Origin: an uncultured Clostridia bacterium
GTDB lineage: Bacteria > Bacillota > Clostridia > Christensenellales > UBA1242
DNA: 64,000 nucleotides
Direction of reading: 5' to 3'
Assembly: GCA_944383355.1 (NCBI GenBank)
Contig: CALWPF010000001.1
Span: 28,357-92,356 of the forward strand
The translations under genes were made by a program, and so were the position numbers. Positions 1-64,000 of this stretch are shown piece after piece. The notes under the pieces were generated by a model. That model made no database searches and was not told where the DNA came from. It saw only the letters and a list, made by a program, of their open reading frames with translations. Numbering within the stretch: position 1 is the stretch's first letter; every line of letters starts with the position of its first letter.

Positions 1-520
1 CCTGCACCTCAATGTAAAAATCACCTGGAGCAAACATATCACGCAATCGTATTGCTACACGCTCTGCCTCATCATACTTCTCTTGTAGCAACAATCTAGG
101 TATATCCCCCGCCAAACATGCGCTACTACATATCAAACCTTCGCTATATTTCTCTAGTGTATCAAAATCTATCCTAGGTTTGTAATAAAACCCTTTTACC
201 CATGCTATTGAATTTAACTTTATTAAATTTTGATACCCCTTTTGGTTTTTTGCCAAAATTATCAAGTGTGTAATTTGAGGTTTGCCTGATTTTACCGTCA
301 AATCAGGTGAGACATAAAACTCTGTACCTATTATAGGCTTGATACCATTTTTTTTGCATGCCTTAAAAAACTTGACAGCACCATACATATTCCCATGGTC
401 AGTCATCGCACAAGCAACTGCCCCACGTTCTTTTAATATCTTTACTAATTTATCTATCCTCGCAGCACCATCTAGCAAACTATATTCAGTATGTAGGTGC
501 AAATGCACAAAATTTTCCAT
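1..520 (-). CDS. dnaE: DNA polymerase III alpha subunit DnaE, N-terminal PHP domain (partial; 3' part lies beyond the window start)
   Basis: My translation of the minus strand from the ATG at 520..518 gives MENFVHLHLHTEYSLLDGAARIDKLVKILKERGAVACAMTDHGNMYGAVKFFKACKKNGIKPIIGTEFYV, the typical DnaE PHP N-terminus. GGAG sits 7 nt upstream. The ORF is missing from the track because it runs off the edge. Confidence 0.85.
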   Translation of the reverse strand, partial: MENFVHLHLHTEYSLLDGAARIDKLVKILKERGAVACAMTDHGNMYGAVKFFKACKKNGIKPIIGTEFYVSPDLTVKSGKPQITHLIILAKNQKGYQNLIKLNSIAWVKGFYYKPRIDFDTLEKYSEGLICSSACLAGDIPRLLLQEKYDEAERVAIRLRDMFAPGDFYIEVQ

Positions 521-563
521 AGTATTACTCCAAATTAAGTTTATCTATTCTAGTTTTTTACTT

Positions 564-1571
564 TTACGCAGAGTTTTGCGTATCACCAATCTCTTGTTTT
601 GCTCTTATCTCATTAGCTAATTTCATTAATTTCCTGAGTCTGTGATTTATCCCGCTCTTTGTAAGAGGCTCAGTCATCAGCTTTGCTAAATTTTCCATAG
701 TCTCCTCTGGATTGGCCAATCTCAACATACACAACTCATACAGATTAGGTGGCAGAGAATCAAGCCCCACAGTATCCCTAATGTATTCTATTGCCTCAAT
801 TTGACGCAAAGATGCCTCTACCATTTTTTCCATATTGCTATTTAGACAATTTAGCTGCCTATTTAGTTGATTGCGTACTTCTCGTACAGCAAACTCATTT
901 TGCAACACCATTACTGCATTGTTTGCTCCTACCATGGCCAATACATCACTTACTAACTCCGCCTCTTTTACATACACTATATGTAACTTTTTGCGTTGCA
1001 TTAATTTTGCATGTATACCACAACTGCCCAATAAATGTAAAAAATCTCCAGCGAGGTCATATTGACCAAATACAAACTCCAAATGGTATCCACCAGTATG
1101 CTTTTTTAGATTGTTAATATCTTTTATCACGATATTAGCACTAGCACACCCCAAAAATGCTCCAACTATAAAATTTTTGATACAACACTCATTCTCAACA
1201 GTGTGTCTAGAAATACCTCTCACAATGCTCAAGGAGCCATCGTATTCTTTGCGTAAGACATTACAATCAACCAATATCTCAGTTGATATATCAATAGGAA
1301 ACTCTATAATATACCTTATGGTATGATTACCACGCTCCTCACTCTTGAGAGTCAATATATTGCTCTTTGAGTATATTTTTGCAACCAACTTTGACACTCT
1401 ATCAAACAGGTTAGGTAACTCAGTATTTAGCAATATTTGATACTGCTTGTTGACTAATGACACATTCCCACAAGTACGAATAAGCGCAGATAACTGCGCC
1501 TTGCAACAACAAATATTCTCTGGTAATGGAGACTGCACTACCTCACTCTTTGCATCAAACGAAAATGACAT
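564..1571 (-). CDS. whiA: DNA-binding sporulation/cell-division regulator WhiA
   Basis: 335 aa. The N-terminus (FSFDAKSEV...CCCKAQLSALIRTCG) and the C-terminal HTH (LTKSGINHRLRKL) are typical of WhiA. Its position downstream of murB is as in other Firmicutes. Confidence 0.9.
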   Translation of the reverse strand: MSFSFDAKSEVVQSPLPENICCCKAQLSALIRTCGNVSLVNKQYQILLNTELPNLFDRVSKLVAKIYSKSNILTLKSEERGNHTIRYIIEFPIDISTEILVDCNVLRKEYDGSLSIVRGISRHTVENECCIKNFIVGAFLGCASANIVIKDINNLKKHTGGYHLEFVFGQYDLAGDFLHLLGSCGIHAKLMQRKKLHIVYVKEAELVSDVLAMVGANNAVMVLQNEFAVREVRNQLNRQLNCLNSNMEKMVEASLRQIEAIEYIRDTVGLDSLPPNLYELCMLRLANPEETMENLAKLMTEPLTKSGINHRLRKLMKLANEIRAKQEIGDTQNSA

Positions 1572-1653
1572 TTACTCATCTCCCTCAAATATTTAGTGCT
1601 AAAACCTTGTAATTATTATGTTAAATAATCATACTACAAATTTACAATTTTGA

Positions 1654-2403
1654 CTAGGCTTTTTGAGAGTTTTTCTCATGTAAATTTACTATATTGTCCA
1701 GTGGAAAGTCGTGTGCTTTTAGGAATTGTACAATCTTTGAATATTCACCTACTCGCTCTGGGACATGAGCATCACTATTTATAATAAATTTTACACCCAA
1801 GTTGCGCATACAATCTATTTCCTGTTGGTTAAAATATATTCGCTTTGCGTTTAACTCTACAAAAGTTCCCCGCTCTACACAAGCTCGTGCAATCGGTTCC
1901 ACATTGACACGCTTGAGGTCATGCAAATGTACAACGGTAGTTATAGGATACTTCTCAATAGCTCTTACATATGCTTGCGTCAATTTTTCACTATGTTTTG
2001 CACTATCTGGAAAGTAATTTCTAAGGAACAGTGAAAAAAATTCCCTCTTTTTTTTGTAGTGAACAGCCTTGTGGAGCCCCATATTAATAACATCAAAGAG
2101 TTTGCACTCCTCAATAGTCAAATCAATATCCCCATCATAAGATATCAAATTTGCCTCTATACCTAATAAAATCTCTATTGGATAAATACTCCGCAAACGC
2201 TCGATCTCTGTGCGTATTTCAGCTATTTTTTCACGTTTAACTCCATTCAAAAAATGATTGAATCCATGCTCTGTAATAGCAATACTTTTTAATCCTCTCG
2301 CAACTGCTTGTTGTACATTTTGCTCAATAGTACCTGTACCATCACTGTAAATTGTATGTGTATGCCAATCGCTTGTCAATTGGTACTGATTCTCATCAAA
2401 CAT
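1654..2403 (-). CDS. PHP-family metal-dependent phosphoesterase (histidinol-phosphatase-like)
   Basis: Contains the DWHTHTIYSDG and ITEHG motifs. I prefer the ATG at 2403, which starts 1 nt after the murB stop, over the upstream start at 2445 that would overlap murB. Confidence 0.75.
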   Translation of the reverse strand: MFDENQYQLTSDWHTHTIYSDGTGTIEQNVQQAVARGLKSIAITEHGFNHFLNGVKREKIAEIRTEIERLRSIYPIEILLGIEANLISYDGDIDLTIEECKLFDVINMGLHKAVHYKKKREFFSLFLRNYFPDSAKHSEKLTQAYVRAIEKYPITTVVHLHDLKRVNVEPIARACVERGTFVELNAKRIYFNQQEIDCMRNLGVKFIINSDAHVPERVGEYSKIVQFLKAHDFPLDNIVNLHEKNSQKA

Positions 2404-2404
2404 T

Positions 2405-3325
2405 TTATCCTCCCCAGTAAATAATCTCAGGGTGTAATACCTCACCCCATTCCATTTTGATAATAGACTTTACTTTTCTCATCAACCTTCTCACATCATT
2501 ACTAGTAGCATTACCCATATTGACTATATAACCTGAATGTTTTTGAGAGATAGCTGCATCACCCTCACGCATACCTTTTAACCCACTTTTTTCGATCATA
2601 TATGCTGGTGGAATATTGGTGCAATAAAAAGCACTCCCAGCACTACGATAACCAACATTTTGTGTGTTAGCACGAATGCTCGTAAGCTTTTGCATTTTAT
2701 CAATTATCAAATTTTTACTACTTTTGCACAGTTTTAATAATACACCTATTATAACACAGTCCTTTGCATTTGTGAAAATACTTTTGCGATAATTAAAAGA
2801 AATATTTTTGTTTGGTATATTAACAATCTTGTTATTACGCCAAATAGTTACATGTTGTACTATACTTGACATATCACTACCAAAAGCACCTGCGTTCATA
2901 GCGACTGCTCCACCTACCGTACCTGGTATATTTGTAGCAAACTCTAGCCCAGATAAATCAACTTGCATAGCTATGTTTGCAAGTCTGGGCAAACTGACCC
3001 CAGCCTCAGCATAGATAAAATCGCCAAAAACCTCACAACTATTCATATTCCGCATATCAAGCACCACTCCACTTATCCCCTTGCTAGTCACCAATAAATT
3101 GGACCCATTGCCCAGAATATAATACGGTAGATGTTGCTCGTGGCAATGATTCAATATCATTGTAAGCGTACCAAGATTATCAATACTTACCAAAGCACTG
3201 CATTCACCGCCTATACCAAAAGTAGTGTAATTCGCCAATTGAGCGTTATTGATTATACTAACCGAATCAAAATTTTTACACAAAGTACTAGTTATAATTT
3301 TATCCAAATATTTATTTTTGCGCAT
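2405..3325 (-). CDS. murB: UDP-N-acetylenolpyruvoylglucosamine reductase
   Basis: 306 aa with the FAD-binding motifs TTFGIGGEC and ILGNGSNLLV and a MurB C-terminal domain. Confidence 0.9.
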   Translation of the reverse strand: MRKNKYLDKIITSTLCKNFDSVSIINNAQLANYTTFGIGGECSALVSIDNLGTLTMILNHCHEQHLPYYILGNGSNLLVTSKGISGVVLDMRNMNSCEVFGDFIYAEAGVSLPRLANIAMQVDLSGLEFATNIPGTVGGAVAMNAGAFGSDMSSIVQHVTIWRNNKIVNIPNKNISFNYRKSIFTNAKDCVIIGVLLKLCKSSKNLIIDKMQKLTSIRANTQNVGYRSAGSAFYCTNIPPAYMIEKSGLKGMREGDAAISQKHSGYIVNMGNATSNDVRRLMRKVKSIIKMEWGEVLHPEIIYWGG

Positions 3326-4373
3326 AATTTTTACCCTTGAGCCTTAATTCATTCAATGTAGTATTGTCTGTAAATACATTTAGCACATCAAGATTTTGCA
3401 TCATTACGTTTTCAAATTCGCTGTAACTATCCTGGTATATCTTAACACTTGTTACACCAAACATACCAATAGATGTCAGAGTCTTTTGCACAGTTACACT
3501 GCAAAGATATCGAATAAAATTTTTTGCGCAGTTATTAATGGTTTCATCTTGAGTCGTGATCGCCATATATTGTACCAAATCAGTGTAACCACCTAAAAAT
3601 TCGTACTTAATATTACTAATAGTACCTAAATTAACCCTATTTTGCAATCTAAAATAATCCCTCTGCGTGCCCAACAAAACATCAAATTTATTACCTTTCA
3701 AAAAAGCCTCATATGCCTCGTACTGAGTAAATCTTTCACTTGGGTTAATATAGCTAGTAACTCCATCTAGAGCAAGAGAGGCAACATTATATTCACCACC
3801 TGTACCAACAAGCCACATCTCCTCCCCACTAGGCGCTGACGCACTTAGGTCTGTTAGATTTATATCTTCGTCAGTAGTAGCCAATAAATATCCACCCATA
3901 CACCATGGCACAGCTAATTGACTACCATCATAACTACCCGCATCTAATAACTCACTACGCACAGGTGTTTTTATATCCAGAGGTTGACAATAACTGGCAA
4001 ACAACTCACCAGCTCCTATACCAAAGGAGACCATATCAGGTCGCTGTCCCTCTGCAAGCATAGCAGTAGCCTGCTCCACTGTAAGTGTCCTAACATATAT
4101 ATAAACCACATTATTTAACTCCTGAAATTTATAAGCGGTTTTTTCCAAAAATCTTGCACGATTAGCACTACCTCCCTCAAATGTGTCTACCTCCCATAAT
4201 TCCAAAAACACTGTTTCCTTTGGTAAATCTTTGTCCCATATGTTTTGAGAGCCATACACCTTTGGCAGAATAATAAATGGTGCAACAAACAAAAATATAA
4301 TAGCTATTACCAAAAATATTGTGAATACAATATCTTGTTTTTTAAATTTTTTCAAAACAAAAAACCTCGCCAA
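3312..4373 (-). CDS. Hypothetical membrane-anchored protein, weakly resembling an extracellular solute-binding protein
   Basis: 353 aa with one N-terminal TM helix. The ORF is long and overlaps the murB start by 14 nt, suggesting an operon. The family assignment is only an impression. Confidence 0.45.
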   Translation of the reverse strand: MARFFVLKKFKKQDIVFTIFLVIAIIFLFVAPFIILPKVYGSQNIWDKDLPKETVFLELWEVDTFEGGSANRARFLEKTAYKFQELNNVVYIYVRTLTVEQATAMLAEGQRPDMVSFGIGAGELFASYCQPLDIKTPVRSELLDAGSYDGSQLAVPWCMGGYLLATTDEDINLTDLSASAPSGEEMWLVGTGGEYNVASLALDGVTSYINPSERFTQYEAYEAFLKGNKFDVLLGTQRDYFRLQNRVNLGTISNIKYEFLGGYTDLVQYMAITTQDETINNCAKNFIRYLCSVTVQKTLTSIGMFGVTSVKIYQDSYSEFENVMMQNLDVLNVFTDNTTLNELRLKGKNYAQK

Positions 4374-4405
4374 AAATTTGCTATATGTTTATGCGAGATT
4401 TGTTA

Positions 4406-6244
4406 TTAACTTTCGTGAAAATATCGATATATATCCTCAGCATTCTTTGATGTAATATTGGGTACTTTCTTTAATTCTTCTATGCATGCGTCACGTATTG
4501 CCTGTATAGATTTAAAATATCTTATTAAACTTTTACGTTTTACCTCGCCTATACCATCAATCTCATCTAATATGCTGCCCACCTTATTTCGCAAACTCCT
4601 ATGGAATGTAATAGCAAAACGATGCGACTCGTCACGAATCCTCTGGAGCAATTTGAGAGCATTGTTTGTGCGAGATAGCAATATAGGCACCTTACTGTCG
4701 ATGGTATATATCTCCTCTTCTTTTTTTGCTAAACCAACCATAGGTATATCAAAACCACATTTTTGCATAGCCTCTCTAGCGTTGGATAATTGCCCCAATC
4801 CACCATCTATTACAATAAGATCTGGGATAGCCGAAAAACTCGGGTCAGGGTTATCCACTTTTTTTGCTTCGTTAAGGCGTCTAGTAATTACCTCTTGCAT
4901 ACTAGCAAAATCGTTTGCACCTTGGACAGTCTTTATTTTGAATTTGCGATAATGATTAGTACGAGCCTCACCTTCGATAAACACAACCATAGACGCAACA
5001 GACATTACCCCGTTAATATTTGAGATATCATAACATTCCATTCTACTCGGACGCTTATCTAGATGCAATATTTCTCCCAATTGACTCACCGCCCCCACAG
5101 TAAAATCTGCCATACGCTTATCTTGCTCAACAAATTTTTCAATATAAACTTCGGCATTTTTACGTGCCATGTCTAGCAACTTCTTTTTGTCACCTTTTTG
5201 GGGAGCAATAATACTTACACTACCCACATTCCCCAAGACATTGCCCTCTTTACGCCTACTAGTCAACCACTGAGCCAAGCCAGAGTTTGCATCAACATCA
5301 AAGTTCACTGCCACCTCACTAGGGGGCAATGCTATGCTAGAATAATATTGAGTTATAAACTCACTTACTGCATCACGCTCATCTAGTGTGGCATCAATCA
5401 GATGAAAACAATCTATTCCAACACTCCTACCACCACGTACTACCAATACAGCAATAGCCGATACACTACCATTACTAGCCCAAGCAAAACAATCCAAATT
5501 GGCAAAATTTGGCAAAAAGGCAACAGTATGAGAGCCCAACCTATCTAGCGACTTGATAGTGTCACGCAACACAAGCGCACTCTCAAATTGCTCATGTTCT
5601 GCACATTTGAGCATTTTATCAGTCAATATAGATTTAACCTCTTTGTCATCACCATTAAGAAAAGAAATAACTTTTTTTACTAACTCGTGATACTGTGCTA
5701 CGCTAATCTTATCCACACAAGGCGCTGAGCACAGCCCTATATCATAATTTAAACATGGACGACTGCGTTTTTTTAGCACTGGACCTTTACACATTCTCAA
5801 TGGATATGCAAGATTTATGGCTTTTAGGATATCTTGGGGGCGGACTCCAGCAAAATATGGACCAAAATATTTTGCTCCATCTTTTTTTAGTTTCCTTGTG
5901 ATTGTAGGTCTAGGATAATCCTCATGCATATCAATGCGTATATATGGGTATGATTTGCCATCTTTTAACAAGATATTGTAGTACGGCTGATAACGCTTGA
6001 TTAAATTATTTTCAAGAGCAAACGCCTCATACTCATTGGCAACCACAACATAAGTAAAATCAGCGATATTCCCTACCATGGCACGCACTTTTACAGTGTG
6101 ATTTTTGCTAGACTGAAAATACTGCGATACCCTATTTTTAAGATTTTTCGCCTTTCCTACATAAATAACTTCGCCATTTATATTTTTCATTATGTATACG
6201 CCACTACTAGTGGGTAATTCTTGTATTTTCTGTTTTAAATCCAT
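4406..6244 (-). CDS. uvrC: Excinuclease ABC subunit C
   Basis: GIY-YIG motif (GVYIMKN...VIYVGKAKNLKNRVSQY), a UvrC homology region and a C-terminal HhH. I prefer the ATG at 6244 (MDLKQKIQELP) over the track start at 6298. Confidence 0.92.
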   Translation of the reverse strand: MDLKQKIQELPTSSGVYIMKNINGEVIYVGKAKNLKNRVSQYFQSSKNHTVKVRAMVGNIADFTYVVVANEYEAFALENNLIKRYQPYYNILLKDGKSYPYIRIDMHEDYPRPTITRKLKKDGAKYFGPYFAGVRPQDILKAINLAYPLRMCKGPVLKKRSRPCLNYDIGLCSAPCVDKISVAQYHELVKKVISFLNGDDKEVKSILTDKMLKCAEHEQFESALVLRDTIKSLDRLGSHTVAFLPNFANLDCFAWASNGSVSAIAVLVVRGGRSVGIDCFHLIDATLDERDAVSEFITQYYSSIALPPSEVAVNFDVDANSGLAQWLTSRRKEGNVLGNVGSVSIIAPQKGDKKKLLDMARKNAEVYIEKFVEQDKRMADFTVGAVSQLGEILHLDKRPSRMECYDISNINGVMSVASMVVFIEGEARTNHYRKFKIKTVQGANDFASMQEVITRRLNEAKKVDNPDPSFSAIPDLIVIDGGLGQLSNAREAMQKCGFDIPMVGLAKKEEEIYTIDSKVPILLSRTNNALKLLQRIRDESHRFAITFHRSLRNKVGSILDEIDGIGEVKRKSLIRYFKSIQAIRDACIEELKKVPNITSKNAEDIYRYFHES

Positions 6245-6381
6245 GCTAAAAATTATATACCAAAAATAAAAAAATAGCAATATTTTTGATTGCCCCAATT
6301 AATTCCTTAACATATTATTTGCACAAAAATATTTTTTTGAGCATATCTAATTTTAAAAAATAACACCATAAGGAGATAACT

Positions 6382-6594
6382 ATGACTGTCTCACAGAGTT
6401 TAGTGTTAGTTTTATTGATATCTATAGTAGTAGGTATAACGGGTACCGACCTAAATACTAATTCCAATTTCCTAATACTGTTATTAATAGCCCTAATCGC
6501 ACTGTCTAGAGCAAACGCTTGTTTTACCAATAATTGCCCTAATAATACAACTACTGTAACTACAACTAATGGTAGCACATTTGCATTATTCTAA
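6382..6594 (+). CDS. Candidate small (70 aa) two-TM membrane protein with a Cys/Asn/Thr-rich C-terminal tail
   Basis: AAGGAGA lies 6 nt upstream of the ATG and a terminator hairpin lies downstream. No family was recognised. The fully antisense ORF 6315..6578 has no SD. Confidence 0.35.
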   Translation: MTVSQSLVLVLLISIVVGITGTDLNTNSNFLILLLIALIALSRANACFTNNCPNNTTTVTTTNGSTFALF

Positions 6595-6640
6595 ATGACA
6601 TAGACAATTTTACGCATAGTTTATTCATCAAATTACAAAC

Positions 6641-6676
6641 AAAAAAACACTTGTTAGTAATAACGAAGTGTTTTTG
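6641..6676. terminator. Bidirectional rho-independent terminator
   Basis: 8-bp stem AAACACTT/AAGTGTTT with an A-run upstream and a T-run downstream. It sits between the convergent ends of the 6382 ORF and the 6680 gene. Confidence 0.6.
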
Positions 6677-6679
6677 AGT

Positions 6680-8212
6680 TTAATCTTTTTGTTCTGTTGA
6701 TTTAATCTCTTGCTCAACATTGTTTTCTGACTTGCTTTTTTTGACATTTTTGCCAGACTTATTTTGTGCTGACTTTGCTGTTTTTGATTTTTTGCTTGAG
6801 TTTGTAGTCTTTTTTACTTGACTATTTCCACTCCTAGATAATTTTCTCTTAGTTTCGCCTTTTACGACAGGTGTAGTAATACTCTCTTCATCATTGAGCA
6901 ATTGATTAATATCGTTTGATTTTCTTTTAAATTTTAATTTGAACTCACGTTCTTCCTTTGGAGCAAAAATGTTGACATCAGCATCTTGACTAAGGTCTAA
7001 TATATCTGATGTACCTACTTCACTAACCGACACTGCCCCAGAGGCAACCAATTCCTCTCTTTCTCTCCTTGCCTCTCCTACCTCTAACCTCTCTTGCATT
7101 ACTACAGATATTACAGCAGCTACTGGAGCAGACAAAATCATACCTATGACACCAAACAACGCCCCACCTATAATCAACGCCGACATGGTCACTATTGCAC
7201 GCATATTGAGTCGCTTACTAATAATGAATGGAGGTAAAAAGGTAGTAACAAGTGCCCAATCTACTATACCAAATATCAGTGCAATCAACAATAAATCTAC
7301 CGAGCTAAATACTAGCATCACTAATACCAACGGTACTGCCGCTACAAATCCACCAATATAAGGTATAATAGATAAAACTCCAAGTATCAGTGCCATCAAT
7401 GGTGCATAAGGCACCCCTATTATCTCATATCCTATCCAAGCTATCACAAAGATGACAAACATTACTATAACATTACAAATAACAAACTGATTTAGCATTG
7501 AGTGACTGCGTCTAGTGATTGTTACGATTTCATCAGCCTTTTTACGGTCATTATAAGCATAAGTATAACGCCTTGATGTCTTAGCTATCAACTCTTTGTC
7601 CTTTAATAACAAGAAAGAAAGTATCAAACCTATTACAATATTCAGCAAAATTGACACTGTATCCATCAAATATGTCATAACATTTGATAAAAAGTCAGGT
7701 AACATCGCCTGTATAGCCTCAACTATACCATTTACTGCTGCATTTACCATCTCTTGGGCATCTTGTTCATTGAACCATGGCAGGCTACTGATAAACTCAG
7801 TAATTCCTACTTGTATTCGATTGAGATAAGTATCGCCCTGTTCTGTAAATAGTTGCACTAGACTTACCATATTAGGTATAATTAACACCATTAGTAAGAT
7901 TACTAATCCAATTATAAATACATAACAAATGGTTAGTGATATAGCACGTTTGTAGCCCTTTGCATGTGGATTACCTACAAAGGCATTTCTCAATAACTTG
8001 TTTTCTATCCAATTAACTGGAGCTATCAACAAAAATGCCACCACTAGACCTATCAATATAGGTGTAATACCACCCAAGAGAGAGTAAAAAAGATTTTTGA
8101 ACGTCTCGCCTGCCATGTTCGACAATAGCAATGCACATAACACTGCTATAAAGAGCCAGACATACCACTTACGATTTTTTGGCTTTTTTTCTGCTAAAAA
8201 ATCTTGCTCCAT
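6680..8212 (-). CDS. AI-2E family transporter (PerM/UPF0118-like) with a long Lys/Ser-rich C-terminal tail
   Basis: 510 aa and polytopic. The IPYIGGFVAAVP segment is typical of the AI-2E family. The last ~110 aa are low-complexity and basic. Confidence 0.75.
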   Translation of the reverse strand: MEQDFLAEKKPKNRKWYVWLFIAVLCALLLSNMAGETFKNLFYSLLGGITPILIGLVVAFLLIAPVNWIENKLLRNAFVGNPHAKGYKRAISLTICYVFIIGLVILLMVLIIPNMVSLVQLFTEQGDTYLNRIQVGITEFISSLPWFNEQDAQEMVNAAVNGIVEAIQAMLPDFLSNVMTYLMDTVSILLNIVIGLILSFLLLKDKELIAKTSRRYTYAYNDRKKADEIVTITRRSHSMLNQFVICNVIVMFVIFVIAWIGYEIIGVPYAPLMALILGVLSIIPYIGGFVAAVPLVLVMLVFSSVDLLLIALIFGIVDWALVTTFLPPFIISKRLNMRAIVTMSALIIGGALFGVIGMILSAPVAAVISVVMQERLEVGEARREREELVASGAVSVSEVGTSDILDLSQDADVNIFAPKEEREFKLKFKRKSNDINQLLNDEESITTPVVKGETKRKLSRSGNSQVKKTTNSSKKSKTAKSAQNKSGKNVKKSKSENNVEQEIKSTEQKD

Positions 8213-8215
8213 ATC

Positions 8216-9682
8216 CTACTCCCCTTTTTTCTTTTTTTTGGATTTTGATTGCTGTGGCAATGTGCCCACATTACCATTAGCCCTCAAATTTTCGTAATAC
8301 GCATCTTCCTCCTTAAATCTATCTAGCAACGGTTGAATCTTTTTGTTACCAAACGCAAAATCATAGAACATTACTAACATACCTTGGATAAGGTACCCAT
8401 AGTAGGTCAATATTCTCCAAAATAATACCGCCCACGCAGCACAAGATGTAAATAGACTAGCAAATAGTGCATTAAAAGATAATTCAGCTACACCAGCAGC
8501 TCCTGGCCAAGGCACAAAACTCACTGCCAAATCACAAACAACTGTCATAACCATAATATTTGCCCACATATTGAGGTCAAATGGGTTGCCAAATGCACAA
8601 TAGATCAGGAATGGCAAACTGTATATTAGTAACATATACAAAATGGAAATAAATACCTCAGATACAATTATCCAGCCATTACTCATAAACTTTCTAAAAG
8701 TAGCTACATACTCACGCACAATTCTCATAACTTGCACGTACTTGCGCCTATAATCTTTTACCAAATGCATTTTGTTACAAAGCTTTAATATGCCTATAGT
8801 AAACGAAGGTGCTGCTTTTTTACTCACAGACAAAAACACAATAGCACCTATGAGTAGCAAATTGAGAGCCAACCCAATGTAGCAAAGTGTCAAAATTGCT
8901 GGTGAAAGGGTAAGTATATATGCTTGCTTGAGTATAAATACTACTATGATAAAGAACATATAAGTTATTTGCGCATACAAATACTTTGCCAGCGGTACAC
9001 TGGTAGCACTACTAGCAGACAATCCCCTTTTGTGTAGGTAAAATACCTGAAATGGCTGTCCGCCTGTTGCTAAAGGAGTCACACAATCATAAAAGCGTTG
9101 AATGGTAACAGATTTATAACTGAGCCACGGTCTAGACCGTCCTGTGGAGAATTTTATCAAAATCCATGTACGCATTCCATCCAATGCATTTATTAAGAAA
9201 AAGAATCCTACAGCCAGCAGTATCCACCACCAATTGATAGTCTGTGTAATCAATTCGGCAAAAGAAACAGATTCTTCACCGGATAACTGCACCCACAAAA
9301 TTACAACCAGTACTATTACATTCACTAACAAAAAAATCGCACTGAGCCAACGCTTTTTTGTAGAGCGCTGTTTACTAACAGTGGAATTTGCCCCAGACAT
9401 GATGTTTTTTGTAATCTCATCGCTGTCTATTTGCTTTATCTCCTCTGCTACCGCATGTGCAGAAAAAGAGGATAATTTTTTTATGTTATTTAACTTTTTT
9501 TTGAGTGGCAAAAAGGCTTGTTTTTTGTATAAAACAGCCTCTTTCTTTTGTTCTCTTGTAACTATATCTCTCGGCATAGTCAAGAGCGTTGTGTCATCGT
9601 CATCTAAGTCTTGTGCCATATAGTCTCCACTCAATATCTTCCCAAGTAATGTTATATTATCAAATATATCTAAATTTGTCAA
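8216..9682 (-). CDS. UPF0104 / lysylphosphatidylglycerol-synthase-TM-region-like (flippase-like) membrane protein
   Basis: 488 aa and polytopic. The segment TPLATGGQPFQVFYLHKRG is typical of the family. An alternative start is the ATG at 9619 (MAQDLDDDD). Confidence 0.65.
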   Translation of the reverse strand: MTNLDIFDNITLLGKILSGDYMAQDLDDDDTTLLTMPRDIVTREQKKEAVLYKKQAFLPLKKKLNNIKKLSSFSAHAVAEEIKQIDSDEITKNIMSGANSTVSKQRSTKKRWLSAIFLLVNVIVLVVILWVQLSGEESVSFAELITQTINWWWILLAVGFFFLINALDGMRTWILIKFSTGRSRPWLSYKSVTIQRFYDCVTPLATGGQPFQVFYLHKRGLSASSATSVPLAKYLYAQITYMFFIIVVFILKQAYILTLSPAILTLCYIGLALNLLLIGAIVFLSVSKKAAPSFTIGILKLCNKMHLVKDYRRKYVQVMRIVREYVATFRKFMSNGWIIVSEVFISILYMLLIYSLPFLIYCAFGNPFDLNMWANIMVMTVVCDLAVSFVPWPGAAGVAELSFNALFASLFTSCAAWAVLFWRILTYYGYLIQGMLVMFYDFAFGNKKIQPLLDRFKEEDAYYENLRANGNVGTLPQQSKSKKKKKGE

Positions 9683-9706
9683 AAGAAAAATAAAAAAATT
9701 GGGACA

Positions 9707-11065
9707 TCATTCCCAATTTTGTGTAGTATACTCTACAATTAATGGGTGCTTTGTATCCTGAGTCACTCTCAATTTTTCACTAATATCTACTCCAGCCACC
9801 AACAGAATATCACTGCCGTCTGCCAATACTGGCGTATAGTCACGCATACGAGCGGGAACTTTTTTGTCAATCAAATATGCTTTTAATTTTTTTGTACCGC
9901 CACCAAATTTAGTGATGACATCTCCCTCTTTACGCATACGCCACACTGCAGTGCTTGGTACCTTGTCACCATCAATCAATAGTCCACCCAACACTGGTTC
10001 ATTTAACTTACCTTTTTTTACACGTATTTTGCCAAAATCTTCGATTTTTGTCACGCCTCGTTTAAATTCCCATTGTGTATTAACTACTAGTTTTGGTTTT
10101 TTACGTGCAATTGTCAAATACTCATACTCTTTGTATACAGTGACTTCATGAGGCAAATCCAACCTAGCCCCTGTATCAGCATTTTTTACTAGATTAATAA
10201 CTAAGTCAATATGTTTGTGCTCAATATCATTATGAACACCTATATCACCAAGGCAATCATATAGCATTCGACTAACTAATGACCTGTCATACACAAAATA
10301 TGTAAGAGGAATCTTTACTAAACGCTCTTTGCGCAAAATACCTGTAAAATTCATCATCTTGCGGATATATCCATCATCTTCCCTACAGGTCAATCCAAAA
10401 TTAGCTAGACTCTCATCTACATTAGGCCAAACCAAACGCAACTCAGGCAACACTTTGTTGCGTAAGATGTTGCGACTAAATAAATTCATTTGATTAGTCT
10501 CATCTTCTACATATGGTATATCATTTTCGTACACATAAGCCATAATCTCTGACTTTTTTGTATCCAAGAATGGTCGCACATAGAATCCATCACGCACAAA
10601 GTTCATACCACTGGCTCCGCTGAGTCCAGAACCTCGCAAAATATGTAATAAAATAGTTTCGGCTTGGTCACTTTGGTGATGTGCTATAGCCACAACATCA
10701 ACTATACCTCTATCACGCAACCCTTCAAAAATTCCATATCTACCCTCACGACACGCCTCCTCCATAGTCAACCCTCTATTACGAGCAATACGGGTAGCCT
10801 CTATCTTAAACTTGTGAAATCTAATGCGATGCTCTTTACAATAATCCTCCACAAAAGCTTGGTCTCGGTCATCATTAACTCTAGTAGTATGGTTGACATG
10901 AATAGCAATTATCTCAATATCTAACTTGTCCTTGTTTTCATTCAAAAAATGCAACAAAGCCATCGAGTCAGAACCACCACTAACTGCTACTCCTACTACA
11001 CAACCAGGTTTAAACATCTCGTATTTTTTGATAGCATCAAATGCTTTTTGCATATTTATATCCAC
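9707..11065 (-). CDS. tilS: tRNA(Ile)-lysidine synthase
   Basis: PP-loop motif VAVSGGSDSMALLH, with a TilS substrate-binding region and C-terminal domain. Confidence 0.9.
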   Translation of the reverse strand: MDINMQKAFDAIKKYEMFKPGCVVGVAVSGGSDSMALLHFLNENKDKLDIEIIAIHVNHTTRVNDDRDQAFVEDYCKEHRIRFHKFKIEATRIARNRGLTMEEACREGRYGIFEGLRDRGIVDVVAIAHHQSDQAETILLHILRGSGLSGASGMNFVRDGFYVRPFLDTKKSEIMAYVYENDIPYVEDETNQMNLFSRNILRNKVLPELRLVWPNVDESLANFGLTCREDDGYIRKMMNFTGILRKERLVKIPLTYFVYDRSLVSRMLYDCLGDIGVHNDIEHKHIDLVINLVKNADTGARLDLPHEVTVYKEYEYLTIARKKPKLVVNTQWEFKRGVTKIEDFGKIRVKKGKLNEPVLGGLLIDGDKVPSTAVWRMRKEGDVITKFGGGTKKLKAYLIDKKVPARMRDYTPVLADGSDILLVAGVDISEKLRVTQDTKHPLIVEYTTQNWE

Positions 11066-11097
11066 CTTTTATTTGATATCAAAAGTGCATAATACTG

Positions 11098-11149
11098 TGC
11101 ATAGTACACTATAAACAGGCACAATTCCAAGTCTCCAAGGTACTATGCA
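11098..11149. repeat. Intergenic inverted repeat, family TGCATAGTAC (site A)
   Basis: TGCATAGTAC at 11098..11107 pairs with GTACTATGCA at 11140..11149. The outer arms AAAAGTGC.../...GCACTTTT extend the pairing over 11081..11160. It lies just downstream of spoIIE. Confidence 0.6.
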
Positions 11150-11217
11150 GTAGTGCTTTTTATTTTATACAATTATTATATCAAAATAATGGGAATATTA
11201 CAATAGTTAATCAAAAA

Positions 11218-13506
11218 TTATTTTTTATATATTCTACCTACCAAAACTGTCATATCATCATTAGGTGCAAATTTATATATTTTCAACCCTTCATTGAGTA
11301 TGGCATCTGCTAACACTTGTGGATTAGATGTCTCACACGATTGGATAAACTCGCATAAAATGTTCTCATCGCCAAAAGCATCTAAAACACCATCTGTCAA
11401 AAATACTACCATATCTCCATTAATTAGCACTCTAGCACTAGTACTAGGTTTGAGTTCATCAAGTATACCCAGAGGTAATGCCCCAGCTGGAACAAGCTCA
11501 GTCATATTAGGTTGCTTTACAAAACTACACGGCGAGCCAACTTTGTACATATCACAATTACCATTAACCAAATCTATTACCGCTATGTCAATTGCATTAA
11601 AGCTCTCATCTCCACTGGTACTCATTAATTTGTTCACACAATTTAGTATTACATCACTGTCAAATCCTGCTTGATAAAAATTCTCTATCAGCGATATTGC
11701 CATACTACTGTTACGCTCCGCATCTGCTCCACTACCCATACCATCACATAGAGCCATCAGATATTTGTCCGCACCTATTCGCATTATCGAATGAGTATCT
11801 CCTGACTCAATACTACCATTCTTTTTTGCCCCAGCACAACCAAAAACCATATCATAGGCATTAGCAATCTGCAAAGATATTACACTAAAATTAGTTTTTT
11901 TACTTGGCTCTATTTTGGCTACCTGTACAGGCTGAGCCAAAACATCACCAACAACGCCTACAATTTCATCTTTTTGAATATCTTTGTTGCGTACCACAAT
12001 ACTAGCAAAGTAGCTAGACCTGTGCGACTTGTACACAACCGCCTCAATACACAAAATATTATGATAACCGAGCATTTCAATAATTTGTCGCTCCAATATG
12101 CTGTCAAACTCTATCCTGCTAGCTACTGACTCCGCCAAATTGGACATTACTTGCGATACACCAAATAATTGCTCCGCTATAACCAATTTACTAATGTTTT
12201 GACTATCTTGATTGTTTTTCCTTTCTTTGTACTCTAAGACCTGCTTATTCACCTCATTCAACACTGCCCCCAATCTACCGCACCTACAAGACAAACTCGC
12301 TGGCACATCAATAATATTGACTTTGCCTCTATTAATAGCAAAATTAGTAATACTGCCTAATGCATAATCTGTTTCTTCATCAAAAGTACGCAAACAACTA
12401 GATTTGTTTGGACAACTATTACACACGTTTCTTTTTACTTCACTAGTAACTATTGTTTTAATTTGCTCACCCGTGATGCTTTGTTTTGTCATTTTACAAA
12501 AAGCTGTTTGCATTTCTCTAAAAACCAAACTAAGATTTTGCAAACGTTTATACAAACTATCTCTCTCTTTATTCAGTAGATTGGACATTGCATTGTTTTC
12601 CTTGTCTGTTATTATTATATTTGATAAGTCTTGCAATACCCCACTAGGTACAACCAAAAACAATAATGCACCTATCAGCACAGCACCTAGATTAATGAAA
12701 CTAAATGTTGGGAAAAAATATATCTCCATCAAGGCATCTACAAGTATCAATGCCATAACAGAATAAATTCGTTTGTTGCTGTGCATAGCACTAGCCATCA
12801 TTGCCCAACAAGCAAAAAGTGCTATATAAATAAGACTGTTGGTAGCAAAGGCGACTCCCAATCCACTAATTATTCCCAAAACAACCGAAGTACCTGCACC
12901 AAAGCACCACAATCCTAATAACACCAACAAAGCCACTACAGTACTTACTGCATACTCGCCAATAAATGGTAAATTGTATATACCATTGATAAGTGCCAAC
13001 AAGAATACTCCGCCTGTTATAGCCTCAGTAACTTGGAATCGTCTACGAACTCCACGCATCAATAAGTTTTGGAAAAAATGTATATAAGCAAGCATTGCAA
13101 GTATGCCCAATATAAGAGTCAAGACAGCACTCAATACATTACCGTCTATAGTAATTATGTAATAAATATTTACAAACTGCCCTAGTATGGCATATAGGCT
13201 GATGAGTAAGACATTGAATGGTCGCTTGAATCTATAGTGAAATATATAGGCTATACACAATACTCCTACAGTACACAAGCTAGAGAAAATACTCACCCAA
13301 TCCCCAAAGCATAAGAAACTAGCGAGTATATAAAGAGGTGCTAATATATAAATTTTTTGATTACACCACACTAAACAAAAAAACAACCCAAACATAAATG
13401 GGTGTAATCCCTCTATATTAGCACAACCTAACACATAAAAAGCAACAAAAAAACACAGATATTTTATTAATACATAAAAGTTGTATTGCTTGTTTTGATT
13501 AGTCAT
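11218..13506 (-). CDS. spoIIE: Stage II sporulation protein E (membrane PP2C phosphatase)
   Basis: About 10 N-terminal TM helices and a C-terminal PP2C domain (LCDGMGSGADAERNS, FLTDGVLDAF). Adjacency to tilS matches Bacillus. The ATG at 13506 is preferred. Confidence 0.88.
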   Translation of the reverse strand: MTNQNKQYNFYVLIKYLCFFVAFYVLGCANIEGLHPFMFGLFFCLVWCNQKIYILAPLYILASFLCFGDWVSIFSSLCTVGVLCIAYIFHYRFKRPFNVLLISLYAILGQFVNIYYIITIDGNVLSAVLTLILGILAMLAYIHFFQNLLMRGVRRRFQVTEAITGGVFLLALINGIYNLPFIGEYAVSTVVALLVLLGLWCFGAGTSVVLGIISGLGVAFATNSLIYIALFACWAMMASAMHSNKRIYSVMALILVDALMEIYFFPTFSFINLGAVLIGALLFLVVPSGVLQDLSNIIITDKENNAMSNLLNKERDSLYKRLQNLSLVFREMQTAFCKMTKQSITGEQIKTIVTSEVKRNVCNSCPNKSSCLRTFDEETDYALGSITNFAINRGKVNIIDVPASLSCRCGRLGAVLNEVNKQVLEYKERKNNQDSQNISKLVIAEQLFGVSQVMSNLAESVASRIEFDSILERQIIEMLGYHNILCIEAVVYKSHRSSYFASIVVRNKDIQKDEIVGVVGDVLAQPVQVAKIEPSKKTNFSVISLQIANAYDMVFGCAGAKKNGSIESGDTHSIMRIGADKYLMALCDGMGSGADAERNSSMAISLIENFYQAGFDSDVILNCVNKLMSTSGDESFNAIDIAVIDLVNGNCDMYKVGSPCSFVKQPNMTELVPAGALPLGILDELKPSTSARVLINGDMVVFLTDGVLDAFGDENILCEFIQSCETSNPQVLADAILNEGLKIYKFAPNDDMTVLVGRIYKK

Positions 13507-13626
13507 ATTACACCACCTAATACGATTATACAAATGCGCATCAGTTTAACTCATCAAAATATTTGTAAATTATACGTATAAACTAAATAATTTTGTAGAA
13601 AAAAACACAAAAATAAATAAATGCTT

Positions 13627-13655
13627 TTGCCTTTCATTTGCTTTTGTAGTATAAT
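13627..13655 (+). promoter_or_regulatory. Sigma-A-type promoter for the SDR/MBL gene pair
   Basis: TTGCCT, a 17-nt spacer, then TATAAT, about 28 nt upstream of the ATG at 13683. GGAGAG serves as the SD. Confidence 0.5.
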
Positions 13656-13682
13656 ATACTCAAAGATTGTTGGAGAGTTTTT

Positions 13683-14474
13683 ATGCAAAAAGTTGTAGCA
13701 ATTACTGGTGCATCTAGCGGTATAGGTCTAGCCATTGCTGAGGAACTGATAAAAAATGGGTACATCGTTTATTCATTATCTAGATCTGCCCCTAACAATA
13801 CCGATATCCGTCATATAGTCTGCGATGTGAGTCAGAGAGATAGTATCGCTAACGCATACAAAGTAATAAATGAGGCAGAGGGACATATTGATGTAGTCAT
13901 CAATAATGCAGGTATGGGTATCAGTGGTCCTGTGGAATATGAGCCTGTAGAGGACATAGAGAGGATAATATCTATTAACCTACTAGGCGTTATTAATAGT
14001 TGCGCTGAGGCACTACCATATATACGAGCAACAAAAGGCAATATTATAAATATTGGCTCACTTGCTGGCGAATTTGGAATACCTTTTCAGGCTCTATATT
14101 CAACAACAAAGGCTGGAGTATGCGCATTTAGTCTAGCTTTGCAAAATGAGGTAAAGCCTCTTGGCGTCAAGGTAACTTGCTTGATGCCTGGCGATATCAA
14201 GACCAACTTTACAGCAAATAGAGTAAAGGCAGAGATTCCAGATGACCCAGTATATGGAGATAGAGTGAGGCGTAGCGTACAACGCATGGAAAAAGATGAG
14301 CAAAATGGTATGCCACCGTCCTCCATTGCAAAGGCGATACGAAAATTGTTGCAACAAAAACGCCCACCACTCTGCTTGACTGTGGGATTTTCATACAAAA
14401 CTCTGCGTAGTCTAAAACGTTTAGTGTCTACTAAAACATTAAATAAAATATTATATGGCATGTATGGCAAATAA
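13683..14474 (+). CDS. Short-chain dehydrogenase/reductase (SDR) family oxidoreductase
   Basis: TGASSGIG cofactor motif and the catalytic YSTTK (YxxxK) motif. Confidence 0.85.
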   Translation: MQKVVAITGASSGIGLAIAEELIKNGYIVYSLSRSAPNNTDIRHIVCDVSQRDSIANAYKVINEAEGHIDVVINNAGMGISGPVEYEPVEDIERIISINLLGVINSCAEALPYIRATKGNIINIGSLAGEFGIPFQALYSTTKAGVCAFSLALQNEVKPLGVKVTCLMPGDIKTNFTANRVKAEIPDDPVYGDRVRRSVQRMEKDEQNGMPPSSIAKAIRKLLQQKRPPLCLTVGFSYKTLRSLKRLVSTKTLNKILYGMYGK

Positions 14475-14482
14475 GAGGGATT

Positions 14483-15277
14483 ATGCGTATCTGTGTATTG
14501 GCTAGTGGTAGCAAGGGAAATGCTACATATATCGAAGGAGACAACACCCGCATCTTGATAGATGCGGGTATTAGTTGTAGTGAAATAGAAAACAGGCTAA
14601 TGCAAATTGGAGTCAATCCCAGTTTAATTAATTCTATTCTCATTACACACGAGCATTCTGACCATATCAATGGCTTATCAAAATTTGCAGTAAAATACAA
14701 TACCAAGGTATATACGCACAGAGACACGTGGCTAACTATGGACAGTAAAATGAGTAAATTAAAAGAGAATCAAAAAATAGATATATATGGTAACGATTTT
14801 TGTATAAATGAATTAAATATATCTTGTTTTGACTTGGATCATGACGCTGCCCACTGCCTTGGATATTCAGTAAGTTGCAGAGATAGCAAAGTTAGTATTG
14901 CAACAGATTTGGGACACACCACGCCAGAGATTATACGACATTTGATGGATAGTAGCTTAATCGTTTTTGAATCAAACCATGATATACAAACATTACTACA
15001 CAACCCCAACTACCCTCTTAGATTAAAAAATAGAATATTATCCAACAATGGACATCTTAGCAATGATGCGACAAGCGATGCTGTTGCTCAAATGCTTGGG
15101 TATGGCGTACGTGCAGTAATATTAGCACACCTAAGCGAGCAAAACAACACCCCACAAAAAGCGCTCCAGACCATGCAACAACGACTACTACAGGAAGGAG
15201 CAGATTGGGCAAAAGAAATCTACCTAGATGTCGGCAAACAACATAAAATAGGCAATATTTATAAAATAAAAGAATAA
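14483..15277 (+). CDS. MBL-fold metallo-hydrolase (YycJ-like)
   Basis: HEHSDH metal-binding motif in a 264-aa protein. Confidence 0.85.
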   Translation: MRICVLASGSKGNATYIEGDNTRILIDAGISCSEIENRLMQIGVNPSLINSILITHEHSDHINGLSKFAVKYNTKVYTHRDTWLTMDSKMSKLKENQKIDIYGNDFCINELNISCFDLDHDAAHCLGYSVSCRDSKVSIATDLGHTTPEIIRHLMDSSLIVFESNHDIQTLLHNPNYPLRLKNRILSNNGHLSNDATSDAVAQMLGYGVRAVILAHLSEQNNTPQKALQTMQQRLLQEGADWAKEIYLDVGKQHKIGNIYKIKE

Positions 15278-15336
15278 AAACTAATACCTCACACAAGATA
15301 TAAATATCAAAAAACTTCTTGAGAGGTATTTTTATT

Positions 15337-15819
15337 ATGGCTACAAAAAATTCTAAAACAACAAGCAAAAAATCTTCCACAAGGTCTGGTACCAGAACCA
15401 CTCAATCAAAAACCAACAATACAGAGAAAAAAGGCGGTACTACTGCTACTGCCGTACGAAAGCCACTGGTTAGCACTGGTAAAAAAATCGCACTGGCCGT
15501 ATATTTCACTTTTGTAGGAACTCTAATGGGAGTGTTGGGACTACAAATTTGGATGAATAGTATGGATAGTAATAGTCAGTTGGAGACTAACCCCACATAT
15601 CAGGAAACAACCCAAACTACAGAGCAACCAAACAAAGAAACCTCATATGTAGAACAATCAAATATGAACGAATATTCATCTGATGCCCCTACAAATGACT
15701 TAAGTAATTATTCAAATTATTACAACAACTCTGGGTATAATAATGCCACTACAATATCAGACACAAATTTAACAGAGTCAAATAAAAGTTATTCTAACAT
15801 AGATAGTTATCAATCTTAA
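15337..15819 (+). CDS. Hypothetical single-TM protein with a low-complexity Asn/Ser/Thr-rich ectodomain
   Basis: The ATG at 15337 is preferred over the TTG at 15319. Basic N-terminus, one TM helix and a terminator downstream. Confidence 0.5.
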   Translation: MATKNSKTTSKKSSTRSGTRTTQSKTNNTEKKGGTTATAVRKPLVSTGKKIALAVYFTFVGTLMGVLGLQIWMNSMDSNSQLETNPTYQETTQTTEQPNKETSYVEQSNMNEYSSDAPTNDLSNYSNYYNNSGYNNATTISDTNLTESNKSYSNIDSYQS

Positions 15820-15931
15820 AAAAATATAAATATTTATAATTGTGTTACCTTTTGGTGACTTAAGAACTTAAATCAATACATCAATCGTGAATCATAAAAA
15901 TAGTGTAAAAAATTTTGAAACTAGCAAAATA

Positions 15932-15969
15932 AAAGATAGTAGGAATAAATATAAACCACTATCTTTTTT
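15932..15969 (+). terminator. Rho-independent terminator
   Basis: 9-bp stem AAAGATAGT/ACTATCTTT followed by TTTT. Confidence 0.5.
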
Positions 15970-16067
15970 ATTAGCTAAACTAATGGAATAACACACGATT
16001 CCTTGTATGCAATAGAATAATTAATTATCAAAATGAATCAAACTATGCGCAAAAAGGAAGAATCTAA

Positions 16068-16099
16068 TACTATGCACCAAATACTAGGAGTGCATAGTA
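16068..16099. repeat. Intergenic inverted repeat, family TGCATAGTAC (site B)
   Basis: TACTATGCAC at 16068..16077 pairs with GTGCATAGTA at 16090..16099 (10-bp perfect stem, 12-nt loop). It lies in the 500-bp gap between convergent genes. Confidence 0.6.
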
Positions 16100-16265
16100 C
16101 TATAATATAAATCGACTTATATCTAACCTATTTTGCGTTATTATAATCTCTTAATTCAGCAACAATGAATTATGCCTTATATACTACTCTCTGCAAAAAT
16201 TTATTTGCCTCTGGTATTACAATCTAATTAATAATACATTTTAAGATATACAATTACACAAATAT

Positions 16266-16301
16266 ACAAAAAATAAAGAGTGAGTATAATGCTCACTCTT
16301 T
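16266..16301 (-). terminator. Rho-independent terminator of the GLUG surface-protein gene
   Basis: 10-bp perfect stem AAAGAGTGAG/CTCACTCTTT, followed on the minus strand by ATTTTTT. Confidence 0.7.
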
Positions 16302-16317
16302 ATTTACTAATGCTATA

Positions 16318-19224
16318 CTAAGCTACTCCGATTAATGTAGGATAATTCTCTCCATCACATGCCCAGTATGAAGTATTAAATCCACGATTTGTAAATGTAC
16401 TTGTCTTCTTACAATCGTCTGTACTGAATAATCCGTCATCTGAGCTACCGTATGTTACCCATAGCCATTTAGCTGGCTCACGACGTGTGGCATTGCCACA
16501 GACATCTCTATCAATTACACAGTTTACAACGAATCCAGCTACTTTGTCGTTATCATTTGGAGAGCTCAATAAGTAATCCCATACATCGGCATGATACAAC
16601 CTTACCTCACTCTCAGTCTCATAGTATGCCCTACCACTTGATGTATCAAAGCGTACTGCTACAAAGCAATTCCTAACTGTAGCGTAGTTACCACCATTCT
16701 TCTCGATAGTGGTTGACATACCAGCCATGATACTACCAGATAGGTTCATCAATGTGTAACTATTAGCAATCTCACCTACTGTCATCTGACCAGCTAGACC
16801 ACCTACCCTAGAACCAGTAATAGTACCAGAGCCAGCATAACTACGTTCTACTGCTACCACAGCAGATGTTGCGGCAGATAATTTACCAACCAAACCACCA
16901 GCAACATAAGCAGATATATCTCCAGCAAAACTACTCATAGTGACTTTTGCATTACCACTCACTAGACCTGCAATACCACCTGCGATATTGTCATTTGAGT
17001 TAGGTAAATTTACATTTGCTCTTACTACAGAATTAGCAATCCTATTAGTATTAACACCAGCAATACCACCTGCATTGTAAGTGCCGCCTGTACCGTTAGT
17101 ACCAGCAATTGTACCAGTGAATCCACTACTATTAATTGTGTTGTCGTTTACTCCTGTGATACCACCAACATAAATATTAAATCCATTTGTCGTAGTAGCA
17201 ATATCCAAAGAGTTGTTACTATTACTTACCGTTCCTTTGTTGTAACCTACAATACCACCAATATAACTTTCAGCATTTGCTGTACGGGTTATACCTACAT
17301 ATCCACCAGTAGACTTGGTCACACTACAACTATCTATAATACCCTCAGAGTATCCAGCAATACCACCGATGTATGTACCACTGGTAATGTTAACTCCTAC
17401 TATCTCAACTCCTACTATCTCAGCAGTGCTAGATACATATCCAAATAGTCCAGCGTAGGTATAGTCACCACTAATCCTCAAGTTATAAATCTTGTAATTG
17501 GTCTCACCATTATTTGATACATTGAATGTACCAGTAAATGGATTGTCTTTTGTACCAATAGGTTGCCACTCACCAGTAAGTGTTATATCAGCCATCAGTA
17601 TATAATCTCCGTCTAGATCCCAAGTACCGTCAGCCAAGTAGCGCAAATCGGTTTCTGTCCAAATTTCACCATTCACATTTTGCTCTACATCATAAATCCT
17701 ATCAGGTACAGCCACACCGCCATCAGGACTAGATGCCAATACTGCTCTCAATGTAGGTAGCCCATCGTTCTCTGTACTGCTAATTTTCCAAACAGACGCA
17801 AAGTCCCATCTCACAGGAGTACGGTCTCCGCTATAAGTAATGTAGGCAAACTCAGTACTCTTCTCATTCATATTAGCAATCTCATTAACTTGCTCATCAG
17901 TAGGAACGCTCTTTAATTGCTCCATTGTAACAGCTGTAACAAAGTACTTATCATTGTTATCTGCTTGACCATAAATACCTGCAAAACCTTGACTACTATA
18001 ATAGTAGTTACCATAAATCCTGTTTTCACCTTGAGTATCTGTCAAAATGCTAGTACCATTTGGATTGGTGTTGCTATATACAATCATAGCCATACTATTT
18101 GATATAGGACTATCATTAATCTCTGATACTTGCATTGTACTATAACAGTTGATAACATATGACTTTTTGTATGAATCACTGCTCAATGATACTGATGTAG
18201 TACTATATGCTATACCACCCATCTTTGCAGAGCTATCTGTAGGATTAAATGTACCACGAGAGTAACTATTAATTATAGTACCTGCTATGTTGTTACTAGT
18301 AATACCACCTATGTTGTGTGCTCCACTCAATGTACCAACAAATGATACTCTATCCAATCTAGCTGGACTACCAGTCTCAGTACCGTTATTTGTACCAACT
18401 ATACCACCAATGTTGGTTGCATTTGATGTAATATTGGCATTCCTAACTGTACAGTATTGGATAGTACCCTTGTTGATACCCGCGATACTACCAGCAACTG
18501 TAGCCTCAGTCTCATCAATGGTAACAGTATCCAAAATAACATTCCTCACTACACCACCAGTACCAATCACAGAGAACAAACCAGCGTTTGCAATATTAGT
18601 AATATTCTCTGGATATCCCTCAGTAGCATCATCACTAGGAGTAGTAATTTTTAAGTTATAAATTGTGTATCCATTACCATCATAAGTACCTGTAAATTCA
18701 CCACTACCAGCACCGATAGGTTGCCATCTATTAGCATTCTTTACGCTGAGATCAATATCAGCAATTTGCTTGTAGTTAGCACCCAGACTATAACTACCTG
18801 TCATGCTCTCAGGTGGGTTACCAATGTATGACAAATCTTCATAATTACGGACAAAGTAAGGGTTCTCTGTGCTACCATCACCAATATTTACTGTACAAGT
18901 AGTACCGTCATATTGTCTATTGTTGGTAGACAAGATAATAGTAGCTATACCACCCTTGAGTGCCCTAAAAGTATACTCGTTTTCGTTGTTGCTAACCAAC
19001 TCCAACAGTTCCTCATCAGTCGTAGTCAACGCTACAGTAGTACCATTGTGTGCATCTTTGTGCTCTATAGATACCTTGAATGTCTCACCTGCATTGACAT
19101 TCACTATAGAATCACTAAGCTCAATAGTCTCACTGTTGCGCATCAAATAATAAACAGTCAAACCTAGAGAGACAGCAACGATTACGACTAGCAAGAATAT
19201 TAAAAACTTACCCATCCAATTCAT
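16318..19224 (-). CDS. Large cell-surface protein: N-terminal TM anchor, Ig-like (Big_2-like) domain and GLUG-motif repeats
   Basis: Many GGIAG/GGIVG/GGITG (GLUG) repeats. Two modules of the type NPY.I....DL..I......Y.L..DIDL....WQPIG...FTGT.DGNGY.I.NL occur. The ATG at 19224 has a GGAGAG SD and is preferred over the TTG at 19251. Confidence 0.75.
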   Translation of the reverse strand: MNWMGKFLIFLLVVIVAVSLGLTVYYLMRNSETIELSDSIVNVNAGETFKVSIEHKDAHNGTTVALTTTDEELLELVSNNENEYTFRALKGGIATIILSTNNRQYDGTTCTVNIGDGSTENPYFVRNYEDLSYIGNPPESMTGSYSLGANYKQIADIDLSVKNANRWQPIGAGSGEFTGTYDGNGYTIYNLKITTPSDDATEGYPENITNIANAGLFSVIGTGGVVRNVILDTVTIDETEATVAGSIAGINKGTIQYCTVRNANITSNATNIGGIVGTNNGTETGSPARLDRVSFVGTLSGAHNIGGITSNNIAGTIINSYSRGTFNPTDSSAKMGGIAYSTTSVSLSSDSYKKSYVINCYSTMQVSEINDSPISNSMAMIVYSNTNPNGTSILTDTQGENRIYGNYYYSSQGFAGIYGQADNNDKYFVTAVTMEQLKSVPTDEQVNEIANMNEKSTEFAYITYSGDRTPVRWDFASVWKISSTENDGLPTLRAVLASSPDGGVAVPDRIYDVEQNVNGEIWTETDLRYLADGTWDLDGDYILMADITLTGEWQPIGTKDNPFTGTFNVSNNGETNYKIYNLRISGDYTYAGLFGYVSSTAEIVGVEIVGVNITSGTYIGGIAGYSEGIIDSCSVTKSTGGYVGITRTANAESYIGGIVGYNKGTVSNSNNSLDIATTTNGFNIYVGGITGVNDNTINSSGFTGTIAGTNGTGGTYNAGGIAGVNTNRIANSVVRANVNLPNSNDNIAGGIAGLVSGNAKVTMSSFAGDISAYVAGGLVGKLSAATSAVVAVERSYAGSGTITGSRVGGLAGQMTVGEIANSYTLMNLSGSIMAGMSTTIEKNGGNYATVRNCFVAVRFDTSSGRAYYETESEVRLYHADVWDYLLSSPNDNDKVAGFVVNCVIDRDVCGNATRREPAKWLWVTYGSSDDGLFSTDDCKKTSTFTNRGFNTSYWACDGENYPTLIGVA

Positions 19225-19329
19225 AATAAACTCTCCTACCACAGTTTTCAAAAATTGTTAGTAATATTATACATTACACACGCCAAAAAGTCAATACCAA
19301 ATATTGATAAACTTATCTTATGCAAAATA

Positions 19330-19357
19330 ACAAAAAACACACTCTAATAAGTGTGTT
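19330..19357 (-). terminator. Rho-independent terminator after mazF
   Basis: 8-bp stem AACACACT/AGTGTGTT overlapping the mazF stop codon, followed on the minus strand by TTTTTTG. Confidence 0.6.
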
Positions 19358-19703
19358 AATGATAAAAACCTAGGCTTACCAAAATGGCTTTGTTTACAGA
19401 ATTTATAGTGAGCTCATCTAACTCTCCAATTTTTGAAATCAATCTAGTTTTGTCTATCGTCCGTATCTGCTCCAGTAAGACTACTGAGTCCTTTTCTAGG
19501 CCATATGTAGTAGCATCTAATTCTATATGTGTAGGCAATTTTGCTTTATTCAACTTGCTAGTAATTGCTGCCACTATTACAGTAGGGCTGTACTTGTTTC
19601 CTATGTCATTTTGAACTATTAATACAGGTCGAGTCCCACCCTGCTCGCTCCCCACCACGGGAGATAGATTGGCGTAATACAACTCACCACGCTTGATTTC
19701 CAC
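19356..19703 (-). CDS. mazF: MazF/EndoA (PemK family) mRNA interferase toxin
   Basis: [58 protein letters not shown] is near-identical in pattern to B. subtilis EndoA. I call the GTG at 19703, which has AAAGGAG 8 nt upstream and overlaps the upstream stop (TAGTG). Confidence 0.88.
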
Positions 19704-19912
19704 TAGCCTTGCTCCTTTAACCAATTTTCATATTCTACAAGTGTTGCCAAATCACATTCATCGGGTAGTTGTAATTCACTCACTACCTGCTCTAACATTT
19801 GGAAACTATCTTGATATTCCTCTCTATCTATCAGTGTATGCTCAGTTGCATCAATATTGTTCTTAATCAACAACTCAAGTTGCTCTCTATACTCATCAAA
19901 TTCTTTTGACAT
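19703..19912 (-). CDS. Acidic 69-aa protein translationally coupled to mazF; candidate non-canonical antitoxin
   Basis: The position, 1-nt overlap and strong acidity fit an antitoxin. No RHH/AbrB-like N-terminal DNA-binding pattern is recognisable. Confidence 0.5.
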
Positions 19913-20042
19913 TATAATTTATCCCCTTAAAAATACTTTTAATACAAAAAAATAAAATATAGCCACAATTTTTATCTTGTGACTATATTTTGTAATTTAA
20001 AAAATTTTATCCACGCATAAATTGTCAAATAATAAACAAAAG

Positions 20043-20411
20043 TCAATTTAACACACATACTGCCATGGCATAATCCCCATCATGTGTAATGCTCAACTGT
20101 ATCTCTGTGTATTCTTGCTCAAATATTTCCTTTGCTATCCCATGCAATAAAACCATAGGCACATTATTGGGTCCACCAACAATCTCAATATCACTAAATT
20201 TAACACCAAATCCGATACCAGTACCCAGTGCTTTGGCTACAGCCTCCTTGCCACAAAATTTACCCGCCATACGCTCTATCAATCTATCAATTGCTCCAAG
20301 TGATAATATATGGCTACGTTCATTTTGAGTAAATATCCTATTAGGTATACCTTTGCGTTGATACAACCTAGCAATCCTATCCAATAATACCATATCAGTC
20401 CCAACTTTCAT
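20043..20411 (-). CDS. acpS: Holo-[acyl-carrier-protein] synthase
   Basis: ~122 aa with MKVGTDMV...RI and KEAVAKALGTG motifs. The acpS-to-mazF synteny matches B. subtilis. Confidence 0.8.
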   Translation of the reverse strand: MKVGTDMVLLDRIARLYQRKGIPNRIFTQNERSHILSLGAIDRLIERMAGKFCGKEAVAKALGTGIGFGVKFSDIEIVGGPNNVPMVLLHGIAKEIFEQEYTEIQLSITHDGDYAMAVCVLN

Positions 20412-21045
20412 ATATCTCACCCGATTTTATCCTAGATAATGCACTATTTATATCTTCCCATGAGAATCCACGACTAGCCAAATGCCTAGCTAGTTTCTCA
20501 TGATTTTCTCTAGTGTTATCTTTATTTTTCATATATTTTTTACTTATCTCTATGATTGCCTCTTGTTGATTGTTAGTGTTTTCCAACAATTGCTCTATTG
20601 TATCCTCAGCAACACCCTTTTGCAACAAAGCAAATTTAATTCTTCGTTTACCCCAATGATTTTTATAATTGTCCCAAAAATCTTCAGCAAATACTTGGTC
20701 GTTTATATATCTATACTCTATTAATTTTTGTATGACATTGTCAACTACTACTGGCATATAACCTTTTTGTGATAAATAATCACGCATTTGTTTTTCTGTC
20801 TTTGCATTTTTGGATATTAACGATACTGCAGTGTCAAACGCGATATTGCCCTCAGCCTCCAATTGAATATTTTGTAACTCGTCTAAGTTAATCTCTTTCC
20901 CTTCGCACAACCTATACTTGTATATGCAAAATTCGTCCATACCACACACAAATTGATTATCCAAAAAAACACTAAAACGTGCTTTTTTGCCTTTTTGACG
21001 CCTTAACTCTGTAATAACACCCATTTTTACCTCATTTTTACGCAT
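20395..21045 (-). CDS. recX: RecA regulator RecX
   Basis: 216 aa with a repeated three-helix pattern (MRDYLSQKGY...VIQKLIEYRYINDQVFAEDF). Confidence 0.8.
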   Translation of the reverse strand: MRKNEVKMGVITELRRQKGKKARFSVFLDNQFVCGMDEFCIYKYRLCEGKEINLDELQNIQLEAEGNIAFDTAVSLISKNAKTEKQMRDYLSQKGYMPVVVDNVIQKLIEYRYINDQVFAEDFWDNYKNHWGKRRIKFALLQKGVAEDTIEQLLENTNNQQEAIIEISKKYMKNKDNTRENHEKLARHLASRGFSWEDINSALSRIKSGEIYESWD

Positions 21046-21054
21046 AATTTATAT

Positions 21055-21639
21055 CTAAATCAAGTAGTCAAAACAACTACCAATATATTCACTACCCTGA
21101 GGTGGATCATAATTATTAGTTAAAATTATTTCCAAAACTACATTATCTGCAAAAACAACATTATCTATTTTTACATTTTTGTTTTTTGCCCAAGCTATCA
21201 AGTTTTGATAACCAGAATAATCGGTCTTTAGTCTATATTTCTTTACTGACTGCCATTTGACTAAATTTTGCTCCAAGGTATCAATAGTACTTTGGGTATA
21301 GGCCCGCACCAGTCCGCCAGTACCCAACAAAACTCCACCAAAATACCTCACTACTACCATCACTATTTGATAAATATCCTTGTGTATCAACCACTCCAAT
21401 ATAGGCTTGCCAGCTGTACCACTAGGCTCGCCATCATCAGTGGACCTACTACTATCAAAAAGTCTGTAAGCATATACAACATGCCTTGCATCGTAATGTT
21501 GCTCTTTTACTGATTTTATAAATTGTTGAGCACCATCAACACTAGTCACCATCTTTGCGTATCCCAAAAAGCGAGATTTATTGATTACAATCTCGCTCTT
21601 TGCTATAAAATCTCTAGGTAGTGACCAATATTCCTGCAT
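21055..21639 (-). CDS. yigZ: YigZ / IMPACT family protein (UPF0029)
   Basis: KSRFLGY, the signature DDGEPSGTAGKPIL, and VVVRYFGG. Confidence 0.8.
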   Translation of the reverse strand: MQEYWSLPRDFIAKSEIVINKSRFLGYAKMVTSVDGAQQFIKSVKEQHYDARHVVYAYRLFDSSRSTDDGEPSGTAGKPILEWLIHKDIYQIVMVVVRYFGGVLLGTGGLVRAYTQSTIDTLEQNLVKWQSVKKYRLKTDYSGYQNLIAWAKNKNVKIDNVVFADNVVLEIILTNNYDPPQGSEYIGSCFDYLI

Positions 21640-22841
21640 TATTCAATTACCACTCGTATGATAGATTTTTTACCCCGTTTTAGTACAAACTCACTATTTT
21701 GTGGAATATAAGTATAATCTGTAATCAACTCATCATCAATGCGCACGCCCTTACCGTCTATCAATCGTTTTGCCTCGCCACGACTACTAGCCTCTTTGGT
21801 GGCAATCAGCAAATCCAACACATCATTTATATCTTTTTTAGCAACTTTTACTACACGCATATCACCGTCATTGCCACCACCAAATGCTGCTCTAGACTGT
21901 TGTTGAGCATTAATGGCAGATTGCTCACCTCTAACAATCTTTGTAACCTCAAATGCCAAACGCTCTTTTGCCTCATTAATTGCTTTGCCTTTTACATTAC
22001 AAATTTTATCAATTTCATCTACTGGGAGAAAAGTCAAATACAAAAACAATTCCCTAACCTTTACATCTTCTATATCTCTAAAGTATTGATAAAAATCATA
22101 ATCGGAGCACATTTCTCTATCCAACCACACGGCGCCACCAGCGGTCTTACCCATTTTTGTACCATCTGCCTTAGTTAATAATGGCAAAGTCATGGCAAAC
22201 ACTGGCTTATTCTCTTTTCGTCTAATGAGCTCAACCCCAGCCAAAATATTTGCCCACTGGTCATCTCCACCCAATTCGAGTGTACAGCCAAATTCTTTAT
22301 TTAAGTACCAAAAATCGTAAGCTTGCATAGGCATATAGTTGAACTCCAAAAATGAGAGCCCAGTCTCCATTCTAGTCTTAAAGCAATCATGAGATAGCAT
22401 TCTATTCACACTCATATGTGTACCAACTGTTTGCAACATTTCCAACCAAGTTACTTTTTTGATCCAGTCCTCGTTATTCACCACTATCAGTTTATTCTCT
22501 GCATTAGGGTCAAAAAAGGCACTAATTTGAGCCTTTATCCGCTCAACGTTAGCATGACGAGTTTCCTCTGACATCATAGGCCTCATATCGTTCCTAAAAG
22601 ATGGATCACCTATGCTACCAGTAGCACCACCTACCAATGCAATTGGAGTATGCCCTGCCCTCTGCATTCTCACCAAAAATAATATAGCAGCAAGGCTACC
22701 AATATGCAAACTAGCAGCCGTAGGGTCAAAACCAAGATAGCATACTACCTTTTGTTTACCCAACACCTCACGCAATTCTTCTCCATACACTGTTTGTTTT
22801 ATCAAGCCACGCTCAGTTAATGTATCAAATATATTTTCCAT
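21639..22841 (-). CDS. tyrS: Tyrosine--tRNA ligase
   Basis: HIGH motif (LHIGSL), KMSKS motif (KMGKT) and a C-terminal S4 domain. The ATG at 22841 (MENIFDTLTERGLIKQ) is preferred. The 49 upstream codons in the track ORF look like non-coding leader. Confidence 0.9.
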   Translation of the reverse strand: MENIFDTLTERGLIKQTVYGEELREVLGKQKVVCYLGFDPTAASLHIGSLAAILFLVRMQRAGHTPIALVGGATGSIGDPSFRNDMRPMMSEETRHANVERIKAQISAFFDPNAENKLIVVNNEDWIKKVTWLEMLQTVGTHMSVNRMLSHDCFKTRMETGLSFLEFNYMPMQAYDFWYLNKEFGCTLELGGDDQWANILAGVELIRRKENKPVFAMTLPLLTKADGTKMGKTAGGAVWLDREMCSDYDFYQYFRDIEDVKVRELFLYLTFLPVDEIDKICNVKGKAINEAKERLAFEVTKIVRGEQSAINAQQQSRAAFGGGNDGDMRVVKVAKKDINDVLDLLIATKEASSRGEAKRLIDGKGVRIDDELITDYTYIPQNSEFVLKRGKKSIIRVVIE

Positions 22842-23022
22842 TTGTCCAACCTCGTAAAAAATAGTAGATTTATTGTAACATAACAAAGCAATTATTGCAA
22901 CTCTATACAACCTTTTGAATAGACAAAACAAAACATATAAATTAGTCACTATAAAGTTTGACAAATTCATTTTGTTAAAAAAAATCAATGTGGTATACTA
23001 AATTGGGAAAAGGAGAATAACT

Positions 23023-24318
23023 ATGGATAATAAAATCAAATCAATATTCGCTAGACAAGTACTTGATTCTAGAGGAACACCAACTGTAGAGGTAGATGTG
23101 ACTCTCGTAAATGGTATCATGGCTAGAGCCTCTGTGCCATCTGGAGCATCAACTGGACAATTCGAAGCATTAGAGCTCCGTGATGGTGACCCCAAGTATT
23201 ATTTTGGCAAGTCAGTTTTAAAGGCAGTAAATAATGTCAACAACATAATAGCACCAGCATTGCTGGGTAAATCTGTATTGGAGCAGAGGGAGCGAGACAT
23301 GGAGATGCTCGCACTAGATGGAACGGAAACAAAATCAAATTTGGGAGCAAATGCAATACTAGGTGTGTCTCTAGCTATTTGCAAAGCAGGTGCGATGGCT
23401 AGTGGCCTACCGTTGCACAAATACTTGAATCCTAATGGAAACATCATGCCAGTCCCTATGATGAATGTAATAAATGGCGGTAAACATGCCGATAACAACT
23501 TGAATATTCAAGAGTTTATGATAATGCCAGTAGGGGCTAATGACTGGAGTAAAGCATTGCAAATGTGTGCAGAGGTTTTTCATTCGCTCAAGTCTGTGTT
23601 AAAAAAACACGGCTACTCTACTAGTGTAGGTGATGAGGGAGGTTTTGCACCAAACTTTAGTTGTGACACAGATGCATTAGATAACATTATTGAGGCTATA
23701 AATGTAGCTGGCTATACTCCGCAAAAAGATTTTGGAATAGCGTTGGATGTAGCAGCCTCAGAGATGTATAATGCAGCAATGGAGAAAGGCGAAAAAGGTA
23801 AATACTATTTTTGGAAAACCAATCAAATGTTTACTGTAGACCAATTGACCCAATACTATATTAACCTAGTAAACAAATACCCTATATTATCAATAGAGGA
23901 CGCTTTTGGAGAAGAGGATTGGCAGGCTTGGACTCAATTCACCAGCAAGTTGGGAAAGAAAATACAAATAGTTGGAGATGATTTGTTTGTCACTAATTCC
24001 AAAAGATTATCAAAAGGAATAGAGCAAAAATCAGCCAATGCAATACTGATAAAACTAAATCAAATAGGTACAGTGACAGAGACACTGGATACTATAGCTT
24101 TGGCTCAAAAAAATGGGTTTAACACTATAATTTCTCATCGCAGTGGTGAGACAGAGGACAATTATATTGCTGACTTTGCTGTAGCTACCAACAGCGGACA
24201 AATCAAAACTGGTGCGCCATCTCGTAGTGACCGTGTAGCAAAATATAATCAATTGTTACGCATAGAGCAAGAATTGGGCAAATCGGCAAAATTTTTAGGT
24301 AAAAAAGTGTTTGGATAA
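23023..24318 (+). CDS. eno: Enolase (phosphopyruvate hydratase)
   Basis: 431 aa with [24 protein letters not shown] and a [10 protein letters not shown]-terminus. AAGGAGA acts as the SD. Confidence 0.95.
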
Positions 24319-24330
24319 TTAAAATAACAA

Positions 24331-24366
24331 AAATCAGCAGGCAATAGACTACTTGCTGATTTTTTA
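24331..24366 (+). terminator. Rho-independent terminator of eno
   Basis: Stem AAATCAGCAGG/CTTGCTGATTT followed by a T-run. Confidence 0.7.
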
Positions 24367-24393
24367 TTAACAAAATTATACTCCATTAATTAT

Positions 24394-25116
24394 CTATAAT
24401 ATATGACCATACATTGATATATTCTTTAACGCTTCCTCTTGATTATTTACAAAAAAATCCAACTCATCATCATTCTCCACTCTTACATCGTATTTTCTTA
24501 CAAAATATAATACTTGTTTATCAAAAATAATAGAAATTATTTTACTCTCACAAATGGCGAATGTTAGATACATAGATAAAACCTTTTTCCTATACTCCAC
24601 CTCAAAAAATGCAGGAGTATCCTCATATGAGTAGGTTGTGCCATCAAATACCACACCACTTTCACTAAAACATAATTTTTCGGGCAACATTTTTGGCTTT
24701 TGACCTCTAATATAGTTATAACAATCAAAGGACTGCCCACTATCAACCATATGGTCAATATTCATATCAACTGGTTGAATAATATCATATTTTTTCTTTT
24801 TAAACACAACAAAATCTACATCTTCGAGTTTGGCTAAGAAAAAATAGATACTGATAATAAATAATCCCGCTGAAATATAAATCATAACCTCGCTGGCACT
24901 GGTCTCCACCAAAATAAACACAGTGAATAACACGATACTCAAAACGAGAATAATTGCCATAACCGCATTAATTATTTTAATTGTACTAGGACTAAACTTT
25001 TTATTAGTTCTTTCGGCATCTTCTTTTAATTTGGAAAGATTTTTATCCCACTGTTGAGGATCGCTAAACGCCTTTTCATACATTTTTATTTCTTCGTTAT
25101 CTTTTTTATTTTTCAT
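24394..25116 (-). CDS. Hypothetical two-TM membrane protein
   Basis: 240 aa with two adjacent TM helices (residues ~50-100) and a ~140-aa C-terminal soluble domain. No family was recognised. Confidence 0.55.
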   Translation of the reverse strand: MKNKKDNEEIKMYEKAFSDPQQWDKNLSKLKEDAERTNKKFSPSTIKIINAVMAIILVLSIVLFTVFILVETSASEVMIYISAGLFIISIYFFLAKLEDVDFVVFKKKKYDIIQPVDMNIDHMVDSGQSFDCYNYIRGQKPKMLPEKLCFSESGVVFDGTTYSYEDTPAFFEVEYRKKVLSMYLTFAICESKIISIIFDKQVLYFVRKYDVRVENDDELDFFVNNQEEALKNISMYGHIL

Positions 25117-25216
25117 TATTAACCAACCTTAATGCGTCTTACTCAAAAACTTTATTTAAGTCAATGTACAACATTATTACATAGCATTTACATATTATGA
25201 GCTGAGACTATTTATT

Positions 25217-25825
25217 TTAGTTATTAATTCTTGCATTTTGAGCGTCTGTACGCTTGTTTGATGAGCTATATTTTTCGCTGTCAAACATTAATTCTTTTGT
25301 CTCTAATGCCGCTGGTACACCTAAATTTACCCTATAGCTCTTTGCACTGTAACGTCTATCTGTATGCACGCAATATTCATCACTAATTTCTCCTACTCTA
25401 TTTTGGAGTATTATGCAACCTGCACGCAACTTGTATGAAGTAGCTGGATTGCCCTGAATAGTTGACACATCTACAGCCTTACTTAAAATTTTTGCAAACT
25501 CTCTATTATTTACCAAAGATACTTCATTGTATATAGGCTGAGGATAACTAACAATGGAGCGTATGTAGTCTTTGCTAATGGTATCCAAAAAATACTTATC
25601 TAATTTTTTTGCATAGTATCTGTATTCTGCATCTGTCATATTGTATCCTCTATTGTCCTCTACAATAGATATCCAGTAGTGTGAGATAGACGGCACAATA
25701 ACGCTTACTACAGAATATTTTCTATCCACATCTATAGAATGTAGTAATCCATCTTTCTCTAGTATCCTACTATTAAATTTGCGTTTCCTAGACTCAAATA
25801 CAACTCTTATTTCGTCAAATGACAT
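25217..25825 (-). CDS. Hypothetical soluble protein
   Basis: The ATG at 25825 has GGAGG 6 nt upstream and a near-consensus promoter further upstream. No family was recognised. Confidence 0.6.
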   Translation of the reverse strand: MSFDEIRVVFESRKRKFNSRILEKDGLLHSIDVDRKYSVVSVIVPSISHYWISIVEDNRGYNMTDAEYRYYAKKLDKYFLDTISKDYIRSIVSYPQPIYNEVSLVNNREFAKILSKAVDVSTIQGNPATSYKLRAGCIILQNRVGEISDEYCVHTDRRYSAKSYRVNLGVPAALETKELMFDSEKYSSSNKRTDAQNARINN

Positions 25826-25861
25826 ATACAGCCTCCACACTTATGGCAAATATTTCACATC

Positions 25862-25890
25862 ATAGTAACACAAAAAATTGGGGGTGTCAA
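25862..25890 (-). promoter_or_regulatory. Near-consensus sigma-A promoter with an extended -10
   Basis: Minus strand reads TTGACA, a 17-nt spacer, then (TGT)TACTAT, about 35 nt upstream of the ATG at 25825. Confidence 0.55.
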
Positions 25891-26051
25891 TACTAAAAAA
25901 TACAAATATTTGACAAGGAATTAAATATTAATATCCAAAATTCTTTTACAACATTTACAATTGATATCTATAAAATAGACTACTAAAAAAATGACTTTAA
26001 ACTTTTACTTATCAAGTTTTAAATACCAAGATATTCACATATTTTAACACA

Positions 26052-26080
26052 ACAAAAAAGAGAATTCCAAAAGGAATTCC
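26052..26080 (-). terminator. Rho-independent terminator of the 23S-5S transcription unit
   Basis: GGAATTC/GAATTCC stem with a TTTT loop, followed on the minus strand by TCTTTTTTG. It lies about 40 nt downstream of the 5S gene. Confidence 0.65.
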
Positions 26081-26121
26081 CTTAGTTTGTAAGTCTTCGT
26101 GAGAGAAAACTCACAATGGAA

Positions 26122-26237
26122 TCTGGCAACGACCTCTTTTCCCAAGCAGTCTCCCGCTAAGTATATTCGGCGCTGGAGGGCTTAACTGCTGTGTTCGGAA
26201 TGAGAACAGGTGGGACCCCTCCGCCATAGTCACCAGA
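26122..26237 (-). rRNA. rrf: 5S ribosomal RNA
   Basis: The reverse complement reads TCTGGTGACTATGGCGGAGGGGTCCCACCTGTTCTCATTCCGAACACAGCAGTTAAGCCCTCCAGCGCCGAA...GGGAAAAGAGGTCGTTGCCAGAT, the canonical 5S pattern. Ends are accurate to about 3 nt. Confidence 0.9.
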
Positions 26238-26389
26238 AATGGCTCAGCATGTCATCGACAAACTGTAATACTATTATATATGTAATTAAGTTATTTGTCA
26301 ACAAATATCAAAACTTTAACAATCAAATTTGCGTTTAAATCAACGGGGAGCAGTAAACTATTGCATAATCGTTTACTCTATTCCCATAT

Positions 26390-29325
<2,936 letters not shown>

Positions 29326-29563
29326 TTTTTGCTCCAGAATATCATGAGATATTCTCTGGCATTCCTATATATAATATATAAGAAGTTCCTTAGCATTAAT
29401 TGTTAAATTACTAGCATAAATTGTAATTTGTGAAAATTGCATATTACACTATTTTTAGGATATTTGTATTAAGATTCTTAATTACAAATAATAGTATTCA
29501 GTTGTCAATGTACATGCTGGTGACATCAGTCACGTATCACCCACAAGTGAATGATACTCGGTT

Positions 29564-29592
29564 AGTATATCAGCGAGCCCCCAATAAGTCAA
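29564..29592 (-). promoter_or_regulatory. Strong sigma-A-type promoter upstream of the 23S rRNA gene
   Basis: Minus strand reads TTGACT, a 17-nt spacer, then TATACT, preceded by an A/T-rich UP-like tract. It lies about 240 nt upstream of the 23S 5' end. Confidence 0.6.
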
Positions 29593-29857
29593 CAACTTTT
29601 TTTGAAAAAATAAAAATATTTTAGATTTTTTGGCAGATTTTGGTCTTTTTTATGACACTCTACCGTGTGTGTCCTATATTAAAAGATTATATATAGGCAG
29701 AAACATGATTTTATTGGTTTTGTAACACAATTTTTGTACATACCAAGTACCACTCTAGCAAATCTTCTATTCTCTTTATTACAAATAAAAAAACACTCTA
29801 CTGAGTGATCTTTTATTTGGTTTAATACTTAATCTAATTGTAAATAAACAATACTTT

Positions 29858-32008
29858 TTACGAATAAACAATCATATATACATTACCACTATTCATTATA
29901 CTATAATTTCTTGAGGTGTTGTTTCGTACGTAGCCGTATACAGTGTTTTTATCATTCAATGTACTTGACATCTCAAATTCCAAATAATCAAGTCTCTCAC
30001 CCTCTGCTTGTAACAACATGGATACTAGATCTCCATAATTCTCTGCATACAAATCCAACATAACATTTTGCCCCAACTGTGTATTAGCGTAATAATTAAA
30101 CTCTACATCTGCAACATTTGTAGCAGGCTCAGTCTCTAAGTGATTGGTCGCTAGATCAGCATCTGTTACCAAAAAGTATTCGTGTGCCATAGTTTCTATA
30201 TATTTTTTTGCAATTACATCATAGGTAGACATATCTGCCCATGTAGTATCCACAATATACCATGCACTCTCGTTGTCACCTGCTACCAATTTCACTTTGT
30301 TCCAAGCATGTGCTCCACCATACATCTCTGCATTAATGTTTACACCTTCGCCTGCCAAACCAGACACTTTGTAGCAGTCTATATTCTCTAGACTACACAA
30401 AAGTACAAAAGTTTTTGCTAAACCATCACATACCGCTTGACCATTATCTAATAACACACCTTCTATATAAAAACCTCTATAACGAGAAAGTGTCGCCTGA
30501 GCACTACCCGAGTTAGAGCCTGATTCAAGTTTTTCGGATAGGGCATACAAATTGTGATCATAAACGGTATTATAAGTTATCCACTCATAAATCGCACATA
30601 CTTTTTGGTAATCTGTCATATCATTACCTATAATGTCACGCAATACTGCCTTTGCCTCATCATATACGACTTTTGCTGGACAAGTATCAGAGGCGAATAT
30701 AGGTTTGCAACCATTTTGTAATGCATAATACAACTGGTCACTAGTAAAGACTAACGCAGTTTTGGTCCTAGTATCTATAGCAAAATCATCAAAGTCGTCG
30801 CTACGTTTATTATCCGAGGTAACATATGTTGTAGGTGGTACAGCTGTATTTTGAACAGTTGTATACTCTCCTGTAGCGCTCAAATTAGGAGTGGATACAT
30901 GCAAATAGCTCACCGTTAAATTTGCTAATTCTCCAGAGAAAGATATCCTAATATCAATTGCTTTTATCTCATTGTACTCTCTCAAATATTCTACAATTGC
31001 ATCAGAACGTGCATTATTGTTAGTCAAATAGTCTACATAAAACTGCATATTTTCTATACGATACAACAATGTGTAATAAACTAAACTCTTCAACTCTTCT
31101 GCACTATCTGCTACCAAATCAAATTCATTACCTAAAAAGTCAAACTTTGTACTTGCATACTGAGATTTCGTATTTTGCTCAAATGTTGCTATTCCATTTG
31201 AATAAGCAGAATCCCTGTCACCATCTGAAGACGTCGCTTGAACAAAAAATACTGTGGTATCTGCAAGCATTAAATTACTAACATTAGCACTAGTGCTGGT
31301 AGTTTCAATAGTTTCACCATCTAAAGTAGTTACTCTATAACCAACAGCCGAATCTACTCCAGTCCATTGCAATGTATTCCCTGCCAACTTAACATTTTCT
31401 GGAGTATTCAATGGAAGAGGACAGTCAAAAACAACCTCTTCTGAATATGCACTCGGTCCATAAATAGACACATCATACGCCATTGCACGGACTTTAGCAG
31501 TATACTCGCCACCTATTGAGATAAATTTTCGGATTTCAATCTCTGCATCAGTTGTCTCAAAATACTGAATGTTACCTTGTCCATCTTCCAAAGAAACTAG
31601 ATACATATCTGCACCTGCTACTGCATTCCATGACATAGTATAACTATTATCTTTATGTGGAGCAATCAAGGATGCTGGCGTAGTCAATTTTGTTTCACTG
31701 ACATAAAACACCTTTTCATCGGTGTAATCAGAGTTGCTAACAAAAACATTCCCAGAAAACGCTCTTACTTTGAGAGTTTGCTTGCCTGTAGTAATGTAAG
31801 GAGCATAATTAAATGAGGTCTCTGTCGTGTCGTAACTTTCCCCATTAAAAACAACCTCATAGGAATTTGCATTATTTTGAGCACTCCAAGATACAGTAAA
31901 ATTATTGTAAGTCAGGGTCGGAGTTTCCAAGCGAAACAAACAACCCGAGAAACAAAACAAAACTGCTACTACACATAATACTGATAAATATCTAAACTTT
32001 ACCCGCAT
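29858..32008 (-). CDS. Lipoprotein with FN3/Ig-like repeats and a C-terminal transglutaminase-like cysteine-protease core
   Basis: Lipobox-like FSGC follows a hydrophobic N-terminus. Repeated ~90-aa beta modules (W..V.GA..Y.V) are present. The Cys-His-Asp core reads GQAVCDGLAKTF ... GGAHAWNKV ... VDTTW. The ATG at 32008 is preferred. Confidence 0.78.
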   Translation of the reverse strand: MRVKFRYLSVLCVVAVLFCFSGCLFRLETPTLTYNNFTVSWSAQNNANSYEVVFNGESYDTTETSFNYAPYITTGKQTLKVRAFSGNVFVSNSDYTDEKVFYVSETKLTTPASLIAPHKDNSYTMSWNAVAGADMYLVSLEDGQGNIQYFETTDAEIEIRKFISIGGEYTAKVRAMAYDVSIYGPSAYSEEVVFDCPLPLNTPENVKLAGNTLQWTGVDSAVGYRVTTLDGETIETTSTSANVSNLMLADTTVFFVQATSSDGDRDSAYSNGIATFEQNTKSQYASTKFDFLGNEFDLVADSAEELKSLVYYTLLYRIENMQFYVDYLTNNNARSDAIVEYLREYNEIKAIDIRISFSGELANLTVSYLHVSTPNLSATGEYTTVQNTAVPPTTYVTSDNKRSDDFDDFAIDTRTKTALVFTSDQLYYALQNGCKPIFASDTCPAKVVYDEAKAVLRDIIGNDMTDYQKVCAIYEWITYNTVYDHNLYALSEKLESGSNSGSAQATLSRYRGFYIEGVLLDNGQAVCDGLAKTFVLLCSLENIDCYKVSGLAGEGVNINAEMYGGAHAWNKVKLVAGDNESAWYIVDTTWADMSTYDVIAKKYIETMAHEYFLVTDADLATNHLETEPATNVADVEFNYYANTQLGQNVMLDLYAENYGDLVSMLLQAEGERLDYLEFEMSSTLNDKNTVYGYVRNNTSRNYSIMNSGNVYMIVYS

Positions 32009-32136
32009 ACTGCTCTTTTCTCCTGTCAAAATAGTCAATTAATTTTATTGTATTCAAAATATAAAAATTGTTGCTAAATTTACTAAAAATATTTATTTTA
32101 AACTAACTAAAACAATTTCTGAATTTTTACACAAAC

Positions 32137-32161
32137 AAGAGGTGGTCAAGAGCCACCTCTT
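32137..32161 (-). terminator. Hairpin, possibly a terminator, after the 32170 gene
   Basis: 9-bp perfect stem AAGAGGTGG/CCACCTCTT. The minus-strand tail GTTTGTGT is only moderately U-rich. Confidence 0.4.
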
Positions 32162-32169
32162 AATATATA

Positions 32170-33330
32170 TTAAGCCATGTTATTTGCCCAATCTTGTGAC
32201 CAACCTTTTTCCACCAAGGAATCTGGTGACACAGATAAACTTTGCTCAAACTGAACTGTAAAGCTGATTCCCAAACTCTCGCCTGCCCACTCATTATTAT
32301 CTGCATTTTCGCTAGTAACTCTAAATGCTGAAATGATATCAACCTGCTCATTTATAGCCAAAGTGCCGAGATAATACAAATAATTTTGAGTAGTATCCAG
32401 ATACCACTTGCTACTATCATAGGTATAACCTATACCCAAATCTCCTAAGAATGCAGTACCATCTTCGTTAGACAACTCTATATAAAATCTAACATACATA
32501 TTACCCGTTGTAGCGTTTTGAACCGAAACATTCTTGTGTATGTCACCATTGACTACAACATTATCAAATGGAGCTAAAACACTTGTATCCTCACCAACAA
32601 AGACTATATCACCAGTTATATCTTGACTTTGTTGAGCCTCATCTCTTATCAAATAATAATAAGTCAAATATGTACCAACACCTAATATAGCCAATATTAA
32701 TAGCACGATAATTGTTGTGGTGACAACATTCCTTCGCCTAGCAGCTCCTGCACCAAAATCCGAGTCTTTGCCAGAATATCTGCTACGCAGATTGGTAATC
32801 TCACCTTTCCTATCAAAATAAATAGATCTAGACGCATTTGCAGGCAAACGCCTACGCATACGCATATATGGACCATCGTCTAATTTTGTTGCATATGGTT
32901 GACGTTTTTTCCTCAATTCTTTGTTAAATGTTACCTTATCATTCTCGTGTTTACGAAGGCGAGTCAACTCATCTTTTGACAAAGGCACACTAGTATCTGG
33001 ATATTTTGCAGAATTTTTATTTTTTGGGGCAGGAGGTGGGGACTGAGGATTACGTGGTGGTGTAGGTGGAACACCATTAGGAGGTACATTGACACCGCCC
33101 TTAGACATTCCCGCTGGATTGCTCTGCCCTATATTATTAGGCATAGGCCTCGACATATTTGGAGGAACAGCACCTTGAGCAAAATGAGGATTATTAGTAT
33201 TTACATTTACATTAGGTGGCACATTGTTAGGAGGCAATGGACCTTGAGACCTTGGACCGTTACCCAAATTAGGGGCATTGCCCCCCCCTTGAATATTGGA
33301 TTGGTTATTTGTCATATCGTCTTGTGCCAC
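32170..33330 (-). CDS. Hypothetical bitopic membrane protein: Pro/Asn/Gly-rich N-terminal region, one TM helix and a beta-rich C-terminal domain
   Basis: 386 aa. The low-complexity N-terminus spans ~110 aa (PPNNVPPNVNVN...PPTPPRNPQSPPPAP). The TM helix is TTTIIVLLILAILGVGTYLTYYYLI. The C-terminal ~160 aa vaguely recall TasA/camelysin-type exported domains. Confidence 0.6.
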   Translation of the reverse strand: MAQDDMTNNQSNIQGGGNAPNLGNGPRSQGPLPPNNVPPNVNVNTNNPHFAQGAVPPNMSRPMPNNIGQSNPAGMSKGGVNVPPNGVPPTPPRNPQSPPPAPKNKNSAKYPDTSVPLSKDELTRLRKHENDKVTFNKELRKKRQPYATKLDDGPYMRMRRRLPANASRSIYFDRKGEITNLRSRYSGKDSDFGAGAARRRNVVTTTIIVLLILAILGVGTYLTYYYLIRDEAQQSQDITGDIVFVGEDTSVLAPFDNVVVNGDIHKNVSVQNATTGNMYVRFYIELSNEDGTAFLGDLGIGYTYDSSKWYLDTTQNYLYYLGTLAINEQVDIISAFRVTSENADNNEWAGESLGISFTVQFEQSLSVSPDSLVEKGWSQDWANNMA

Positions 33331-33557
33331 TTTTATCCTCCTACATTATACAACAATATCTTACCCTGTTTACACTAATTATATTTATTATGACACAAAA
33401 AGACAAGCAAAATTACTGTATTTTGACTTTTTTTGTAACTTTTTTAGATTGAGTATAAATGGCGCATAAATCCTAAACGTGTTGGCTCTAAAACCATTAA
33501 AATATTTAGATGTTTATACCGTTTTGATACTTTGATTTAATACTTTGCTATCAATAA

Positions 33558-33592
33558 CAAAAAACAGATAAAAGATTTTATCTCCTATCTGC
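33558..33592 (-). terminator. Rho-independent terminator of the str/tuf operon
   Basis: Minus strand reads CAGATA...TATCTG (or AGATAAAA/TTTTATCT) followed by TTTTTTG. It lies about 20 nt after the tuf stop. Confidence 0.55.
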
Positions 33593-33609
33593 TTTTTATA
33601 TAATCAAAA

Positions 33610-34821
33610 TTATTTAATAATTTTTGATACAACACCACTACCTACGGTACGACCACCCTCACGAATAGCGAAACGAAGTCCTTCCTCAATAGCAATAGGT
33701 GTAATCAACTCTACAGTCATCTCAACGTTGTCACCAGGCATTACCATCTCAACGCCATCTGCCAACTTGATAGAACCTGTAACATCAGTAGTACGGAAGT
33801 AGAACTGTGGACGGTAACCACTAACGAATGGAGTACTACGACCACCCTCTTCTTTCTTCAAGACATATACATTAGCAACAAACTCTGTGTGTGGAGTGAT
33901 TGACTTTGGAGCACAGATAACTTGTCCTCTCTGACAATCTTTACGCTCAATACCACGCAACAATACACCAATGTTGTCACCAGCCTGAGCTAGATCTAGA
34001 GACTTTTTAAACATCTCTACACCTGTAATAACTGTTGTACGGGTTGGGTGAATACCTACAATCTCTACAGTGTCACCAACTTTTACAGTACCACGCTCTA
34101 CACGACCTGTAGCAACTGTACCACGTCCTGGAATAGTCAATACGTCCTCAACTGGCATCAAGAATGGCTTGTCAGTAGCACGTACAGGATCCTTAAAGTA
34201 GTTGTCAACAGCGTCCATCAACTCAAATATACACTTGCTGTCAGGACCATCTACATTACCTGATTTTGCAGCCTCTAATGCCTTGTAAGCACTACCACAG
34301 ATAATAGGAGTGTTGTCACCATCAAACTCGTACTTGTTGAGCAAGTCACGCAACTCCATCTCTACCAACTCTAGCATCTCATCACGGTCAGCCTCTGGTA
34401 GTTGATCTACTTTGTTAATAAATACAACGATTGCAGGAACACCAACCTGACGAGCAAGCAATATGTGCTCTTTGGTCTGTGTCATAACACCATCAGTAGC
34501 AGCAACTACTAGGATAGCACCATCCATCTGTGCAGCACCTGTAATCATGTTCTTTACATAGTCTGCGTGTCCTGGGCAGTCTACGTGTGCGTAGTGACGC
34601 TTTTCGGTCTCGTACTCTACGTGTGCAGTATTAATAGTAATACCTCTTGCTCTCTCCTCTGGAGTAGAGTCAATACTTGCATAATCTCTAGCCTGTGCTA
34701 GACCCTTTACTGCCAATGTCATACAAATAGCAGCAGTCAAGGTTGTCTTACCGTGGTCAACGTGACCAATGGTACCAAGGTTAAAGTGTGGTTTGGTTCT
34801 CTCAAATTTTGCTTTTGCCAT
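33610..34821 (-). CDS. tuf: Elongation factor Tu
   Basis: [17 protein letters not shown] and NKVD motifs, with full-length similarity to EF-Tu. Confidence 0.97.
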
Positions 34822-34863
34822 AATTATTTATAACTCCTTTAAAAATTATTTTACTAAATTAGA

Positions 34864-36942
34864 TTATGACGCTTTGTTCCTAGCCCCGATTATCTTGTCA
34901 GCGATATATTTTGGTACTTCGTCATAACGCTCCAAGTCCATTGTAAATATACCACGACCTTGCGTTAAACTACGAAGGTCTGTCGCATAACCAAACATCT
35001 CGGCTAGCGGAACAAACGCATTTATGGTCTGCTGACCATCTTTACACTCCATATCACAGAGTTGCCCACGACGGCGGTTAATATCACCCATAACATCTCC
35101 CAAGTATTCCTCAGGAACGATTACCTGGGTACGCATTATAGGCTCTAAGATAACAGGATTAGCGTTCTTGGCACCTTCCTTAAACGCCATACTTCCTGCA
35201 ATCTTAAACGCCATCTCACTAGAGTCTACATCGTGGAAACTACCATCTACAAGTGTAACCTTAAAGTCTACCATCTCGTATCCAGCCAATACTCCATTTT
35301 GCTTTGCCTCTTGGATACCAGCATTGATTGCAGGGATATATTCTTTTGGAATAGCTCCACCAACAATCTTATCAACAAACTCGTATCCTTTGCCTGGCTC
35401 CAAAGGCTCCATCTCTATGATACAGTGACCATATTGACCTTTACCACCAGATTGACGAATATATTTACCCTCTTGGCGTACAGGCTTGCGGATTGTCTCA
35501 CGATAAGCCACCTGTGGTTGACCTATGTTTGCCTCAACGTTGAACTCACGGCGCAATCTATCGCAGTAAATATCAAGTTGTAACTCACCCATACCCGCCA
35601 TAATTGTCTGACCTGTTTCCTCATCAGTATATGTGCGGAAAGATGGGTCCTCCTCAGCAAACTTGAGGAGTGCTTGAACCATTTTTTCCTGACCTTGCTT
35701 GGTCTTTGGCTCAATTGCTATACGGATAACTGGCTCAGGGAATTTGATACTCTCCAGTATGATTGGATGATTTTCGTCACAAAGTGTATCACCTGTTGTA
35801 GTGTCCTTGAGACCTACTATAGCAGCTATGTCTCCTGCCCTTACCTCATTTATCTCCATTCTATTGTTACTGTGCATTCTTATCAAGCGCGCAACACGCT
35901 CTTTTTTGTCTTTTGTGGAGTTGTAAACATAACTACCACTCTCCAACTTCCCACTATAAACACGGAAATATGTTAGACGACCGAATTGGTCAGTAACAAC
36001 CTTAAATGCTAATGCACTAAAAGGCTCATCATCGCTAGGTTTACGGATATCCTCTTCCTCTGTACCTGGCTTGACACCCTTGATAGCAGGTATATCTAGT
36101 GGACTAGGCAAATAATCAACGATTGCATCAAGCAATTTTTGTACACCTTTGTTTTTGTAACTACTACCACATGTAACAGGGTTTAGTTTTAATTCTACTG
36201 TACCCTTACGAATACCATACTTCAATTCATCTTTGGTCAATTCCTCACCATTGAGGAATTTCTCCAATAATTTATCATCGACCTCGGCTACAGCCTCAAC
36301 CAATGCGTCGTGATATTTTTGTGCCATCTCTACCATGTCTGCTGGGATAGGCTCTATAGACATATCCTGCCCTAGGTCATCATGATAAATAACAGCGTCC
36401 ATATCCACCAAATCAACAATACCCTTAAATTCATCTGCATGACCAATAGGCAATTGAATAGGTACTGCCTTTGCATTTAGTCTGGTCTTCATCATATCTA
36501 TAGCACGGAAAAAGTCCGCACCATTCATATCCATTTTATTAATATATGCTATACGAGGTACATGATACTCATTAGCTTGACGCCATACAGTCTCACTCTG
36601 AGGCTGTACACCACCACGAGCACAAAATACTGCTACAGCGCCATCTAGCACTTTTAGACTACGCTCAACCTCTATAGTAAAGTCTACGTGTCCTGGTGTG
36701 TCTATAACGTTTATCTGATGATCTCGCCATGTAGTAGTCGTTGCCGCACTAGTGATAGTAATACCACGCTCTTGCTCTTGAACCATCCAGTCCATAGTAG
36801 CCGCACCGTCATGAACCTCTCCTATTTTATGTGTCTTACCAGTATAAAATAGTATACGCTCAGTAGTCGTAGTCTTACCAGCATCTATGTGTGCCATGAT
36901 ACCTATATTACGCACCTTATCTAGCGGAACAGTTCTTGCCAT
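34864..36942 (-). CDS. fusA: Elongation factor G
   Basis: [23 protein letters not shown] and NKMD motifs in a 692-aa protein. Confidence 0.97.
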
Positions 36943-36967
36943 TATAATCTCCTCTTTTTATTTAAAA

Positions 36968-37438
36968 TTACCATTTAAAGTGTGCAAACGCCTTGTTTGC
37001 CTCAGCCATACGATGAACCTCATCTTTTTTCTTGACTGCACCACCAGTAGAATTAAATGCATCTACTAGCTCACCAGCCAAACGATTCTCCATACCACGC
37101 TCTCCACGCTTCTTTGCATACAATACTATCCAACGAATAGCCAGTGTTTGTCTACGTGCTGGCCTAATCTCTACTGGTACTTGATATGTAGCACCACCAA
37201 GTTTACGAGCCTTGGTCTCTACTACTGGCATTACATTCTCCAAAGCCTTGGACAATGCCTCCATCGCATCTGTACCGGTCTTTTCTGCTAAGATGTTTAA
37301 TGCATCATAAACCAAGCTCTGAGCTATACCCTTTTTACCATCGAGCATTACTTGATTTATCAACTTTGCCACTACAGTACTAGAATACTTTGGGTCTGGC
37401 AATACATCTCTAACTACTGCCGCATTTCTTCTCGACAT
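36968..37438 (-). CDS. rpsG: 30S ribosomal protein S7
   Basis: 156 aa, MSRR...DPKY ... ANKAFAHFKW. Confidence 0.97.
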   Translation of the reverse strand: MSRRNAAVVRDVLPDPKYSSTVVAKLINQVMLDGKKGIAQSLVYDALNILAEKTGTDAMEALSKALENVMPVVETKARKLGGATYQVPVEIRPARRQTLAIRWIVLYAKKRGERGMENRLAGELVDAFNSTGGAVKKKDEVHRMAEANKAFAHFKW

Positions 37439-37580
37439 AATAATCCTCCTCCTAAAACAATTTATAAATGATCAATAATTTACTTCTATATAAGTATATA
37501 CTAAGTATTTACCTTAATTTAATATACTTAAATATACATTTTTATTTCAAAACAAATTTAGGTTGCGGGTCAAAACTTGA

Positions 37581-37952
37581 TTACTTACCCTTTTTTGCAC
37601 CATACTTACTACGTGCTTGATTACGCTTTGCTGTACCTGCTGTATCCAAGACACCTCTAACTATGTGATAACGCACACCTACTAGGTCTTTTACACGACC
37701 ACCACGTACCAATACAACGCTGTGCTCTTGTAGGTTGTGACCTTCACCTGGAATGTACATTGTACTCTCACTACCATTACTCAACCTAACCTTTGCAATC
37801 TTACGCAATGCAGAGTTAGGCTTCTTTGGTGTAGTAGTAGTAACAGACAAACATACACCACGCTTTTGCGGACAAGACTCCATCAAAGGAGACTTTGACT
37901 TTTGCTTTTGCGAGTGTCTACCCTTGCGAACCAACTGGTTAATTGTAGGCAT
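37581..37952 (-). CDS. rpsL: 30S ribosomal protein S12
   Basis: [12 protein letters not shown]... begins at the ATG at 37952, with AGGAGGGG as the SD. The track ORF has 13 extra upstream codons. Confidence 0.97.
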
Positions 37953-38154
37953 ATTCCCCTCCTTGTTAGTATTTTGAATGAAAAATATCAACCCATATTA
38001 TTTCATTTTGAAATAGCTTTTGTCATCATTTATATATTGTGAAAATTTGGAATGTCATATATAAAATCATGCATCAAAATCTAATTTCCTTATCCAACCC
38101 CTTGAGTACACCCTAGTCAAGTGATCGAACGCTCTAACTTTAAAACTAAGTTAG

Positions 38155-38192
38155 TTAGAAAAAACCGCTACAAATATTTTTTGTAACGGTTG
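38155..38192 (-). terminator. Rho-independent terminator inside the rpsL-upstream gap
   Basis: Minus strand reads AACCGTTACAAA-loop-TTTGTAGCGGTT (12 bp, one mismatch) followed by TTTTTCT. It would terminate minus-strand transcription arriving from the 38200-38700 region. Confidence 0.55.
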
Positions 38193-38444
38193 CTATTTTA
38201 TCAAATTAAAATGGTTATGTCAACAGCATTTTAAAATAATTTTTACTGAAATAAAATATTAATTAACTTTTGTACCAAGACTCACTACAGTCAACACATG
38301 CATTATGAATTATCAGCATTCAATGTACCTGTTACAATACCATAAGCATTGATACAAATACTTTTTTGAATTTTTATGCAATTATACATTTAGAACATAA
38401 ATATTAGTTTTTAGAACATTCACTTATTAACAAAAGTTATGCAC

Positions 38445-38569
38445 TTATCCACAATGAATATTTATAAAATTTGGTGTATTTTTATCTAAAAATTGAATTT
38501 TTAAACACTTTTTTGCATAAATTTACGAATTTTCGACAGTTATCCACAGAAATAATGCACTTATCCACA
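38445..38569 (+). promoter_or_regulatory. Cluster of three perfect DnaA boxes (TTATCCACA)
   Basis: Exact 9-mers at 38445..38453, 38540..38548 and 38561..38569, all in the same orientation. Two are embedded in a 17-nt direct repeat, ATGCACTTATCCACAAT (38439..38455 and 38555..38571). Confidence 0.7.
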
Positions 38570-38697
38570 ATCCTTGAGCACATTTTTTGTAATTTTGTTA
38601 GCAAACTTCGCTTTAGTTGCTGATTATTCTCATAAAATAAACCCCTGATATAATTCACAAAAGATTATTCAAAAAATGCAAAGTGAAAACCAAACTA

Positions 38698-39696
38698 CTA
38701 TAAACAGTATGCAGATAGCAACAAGAATGTTACATACGTGAGTGAAATTAAAACACCAAAAGTAATGGTAAGCAAGGCTGAACGTTTTGTTTTACGGCGT
38801 TTGAGAGCATAAAATATAAAACTAAATATACAAATAGCTAGCATACATATACTCAGGTATACTGATTGCAAGTCAGTCAAGAATACTGTACCAGAATAAT
38901 AGCAAACATCAGCAATAGCCAAAACTAAGTAATTAAAAACACACGTCCCCATTATATTACAAAATGCAGTATTAAAGTTACCCAAACGAACAAACGCAAA
39001 TGTGCTAATTATCTCAGGCAAACTTGTTGCCACTCCCAAAAATAATGCACCTGCCAATCCTTTGCCTAATCCATATTCTGCAGCAATATACTCTGATGCA
39101 AATGTAATAGCGATGGATACTCCCACCAAGACTAAGGAACATATGATAAATCTAATCACTATTTGTCTAACTGCTAGAGTACTATCTACTGCGGGCTCCA
39201 AGGCAGAATTTGCATTATCTGCTATATCAGCGTTGTTGGACAAGAATAAAGACAGTACATATAGAGTAATACATAACAGTGTCAAAAAATTGACATTAAT
39301 AAATGGAATTACAATACTCACATCAAAGAGGACAAAAATCGCTATACATGCAGTAATAAGTGTGCATACCCACAAAAACACGCCATTACCAGATGATAAT
39401 CTAGCATTTTTTATTCGATTAAAATAAATTATCATTACAACACCAATGATTGTAACATCAAATAAATTTGAACCAATGATATTCCCTTGAGTCAAATCTG
39501 GCTCATTCATAAATGCACCAGTAATACTGGTAACCAATTCTGGTAAACTGGTAATACCAGCCAGCAGCACGCCACCCAGCAGTGCCCCAGATAACTTGGT
39601 ACGATGTTGTAACAAATCAACATACTTGGCAAGTTTGATAGATACATATCCCATCACAACTAGGCACAAGATATAGATTATCCAAACCCACCACAT
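38698..39696 (-). CDS. Sodium/calcium exchanger family (CaCA, YrbG-like) membrane protein
   Basis: 332 aa and polytopic. Two alpha-repeat motifs are present (GITSLPELVTS...GNIIGSNLFDV and GVATSLPEIIST). Confidence 0.78.
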   Translation of the reverse strand: MWWVWIIYILCLVVMGYVSIKLAKYVDLLQHRTKLSGALLGGVLLAGITSLPELVTSITGAFMNEPDLTQGNIIGSNLFDVTIIGVVMIIYFNRIKNARLSSGNGVFLWVCTLITACIAIFVLFDVSIVIPFINVNFLTLLCITLYVLSLFLSNNADIADNANSALEPAVDSTLAVRQIVIRFIICSLVLVGVSIAITFASEYIAAEYGLGKGLAGALFLGVATSLPEIISTFAFVRLGNFNTAFCNIMGTCVFNYLVLAIADVCYYSGTVFLTDLQSVYLSICMLAICIFSFIFYALKRRKTKRSALLTITFGVLISLTYVTFLLLSAYCL

Positions 39697-39743
39697 AATT
39701 GACCTATACCTCTTTTTTTATTAGCAGTTTCAGTATATTACAT

Positions 39744-41117
39744 TCAATTATTCTTTGCAAGCAAATTATCCAAGGTGCTCCAAAACTGGCCTAAACTATT
39801 TTCATTTTCTTGCTCTATTGATTCTACGATAGGCTCTGGTGGACGCTCACGAGCACCCCATATTTTTACGCCCTGTACAGAGTGGTAGGTAACATTGCGA
39901 ATCAACTTTTTATTTAATAACCTACCATCTTGATAATATTCCAAATAACCTTTAGCTTTATACCCAGCCTTTGGTAATACTTTGTAAAAATATTCGTCTT
40001 TGTACTTTACTTTATCAGTATACTCACCAGTTTTATCAATTATTTCTTTATCTGGCTCCGGCTCAATCTTAGCCACTACCTCGCTCACTCTCTTGATAGT
40101 ATAATTATTAACTTTTTTACCATAAACCTCAACAACAACTATTTTATCTGTATAAAAAGTTCTCAAAAAAATTGGTGCTCCTGTGTCATTTTGAAATTTA
40201 AGATCACTAGTGCCAAAATTTACCATAGCATCAAAAGCCAAATCTACATAACTAGGCGGCAAACTATGCGGGTGCACCTCAAGTATTTTGATACCAGCGA
40301 GCACCAAGGCATTGTACAATGTCGTACTGGATTGGCATACCCCACCACCATATGCCTCTACATATTTTTTGTCTTGTATTATCTTTGCCTCACGATAACC
40401 ATTTTGTTGAGTGCGTCTACCTGTAGTATCATTAAATGAAACCACTTCTCCAGCCTCAATTCGCATACCATTAAATTTCTCCAACGCTGTACGCACATTA
40501 TGTTTTCTATCTGAATTAGATTTTTCGTAATTAGTGCTAAACTGAGACAATTTAGTTGTATATTGTTTGAGTTCGCTTTCTACAATTTTGGGTAACAAGA
40601 TATCTGGTTCAATATTTACTACTACATTATTACTTTGCTCCAATTTTGCCAATATATTATTTAGTAACAACTCGTCATTTATGGCATAACCTGTCCTAGA
40701 TGGTGTTATAAAAAAATACGGTGATTTGCGTGGATTAAACTGCAAATCAGCATCTCGTGGCTCACACTCTATTCCCTGTTTGATATCTTCATAAAAATCT
40801 CGCCAACCAAAAAACATATACTCAAAGGCATCAATCAAATCAAAACCCAATAAATTAATTTCTTTAATCTTTTTGGCTCGCTCTGCACTAGTACCCAGCC
40901 TATTATTTCGTTGTAATTTACGCATATCAAGAAAGTTATTTACTGTGGGCAAATTTTCCAAAAAATTATAACTATACGACTTGCCATCATATTGTAATGT
41001 AATAGTGGCATTTTCGACATTTGTAATAGCATATGCTGGGGTATATGCACAAAAAAATCCACCCAAGGTGAATAATAAAAAAGATATACATACAACTATG
41101 CCTTGCCAATATTTCAT
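39744..41117 (-). CDS. VanW family protein
   Basis: N-terminal TM helix and a VanW core (YGGGVCQSSTTLYNALVLAGI) in a 457-aa protein. Confidence 0.8.
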   Translation of the reverse strand: MKYWQGIVVCISFLLFTLGGFFCAYTPAYAITNVENATITLQYDGKSYSYNFLENLPTVNNFLDMRKLQRNNRLGTSAERAKKIKEINLLGFDLIDAFEYMFFGWRDFYEDIKQGIECEPRDADLQFNPRKSPYFFITPSRTGYAINDELLLNNILAKLEQSNNVVVNIEPDILLPKIVESELKQYTTKLSQFSTNYEKSNSDRKHNVRTALEKFNGMRIEAGEVVSFNDTTGRRTQQNGYREAKIIQDKKYVEAYGGGVCQSSTTLYNALVLAGIKILEVHPHSLPPSYVDLAFDAMVNFGTSDLKFQNDTGAPIFLRTFYTDKIVVVEVYGKKVNNYTIKRVSEVVAKIEPEPDKEIIDKTGEYTDKVKYKDEYFYKVLPKAGYKAKGYLEYYQDGRLLNKKLIRNVTYHSVQGVKIWGARERPPEPIVESIEQENENSLGQFWSTLDNLLAKNN

Positions 41118-41219
41118 TACTTAACCTCTAATATATCTTGTGAAAAACTATATAGAAATATACAGCGATGTATAGTTGAAACAAATTAAAAATAAAAGGC
41201 TCCAAAAAGCCTTGCTTGC

Positions 41220-41852
41220 TTATTGTGCCTTTTTTTTGACTCTATCACGCAACATTTGTTGCTTACGAGCGACCAGTTTCTCTTGAGAAGCTGGCATCAT
41301 CTCTAATTGTTGCTGAGCAAAATCCTCTGTCACTATGCCTTGCGTCAATAATGTAAGTATTTGCTCTTTCCTAAACTCAGCGATATCCAACTGCGTACTA
41401 ATTGGTAACAACAATATCATACTGCCTATTATAAATGTATTAAGTAATCCAAAATCGAGTACCTTGTTTACCAATAATTTCTTACTTACTTTTTGATACC
41501 AAGTGTCAGCAACTTTCTCCATATCTTCTGTAGTAGCAAAATCTGACTTGTAATTTTCCAAAAAATCTAACATAGACTCACGACTAACAAAAAAACTCTC
41601 CAATTTTTGTCTAGTCATCAATATAGTTTGAGGTAATTCTAATGCCTTGATACCCTCAATAGCATGAAATGTCGAGCCCTTAAAATTCATCTCACCACCA
41701 TACAAACTACGAGCCTCTTTGTGCCGCATCAAAGATACTCTATTACCGTATACACCCTTGCCAAATATAAATTTTTCAAAACTATATCCACAAGTAATGG
41801 CATACGCAAGATGTGCCATTGCTTGGTCATTTGTAAATACTTTTTTTATCAT
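41220..41852 (-). CDS. Hypothetical protein (one predicted TM helix), coupled downstream of a HicB-like gene
   Basis: The ATG has GGAGGAGG 6 nt upstream and sits 21 nt after the HicB-like stop. No family was recognised. Confidence 0.55.
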   Translation of the reverse strand: MIKKVFTNDQAMAHLAYAITCGYSFEKFIFGKGVYGNRVSLMRHKEARSLYGGEMNFKGSTFHAIEGIKALELPQTILMTRQKLESFFVSRESMLDFLENYKSDFATTEDMEKVADTWYQKVSKKLLVNKVLDFGLLNTFIIGSMILLLPISTQLDIAEFRKEQILTLLTQGIVTEDFAQQQLEMMPASQEKLVARKQQMLRDRVKKKAQ

Positions 41853-41873
41853 TGCGGGCCTCCTCCAATATGC

Positions 41874-42179
41874 CTATATATCTAGACTAAACTGCTCGCT
41901 CGCTACTCCCATTTTTCCCTTGCCATCAATCTCTGCATCTACTAACAAGACAATATTTTTTGACTCCTGCATAACATCTTCAAACTTTGTAGCATCGTCA
42001 ATCACCCCATTGTACTCCAAAGCACAACGGCAGTACACCTCCAAAAAATCTTTGGCACGCAAAAATGCATCTTCTACCGAACTACCCTCTGTACAGATAT
42101 TTAGATCGTGGAATACTATAGTGTATCCACGTCCCTCACTATCTTTGTATAACACTGCAGGAAAAACAAATTGTTGCAT
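41874..42179 (-). CDS. HicB-like (UPF0150 fold) antitoxin-family domain protein
   Basis: The N-terminus FVFPAVLYKDSEGRGYTIVFHDLNICTEGSSVEDAFLRAKDFLEVY matches the HicB N-terminal domain pattern (Y.YPA.....E.GGY.V.FPDLPGC.T.G.T.EEA). No HicA-like ORF is adjacent. Confidence 0.6.
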   Translation of the reverse strand: MQQFVFPAVLYKDSEGRGYTIVFHDLNICTEGSSVEDAFLRAKDFLEVYCRCALEYNGVIDDATKFEDVMQESKNIVLLVDAEIDGKGKMGVASEQFSLDI

Positions 42180-42282
42180 ATCTCACCTCATACCTTTGTA
42201 CACTAGCATTTTAACATAATAGACTATTTTTGTAAATTAAATTGCAATACTTTAATAAAGTATCCACTTGCAAACCTAACGA

Positions 42283-42642
42283 CTAAATTATTGCCAAGGT
42301 AATTGCGATAGCCGCTACAGTAATATTTAGTAATAGCCACAAGATATTTAGTGCGAGTGCCATATTGCCAACCAGCGATTGTACCTTTTTGACCTTGGCA
42401 GTCTTGAGTGTCTTGCCATCTAGCACTATACCTGTAATATTTAGACCTATACCAACTATATTAAAGGCACAAAACCAAAAGTATACCTGAATATCCAGCA
42501 CGCAAAACAAAACTACTGTAATGAGGAAAGCTATCATACCACCCAGACTAAACCATGCCGCCATACGCCCCCATGTATCCATCAATCTAGTATCTCTCAG
42601 CACGGTGGCTTTTTCGTTGTCTAGATAATCAAAATATGCCAT
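42283..42642 (-). CDS. Hypothetical small membrane protein (3-4 TM helices)
   Basis: 119 aa and hydrophobic, with GGAGG upstream of the ATG. Confidence 0.5.
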   Translation of the reverse strand: MAYFDYLDNEKATVLRDTRLMDTWGRMAAWFSLGGMIAFLITVVLFCVLDIQVYFWFCAFNIVGIGLNITGIVLDGKTLKTAKVKKVQSLVGNMALALNILWLLLNITVAAIAITLAII

Positions 42643-42724
42643 ACACCCGCCTCCTTTATTATCTAAGTATATAAATTATCTCCTGTTTTTGCAAATAAAA
42701 ATCATTAAATTAATATGCAATAGC

Positions 42725-42751
42725 ACAATTTTTATGTTTTTACCATACAAT
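42725..42751 (+). promoter_or_regulatory. Possible mother-cell (sigma-E/sigma-K-like) promoter for the Cys-rich gene
   Basis: AC, a 17-nt spacer, then CATACAAT, which resembles the sigE -10 (CATACA-T) and sigK (AC-17-CATA) consensus. This is a weak pattern match only. Confidence 0.3.
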
Positions 42752-42814
42752 GTAACGAGGGAAACAATTTACATAACACAAAGATATGTTATGTAAAGGA
42801 GGAAAAGAGTAAAT

Positions 42815-43180
42815 ATGTGCTGTCAAAATTTCCCATGCAGTTACAAGAGCTATCAAGATTATAAGAGGCTAAATAACGAATTTTGCAATGGTAAAAATGG
42901 TTGCATCAGCATACCTGACTGCTGTCCTTGCAAACCCGACAATTGCTGTCCATGCAAGCCAAATACGCAGTGTGGCTGTCCTTGCGGTACAAGACAAAAA
43001 TGCCCATGCAGACCAAATACAAATTGCTCATGGCAACAACAGTGCAACAACTGCCCTTGTTGCCCACCTGATTTACCTCAACCAAATTCTAAAAGAGAAT
43101 GTGGCTGTAGATCCAAAAATAGCTTTGGCTTTTGTATCACAGGTACAATCAAATTTAGAGAAGATTGTTGGCCGTTTTAA
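42815..43180 (+). CDS. Cysteine/proline-rich small protein with CCPCKP repeats (candidate spore-coat/exosporium or metal-binding protein)
   Basis: 121 aa with about 25 Cys. The repeats read PDCCPCKPDNCCPCKPNTQCGCPCGTRQKCPCRPNTNC. GGAGG lies upstream and a terminator lies downstream. The overlapping alternative-frame ORFs look like shadows. Confidence 0.6.
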   Translation: MCCQNFPCSYKSYQDYKRLNNEFCNGKNGCISIPDCCPCKPDNCCPCKPNTQCGCPCGTRQKCPCRPNTNCSWQQQCNNCPCCPPDLPQPNSKRECGCRSKNSFGFCITGTIKFREDCWPF

Positions 43181-43183
43181 TAA

Positions 43184-43227
43184 AAAAGGAAGTCTCCACA
43201 TAAATACGAATGCTGACTTCCTTTTTT
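43184..43227 (+). terminator. Rho-independent terminator of the Cys-rich gene
   Basis: 11-bp stem AAAAGGAAGTC/GACTTCCTTTT with a 20-nt loop, followed by a T-run. Confidence 0.5.
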
Positions 43228-43331
43228 ATTATGTATATTTTGTAACACTGAGTAAATAAGCAAATTACTAGGGCTATCTATAAAAACGATGTCTAAAAAT
43301 ATTTTTTTGTATAACAAGAGTATAACTAACT

Positions 43332-46300
43332 TTATCTAGGTTTGCTAATAAAGTGGTCTTGCCATTCATCCTTTTCTTCATCATTTACCAATGGCAAATC
43401 ATCCTTGTCTGGATTAGCATCATCTACACCCAAACTAATATTACCATCAACAAACAAGTTTTCAACAACACCTGATATATTGGCACCAAATAAAGTTATG
43501 TTATCACCTAGCAATGCTGTACCACCATTCACAGTAGCATTGGTCGATGCATTATAGGTTATTTTGTAGCCATTCCCTTTGATAATTCCAGAAAAATCAT
43601 GAGTAGCATCGCCTATAACCTTCCAAGTTTTATCCTTGATATAGCTCAAATCCAAATCTCCAGTCAAAACAAATGTTACGCCATCAAAATCATAACCGTC
43701 GCTAATTCTATCTGCCAACCAAAACAATTTGGATATATGATTAATCTCAAAGGTCTTAAACTTAAAATCATAAACCGCTACTATAGCAGTATCAGCCAGC
43801 AACTCAATTTGATAAGATGCATTTTTACTAACTGTCTGTCCGTTAATTTGCCACTCACGGAATACAAAGCGTGAATCCGCCCTCTCTGCTGTTACTGTTA
43901 CATTATCTCCGTACTTGTACACCCCGCCACCAGTAACGCCATTGATACCAGCATAGTTAGTTTGGACAGTTAATATAACATTACTCAACTCCCACTTGGC
44001 ATACAATGTGTGATCACTTGTTGTTGTAACTAGTGTATCAGCTGTGACAGGCTTGCTATAATTACTATCTAGGTACCACCCCAAAAAGTCATAATTATCT
44101 CTAGTCGGTGTAGGCAAATTGCTGTATTTACCACCATACATCACAAATAATGTACTACTATCAGAGACATAATCAATTTTTGAAAACACTACATTTGTAA
44201 TATAAGTGTCTGCAGTTGTAGGATTTACTCTATCGTTAAAAAATCTCAATCTACAACTACTAGCATCTGCTACAGCAGGAGTCATTACACTATTGAGCAA
44301 TTGAGCATCAGTTGTTGCTGTAGGTCGAATCTCTGGTAAGCCATCTGGGAAAAGGTCAATATTAAACAATATCTCACCATTGGCCACATATACCAAGGAT
44401 ATTAGGTAATCTGCTCCTTGCTCTAGGCTCAAGTTAGTTACATTAATTGTAGGAACACTTGCGCCTTTCTCCAATTTGTACACAGTTGAAGATGTAAATA
44501 TATCAGTGAGTGACATACCATTTGTCACGGTACCGCCACCAAGATTGAGAGTCACCCTCTGTGTCGCAGGTAGCCACATAGCATATATATCCAAGTCACT
44601 AGCCACATTATAACTGGTAGCACTAGCCCCATTGCTATCATAAAATTGCGTACCACCACCGATCACCTCGGCATAATAGCCACTAAAAATATATCCAGTA
44701 CGAGTTGGAACAGTTATACTTGGCATAGTTTCATCGTATGTCGCCATTACACTACTAGTAGCCCCTGTACCATCTTCAAAGTGTAAAGTTACCGCATATT
44801 GATTAGCTGTCCACTTTGCATAAAGCGTAGTATCGGCAGTCAAATTACAAGTAATCGCACTAGAACCATCAATATTATAATATTGTGTACCACTACCATT
44901 TTGACCACTAAAATATCCACCAAAAGTATATCCTGTGCGAGTTGGCACTGTTATGCTAGGCATTGCCTGATTAGGTGTAGCCAACACCGATGTAGTACCT
45001 CCCGTACCACCAGCTTGATCCAGAGTCACTGTGCATTGATTGGCGCGCCATTGCGCTGTTACAGTAAAATTATTATTGCTACCTGTATGCATTACATTCT
45101 TATTTATAGTAACAGATGAGTCACTTGATGTCCAACCCAAAAATGTATAATTTTCTCTAGTAGGTATAGGCAATTGATAATACGAATCACCATCGACAGA
45201 CTGACTAAAACTATTACTCGTTGTACTACTATAAATATAAACATCAGATATTTTTAGATTCATTCCAGCGTCATCATCAAAACGGAATTCATAATTGCCA
45301 GTAGTCGATGGTACAAATGAATACGAACCTGATACTGGTATTTGGAAAGATTGTGGCTCAGTATATATGCCACCAGTGGTGGTGTAATAAATCCTAATTC
45401 CATTACCATATGCCCCTACTACTCCATCTTCGTTAGCTATAGTAGCGTGAAAATAATATGTAGTATTAGCGGTCAAATCTGCACGTAATTGCGTAAAAAC
45501 ATAAGGGTCGAACAAATCACTAATAACCAAGTGCCAAGTGGCCGTCTCAGCATCAAAAGTATAACTCAAATTTTGATTATTGCCACCAGAGGCTGAGCTA
45601 TCTACTTGTAATTTGCTAGAGTCAAAAAGGTTCTCGCTAGCCATAGTACCGCCAGCAGGGTCAAAAGTTGCTGTCGCACCTAAATAAACAAACTTACTGG
45701 TAGTGAATCTACTAGGATTAGCAACAGCTACATCATAAGCATTTTTTCTATAAAAATAGTAAGTAGTACTACTATTACCACCGGTAAATGCACTGCTACC
45801 CAAGTTGGATATACTTGCCAAACCATTCCTAAGATAAAAGCTAGTAATGCCACTACAACCATAAAAAGCACTACTATTAATAGTAGTAACCCCAGCTGGA
45901 ATAGTGGCACTACCAGTAAAGCCTCGACAATTATAAAACGCACTACTACCTATACTGGTCAAATTTGCAGGTAATGACAGTGTACCCTTTAAACTAGTAC
46001 AACCGCGAAATGCACTGCTACCTATACTTGTAACCGTAGATGGAATAGTCAATGTGCCAGATAAACCACTACAATTGTAAAATGTAGAACCGTTTATAGT
46101 AGTAATTTTAGATGGTATGTTAATACTACCGGTAATTTTTGAGCAATTATAAAAAGCGTTACTACCTAGGCTTGTTAGCCCCGAAGGCAATGACAATGTC
46201 CCAGTCATACTAGTACAACCGTAAAATGCACTTGAACCAATACTAGTAACAGATGACTGCAAAGAAAATCCACTGGTAATTTTTGAGCAATTATAAAAGG

Positions 46301-47282
46301 CATTACTGTCAATAGTCCTCGTAGTACTAAGGATAGAAAAACTTCCACTCTTACCAGCCGGACAAACCATCAAAGTAGTCCCAGCATAATTATACAGTAT
46401 CCCGCCAGAAGACTTGTAACTCCTATTACTTGAATTAACACTGATACCTGTCAGACTAGTACAATTATAAAAGGCATTACTACCTATACTAGTAACTGTA
46501 GACGGTATAGTCCCAAGACTACTGAGTTTAGTACACCCACTAAATGCACTACTGCTGATGGTCTTTAGTCCAGATGTTGGCAAAGATACCGTAGTCAGAG
46601 CAGTACTGCCACTAAATGCGCTTGAGCCAATACTAGTTATCTTAGAGTGTATGGTGACACTAGTTATCTTTGTACATCCACTAAATGCACTACTATTGAT
46701 AGTTGTAGCACTTGAATATAGTGTAACGCTACCACTTTTACCTGGTGGGCATTTTATGACTTGAGTATATGCTTTGTTGTATAATATGCCATTGTAGGCT
46801 GCATAAGTTGTGTTACTAGAATTTACACTAATAGTAGATAAATTTGTACACCCACTAAATGCACTTGTACTCAAACTTGTCACACCAGATGGGATAGTAA
46901 TACTTGTAAGAGATGTACAATTTCGAAAAGCGCTACTACTGATTGTAGTAACAGTTGTTGGAATAGAGATGCTTCTTACTTTTGAGCAACCACTAAATGC
47001 ACTACTTCGTATTTGATTAACAGTATAATATTTACCACTTATATATACCGAACTAGGTATACTTATAGAGCCAGAGTAACTAGTATCACAATCATAAACT
47101 CCACAAGTTGTCCCGCTAGATGTATAATAGTATACTAAAGTACCGGCATCGTATGTTACTGCATCTGCAGGTTTGTCACTCTCTTTAAAAAACAGCCCCA
47201 ATGCTACACCACATAGTATCATAATGAGGGCAATTATTGATAATATTACCAGTGCTCTTTTATTAAAAATCTTTATCTGCAT
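43332..47282 (-). CDS. Giant cell-surface protein: TM anchor, BspA-type leucine-rich repeats and Listeria-Bacteroides (Flg_new) repeats
   Basis: About 20 repeats of the type SAFxGCTxLTSxTIPSxVTSIGSSAF, and several modules of the type R.GYTF.GW....G...Y.......LYAKW. The ATG at 47282 (AAGGGGA SD) is preferred over the TTG at 47300. Confidence 0.8.
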   Translation of the reverse strand: MQIKIFNKRALVILSIIALIMILCGVALGLFFKESDKPADAVTYDAGTLVYYYTSSGTTCGVYDCDTSYSGSISIPSSVYISGKYYTVNQIRSSAFSGCSKVRSISIPTTVTTISSSAFRNCTSLTSITIPSGVTSLSTSAFSGCTNLSTISVNSSNTTYAAYNGILYNKAYTQVIKCPPGKSGSVTLYSSATTINSSAFSGCTKITSVTIHSKITSIGSSAFSGSTALTTVSLPTSGLKTISSSAFSGCTKLSSLGTIPSTVTSIGSNAFYNCTSLTGISVNSSNRSYKSSGGILYNYAGTTLMVCPAGKSGSFSILSTTRTIDSNAFYNCSKITSGFSLQSSVTSIGSSAFYGCTSMTGTLSLPSGLTSLGSNAFYNCSKITGSINIPSKITTINGSTFYNCSGLSGTLTIPSTVTSIGSSAFRGCTSLKGTLSLPANLTSIGSSAFYNCRGFTGSATIPAGVTTINSSAFYGCSGITSFYLRNGLASISNLGSSAFTGGNSSTTYYFYRKNAYDVAVANPSRFTTSKFVYLGATATFDPAGGTMASENLFDSSKLQVDSSASGGNNQNLSYTFDAETATWHLVISDLFDPYVFTQLRADLTANTTYYFHATIANEDGVVGAYGNGIRIYYTTTGGIYTEPQSFQIPVSGSYSFVPSTTGNYEFRFDDDAGMNLKISDVYIYSSTTSNSFSQSVDGDSYYQLPIPTRENYTFLGWTSSDSSVTINKNVMHTGSNNNFTVTAQWRANQCTVTLDQAGGTGGTTSVLATPNQAMPSITVPTRTGYTFGGYFSGQNGSGTQYYNIDGSSAITCNLTADTTLYAKWTANQYAVTLHFEDGTGATSSVMATYDETMPSITVPTRTGYIFSGYYAEVIGGGTQFYDSNGASATSYNVASDLDIYAMWLPATQRVTLNLGGGTVTNGMSLTDIFTSSTVYKLEKGASVPTINVTNLSLEQGADYLISLVYVANGEILFNIDLFPDGLPEIRPTATTDAQLLNSVMTPAVADASSCRLRFFNDRVNPTTADTYITNVVFSKIDYVSDSSTLFVMYGGKYSNLPTPTRDNYDFLGWYLDSNYSKPVTADTLVTTTSDHTLYAKWELSNVILTVQTNYAGINGVTGGGVYKYGDNVTVTAERADSRFVFREWQINGQTVSKNASYQIELLADTAIVAVYDFKFKTFEINHISKLFWLADRISDGYDFDGVTFVLTGDLDLSYIKDKTWKVIGDATHDFSGIIKGNGYKITYNASTNATVNGGTALLGDNITLFGANISGVVENLFVDGNISLGVDDANPDKDDLPLVNDEEKDEWQDHFISKPR

Positions 47283-47429
47283 TTTATTCCCCTTAGTCAA
47301 AAAATAAAATATGTAAATCTTTTATAATAAAATTTTTCTGTTTGTATTAGTATGTAATTACAACTACATAAATATGTGGATAGTCCCACGATAGAGTTGG
47401 AATATATTTGGTGCCAACTTATCGTATTA

Positions 47430-48737
47430 TTACCTATGGACAAACTTTTTGCCAACTATATCCAATAATATCTTTGGCTTGTTTATTTCTGGCGACTCAC
47501 AACACAACTTGAGCAAATACTCAAAGACCTCACTGTATTTTGTCTTGTCTAATGTTGGATAAACTCGCATTAAATCATTCCCATTTATAGCAAGCTCAGC
47601 AATAGTCATTGGTACACCATCTAATACCATCACATCACGCAAAATTGACAGGTCGTCAGTCGGCTTTTCTAGAGCCACTAACCCAAGCAATCTATCCCAA
47701 ATCTGGCTGTTACTTTGCACAAACAAACGTTTTTCATCATCATTAGCAAATCCCCTAAGTGCTATGACAAAAGCCTCTACCAATCTAGCCTGAAAGTCCA
47801 CCTCGCTCTTTTGTAGCATTATACCAGTAGTACCCAATATCTTAGATACATTGGCTCTATTTAATTCCAAACCTAATGCAGTGAGCATATCTATAACAAA
47901 TGCAGTAACCCTGTGTGGTGCAGGAGCACGAGGTGTCAAATGTAGCCAATTTTGTGTCAATAAAGTAGTCAAATTATCCGCCCCCACTAGAGTTACAATC
48001 TCTGGTAATATATATCTCCATGCGCCAAGATTGGATAACAAGCGCAACCCCATCACACATGCATGAGGATTTTTGATGTAATTATATTTGTAGTCAGCAA
48101 ATAAAATAGATACAATCTCTTTATTAAATCTCTCATGAGATATATCAGCCAACTGAGATATCATTGATTTTGCGGTATCAAAACATTGAGAGTCTATATT
48201 AAAATCAAGTTCACAAGCAATGCGTACCATGCGGAGCATACGCAATCCATCACTACTAAAAACATATTCTGGAGTCTCAACCGTACGCAAAATGTGAGAG
48301 TTAACATCACTCACACCATTATAAAAATCTACTATTTTATCCTCGCATATATCATAGTAAATACAATTAGCAGTAAAATCTCGTCTACTGGCATCTAGCG
48401 TGATATCTCGCACAAATTCGACATGTGTAGGAGAGTGCGCCCCGCCTTTTGCATAATTTTCCGCCCTAAATGTAGTATACTCATACTCTTCATCTGTATA
48501 TTTGGGGCTAATATGTATAGTACCCAACTTTGGATTGACAACATTAATCTTGTACAAATCTTTATCCAAAAATTGCTCTATCTCCTCAACGGTCATAGGT
48601 CCACATAGATCAATGTCCGTCTCACAAAATCCCAAAATAGCGTTACGAACATAACCTCCTACAATATACAACGTACCGCCATTTTGCCTAAATATATTCG
48701 CTAACTCAATTAAACTCTTTGATACATTTATACTCAT
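47430..48737 (-). CDS. cca: CCA-adding tRNA nucleotidyltransferase (poly(A) polymerase family)
   Basis: GGYVRNAILG...DIDL head-domain motifs in a 435-aa protein. Confidence 0.85.
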   Translation of the reverse strand: MSINVSKSLIELANIFRQNGGTLYIVGGYVRNAILGFCETDIDLCGPMTVEEIEQFLDKDLYKINVVNPKLGTIHISPKYTDEEYEYTTFRAENYAKGGAHSPTHVEFVRDITLDASRRDFTANCIYYDICEDKIVDFYNGVSDVNSHILRTVETPEYVFSSDGLRMLRMVRIACELDFNIDSQCFDTAKSMISQLADISHERFNKEIVSILFADYKYNYIKNPHACVMGLRLLSNLGAWRYILPEIVTLVGADNLTTLLTQNWLHLTPRAPAPHRVTAFVIDMLTALGLELNRANVSKILGTTGIMLQKSEVDFQARLVEAFVIALRGFANDDEKRLFVQSNSQIWDRLLGLVALEKPTDDLSILRDVMVLDGVPMTIAELAINGNDLMRVYPTLDKTKYSEVFEYLLKLCCESPEINKPKILLDIVGKKFVHR

Positions 48738-48744
48738 AACAAAA

Positions 48745-48796
48745 ATGATAACATATAAAACTCGCTTTTTGCAAGCAAAGTAGTATATGTTATCAT
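48745..48796 (-). repeat. 13-bp perfect inverted repeat abutting the cca start; likely terminator of the upstream gene, overlapped by a possible promoter
   Basis: ATGATAACATATA (48745..48757) pairs with TATATGTTATCAT (48784..48796). On the minus strand the stem is followed by TTTTTG and then the cca ATG 8 nt later, and no SD is visible. The minus strand also reads TTGCAA, an 18-nt spacer, then TGTTATCAT, with the ATG 7 nt after the -10. Confidence 0.5.
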
Positions 48797-48856
48797 AACC
48801 AAAACCTAAATATTATTAAATAATTATTTATGGAAATAGCAAAATTTTATTTAATA

Positions 48857-49366
48857 TCAACTTGTACTAATATTGGGTGCGATTAGAATACTTAAGTTAT
48901 CCAACCTTCTATTCAAAAAATCAGCAATAGTACCTCTCCTCGTACTATCGGTCTCCGCCCCGTATAGCGCAAATAATGCTTTTATTAATTTGATTTCTTG
49001 CAAAAAATATCTACGCAACTCACATACCACACTCAATCTCGAGCGAGTACGAAAAATTGGGTTTGTAGTATTCTCAGCATTAAGGTTAGGATAAAATTCA
49101 ACAAGTTGCTCCAATTCTCGTTGATTTTGAGTGATTAATTGCTCAAAATACTCTCTATAGTCTTGTCTCCCGACATTACGGACTAAATTGGATAATATAT
49201 TTTCCAACTGCCTATAATCTTGCCAAATATTTGTATCGACACCATTGACTGTGGTGTTGTTTATACTCACCTTTGATGAATACAATGGCCTCAATCTAGC
49301 ATAATCTCCAGCAAGATTACACATACTCTTTTCATCTGCTATTTGCTCATCATCAAAATCTTGCAA
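48857..49366 (-). CDS. Hypothetical protein
   Basis: 169 aa. A TTG start is preceded by GGGGGGAGG with 7-nt spacing. The protein is helical and acidic, and no family was recognised. Confidence 0.55.
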   Translation of the reverse strand: MQDFDDEQIADEKSMCNLAGDYARLRPLYSSKVSINNTTVNGVDTNIWQDYRQLENILSNLVRNVGRQDYREYFEQLITQNQRELEQLVEFYPNLNAENTTNPIFRTRSRLSVVCELRRYFLQEIKLIKALFALYGAETDSTRRGTIADFLNRRLDNLSILIAPNISTS

Positions 49367-49443
49367 GGCATTACCTCCCCCCCTTTTGGATTTGCATCGT
49401 TATTTATTTTATATGAGCAAAAAGAATATTTAGTGAGGAATAT

Positions 49444-49608
49444 ATGCGAAAAGGAAAAGCAAAAAAATTAACAGAATTATTAAACCAAGAAAAAATTACA
49501 GAGCAAGTCTTGCTAACTAAAAAACATAAAAAATTATACAAAAATCTAAAAAACTATATCCAATGCAAACAAAAAATAGCACAGTTTGACACTACCGAAA
49601 GTAATTAA
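49444..49608 (+). CDS. Candidate small basic protein (54 aa), below the ORF-track size cutoff
   Basis: My translation is MRKGKAKKLTELLNQEKITEQVLLTKKHKKLYKNLKNYIQCKQKIAQFDTTESN. GAGGAA lies just upstream. The gene is convergent with recR and no family was recognised. Confidence 0.3.
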   Translation: MRKGKAKKLTELLNQEKITEQVLLTKKHKKLYKNLKNYIQCKQKIAQFDTTESN

Positions 49609-49638
49609 AACTATGCTATTCAACTAATCTATAATAAA

Positions 49639-50232
49639 TCAAATCTCACGCCTATCATTAATCGCTCTTCCAAGAGTCACCTCATCTACATACTCCAGGT
49701 CAGAGCCCAAAGACACACCTTGAGCAATACGAGTAACTTTGACCCCTAGTGGCTTTAATAATTTTGAGATGTATAGAGCAGTAGCCTCACCCTCTACTGT
49801 TGGATTAGTAGCCATGATAACCTCACGAACATTGTACTTGTTCACTCTATCCAGCAATTCTTTTATGCGTATATCATCAGCAGTCTTACCATCTAACGGA
49901 CTCAAGACGCCATGCAATACGTGATAGACCCCAGTAAAATCACGCACCTTTTGTAATGCCAATATATCCTTTGGCTCCTCTACTACACACACCAATTGCT
50001 GATCACCCCGTTGGCAATCATTACATACCTCTTTGTCTGTAAAATTACCACATATTGAGCAGTAACGAACATTCGTCTTTGCATCTAGCAAAGCCTCACA
50101 AAATTTTTTCACATCAGTCTCAGACATATTCACAATATGATAAGCATATCTAGTAGCCGTTTTTCGTCCAACACTAGGGAGCTTTGCAAACTCAGATATC
50201 AACCTTTCGATAGGTAATATAAAATTTTTCAA
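49639..50232 (-). CDS. recR: Recombination protein RecR
   Basis: HhH N-terminus, Cys4 zinc finger (CSICGNFTDKEVCNDC) and a Toprim domain. Confidence 0.95.
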   Translation of the reverse strand: MKNFILPIERLISEFAKLPSVGRKTATRYAYHIVNMSETDVKKFCEALLDAKTNVRYCSICGNFTDKEVCNDCQRGDQQLVCVVEEPKDILALQKVRDFTGVYHVLHGVLSPLDGKTADDIRIKELLDRVNKYNVREVIMATNPTVEGEATALYISKLLKPLGVKVTRIAQGVSLGSDLEYVDEVTLGRAINDRREI

Positions 50233-50553
50233 CTAAAACATTCCCCCTGGCATACTAGGCATAATCTCAGCAGTCTTATCATCAATTTGCTTGTTAGCAT
50301 CATTTATAGCAGCAATTATCAAATCCTCCAACATATCTATATCCTCAGGATCTACCACCTCAGGTTTAATCTTGAGAGCTACTACCTCTCGTTTACCTGT
50401 CATCTTTACCTCTACCATTCCGCCACCACTAGTAGCGTTAAAGACAGAATTTTCCAACTCCTCACGATCACGTTGTATTTGCTCCTGCATTTTTTGTGCT
50501 TGCTTGAGCAACTGTTGCATATTTGCACCACCAAAACCATTAAAACCTGCCAT
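50233..50553 (-). CDS. ybaB: Nucleoid-associated protein YbaB/EbfC
   Basis: 106 aa (NMQQLLKQAQKMQEQIQ...GGMVEVKMTGK). The dnaX-ybaB-recR synteny is conserved. Confidence 0.93.
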   Translation of the reverse strand: MAGFNGFGGANMQQLLKQAQKMQEQIQRDREELENSVFNATSGGGMVEVKMTGKREVVALKIKPEVVDPEDIDMLEDLIIAAINDANKQIDDKTAEIMPSMPGGMF

Positions 50554-50563
50554 AAAAAACCTC

Positions 50564-50929
50564 TCAATCTATTATTTTTATTTTTTGCCCCAATATCTCT
50601 TCCAACTTGTGCACCTTTTGCATCTGTAATTCAATCGGAGCGGGTCTATACAATACCTCAATAATATAATTATATCCAAGTGCAGTAAAACTTGCAACTA
50701 AATCGCCAAAATTTTGCTCATCTTTGAGATAGTCAACAGTCTCTTGACTGTGTGATACTATACAAAATTTCCCTTGCAATATAGATACAGTACCTATATT
50801 GATACAATGTGAGTGCATATCTAATTTCCCGCTTTCTTTCATTCCACGCAGGACTTTACCCCATATTACTCTAGGACTTTCTTTGTCCCCAGCATTATGC
50901 AAAAATACACCATTATTTAGTTTTTTTTT
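50564..50929 (-). CDS. dnaX: C-terminal domain of DnaX (tau), readable only in the -1 frame relative to the dnaX body
   Basis: VIWGKVLRGMKESGKLDMHSHCINIGTVSILQGKFCIVSHSQETVDYLKDEQNFGDLVASF parallels the B. subtilis DnaX C-terminal segment (NSWGKLLAHLKQQNKVSHAALLNDSEPVAAGSAAFVLKFKYEIHCKMV...). The frame is open back through the A9 run. There is no SD or ATG of its own, and the track start is a TTG at 50902. Confidence 0.7.
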   Translation of the reverse strand, partial: KKKLNNGVFLHNAGDKESPRVIWGKVLRGMKESGKLDMHSHCINIGTVSILQGKFCIVSHSQETVDYLKDEQNFGDLVASFTALGYNYIIEVLYRPAPIELQMQKVHKLEEILGQKIKIID

Positions 50930-52014
50930 ACCTCTGCACTGAGTAAACTCATTGCTGTAGTCTCTATAGAGAGCTGAGGGTTGGTGCTGTACTTTAACTC
51001 ACCCTCTACCTTGCTAAATGCTTGCATCGCCCTATTGATACGTACTATATCATGATTATTTGCTAACGACTCCAATTTATCCAACAAATTTGCAGGCCAA
51101 TCTAGTAACGCTGAATCTTTACCGCATGAGCGAACAACCAACATATCTCTAAAAGTTTTTGTAAGTTCGTTAGCAGTCAGAGTCAAATTTTTACCTTCTG
51201 CTACTATTTTATGAAAATTATTAAAAAAACCTACAATATCATCTGTCAACACAGCCTCAGCCAATGATAGTATTGTGTCACGTTTGTTGATTCCCAATAC
51301 ATCTATCACAGCATCATATTTGATGTCATTATCACAAAAACTAGCACACATATCAGCGATTGAGAGTGCATCTCTCACACTTCCCTCTCCAGCGCTAGCG
51401 ATGAGACGAATAGAGCTATCATCACACTTGATATTACTCTCATCAAATATCTTGCGCAATAACCCCGCTATCTCCTCTGTGCTAACCAACTTAAAGTCAA
51501 ATCTCATTACTCTTGACAATATTGTCGCTGGTAACTTGTGTACCTCAGTAGTTGCCAATATAAATACAGCATGACTAGGTGGCTCCTCCAGAGTCTTCAA
51601 TAAGGCATTAAACGCCCCCACTGACAACATATGCACCTCATCTATGATGTATACTTTGTATTTGCCGACACTAGGTGCATACTTTATCTTTTCACGCAAA
51701 TCTCTTATCTCATCTACACCGTTATTACTAGCCGCATCTATCTCAATAATATCTATCGCATTTGCTTGCTGCAGTGCCTTGCAAGTAGCACACTCACCAC
51801 AAGGCGAACCATTTACAGGGTGCTCACAATTGATAGCACGAGCAAATATTTTTGCAGCAGTAGTCTTGCCTGTTCCCCTACTACCACAAAATAAATATGC
51901 GTGCCCTATCTGTCCACGCTGAATCTGGTTGCGCAGTGTCCTAGTAACATGCTCTTGACCTATCATACTATCAAAATTTGTCGGCCTAAATTTCCTATAT
52001 AATGCTAGGTACAT
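50917..52014 (-). CDS. dnaX: DNA polymerase III subunit gamma/tau, domains I-III (zero-frame product, 365 aa)
   Basis: Walker A GSRGTGKTT, zinc module CGECATCK, DEVHML and the SRV sensor motif. Confidence 0.93.
   Translation of the reverse strand: MYLALYRKFRPTNFDSMIGQEHVTRTLRNQIQRGQIGHAYLFCGSRGTGKTTAAKIFARAINCEHPVNGSPCGECATCKALQQANAIDIIEIDAASNNGVDEIRDLREKIKYAPSVGKYKVYIIDEVHMLSVGAFNALLKTLEEPPSHAVFILATTEVHKLPATILSRVMRFDFKLVSTEEIAGLLRKIFDESNIKCDDSSIRLIASAGEGSVRDALSIADMCASFCDNDIKYDAVIDVLGINKRDTILSLAEAVLTDDIVGFFNNFHKIVAEGKNLTLTANELTKTFRDMLVVRSCGKDSALLDWPANLLDKLESLANNHDIVRINRAMQAFSKVEGELKYSTNPQLSIETTAMSLLSAEVKKN
50921..50929 (-). other. A9 homopolymer (slippery run) at the dnaX frame junction
   Basis: Minus strand reads GAG GTA AAA AAA AAC TAA, so the zero frame stops 1 codon after the run. 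The -1 frame reads AAA AAA AAA CTA AAT AAT GGT and continues for ~120 codons. Confidence 0.9.
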
Positions 52015-52091
52015 TTTATCTCCTCATCAGTTTTTACTATTGTCTCAACATAAACTAACTTAATTATAACGAGTTCGCACAAATTGTCAAC

Positions 52092-52703
52092 TCATTCCTT
52101 TTTCAAAAATCGTAACTTTCCTCTTATCCTGTCTATAGCATTACTAATTGCTTTTGTATCTTTGTGTATAGTGTTTGCAATTGCTTTATAACTATATCCT
52201 TTTAGGTAAAGTGTAAGCACAGCGAATTCTAGTTCGGACAATTTTTCCTTGATCTTGGCATTTAATTGAGCCATATTTTCTCTCATTAACATCAGGTCCT
52301 CTGGGCTAGGCTCTCCGCTCTCTAGATACATACCAAGAGAATCTTCACTCTCTTTTTCCTCACCCAATACCACCTTACCACGACTATCTATACTCAAATA
52401 ATTTTTTAACGGGATATTTTTGGAGTTTTGGCTATTTCTCACTGCTGACTGCACCTGTCTATTGATACATAGATATGCAAATGTTGCGAATGTTGCATTT
52501 GAGTTGATATCATAAGACAAAAATGCTTTATGTAATCCTATCATACCTTCTTGTATTATATCGTCAAAATCACCATTGTTTAGGAAATAACCACGAGCTA
52601 TCCTATTTACCATAGGCTTGTATTTGTTTAGCAAAGCCTCCAAACTATCGTTATCCCCAGCTCTAGCACGCAATAACAGCATACGGTCATCATCTCGAAC
52701 CAT
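52092..52703 (-). CDS. sigH: Sporulation/stationary-phase RNA polymerase sigma factor SigH
   Basis: GDNDSLEALLNKYKPMV...DIIQEGMIGLHKAF...FATFAYLCINRQVQSAVRNSQNSKNIPLKNYLSID closely parallels B. subtilis SigH. The mrnC-rlmB-sigH synteny is present. Confidence 0.85.
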   Translation of the reverse strand: MVRDDDRMLLLRARAGDNDSLEALLNKYKPMVNRIARGYFLNNGDFDDIIQEGMIGLHKAFLSYDINSNATFATFAYLCINRQVQSAVRNSQNSKNIPLKNYLSIDSRGKVVLGEEKESEDSLGMYLESGEPSPEDLMLMRENMAQLNAKIKEKLSELEFAVLTLYLKGYSYKAIANTIHKDTKAISNAIDRIRGKLRFLKKE

Positions 52704-53425
52704 TACTCCCTCCTTTGTCGCAAAGCCTCAAAAACAGCCACTCCACAAGCTACACTGGCATTTAGTGAATTCACACTCCCCATCATGGGCATAGTCACTA
52801 CAGCATCACAACTTTTTTTGACTAGGGGGCGGATACCATCACCCTCACTACCTATTACCAAAGCCAATCCACCACGCAAATTGGTTTGATAAATATCTTG
52901 TCCGCCTAGTTCCACAGCGTATACCCAAATACTTTCCTTTTTTAGATACTCTATAGTCTGGGTAATATTTGTAACTTTTGCTACACGCATATAGTTAATC
53001 GCTCCGGCGCTAGTCTTTGCTACAGTATGGTTTATAGGGCAAGCATTATGCTTTGGTATAATTACTCCGTGTACACCAGCACATTCGCATACCCTCAGCA
53101 CACTGCCCAAATTGTGAGGGTCCTCCACTCCATCTAATATTACTATAAATGGTTGCTCGCCTCTACCATTAGCATAGTCTAATATATCATCTACTGTACT
53201 GTACAAAAAGTCCTCCACCTCAGCCACAAAACCTTGATGATGCTCATCTTTTGCTAATTTAGTTAACTCTTGTCTATCTATATAATTTATTTTTATATTT
53301 TTTTGTCTAGCTAGAGCCTCAACCTCACCAGGTTTACCTATATAGGCATTGGACACATATAGCTTGTATACCGCCTTGTTTGCACGCAACGCCTCTACTA
53401 TTGCGTTTTTACCCAATATTATCAT
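52703..53425 (-). CDS. rlmB: 23S rRNA (guanosine-2'-O)-methyltransferase RlmB (SpoU/TrmH family)
   Basis: DGVEDPHNLGSVLR, VIGSEGDGIR and SLNASVA motifs. Confidence 0.85.
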   Translation of the reverse strand: MIILGKNAIVEALRANKAVYKLYVSNAYIGKPGEVEALARQKNIKINYIDRQELTKLAKDEHHQGFVAEVEDFLYSTVDDILDYANGRGEQPFIVILDGVEDPHNLGSVLRVCECAGVHGVIIPKHNACPINHTVAKTSAGAINYMRVAKVTNITQTIEYLKKESIWVYAVELGGQDIYQTNLRGGLALVIGSEGDGIRPLVKKSCDAVVTMPMMGSVNSLNASVACGVAVFEALRQRRE

Positions 53426-53498
53426 TACCTACAACCTCCTCTATTAAATAAGAGCACAATATCGCTAAAAACTAGGCTACTTGTTGAATTGTTCACAA

Positions 53499-53909
53499 CT
53501 ACTTATTATTCTCTATTACTCCTGATAATAACTCATCTATGCGTTCGCAATTATTAGATAGGTACAAATATCCTATCAATGCCTCGAGCGCTGTAGCTTT
53601 TTTGTACTCAGCCAATCCATAATGCTTACTCTTTGTGTTACTGGGAGCATTCCTGGCTCTACGCACCACCATTGCCTCATCTGTAGTTAATTTATCTTGT
53701 ATCTGCTGTAAGATCATACTCTGCGCCTCAGCATTGACATATTGTGTAGCCAATATGTGTAATTTATGAGATTTTGCCTTACTACTGCTCAACACCATAG
53801 TACGGACCAACAATGAAAAATACGCATCACCAACAAAGGCGAGCGTAGTACTAGGTATATCTTTTAACTCTTGCAACGAATATGCTCTATCCAATTTGAC
53901 TGTCAACAT
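53499..53909 (-). CDS. mrnC: Mini-ribonuclease III
   Basis: LAFVGDAYFSLLVR signature in a ~136-aa protein. The ATG at 53909 is preferred. Confidence 0.85.
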   Translation of the reverse strand: MLTVKLDRAYSLQELKDIPSTTLAFVGDAYFSLLVRTMVLSSSKAKSHKLHILATQYVNAEAQSMILQQIQDKLTTDEAMVVRRARNAPSNTKSKHYGLAEYKKATALEALIGYLYLSNNCERIDELLSGVIENNK

Positions 53910-53956
53910 ATTTTGTATTATAACACATACAAAATTTAGGAGCAAGAGTTTTGTAA

Positions 53957-54655
53957 CTAAAATTGTGTCAAGTCAAAATAATTGAGCACACCGCAAGTAA
54001 TATTGTAGGCTATTTTATCTTGATATTCATCACTAATCAACAGCGCCTCTTCCTCAGGGTTTGACAAAAAACCACACTCCACCAATATTCCAGGTGTGTT
54101 AGTGCAATTCAAAATATAATAATCACCTACCAATGCACTTTTGCGTGCTTGTACCAAATTTTTTTGAAACAATTCTTGCAATGAATTTGCCAATTCCTTG
54201 CTAACTTCACTGTCTTTTGCATAAAAGACTTGGGCACCTCGTGACGAAGGACTAGTATAAGAATTTAAATGTATACTAACCAACAAATCTGGATTAGCCT
54301 TTTTTATAATCTCCTCTCTAGCTCGTAAATCACGCATTTTAAAACCGCTAGCAAACACACCATAAAGCCCATCAGCGGTATTCCTAGTTTGCACCACAGA
54401 GATATTCAATGCATCTAAATATTTTTCCACTTTCTTTGCAATTTTGAGGGTAATTTCACTTTCGGTAACTCCTGTACTACCCACACACCCTCCATCAACA
54501 CCACCATGTCCAGCATCTAGCACTACACAAAATTTGTTACTAGGGCTAGTCGCTACCGAGGCTATAGAGGTTACACTATTCGCAACAAATAGTAAGGTAA
54601 ATACTAAAATATAGCAAAGTATTATATTTAATTTATTTTTTAATACCACAAACAT
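53957..54655 (-). CDS. cwlD: N-acetylmuramoyl-L-alanine amidase, CwlD-like (germination-specific)
   Basis: N-terminal signal/TM segment, then LDAGHGGVDGG, SIHLNS and GAQVFY (Amidase_3). Confidence 0.8.
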   Translation of the reverse strand: MFVVLKNKLNIILCYILVFTLLFVANSVTSIASVATSPSNKFCVVLDAGHGGVDGGCVGSTGVTESEITLKIAKKVEKYLDALNISVVQTRNTADGLYGVFASGFKMRDLRAREEIIKKANPDLLVSIHLNSYTSPSSRGAQVFYAKDSEVSKELANSLQELFQKNLVQARKSALVGDYYILNCTNTPGILVECGFLSNPEEEALLISDEYQDKIAYNITCGVLNYFDLTQF

Positions 54656-54745
54656 ATTAAAATATATGTGTGCTAAATATTAAATATACAAAAAATATGC
54701 CGTATTTAATCAAACACGGCATATTTAAAAAATTTATTAATTATC

Positions 54746-56287
54746 TTAATTATTTACCAATCTTTGAACAGTAATATTACCAACTGTACTAGTCAACAAG
54801 ATTTGCGAGGTATAATTATTTTTGTCGTTATCATCACCTCTAGTACCTACGCCCCCTACTTTGTCAGTAGATTGATAGCTATACAGCTGGATATTTGCAT
54901 TCCTCGCTGTTGACCACTCTACAAAATAATAGTTAGCAACAGCACTAGACAAGTTAACATTTATACTACCAGACTCAGTAATTATTGAGTTTACGCCATT
55001 TACCTCAGTAAAATTAACAGTAACATTGCTTGAGCCATTCTCCAATACTCTAAAGTCCAATGTACCACTCATATTGTCTATGTTTACTCGCCCAGATTGT
55101 GAGCGTACCACCAAATCACATTGAGCCCCACAGTAAATATTAATCGCTCCAAAGGTCGTTGTAACACTGCTGTCACTAAAGACACTATTTAACGTAACAT
55201 CTCCTCGGGTCGTCTCAATATTGGCTGTACCATCAATAGAACCTATCTCAACATTCCCAGAGCCTTGCTTTATCATTACATCACCTTGAACGTTTGTCAC
55301 AGCCACTCTACCATCAGCGCCCTCGACCATCAACATCTCACCTACAGTGGTGACTCTGACCTCACAAGAATTACTGTCTACACTCAATTCATCTTGTACA
55401 TAATCCATTCTCAATAGTCCACCATTGGCAACCAAAATCATATCACCATATACACTACCCAATTGAATATCACTATTAGCTACATCACGCATAATAAGGC
55501 TAGCTGATTTTGTCTCAGAACCAATATTTTGCAAATAAATCTTGCCTAAACCATCTGTAATGGATACATATGTATCATTCATCAAGTCTCTACTTACATT
55601 CAAATTACCGCTAGATTTTGTAACACTCAATTCGCCATTAATCTCACAACTGCGGATATTGACCTCACCGCTACCACTGGTAATAGTCAAATTATTTAAT
55701 TGAGTAATACTAGAGTCAATCTTTACCTCCTCAGTTTCCTCATCAATAGAGGTGCGATATGTATCACCAACATTTACTAACCCGCTAGATGTAATAATCT
55801 CAACATCTTTATTACGCAAGGCATCCTCTGTACAATTAATTACTAGCGTAGCATTTGACTTGAATATCCAGCCCTCAGGCTCCAAAACTTTGACCAACAA
55901 AACATTCTTGCCATTTTCTGTAAAAAACTCCGTACCCTGGACAGTAGGAAACTCTACATCTCCATAGACAAATCCTGTTAATTTATGATAAAACTCCACA
56001 GTAATATTCTCAGAATTGTATAATTGAGACTCCGTAAGTGTCTTGACAGTCACATCAAAAGTAGTTGTCTCAAATCTCAGCACATCAGCATCAACAAAAT
56101 TTTCACTACCTTCCCCCATCATAGGTATAGTAATCAAATCTTGAGTACTATCTCCAGTTATGTAATGCAAGCCAAATATCTTAAAACTGGGGAACAACAC
56201 CAAAGCTCCCAATGCCAAGAGTAGTATGCCAGCCGCCACCAAGATGATAATTAATATATATTTAAAAAAACTCAAAAAGGCATTCAT
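54746..56287 (-). CDS. Membrane-anchored beta-helix repeat protein (DUF4097-like putative adhesin)
   Basis: 513 aa with an N-terminal TM helix, then repetitive G.V.V/G.I.I beta-strand periodicity. The family call is moderately uncertain. Confidence 0.55.
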   Translation of the reverse strand: MNAFLSFFKYILIIILVAAGILLLALGALVLFPSFKIFGLHYITGDSTQDLITIPMMGEGSENFVDADVLRFETTTFDVTVKTLTESQLYNSENITVEFYHKLTGFVYGDVEFPTVQGTEFFTENGKNVLLVKVLEPEGWIFKSNATLVINCTEDALRNKDVEIITSSGLVNVGDTYRTSIDEETEEVKIDSSITQLNNLTITSGSGEVNIRSCEINGELSVTKSSGNLNVSRDLMNDTYVSITDGLGKIYLQNIGSETKSASLIMRDVANSDIQLGSVYGDMILVANGGLLRMDYVQDELSVDSNSCEVRVTTVGEMLMVEGADGRVAVTNVQGDVMIKQGSGNVEIGSIDGTANIETTRGDVTLNSVFSDSSVTTTFGAINIYCGAQCDLVVRSQSGRVNIDNMSGTLDFRVLENGSSNVTVNFTEVNGVNSIITESGSINVNLSSAVANYYFVEWSTARNANIQLYSYQSTDKVGGVGTRGDDNDKNNYTSQILLTSTVGNITVQRLVNN

Positions 56288-56317
56288 AACAAACTCCTTA
56301 GCAGTATTATTAGTAAT

Positions 56318-56346
56318 ATTTTACTAAACATTACACTCTAAGTCAA
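56318..56346 (-). promoter_or_regulatory. Sigma-A-type promoter for the 54746..56287 gene
   Basis: Minus strand reads TTGACT, a 17-nt spacer, then TAAAAT. An AAGGAG SD follows. Confidence 0.45.
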
Positions 56347-56627
56347 TAGTTTTTAAAAAATCAAAAACATTTGTCAAAATATTTGGTACAACTTTTAATA
56401 AAATTTCTCACACATATAATGATTTATGGATAACAAAATATTAAACTATATAAGTTTTTTACTCTATCAAAAATTTTGCAAAAATAAGTATAAAATCTAC
56501 CAGCAAATTCTAAAATAAAAATATCCTAATCCCACTATCTTCTTTTTTAAATTTACTCATTAAACAAATTGTTTTTTAATATTTTAAAAGGAACAGTGAA
56601 AATAAATTTTTGTCAAAGTTATATAGG

Positions 56628-56671
56628 GTGCATAGTACTGCATAGTACCCAAAAGAACAGGTACTATGCAC
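56628..56671. repeat. Intergenic inverted repeat, family TGCATAGTAC (site C, left arm tandemly duplicated)
   Basis: GTGCATAGTAC (56628..56638) is followed by TGCATAGTACC (56639..56649), which pairs with GGTACTATGCA (56660..56670). Confidence 0.6.
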
Positions 56672-56675
56672 ATAA

Positions 56676-56703
56676 AAAACACCTTGATATCACAAGGTGT
56701 TTT
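56676..56703. terminator. Bidirectional rho-independent terminator after alaS
   Basis: 11-bp stem AAAACACCTTG/CAAGGTGTTTT with A/T runs on both sides. Confidence 0.7.
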
Positions 56704-56730
56704 CTAATATTTTATACATTTTGCGCATAA

Positions 56731-58539
56731 TTAGCCCTCAATGGTCGCTTTTATCCTTCGCACACCACTACTACTACTTTCCTCTTTTAAAATTTTGAAA
56801 TGTACCAATTCACCAGTAGATTTTGCGTGAGGGCCTCCGCAAATCTCTTTGCTATACTCACCCATTGTATATACTGTTACGGTATCTCCATATTTATCAT
56901 CAAATATACCAGTTGCACCACTTGCCTTTGCCTCATCAGGGGTCATTGACTCACAAACTACAGGAACATTGGCTGATATTGCCTCATTTACTATATTTTC
57001 TACCTCAGTCAATTCATCTGTAGTCATTTTGTGGTCACACAAAAAGTCAAATCTAAGACGTTCTGGAGTAATATTACTCCCCCTCTGCTCCACATAGTCA
57101 CCCAATACCCGCTTGAGAGCCCCAAGCATCAAGTGTGTAGCAGTATGCAATCTAGCCAATCTCACACTCTCTGCCTCGTCGTGTGCCTCGGCTACACCGC
57201 CACGAAACATCGCACCTGACTTGTCTCTAGATAATTGCTGATGCTCTTTCATCGCTTGGTCAAACCCCTGTTTGTCTACATTAATGCCACGCTCACGGCA
57301 TAAATCAATAGTCAAATCCAATGGAAAACCAAAAGTATCAAACAGCCTAAATGCATTCTTTCCATCTAGAGTATCACCTGCCTTATACTCTTTTGTAATA
57401 CTCTCAAATTCTTTTATTCCACTATCTATAGCCTTTGCAAATTTTTGAATCTCCGCTTGCAACTCTTGCAGTATAAATGGCTCAACTTCTACAAAACGAG
57501 TAAAATCATCTTTATAATAATTTATAAATGCAACTGCAACTTCGCTAAGAGCATTGCTATCTATGTTTAATCTCCTAGCACAATTGACTGCACGGCGAAT
57601 TAATCTACGCAATACATAGCCTTGTCCAACATTACTTGGGGTAGTAGGTTGCTCATCACCCAGCAAAAATACAGCGGCACGAATATGGTCACATATTACA
57701 CAAAAATCTCTAGCATAATCTTTTGAAAAATCAAATTTTTTACCTGTAATACGCTCTAATGTTGCCATAGCGTCAGCAAAACAATCTGTCTCGTATGTGC
57801 TACTATATCCATTTAGCACACTGACAACACGCTCCAGCCCCATACCAGTATCTACATTTTGTTGAGTCAATTTTTCTAGAGGCGCACCTTTTGTAGGAAC
57901 ATTAAACTCCATAAATACATTATTCCAAATCTCCACCCACTTGCCACAATCACAACTAGGGTCACAATGCTCATTACATTTTGGTTTACCTGTATCATAA
58001 AATATCTCAGTATCCGGTCCACAAGGACCAATGCCAGAGCCAATCTCCCACCAATTATCTTTTTTAGGAAAAAAATGAATCTGATCAGCACGCAAGCCAC
58101 ATTCTTGCCAGAGTTTCGCACTCACATCATCTCTAGGCACATTTTCATCGCCCTCAAAAACAGTTACGTTTAATCTATCTGGATTAATACCAAGCCACTT
58201 TGGATTAGTCAAAAAATCCCAACTCCATCTAATAGCCTCTGGCTTAAAATAATCACCAAGACTCCAGTTGCCTAGCATAAAAAACAAAGTGTGGTGCCTA
58301 TTATCCCCTACCTCATCAATATCATTGGTACGCAAACATGGTTGGATACTAAATAACTTTGTACCCAAAGGGTGCTTTTGCCCCATTAGGTAAGGAACCA
58401 AAGGTTGCATACCTGCAGTAGTAAATAGTACTGTATTGTCACGGGGTATCAGTGACGCTCCTTTTATCTCTGTGTGTCCGTTTTGTTCCCAATATTCACG
58501 CCACATACGCATTAATTTTTTACAAGTTAACTTTTCCAT
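56731..58539 (-). CDS. alaS: Alanine--tRNA ligase, short form (602 aa; catalytic, tRNA-recognition and editing domains, no C-Ala domain)
   Basis: FTTAGMQPL, the class II core and WVEIWNNVFMEF. The editing-site motifs HTATHL and CGGPH lie at the extreme C-terminus. The ORF then stops and 440 bp of non-coding DNA follows. Confidence 0.85.
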   Translation of the reverse strand: MEKLTCKKLMRMWREYWEQNGHTEIKGASLIPRDNTVLFTTAGMQPLVPYLMGQKHPLGTKLFSIQPCLRTNDIDEVGDNRHHTLFFMLGNWSLGDYFKPEAIRWSWDFLTNPKWLGINPDRLNVTVFEGDENVPRDDVSAKLWQECGLRADQIHFFPKKDNWWEIGSGIGPCGPDTEIFYDTGKPKCNEHCDPSCDCGKWVEIWNNVFMEFNVPTKGAPLEKLTQQNVDTGMGLERVVSVLNGYSSTYETDCFADAMATLERITGKKFDFSKDYARDFCVICDHIRAAVFLLGDEQPTTPSNVGQGYVLRRLIRRAVNCARRLNIDSNALSEVAVAFINYYKDDFTRFVEVEPFILQELQAEIQKFAKAIDSGIKEFESITKEYKAGDTLDGKNAFRLFDTFGFPLDLTIDLCRERGINVDKQGFDQAMKEHQQLSRDKSGAMFRGGVAEAHDEAESVRLARLHTATHLMLGALKRVLGDYVEQRGSNITPERLRFDFLCDHKMTTDELTEVENIVNEAISANVPVVCESMTPDEAKASGATGIFDDKYGDTVTVYTMGEYSKEICGGPHAKSTGELVHFKILKEESSSSGVRRIKATIEG

Positions 58540-58605
58540 TTTTCCCTCTTTATTCTAGTATTATATCTTCGTTTTTAATTTGTTCGCTTATGCTTACAAT
58601 AATAA

Positions 58606-60267
58606 TTATAGTTTAAAACCTTCCTTGAGTGAAACAGTAGAGTTGAATACTACCTTTTCATCTAATGTAGTCAAATAATAGTAACCTTTCCTAACAAACT
58701 GAAAGTGTGTCCCTTTAGGGCAAGACAATACATATTTCTCAGCCTTTGCATGTATAACCTTGAGTGAATCAGAGTTAAAAGTGGTATCCCAATCGCCCTC
58801 AAATCTCACACCCTCACGTATAAGGTTGGAATATTGATGAACATAGATATCGTCACAATCATCTGCATTTACCCAATGTATAGTACCTTTGACCTTTATT
58901 CCGCTCTGGTCATTACCGCTCCTAGACTCTGGTATATAACTACACAAAATCTCTGTAACGTTACCCTGATTATCAGTCTTAACCTCATCACACTTGATAA
59001 TATAAGCACCTCTCAGACGCACATAACCATCTGGACGCAACCTGTGATACTTACTAGGTGGATCCATCATAAAATCTTCACGCTCTATAAATATATGCTT
59101 ACCAAATTTAACCTCGTGTGTACCCGCATCAGCGTCATTTGAATTATTCTCTACAGTCATCATCTCACCATCGCCATCATAGTTGGTGATAGTTATCTTG
59201 ATAGGATCCAGTACCACCATTACTCTAGTCGCCGTATTATTCAAAATATTCCTAGTACAACTATCCAACATCTCAGGGCTAACGACTGCATCATCTACCT
59301 TTGTGACACCAACATTTGTCACAAAATCACGCAACGCAACACTAGGAATACCCCGAGCTCTCAAACCATCTACAGTCGGCATACGAGGATCGTCCCAGCC
59401 AAATACACGCTGGCTCTCTACTAATTGACGCAAATACCTTTTGCTAGTCACTGTCCCTTCTATATTTAATCTAGCAAACTCAATCTGTCTTGGTTTTTTC
59501 TCAAACTCACACTCATTTACCACCCAGTTGTACAAAGGACGATGATTCTCAAACTCTATATCACAGAGTGAATGAGTAATCCCCTCTATAGCATCACTAA
59601 TAGGGTGAGCAAAATCATACATAGGATAAATACACCATTCATCACCTGTCCTATAGTGTGTTGCTCGCAGTACTCTATATAGAGTAGGGTCACGCATATT
59701 GATGTTTGGGCTAGCCATATCAATTTTCGCCCTCAATACTACCTCACCATCTTTGTACTTACCTGCTTTCATATCGCGAAACATTTGCAAGTTCTCTTCT
59801 ATTGATCTATTCCTACTAGGACTCTCTATCCCAGGTCTTGTGAGTGTTCCCCGATATTTGCTCAAGGTATCAGCATCAAGATCATCTACATAGGCAAGTC
59901 CTTTTTTAATCAATAGTTCAGCACAATCATACATCTTTTGATAATAATCACTAGCATGGTAGACATTCTCCCACTTAAAACCTGCCCATTTTAGACTATC
60001 TATTATGGCATTTTCATACTCTATACTCTCTTTTAGCGGGTTGGTATCGTCCATTCGCAAATTCATATATCCACCGAATTTTTGAGCCATAGAGTAATCT
60101 ATGTTGCACGCCTTGATATGACCAATGTGTGGATAGCCATTGGGCTCGGGTGGAAATCTAGTCACTATATGGTCTAGTCCTTGCTCCAGCATATCTTGTT
60201 TAATAAAACTCTCAATAAAATTAGTCGTTTCAATATTTTCGACTTCCTCACGAGAAAGAGTTTTCAT
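58606..60267 (-). CDS. glnS: Glutamine--tRNA ligase
   Basis: FPPEPNGYPHIGH (HIGH), a TSKR (KMSKS-like) motif and GlnRS-type C-terminal beta-barrel domains in a 553-aa protein. Confidence 0.9.
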   Translation of the reverse strand: MKTLSREEVENIETTNFIESFIKQDMLEQGLDHIVTRFPPEPNGYPHIGHIKACNIDYSMAQKFGGYMNLRMDDTNPLKESIEYENAIIDSLKWAGFKWENVYHASDYYQKMYDCAELLIKKGLAYVDDLDADTLSKYRGTLTRPGIESPSRNRSIEENLQMFRDMKAGKYKDGEVVLRAKIDMASPNINMRDPTLYRVLRATHYRTGDEWCIYPMYDFAHPISDAIEGITHSLCDIEFENHRPLYNWVVNECEFEKKPRQIEFARLNIEGTVTSKRYLRQLVESQRVFGWDDPRMPTVDGLRARGIPSVALRDFVTNVGVTKVDDAVVSPEMLDSCTRNILNNTATRVMVVLDPIKITITNYDGDGEMMTVENNSNDADAGTHEVKFGKHIFIEREDFMMDPPSKYHRLRPDGYVRLRGAYIIKCDEVKTDNQGNVTEILCSYIPESRSGNDQSGIKVKGTIHWVNADDCDDIYVHQYSNLIREGVRFEGDWDTTFNSDSLKVIHAKAEKYVLSCPKGTHFQFVRKGYYYLTTLDEKVVFNSTVSLKEGFKL

Positions 60268-60337
60268 ATTTTCATCTCCTATAATATTAAAAATCTCTAT
60301 TTTTACATTGTAAACATTGCGCTCACAAAAGTCAAGT

Positions 60338-61894
60338 ATGCATAAGTTGTTGAATTATTTTTTTGATGCATTTGAATATATTTTTATACAATTTGACAAA
60401 CTAAAAACAAAAAAAGGTACTAACAAAGTGGATTTACAAAAAAGAATAAAAGAATATCAGGATATATTTCATCATACTTGTGACCTGATAGTTCGTACAT
60501 TTGAGAGCGCTGATGGTATACCCTGCGCACTAATTTATCTAGATAATGCTGTAGACAAACTATTGTTAGCCGAAAGCGTTATAGAAAAAGTACAGAGACT
60601 CAGTATTGGTACACAAGGCAACCAGGCAATAGACGCCTGCGAACACGAGATTGTTGCATATGTGCAAGTGGACACAGCAAAAGATACTCAAGATGCAGTA
60701 GATAGCATTTTGACTGGATTCGCTATGCTACTAGTAGATGGCAGTGATAAAATACTCAAAGTACAATGTGCAAAATGGTTTATACGCTCCCCTAGCGAAC
60801 CACCAACTAGTGCAGTCGTAAAAGGCCCTAGAGAGGGTTTTGTAGAAGATATAAATACAAATTTATCTCTACTACGCAAGAGATTAAAATCCAACAACTT
60901 AGTCATAGAACAAACTCAAATAGGTAGAGAGACAAATACCCAAGTAAGAATATGTTATTTACAAAATCTCGCTAGCCCAAAAATAGTTGCAAAAATAAGA
61001 GAGCAAATCAACCAAATAGATATTGATGGCGTAGTCGACTCCAGTTATATCAGTGCATTTTTGGGGCACAACAGACACTCAATGTTTAAACAAATAGGCT
61101 CTACCGAAAAGCCCGATATAGCGGCGGCAAAAATACTGGAGGGACGAGTCGCAATAATGGTTGACAATTCGCCAATAGTGCTCACTGTACCATTTTTGTT
61201 GCTAGAGGATTTGCAAAATAGTGATGATTACTACTCCACCCCAGCAAAAGCCACATTCTTGAGATGGTTGAGACTAATTGGTGCTATGGTAGCTATCCTA
61301 TTGCCTGGCATATACGTTGCCATGACATTATACCATTACAATGTCATACCAATAAAATTTTTGGTAACTATAACAAACTCTATTCAAGGTATACCACTAC
61401 CACCATTCTTGGAGACATTATTTATAATTTTATTATTTGAGACATTATATGAGGCAAGTCTAAGAATGCCTAGATACCTAGGACTAGCATTGTCCGTAGT
61501 GGGTGCACTTATCTTGGGTGATACCGCTGTAAAAGCTGGCCTTATCAGCTCACCTGCCGTACTAATAGTAGCTGTAACAGGAGTAATGAGTTACACCATA
61601 CCAGAACAATCATCACAAATCTCATTATTGAGAATAATATTTACCTTTGTAGGTGGTATATTGGGTCTGTATGGCATGATAGTAGGGGCTATGATTCTAA
61701 TAGCATATTTAGTTAATATGAATACATATCAATCATCTTACCTGGCTCCATTTGCGCCCTACATATCCAATGACCAAAAAGACGCACTCATCAAAAAGCC
61801 AACAACTAGTCAAATCACTAGACCAAACTCAATACCCAATATTAATCATAGGAGGTTAGCGGACGAAAATGACAACTCAAATAACGACTCGTGA
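60338..61894 (+). CDS. Spore germinant receptor subunit A (GerAA/GerKA family)
   Basis: Family pattern (VKGPREGFVE, LRKRLKS), a C-terminal TM bundle and a three-gene gerA-type operon. The start is uncertain, either the TTG at 60317 or the ATG at 60338. Confidence 0.85.
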   Translation: MHKLLNYFFDAFEYIFIQFDKLKTKKGTNKVDLQKRIKEYQDIFHHTCDLIVRTFESADGIPCALIYLDNAVDKLLLAESVIEKVQRLSIGTQGNQAIDACEHEIVAYVQVDTAKDTQDAVDSILTGFAMLLVDGSDKILKVQCAKWFIRSPSEPPTSAVVKGPREGFVEDINTNLSLLRKRLKSNNLVIEQTQIGRETNTQVRICYLQNLASPKIVAKIREQINQIDIDGVVDSSYISAFLGHNRHSMFKQIGSTEKPDIAAAKILEGRVAIMVDNSPIVLTVPFLLLEDLQNSDDYYSTPAKATFLRWLRLIGAMVAILLPGIYVAMTLYHYNVIPIKFLVTITNSIQGIPLPPFLETLFIILLFETLYEASLRMPRYLGLALSVVGALILGDTAVKAGLISSPAVLIVAVTGVMSYTIPEQSSQISLLRIIFTFVGGILGLYGMIVGAMILIAYLVNMNTYQSSYLAPFAPYISNDQKDALIKKPTTSQITRPNSIPNINHRRLADENDNSNNDS

Positions 61895-63014
61895 ATACAT
61901 ATTGTTTGCTATGTTTGCCGTACTAACCTCAAAAATAATGACAATGCCACATGTAATATACAATTATGCCACACATGATGCCATATTTAGCGTTTTACTC
62001 AATATGTTAATAGAGCTATTATTGGTTGTTTTGATAACCTTGTTAATAGCCAAAAATCCAGACAAGACCTTTTTTGAATTTTTGTCTAGTAAAATTACAA
62101 AATTTGGTGCAACAATAGTTATCATTATAATTAGTCTATATTTATTGCTAAAAGCAACATTTATCTTGCAAGAAACATATACTTTCTTTTTACATACCAT
62201 ATATGAGCAATTTAATATATTTTATTTTTTTGTGCCTGTATTTTTGCTAATTGGCTATATGGCGATCAAAGGTGTACGCACAATCGGCAAGAGTCTGGAG
62301 ATATTTGGTTTTTTTGTAGTCATTGGACTAGGAATTGCCTTTATTAATACCGTAGGTTTAGCAACTTTTGATGCTAACTTGCCATACTTTCGAGATGGGA
62401 TCAGTGATGTATTCGCTGGGACGTTTTATTCCTCTTTTTATATAGGAAACTCCCTTGTATTATTATTTTTGATGGGAAAAGTAAAAATTAACTCAAAAAT
62501 CACACAAAAAACACTTTTATGTTGCAGTTTGGTAGCACTTTTTGTATTAATTATGGACTTTTTGTTTTATGACATACTAGGCTATACAGTAATATACTCT
62601 ACCTTTGCATTGAGTGACCTATCACAATTCAATCCTTTTGTATCAGACCTTGGACACTTGAGCTGGCTTAGTATCATTGTGGGTACTGTCAATTTGTTTA
62701 GCCTTGTGGCTATAATGCTGTACTCAATAGGAGAAGGTACCAAACAATTTTGTAAGACAAACACTGCCACTATCCCAATATTATTTGCACTCGCCATAAT
62801 GTTTGGGACTTGCTATATATTGAAATTTGACCTAAAAGTATTTAACGAGATAATTATTGACTATGGAACATACTTTGCTACAAGTGTGTTGGGGATTGTT
62901 ACTATATTGTTATTCATACTAAATATTGTGAGGAGGTCAAAAAATGAAACTGTTACTAAGCAAAGTAATAATATTAGCAGTAATATTGATGCTAATAGTG
63001 TTGACGCCATCTAG
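61869..63014 (+). CDS. Spore germinant receptor subunit B (GerAB family, APC-type permease)
   Basis: 381 aa with about 10 TM helices. It overlaps the A-subunit gene by 26 nt. Confidence 0.85.
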   Translation: MTTQITTREYILFAMFAVLTSKIMTMPHVIYNYATHDAIFSVLLNMLIELLLVVLITLLIAKNPDKTFFEFLSSKITKFGATIVIIIISLYLLLKATFILQETYTFFLHTIYEQFNIFYFFVPVFLLIGYMAIKGVRTIGKSLEIFGFFVVIGLGIAFINTVGLATFDANLPYFRDGISDVFAGTFYSSFYIGNSLVLLFLMGKVKINSKITQKTLLCCSLVALFVLIMDFLFYDILGYTVIYSTFALSDLSQFNPFVSDLGHLSWLSIIVGTVNLFSLVAIMLYSIGEGTKQFCKTNTATIPILFALAIMFGTCYILKFDLKVFNEIIIDYGTYFATSVLGIVTILLFILNIVRRSKNETVTKQSNNISSNIDANSVDAI

Positions 63015-64000
63015 CTTTACTACACCAAGCCAGTTTAAATCACATGCAATAGCAACCTCTATGGCACTAGATACAGCAGAAGATGAATTAGAATTGACTA
63101 TCCAAATTATTAAGCCTCAACCAAATTCTGGCTCTGGTCCAAAATATCAACACATCAGTAGCCAAGGAGCAACTATTAGCGATTGTATAGAAAAATTAGA
63201 AATGCAATTGGGTAGAATCATTGGATTGGGGCATTGTGCCACCATGGTTATTAGTGATGATGTGTGCACCAAGTATAATCTACTGTATACATTAGATGAC
63301 CTGATACGAGGAAATGAATTAGGTACAAATACATTACTAATACATACCATGGACAAAGCAAAGGATATATTGACAAGCAGCGCAGCAGAAGAAAACAACA
63401 CTCAAGATTTACTAATGGATATCACTCAACTCAATCAACAATTGTATAGCACAAAAACAGATTTATTTAGTTTCTATAACAACTCAATATCACCGCACTC
63501 TACGGCAATCATGCTTAGCCTAGATATCAACAATGACGCACAACAGGGGCAAAGTAATAGTGAATCAGGTGCTCAAGGTGCGGCCAGTGGGTCTACTAGT
63601 GCCACCAGTGACAGCACTAGTAACTCTAGCAATAGTAGTGGACAACAATCAAAAAGTATCAAGAGTCAGGGCGACATCAGCATATTTGTAGATGGTAATT
63701 TGGTAGATACACTCAGTTACCAAGAATTAAAGGGTTTTAATTGGTTAGATTCAAAAACTAAAAGAAACTTATTTAAATTAGAAAATATTAGTAGCGAAGA
63801 ATTAACTAATGCAACCATGGAGCTCGTTAATCTTGGACAAAACATAAAACTAGAAACATCTATAACAAACAATACGCCTCTAATTTATGCAAAAGTCGAT
63901 GTTCGGGCTAAAATATTAAAAATACAAGATGAAAACGATGCTATACTCACCAATCAAATTAGTTATATAGATGAATCAATACAATCAGCTTTTAAGGAGT
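62944..64000 (+). CDS. Spore germinant receptor subunit C (Ger(x)C family), partial; continues beyond the window end
   Basis: My translation from the ATG at 62944 (GAGGAGG SD) gives MKLLLSKVIILAVILMLIVLTPSSF...GATISDCIEKLEMQLGRIIGLGHCATMVISDD.... The frame is open to the window end and the gene holds the third position of the operon. It is absent from the track because there is no stop in the window. Confidence 0.75.
   Translation, partial: MKLLLSKVIILAVILMLIVLTPSSFTTPSQFKSHAIATSMALDTAEDELELTIQIIKPQPNSGSGPKYQHISSQGATISDCIEKLEMQLGRIIGLGHCATMVISDDVCTKYNLLYTLDDLIRGNELGTNTLLIHTMDKAKDILTSSAAEENNTQDLLMDITQLNQQLYSTKTDLFSFYNNSISPHSTAIMLSLDINNDAQQGQSNSESGAQGAASGSTSATSDSTSNSSNSSGQQSKSIKSQGDISIFVDGNLVDTLSYQELKGFNWLDSKTKRNLFKLENISSEELTNATMELVNLGQNIKLETSITNNTPLIYAKVDVRAKILKIQDENDAILTNQISYIDESIQSAFKE

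Follow-up and report, generated by a model that had tools for sequence, protein, structure and literature searches.

Three perfect DnaA boxes stand in the gap upstream of rpsL in the chromosome of an uncultured clostridial bacterium. What are they for? A sequence-only reading of this DNA had pointed them out and offered several roles: a DnaA-box cluster (DBC) outside oriC of the kind found in B. subtilis, DnaA control of the str operon or of an unannotated transcript, and, as the least likely, a replication origin detached from dnaA. We analyzed the whole 64-kb stretch (here called the window) and the corresponding loci of relatives. We think it probable that the element is a chromosomal non-origin DBC, most likely a site at which DnaA is "parked."

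DnaA boxes in the gap upstream of rpsL

On the minus strand, the genes run in the order tuf, fusA, rpsG, rpsL, the gap, a Na/Ca-exchanger gene, and a VanW-domain gene. The gap had been described as free of ORFs from position 37992 on. It is ORF free, but its start had to be corrected. The rpsL ATG is at 37952, with a good Shine-Dalgarno sequence, and the gap therefore spans 37953-38697 (745 bp). Small ORFs inside it (up to 58 aa) are without a Shine-Dalgarno sequence and were rejected. A 50-aa ORF across the boxes was also rejected, because the spacer changes between the boxes (75/85/95 bp) would break its frame.

The three exact TTATCCACA 9-mers were found where they had been reported, all in one orientation (Table 1). 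The window has a fourth exact copy at 5709, within a uvrC-like ORF, and no more. Dinucleotide shuffles gave an expectation of 1.04 exact copies per window. In second-order Markov simulations (n = 2000) the mean was 0.90 exact copies; a pair within 125 bp arose in 2 of the 2000 and a triple in none. A Poisson estimate came to about 1e-6 box triples per window. Three boxes in 125 bp are thus as improbable by chance as had been supposed. One-mismatch boxes across the window are at background level (26 observed, 25.6 expected). The three exact boxes and two with 2 mismatches fall inside 146 bp of intergenic DNA, which is well over chance.

The cluster consists of two modules and a spacer. Module A is a pair of perfect boxes at a spacing of 21 bp. 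In module B, a single perfect box is accompanied by two weak ones, at +8 and +21. All five boxes share one orientation. Boxes with at most one mismatch are co-oriented within the modules, and one-mismatch matches on the opposite strand occur only outside them.

Table 1. Positions in the window of the boxes, the elements around them, and the adjoining genes
Feature	Position	Strand	Description
rpsL (ribosomal protein S12)	37581..37952	-	PF00164; opens the str operon; gene calls in relatives give 123 aa
Leader hairpin and U-run	38157..38191	-	5' end of the str leader, directly downstream of the promoter
str promoter	38195..38223	-	TTGACA-17-TAAAAT with extended -10 TG; score 11/12; context, outside the cluster
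ATGTTCTAAATGTATAAT motif	38381..38398	-	25-27 nt 3' of B2 (gene orientation); half copy at 38410-38419
Weak box B2	38424..38432	+	TTATTAACA, 2 mismatches; 21 bp from B1
Weak box B1'	38437..38445	+	TTATGCACT, 2 mismatches; offset of 8 bp, one base in common with B1
Box B1	38445..38453	+	Exact TTATCCACA
Spacer between A and B	38454..38539		86 bp, 81% A+T; A-tracts phased at ~10-10.5 bp
AAATTTTAT block	38464..38472	-	11-19 nt 5' of B1 (gene orientation); identity 0.81, controls 0.30-0.57
Box A2	38540..38548	+	Exact TTATCCACA; 21 bp from A1
Box A1	38561..38569	+	Exact TTATCCACA; reads TGTGGATAA on the minus (gene) strand
Na/Ca-exchanger-family membrane protein gene	38698..39696	-	PF01699; 3' end adjoins the cluster in relatives

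Direct repeats around the boxes had been called iteron-like. All three of them exist, but they are better described as the flanking weak DnaA boxes or as chance. The 17-nt repeat ATGCACTTATCCACAAT (38439-38455 and 38555-38571) sits inside a 35-nt repeat of 83% identity; a 17-nt repeat arose in 0 of 400 simulations. Its GTGCAT flank is the weak DnaA box B1', which overlaps perfect box B1 and is the source of the repeat. The 17-nt repeat is not an iteron. The TTTAGAACAT repeat, at 38389 and 38410, is partly conserved among relatives. The third, TTGAATTTTTA, is at 38366 and 38493; with the 17-mer set aside, the remaining 10- and 11-mer repeats, this one included, are at chance level. An iteron-type plasmid or phage replicon, which would have tandem iterons beside a rep gene or other mobile-element genes, was rejected: what recurs here is DnaA-box sequence and its flanks, and the neighbors are conserved chromosomal genes in all relatives.

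Conservation and helical phase among relatives

Loci of relatives were collected by exact-protein look-ups, a genome scan, and a metagenome scan. The genome scan found no relative when queried with the single exchanger protein, but it did with an alignment as the query. Some of the related MAGs are deposited under Christensenella sp. Contigs of the same species (L001-L010) are 98% identical and therefore uninformative about selection. The gene order VanW/Na-Ca-exchanger/rpsL is confined to loci L011-L036. A neighbor-joining tree of the two upstream proteins has two subclades, a split matched by two types of str leader, and the cluster-bearing lineages are monophyletic. It had been noted that rpoB-rpoC is not upstream of rpsL here, and this is so. 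However, the cluster marks no recent synteny break. The absence is old and common to the entire clade, whether the cluster is there or not.

The box cluster was present just 3' of the exchanger gene in all nine sampled lineages of subclade I (the window, L017/L097, L011, L013, L025, L030, L033/L104/L108, L034/L107, and L109), with the same orientation and layout. Their exchanger proteins are 40-62% identical to that of the window, and the flanking DNA has diverged. This retention of the layout while the flanks diverge favors a DBC of the B. subtilis kind, as originally suggested. In sister subclade II, the cluster was found in 0 of 14 loci despite the same VanW/Na-Ca-exchanger/rpsL order. Therefore, it is not indispensable. 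Outside the cluster, perfect boxes in the relatives' loci are single and rare (about 1 per 35 kb).

Across the nine lineages, mean pairwise identity was 0.98 in the A2 slot, 0.90 in B1, and 0.86 in B1', compared with 0.30-0.57 in control 9-nt windows. The B1 slot matched the consensus at a mean of 8.4 of 9 positions, and the B1' slot at 7.1 of 9. A perfect box occupied the A1 slot in seven of nine lineages; L025 and L030 are without A1 and keep only A2. The B2 slot, defined as a box with at most 2 mismatches 19-21 bp from B1, was filled in six of nine.

Spacing was also examined. Boxes within a module are 19-22 bp apart across lineages, and A1 and A2 are 20-22 bp apart wherever both are present. 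The spacer is AT rich and 66-87 bp long. The A2-to-B1 distances in the nine lineages were 75, 83, 83, 85, 85, 86, 95, 95, and 96 bp, each deviating from a multiple of 10.5 by no more than -1 to +2 bp. Therefore, the spacer changes length by whole helical turns. With 21-bp spacing inside the modules and 7, 8, or 9 turns between them, all the boxes are on the same face of the helix. Judging from slot identity and spacing, the candidate DnaA sites are under purifying selection, in a fixed orientation and helical phase.

The A-tracts of the spacer (those of at least 4 bases) had a periodicity power of 16.4 at T = 10, compared with 5.7 ± 2.1 after shuffling (0 of 1000 shuffles; seven lineages, which are related, so that the counts are not independent). 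There was no A-tract phasing in a control stretch of equal length downstream of module B. The signal is specific for both period and place. It suggests that the spacer is probably intrinsically curved.

A pure DnaA model does not account for two further conserved elements, the AAATTTTAT block and the ATGTTCTAAATGTATAAT motif (Table 1). The motif, which contains the TTTAGAACAT repeat, is present in the window, L097, L025, L030, L034, and L109, whereas L011, L013, and the L033 group lack it. It is possibly a weak promoter or the site of a second protein.

Roles weighed for the cluster

We looked at the surroundings for signs of where on the chromosome the cluster is. For about 20 kb on either side of it, nearly all genes share the minus strand. 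The window has a negative GC skew from end to end (-0.12 to -0.25 to the left and right of the cluster), and cumulative skew falls steadily to about 60 kb, where plus-strand genes start, without a turn at the cluster. We did not find dnaA, dnaN, rnpA, or rpmH in the 64-kb window or in the 10 kb past its right end, which has gerAC, rpsR-ssb-rpsF, and unannotated genes. The window itself encodes dnaX, recR, a sigH-like sigma factor, mini-RNase III, an rRNA methylase, tRNA synthetases, tilS, spoIIE, uvrC, and 23S and 5S rRNA. It has no match to the parS consensus, and no tRNA genes were found. The Firmicute origin-proximal gene set is matched by dnaX, recR, the sigH-like gene, tilS, spoIIE, and rRNA, with rpsF-ssb-rpsR just outside. 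The cluster appears to be in a leading-strand location that, going by gene content, is origin proximal. Such a location would mean early duplication, which suits a DnaA sink or timer.

A parking site might work as follows. DnaA would occupy the boxes, and the phased A-tracts would curve the DNA between the modules, so that DnaA at module A comes near DnaA at module B and the two form a compact, cooperative, high-affinity complex. In this, the intrinsic bend would stand in for the part that IHF plays at E. coli datA. If the B. subtilis DBCs are a guide, this complex would keep DnaA from oriC and so damp or time initiation. A local effect on neighboring transcription is possible as a secondary role.

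Alternatively, DnaA might be mainly a transcription factor here, bound at both modules and activating or repressing the str promoter or a weak promoter at ATGTTCTAAATGTATAAT. We consider this unlikely but worth weighing, and the same goes for what it would entail, a coupling of ribosomal protein and elongation factor output, or of a short non-coding transcript, to DnaA status. There is precedent in the B. subtilis DBCs that regulate their neighbors: sda is activated, and ywlC, yydA, and dnaA are repressed (PMC3245932; PMC4447404). In most lineages, a very strong promoter, the conserved, near-consensus one of the str operon, is 70-220 bp downstream of the cluster. In six lineages, the TATAAT-containing ATGTTCTAAATGTATAAT motif is spaced uniformly from B2 (25-27 nt), and a promoter that used it would have B2 and B1 near -55 and -75. 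Curved A-tract DNA upstream of promoters is an activating feature, and we counted this for the transcriptional role too.

However, the last box and the str -35 are separated by anything from about 70 to about 200 bp, without a fixed phase. The cluster is also kept where other genes separate it from the str promoter: a 700-aa LRR/DUF285 gene in L011 and a reverse-transcriptase-like ORF (YMDD motif) in L034. These insertions argue against control of the str operon as the main role, a proposal of the sequence-only reading that is weakened accordingly. Since the cluster stays beside the exchanger gene despite them, it travels with the 3' end of that gene. Furthermore, the same str promoter is in 20 of 20 relatives with rpsL, cluster or not, and the sister subclade has this promoter and the leader but no boxes. 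As for a promoter at ATGTTCTAAATGTATAAT, the motif is missing from three of the lineages (see above), its TATAAT is degenerate in half of them, direct reading gave no convincing conserved -35, and no conserved ORF or structured RNA comes after it. A search for a sigma-70 promoter within or just after the cluster returned only weak, nonconserved matches.

A minus-strand terminator had been placed at 38155..38192 and regarded as the possible end of an unannotated transcript. The hairpin and U-run are there (38191..38163; Table 1), but they begin at the predicted transcription start of the str promoter. A hairpin that directly follows a conserved strong promoter is the first one of the str leader and not the end of an unannotated transcript. 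This 5' hairpin is conserved in all relatives and is identical in sequence in 11 subclade II lineages. There was no other terminator-like site between the stop codon of the exchanger gene and the leader hairpin. Therefore, the cluster is in a possible read-through zone.

The str leader has features of its own. It is 235 nt long (38190..37953) and folds better than its shuffles (z = -3.05), and 17 of 42 predicted pairs have compensatory changes among the 11 subclade II lineages. Just 5' of the rpsL Shine-Dalgarno sequence is a hairpin with a GGGUUG loop, found in 19 of 19 lineages on at least 7 different stem sequences; single-sequence folds were used for this 3' hairpin because its stems are too variable to align. 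No Rfam family passed its gathering threshold anywhere in the gap, and allowing E values up to 10 added nothing but sub-threshold chance matches. The leader thus has the look of a ribosomal-protein leader not described before, and it may be a more novel object than the cluster.

A bolder form of the parking-site reading is a Firmicute counterpart of datA. In it, the phased A-tract bend would replace IHF, the modules in register would form a DnaA trap, and occupancy would be reset by read-through or would signal to expression of S12, S7, EF-G, and EF-Tu. We regard this as a long shot. If it were true, with the signaling to expression, replication initiation would be linked to translation capacity.

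It is very unlikely that a protein other than DnaA binds these sites or that the cluster is a neutral, functionless leftover. Conservation does extend past the 9-mers into the flanks GTGCATAAC and AAATTTTAT, and the window has a perfect Spo0A-type TGTCGAA beside A2 (38532-38538). However, TGTCGAA is not conserved among relatives, and a Spo0A box was rejected for that reason. LexA and CodY sites did not fit either. The conserved positions are exactly those of the universal DnaA 9-mer, even where the flanks cannot be aligned. Identity of at least 0.9 together with helical phase is unexpected of neutral DNA at such divergence. Nearby mobile-element genes are present only as later insertions (the reverse-transcriptase-like ORF of L034), and none flank the cluster in the window.

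The least probable reading, close to negligible, is a DnaA unwinding site, that is, a secondary, cryptic, or former origin, or half of a bipartite one, in which the AT-rich spacer would melt. The co-oriented tandem boxes beside a stretch of 80% A+T recall one. The published search rule for basal unwinding calls for at least three NAN triplets within 16 bp of a box, with 3'-GAT-5' preferred (PMC8287927), and TAT AAA TAT, 4 nt from B1 on the correct side and next to the AT-rich spacer, is formally a match to its permissive form. However, DNA with 37% A is expected to contain three NAN triplets by chance, and both a run of the preferred 3'-GAT-5' trios and a GC-rich spacer are missing. Across the site, the skew stays strongly negative and does not turn. 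At an origin here, the essential genes dnaX, recR, and those for tRNA synthetases would meet the fork head-on. Clostridial origins flank dnaA, in an expected rnpA-rpmH-dnaA-dnaN context (PMC7561715), and dnaA, dnaN, and rpmH are not nearby. Also, the element is absent from the same locus in the sister subclade. By its skew, its gene orientation, and its lack of dnaA/dnaN and of a run of GAT trios, the cluster is not oriC, and the detached origin keeps its place at the bottom of the list. At the level of sequence, the element has the makeup of a non-origin DBC and not that of an origin or an iteron replicon.

Comparison with known systems

Work on how non-origin clusters control DnaA availability comes from just a few model species and has yielded no rule for what makes such a cluster active. 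The cluster described here, as a candidate, is the first DBC described in this uncultured lineage; the kind is already known, and the layout is unusually regular. A literature search for links between DnaA boxes and rpsL in Clostridia found nothing relevant. The locus is a natural experiment: one lineage has long kept a small element with strict phasing and a phased A-tract spacer, and a sister lineage of the same gene order does without it. Should DnaA bind as predicted, DBC-type control would extend to uncultured gut Clostridia, and the layout would supply a testable design rule for a minimal DnaA trap, with boxes on one face and a bend between modules that are 7-9 turns apart. Should it not bind, this would be just an ordinary box cluster.

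Like Firmicute and clostridial oriC regions (PMC8287927, PMC7561715), the cluster has the same 9-mers, co-oriented tandem boxes, and a neighboring AT-rich stretch. Unlike them, it is without dnaA-dnaN, a skew switch, 3'-GAT-5' trios, and a GC-rich spacer. Clostridial origins also have boxes in both orientations, whereas here there is one. The position of the boxes upstream of a promoter resembles that at the B. subtilis sda, dnaA, ywlC, and yydA promoters (PMC4447404). It differs from DnaA-regulated promoters in that the distance is not fixed, the cluster survives insertions, and the promoter is identical in relatives without boxes. In Streptomyces, a non-origin DnaA-box cluster lowers initiation frequency, and control of DnaA availability has been proposed for it; that cluster is from a different phylum and has a different box consensus context.

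E. coli datA is a short non-coding locus near oriC, with five high-affinity DnaA boxes, that restrains re-initiation (PMC3245932). An IHF-dependent DNA bend between boxes is essential to its action (PMC10950094). The bend at the present cluster would instead be intrinsic to the DNA, through the phased A-tract spacer; the two are from different phyla and have no sequence relationship. At datA, the IHF-dependent action promotes hydrolysis of DnaA-bound ATP.

In B. subtilis, DnaA binds six DBCs outside oriC in vivo, and their deletion leads to early initiation (PMC3245932). Their effect depends on copy number near oriC, and a multicopy plasmid with a DBC did not complement the deletion, so that even in B. 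subtilis these sites may not act by simply titrating DnaA. The same authors found no structural feature that marks active clusters, which gives the regularity of the present one some value. DnaA also binds box arrays outside oriC in vitro (PMC4447404), and clostridial DnaA retains the residues responsible for recognizing this box consensus (PMC7561715). DnaA binding and an effect on initiation are established for the B. subtilis DBCs, whereas for the present cluster they are predicted. It is smaller than the strongest of their regions, which are box arrays (PMC4447404), with three perfect and two weak boxes. Its single orientation, two phased modules, and A-tract spacer are a layout not described there, and its neighbors are the Na/Ca-exchanger gene and the str operon. 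In other Bacillus genomes, DBCs are near oriC but beside different genes (PMC3245932), and the genes that neighbor the present cluster likewise vary between related genomes. In common with the B. subtilis DBCs, it is an intergenic cluster of consensus boxes in a Firmicute, away from dnaA-dnaN and apparently close to the origin.

The leader of the str operon

The rpsL-rpsG-fusA-tuf (str) operon is preceded by a leader of 190 to 280 nt that is conserved and structured in the window and in the relatives' loci L011-L036, L108, and L109. Its 5' end, at the predicted transcription start, is a hairpin followed by a U-run, and the sequence GTTACAAATGATTTTGTAGCG is identical across 11 lineages. Conserved blocks are also present inside the leader. 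At the 3' end, just 5' of the Shine-Dalgarno sequence, there is a second hairpin (window ~38006..37978) with GGGUUG in its loop. This hairpin was found in 19/19 lineages, and its stem comes in seven or more different sequences. The leader fold had a z score of -3.05 against shuffles, and 17 of 42 consensus pairs had compensatory changes among 11 lineages of subclade II, the sister branch without the DnaA-box cluster. No Rfam family matched the leader. It may be a new ribosomal-protein leader.

Positions of the leader and of other features in the window and two related loci
Feature	Locus	Position	Strand	Remarks
str-operon leader	window	37953-38190	minus	also upstream of rpsL in L011-L036, L108, L109
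ATGTTCTAAATGTATAAT motif (minus-strand reading)	window	38381-38398 and 38410-38419	minus	
Perfect Spo0A-box-like heptamer	window	38532-38538		plus, TTCGACA; minus, TGTCGAA
Reverse-transcriptase-like ORF, YMDD motif	L034	7509-8696		between cluster and str promoter
700-aa DUF285/LRR protein	L011	6418-8520		between cluster and str promoter
23S and 5S rRNA genes	window	26121-29314	minus	
Transglutaminase-like ORF	window	29858-32038		neighbor of 23S 5' end
1322-aa protein, BspA-type leucine-rich repeats and Listeria-Bacteroides repeat domains	window	43332-47300	minus	

Elements in and around the DnaA-box cluster

A motif, ATGTTCTAAATGTATAAT, lies at a constant 25 to 27 nt after DnaA box B2, and the TTTAGAACAT repeat of the sequence-only reading is contained in it. 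It is kept in the window, L097, L025, L030, L034, and L109 and is not found in L011, L013, or the L033 group. Neither a conserved -35 element nor a downstream ORF was found for this motif.

The Spo0A-like heptamer directly adjoins DnaA box A2, and the host is a spore-former. The heptamer is probably there by chance, because it is not conserved in the spacers of relatives. The only other exact copy of the box TTATCCACA in the window is isolated within a uvrC-like ORF (5709-5717), consistent with a chance expectation of about 1 per 64 kb.

In two relatives, L034 and L011, insertions of different genes separate the cluster from the str promoter.

Other genes in the window

No 16S gene was found anywhere in the 64-kb window, and no tRNA genes were found in it. 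This organism may have unlinked rRNA genes. The large repeat protein varies in length among same-species contigs, with products called at 1083 to 1316 aa in L001-L006, some of them cut at contig ends. A variable surface protein is the probable identity.
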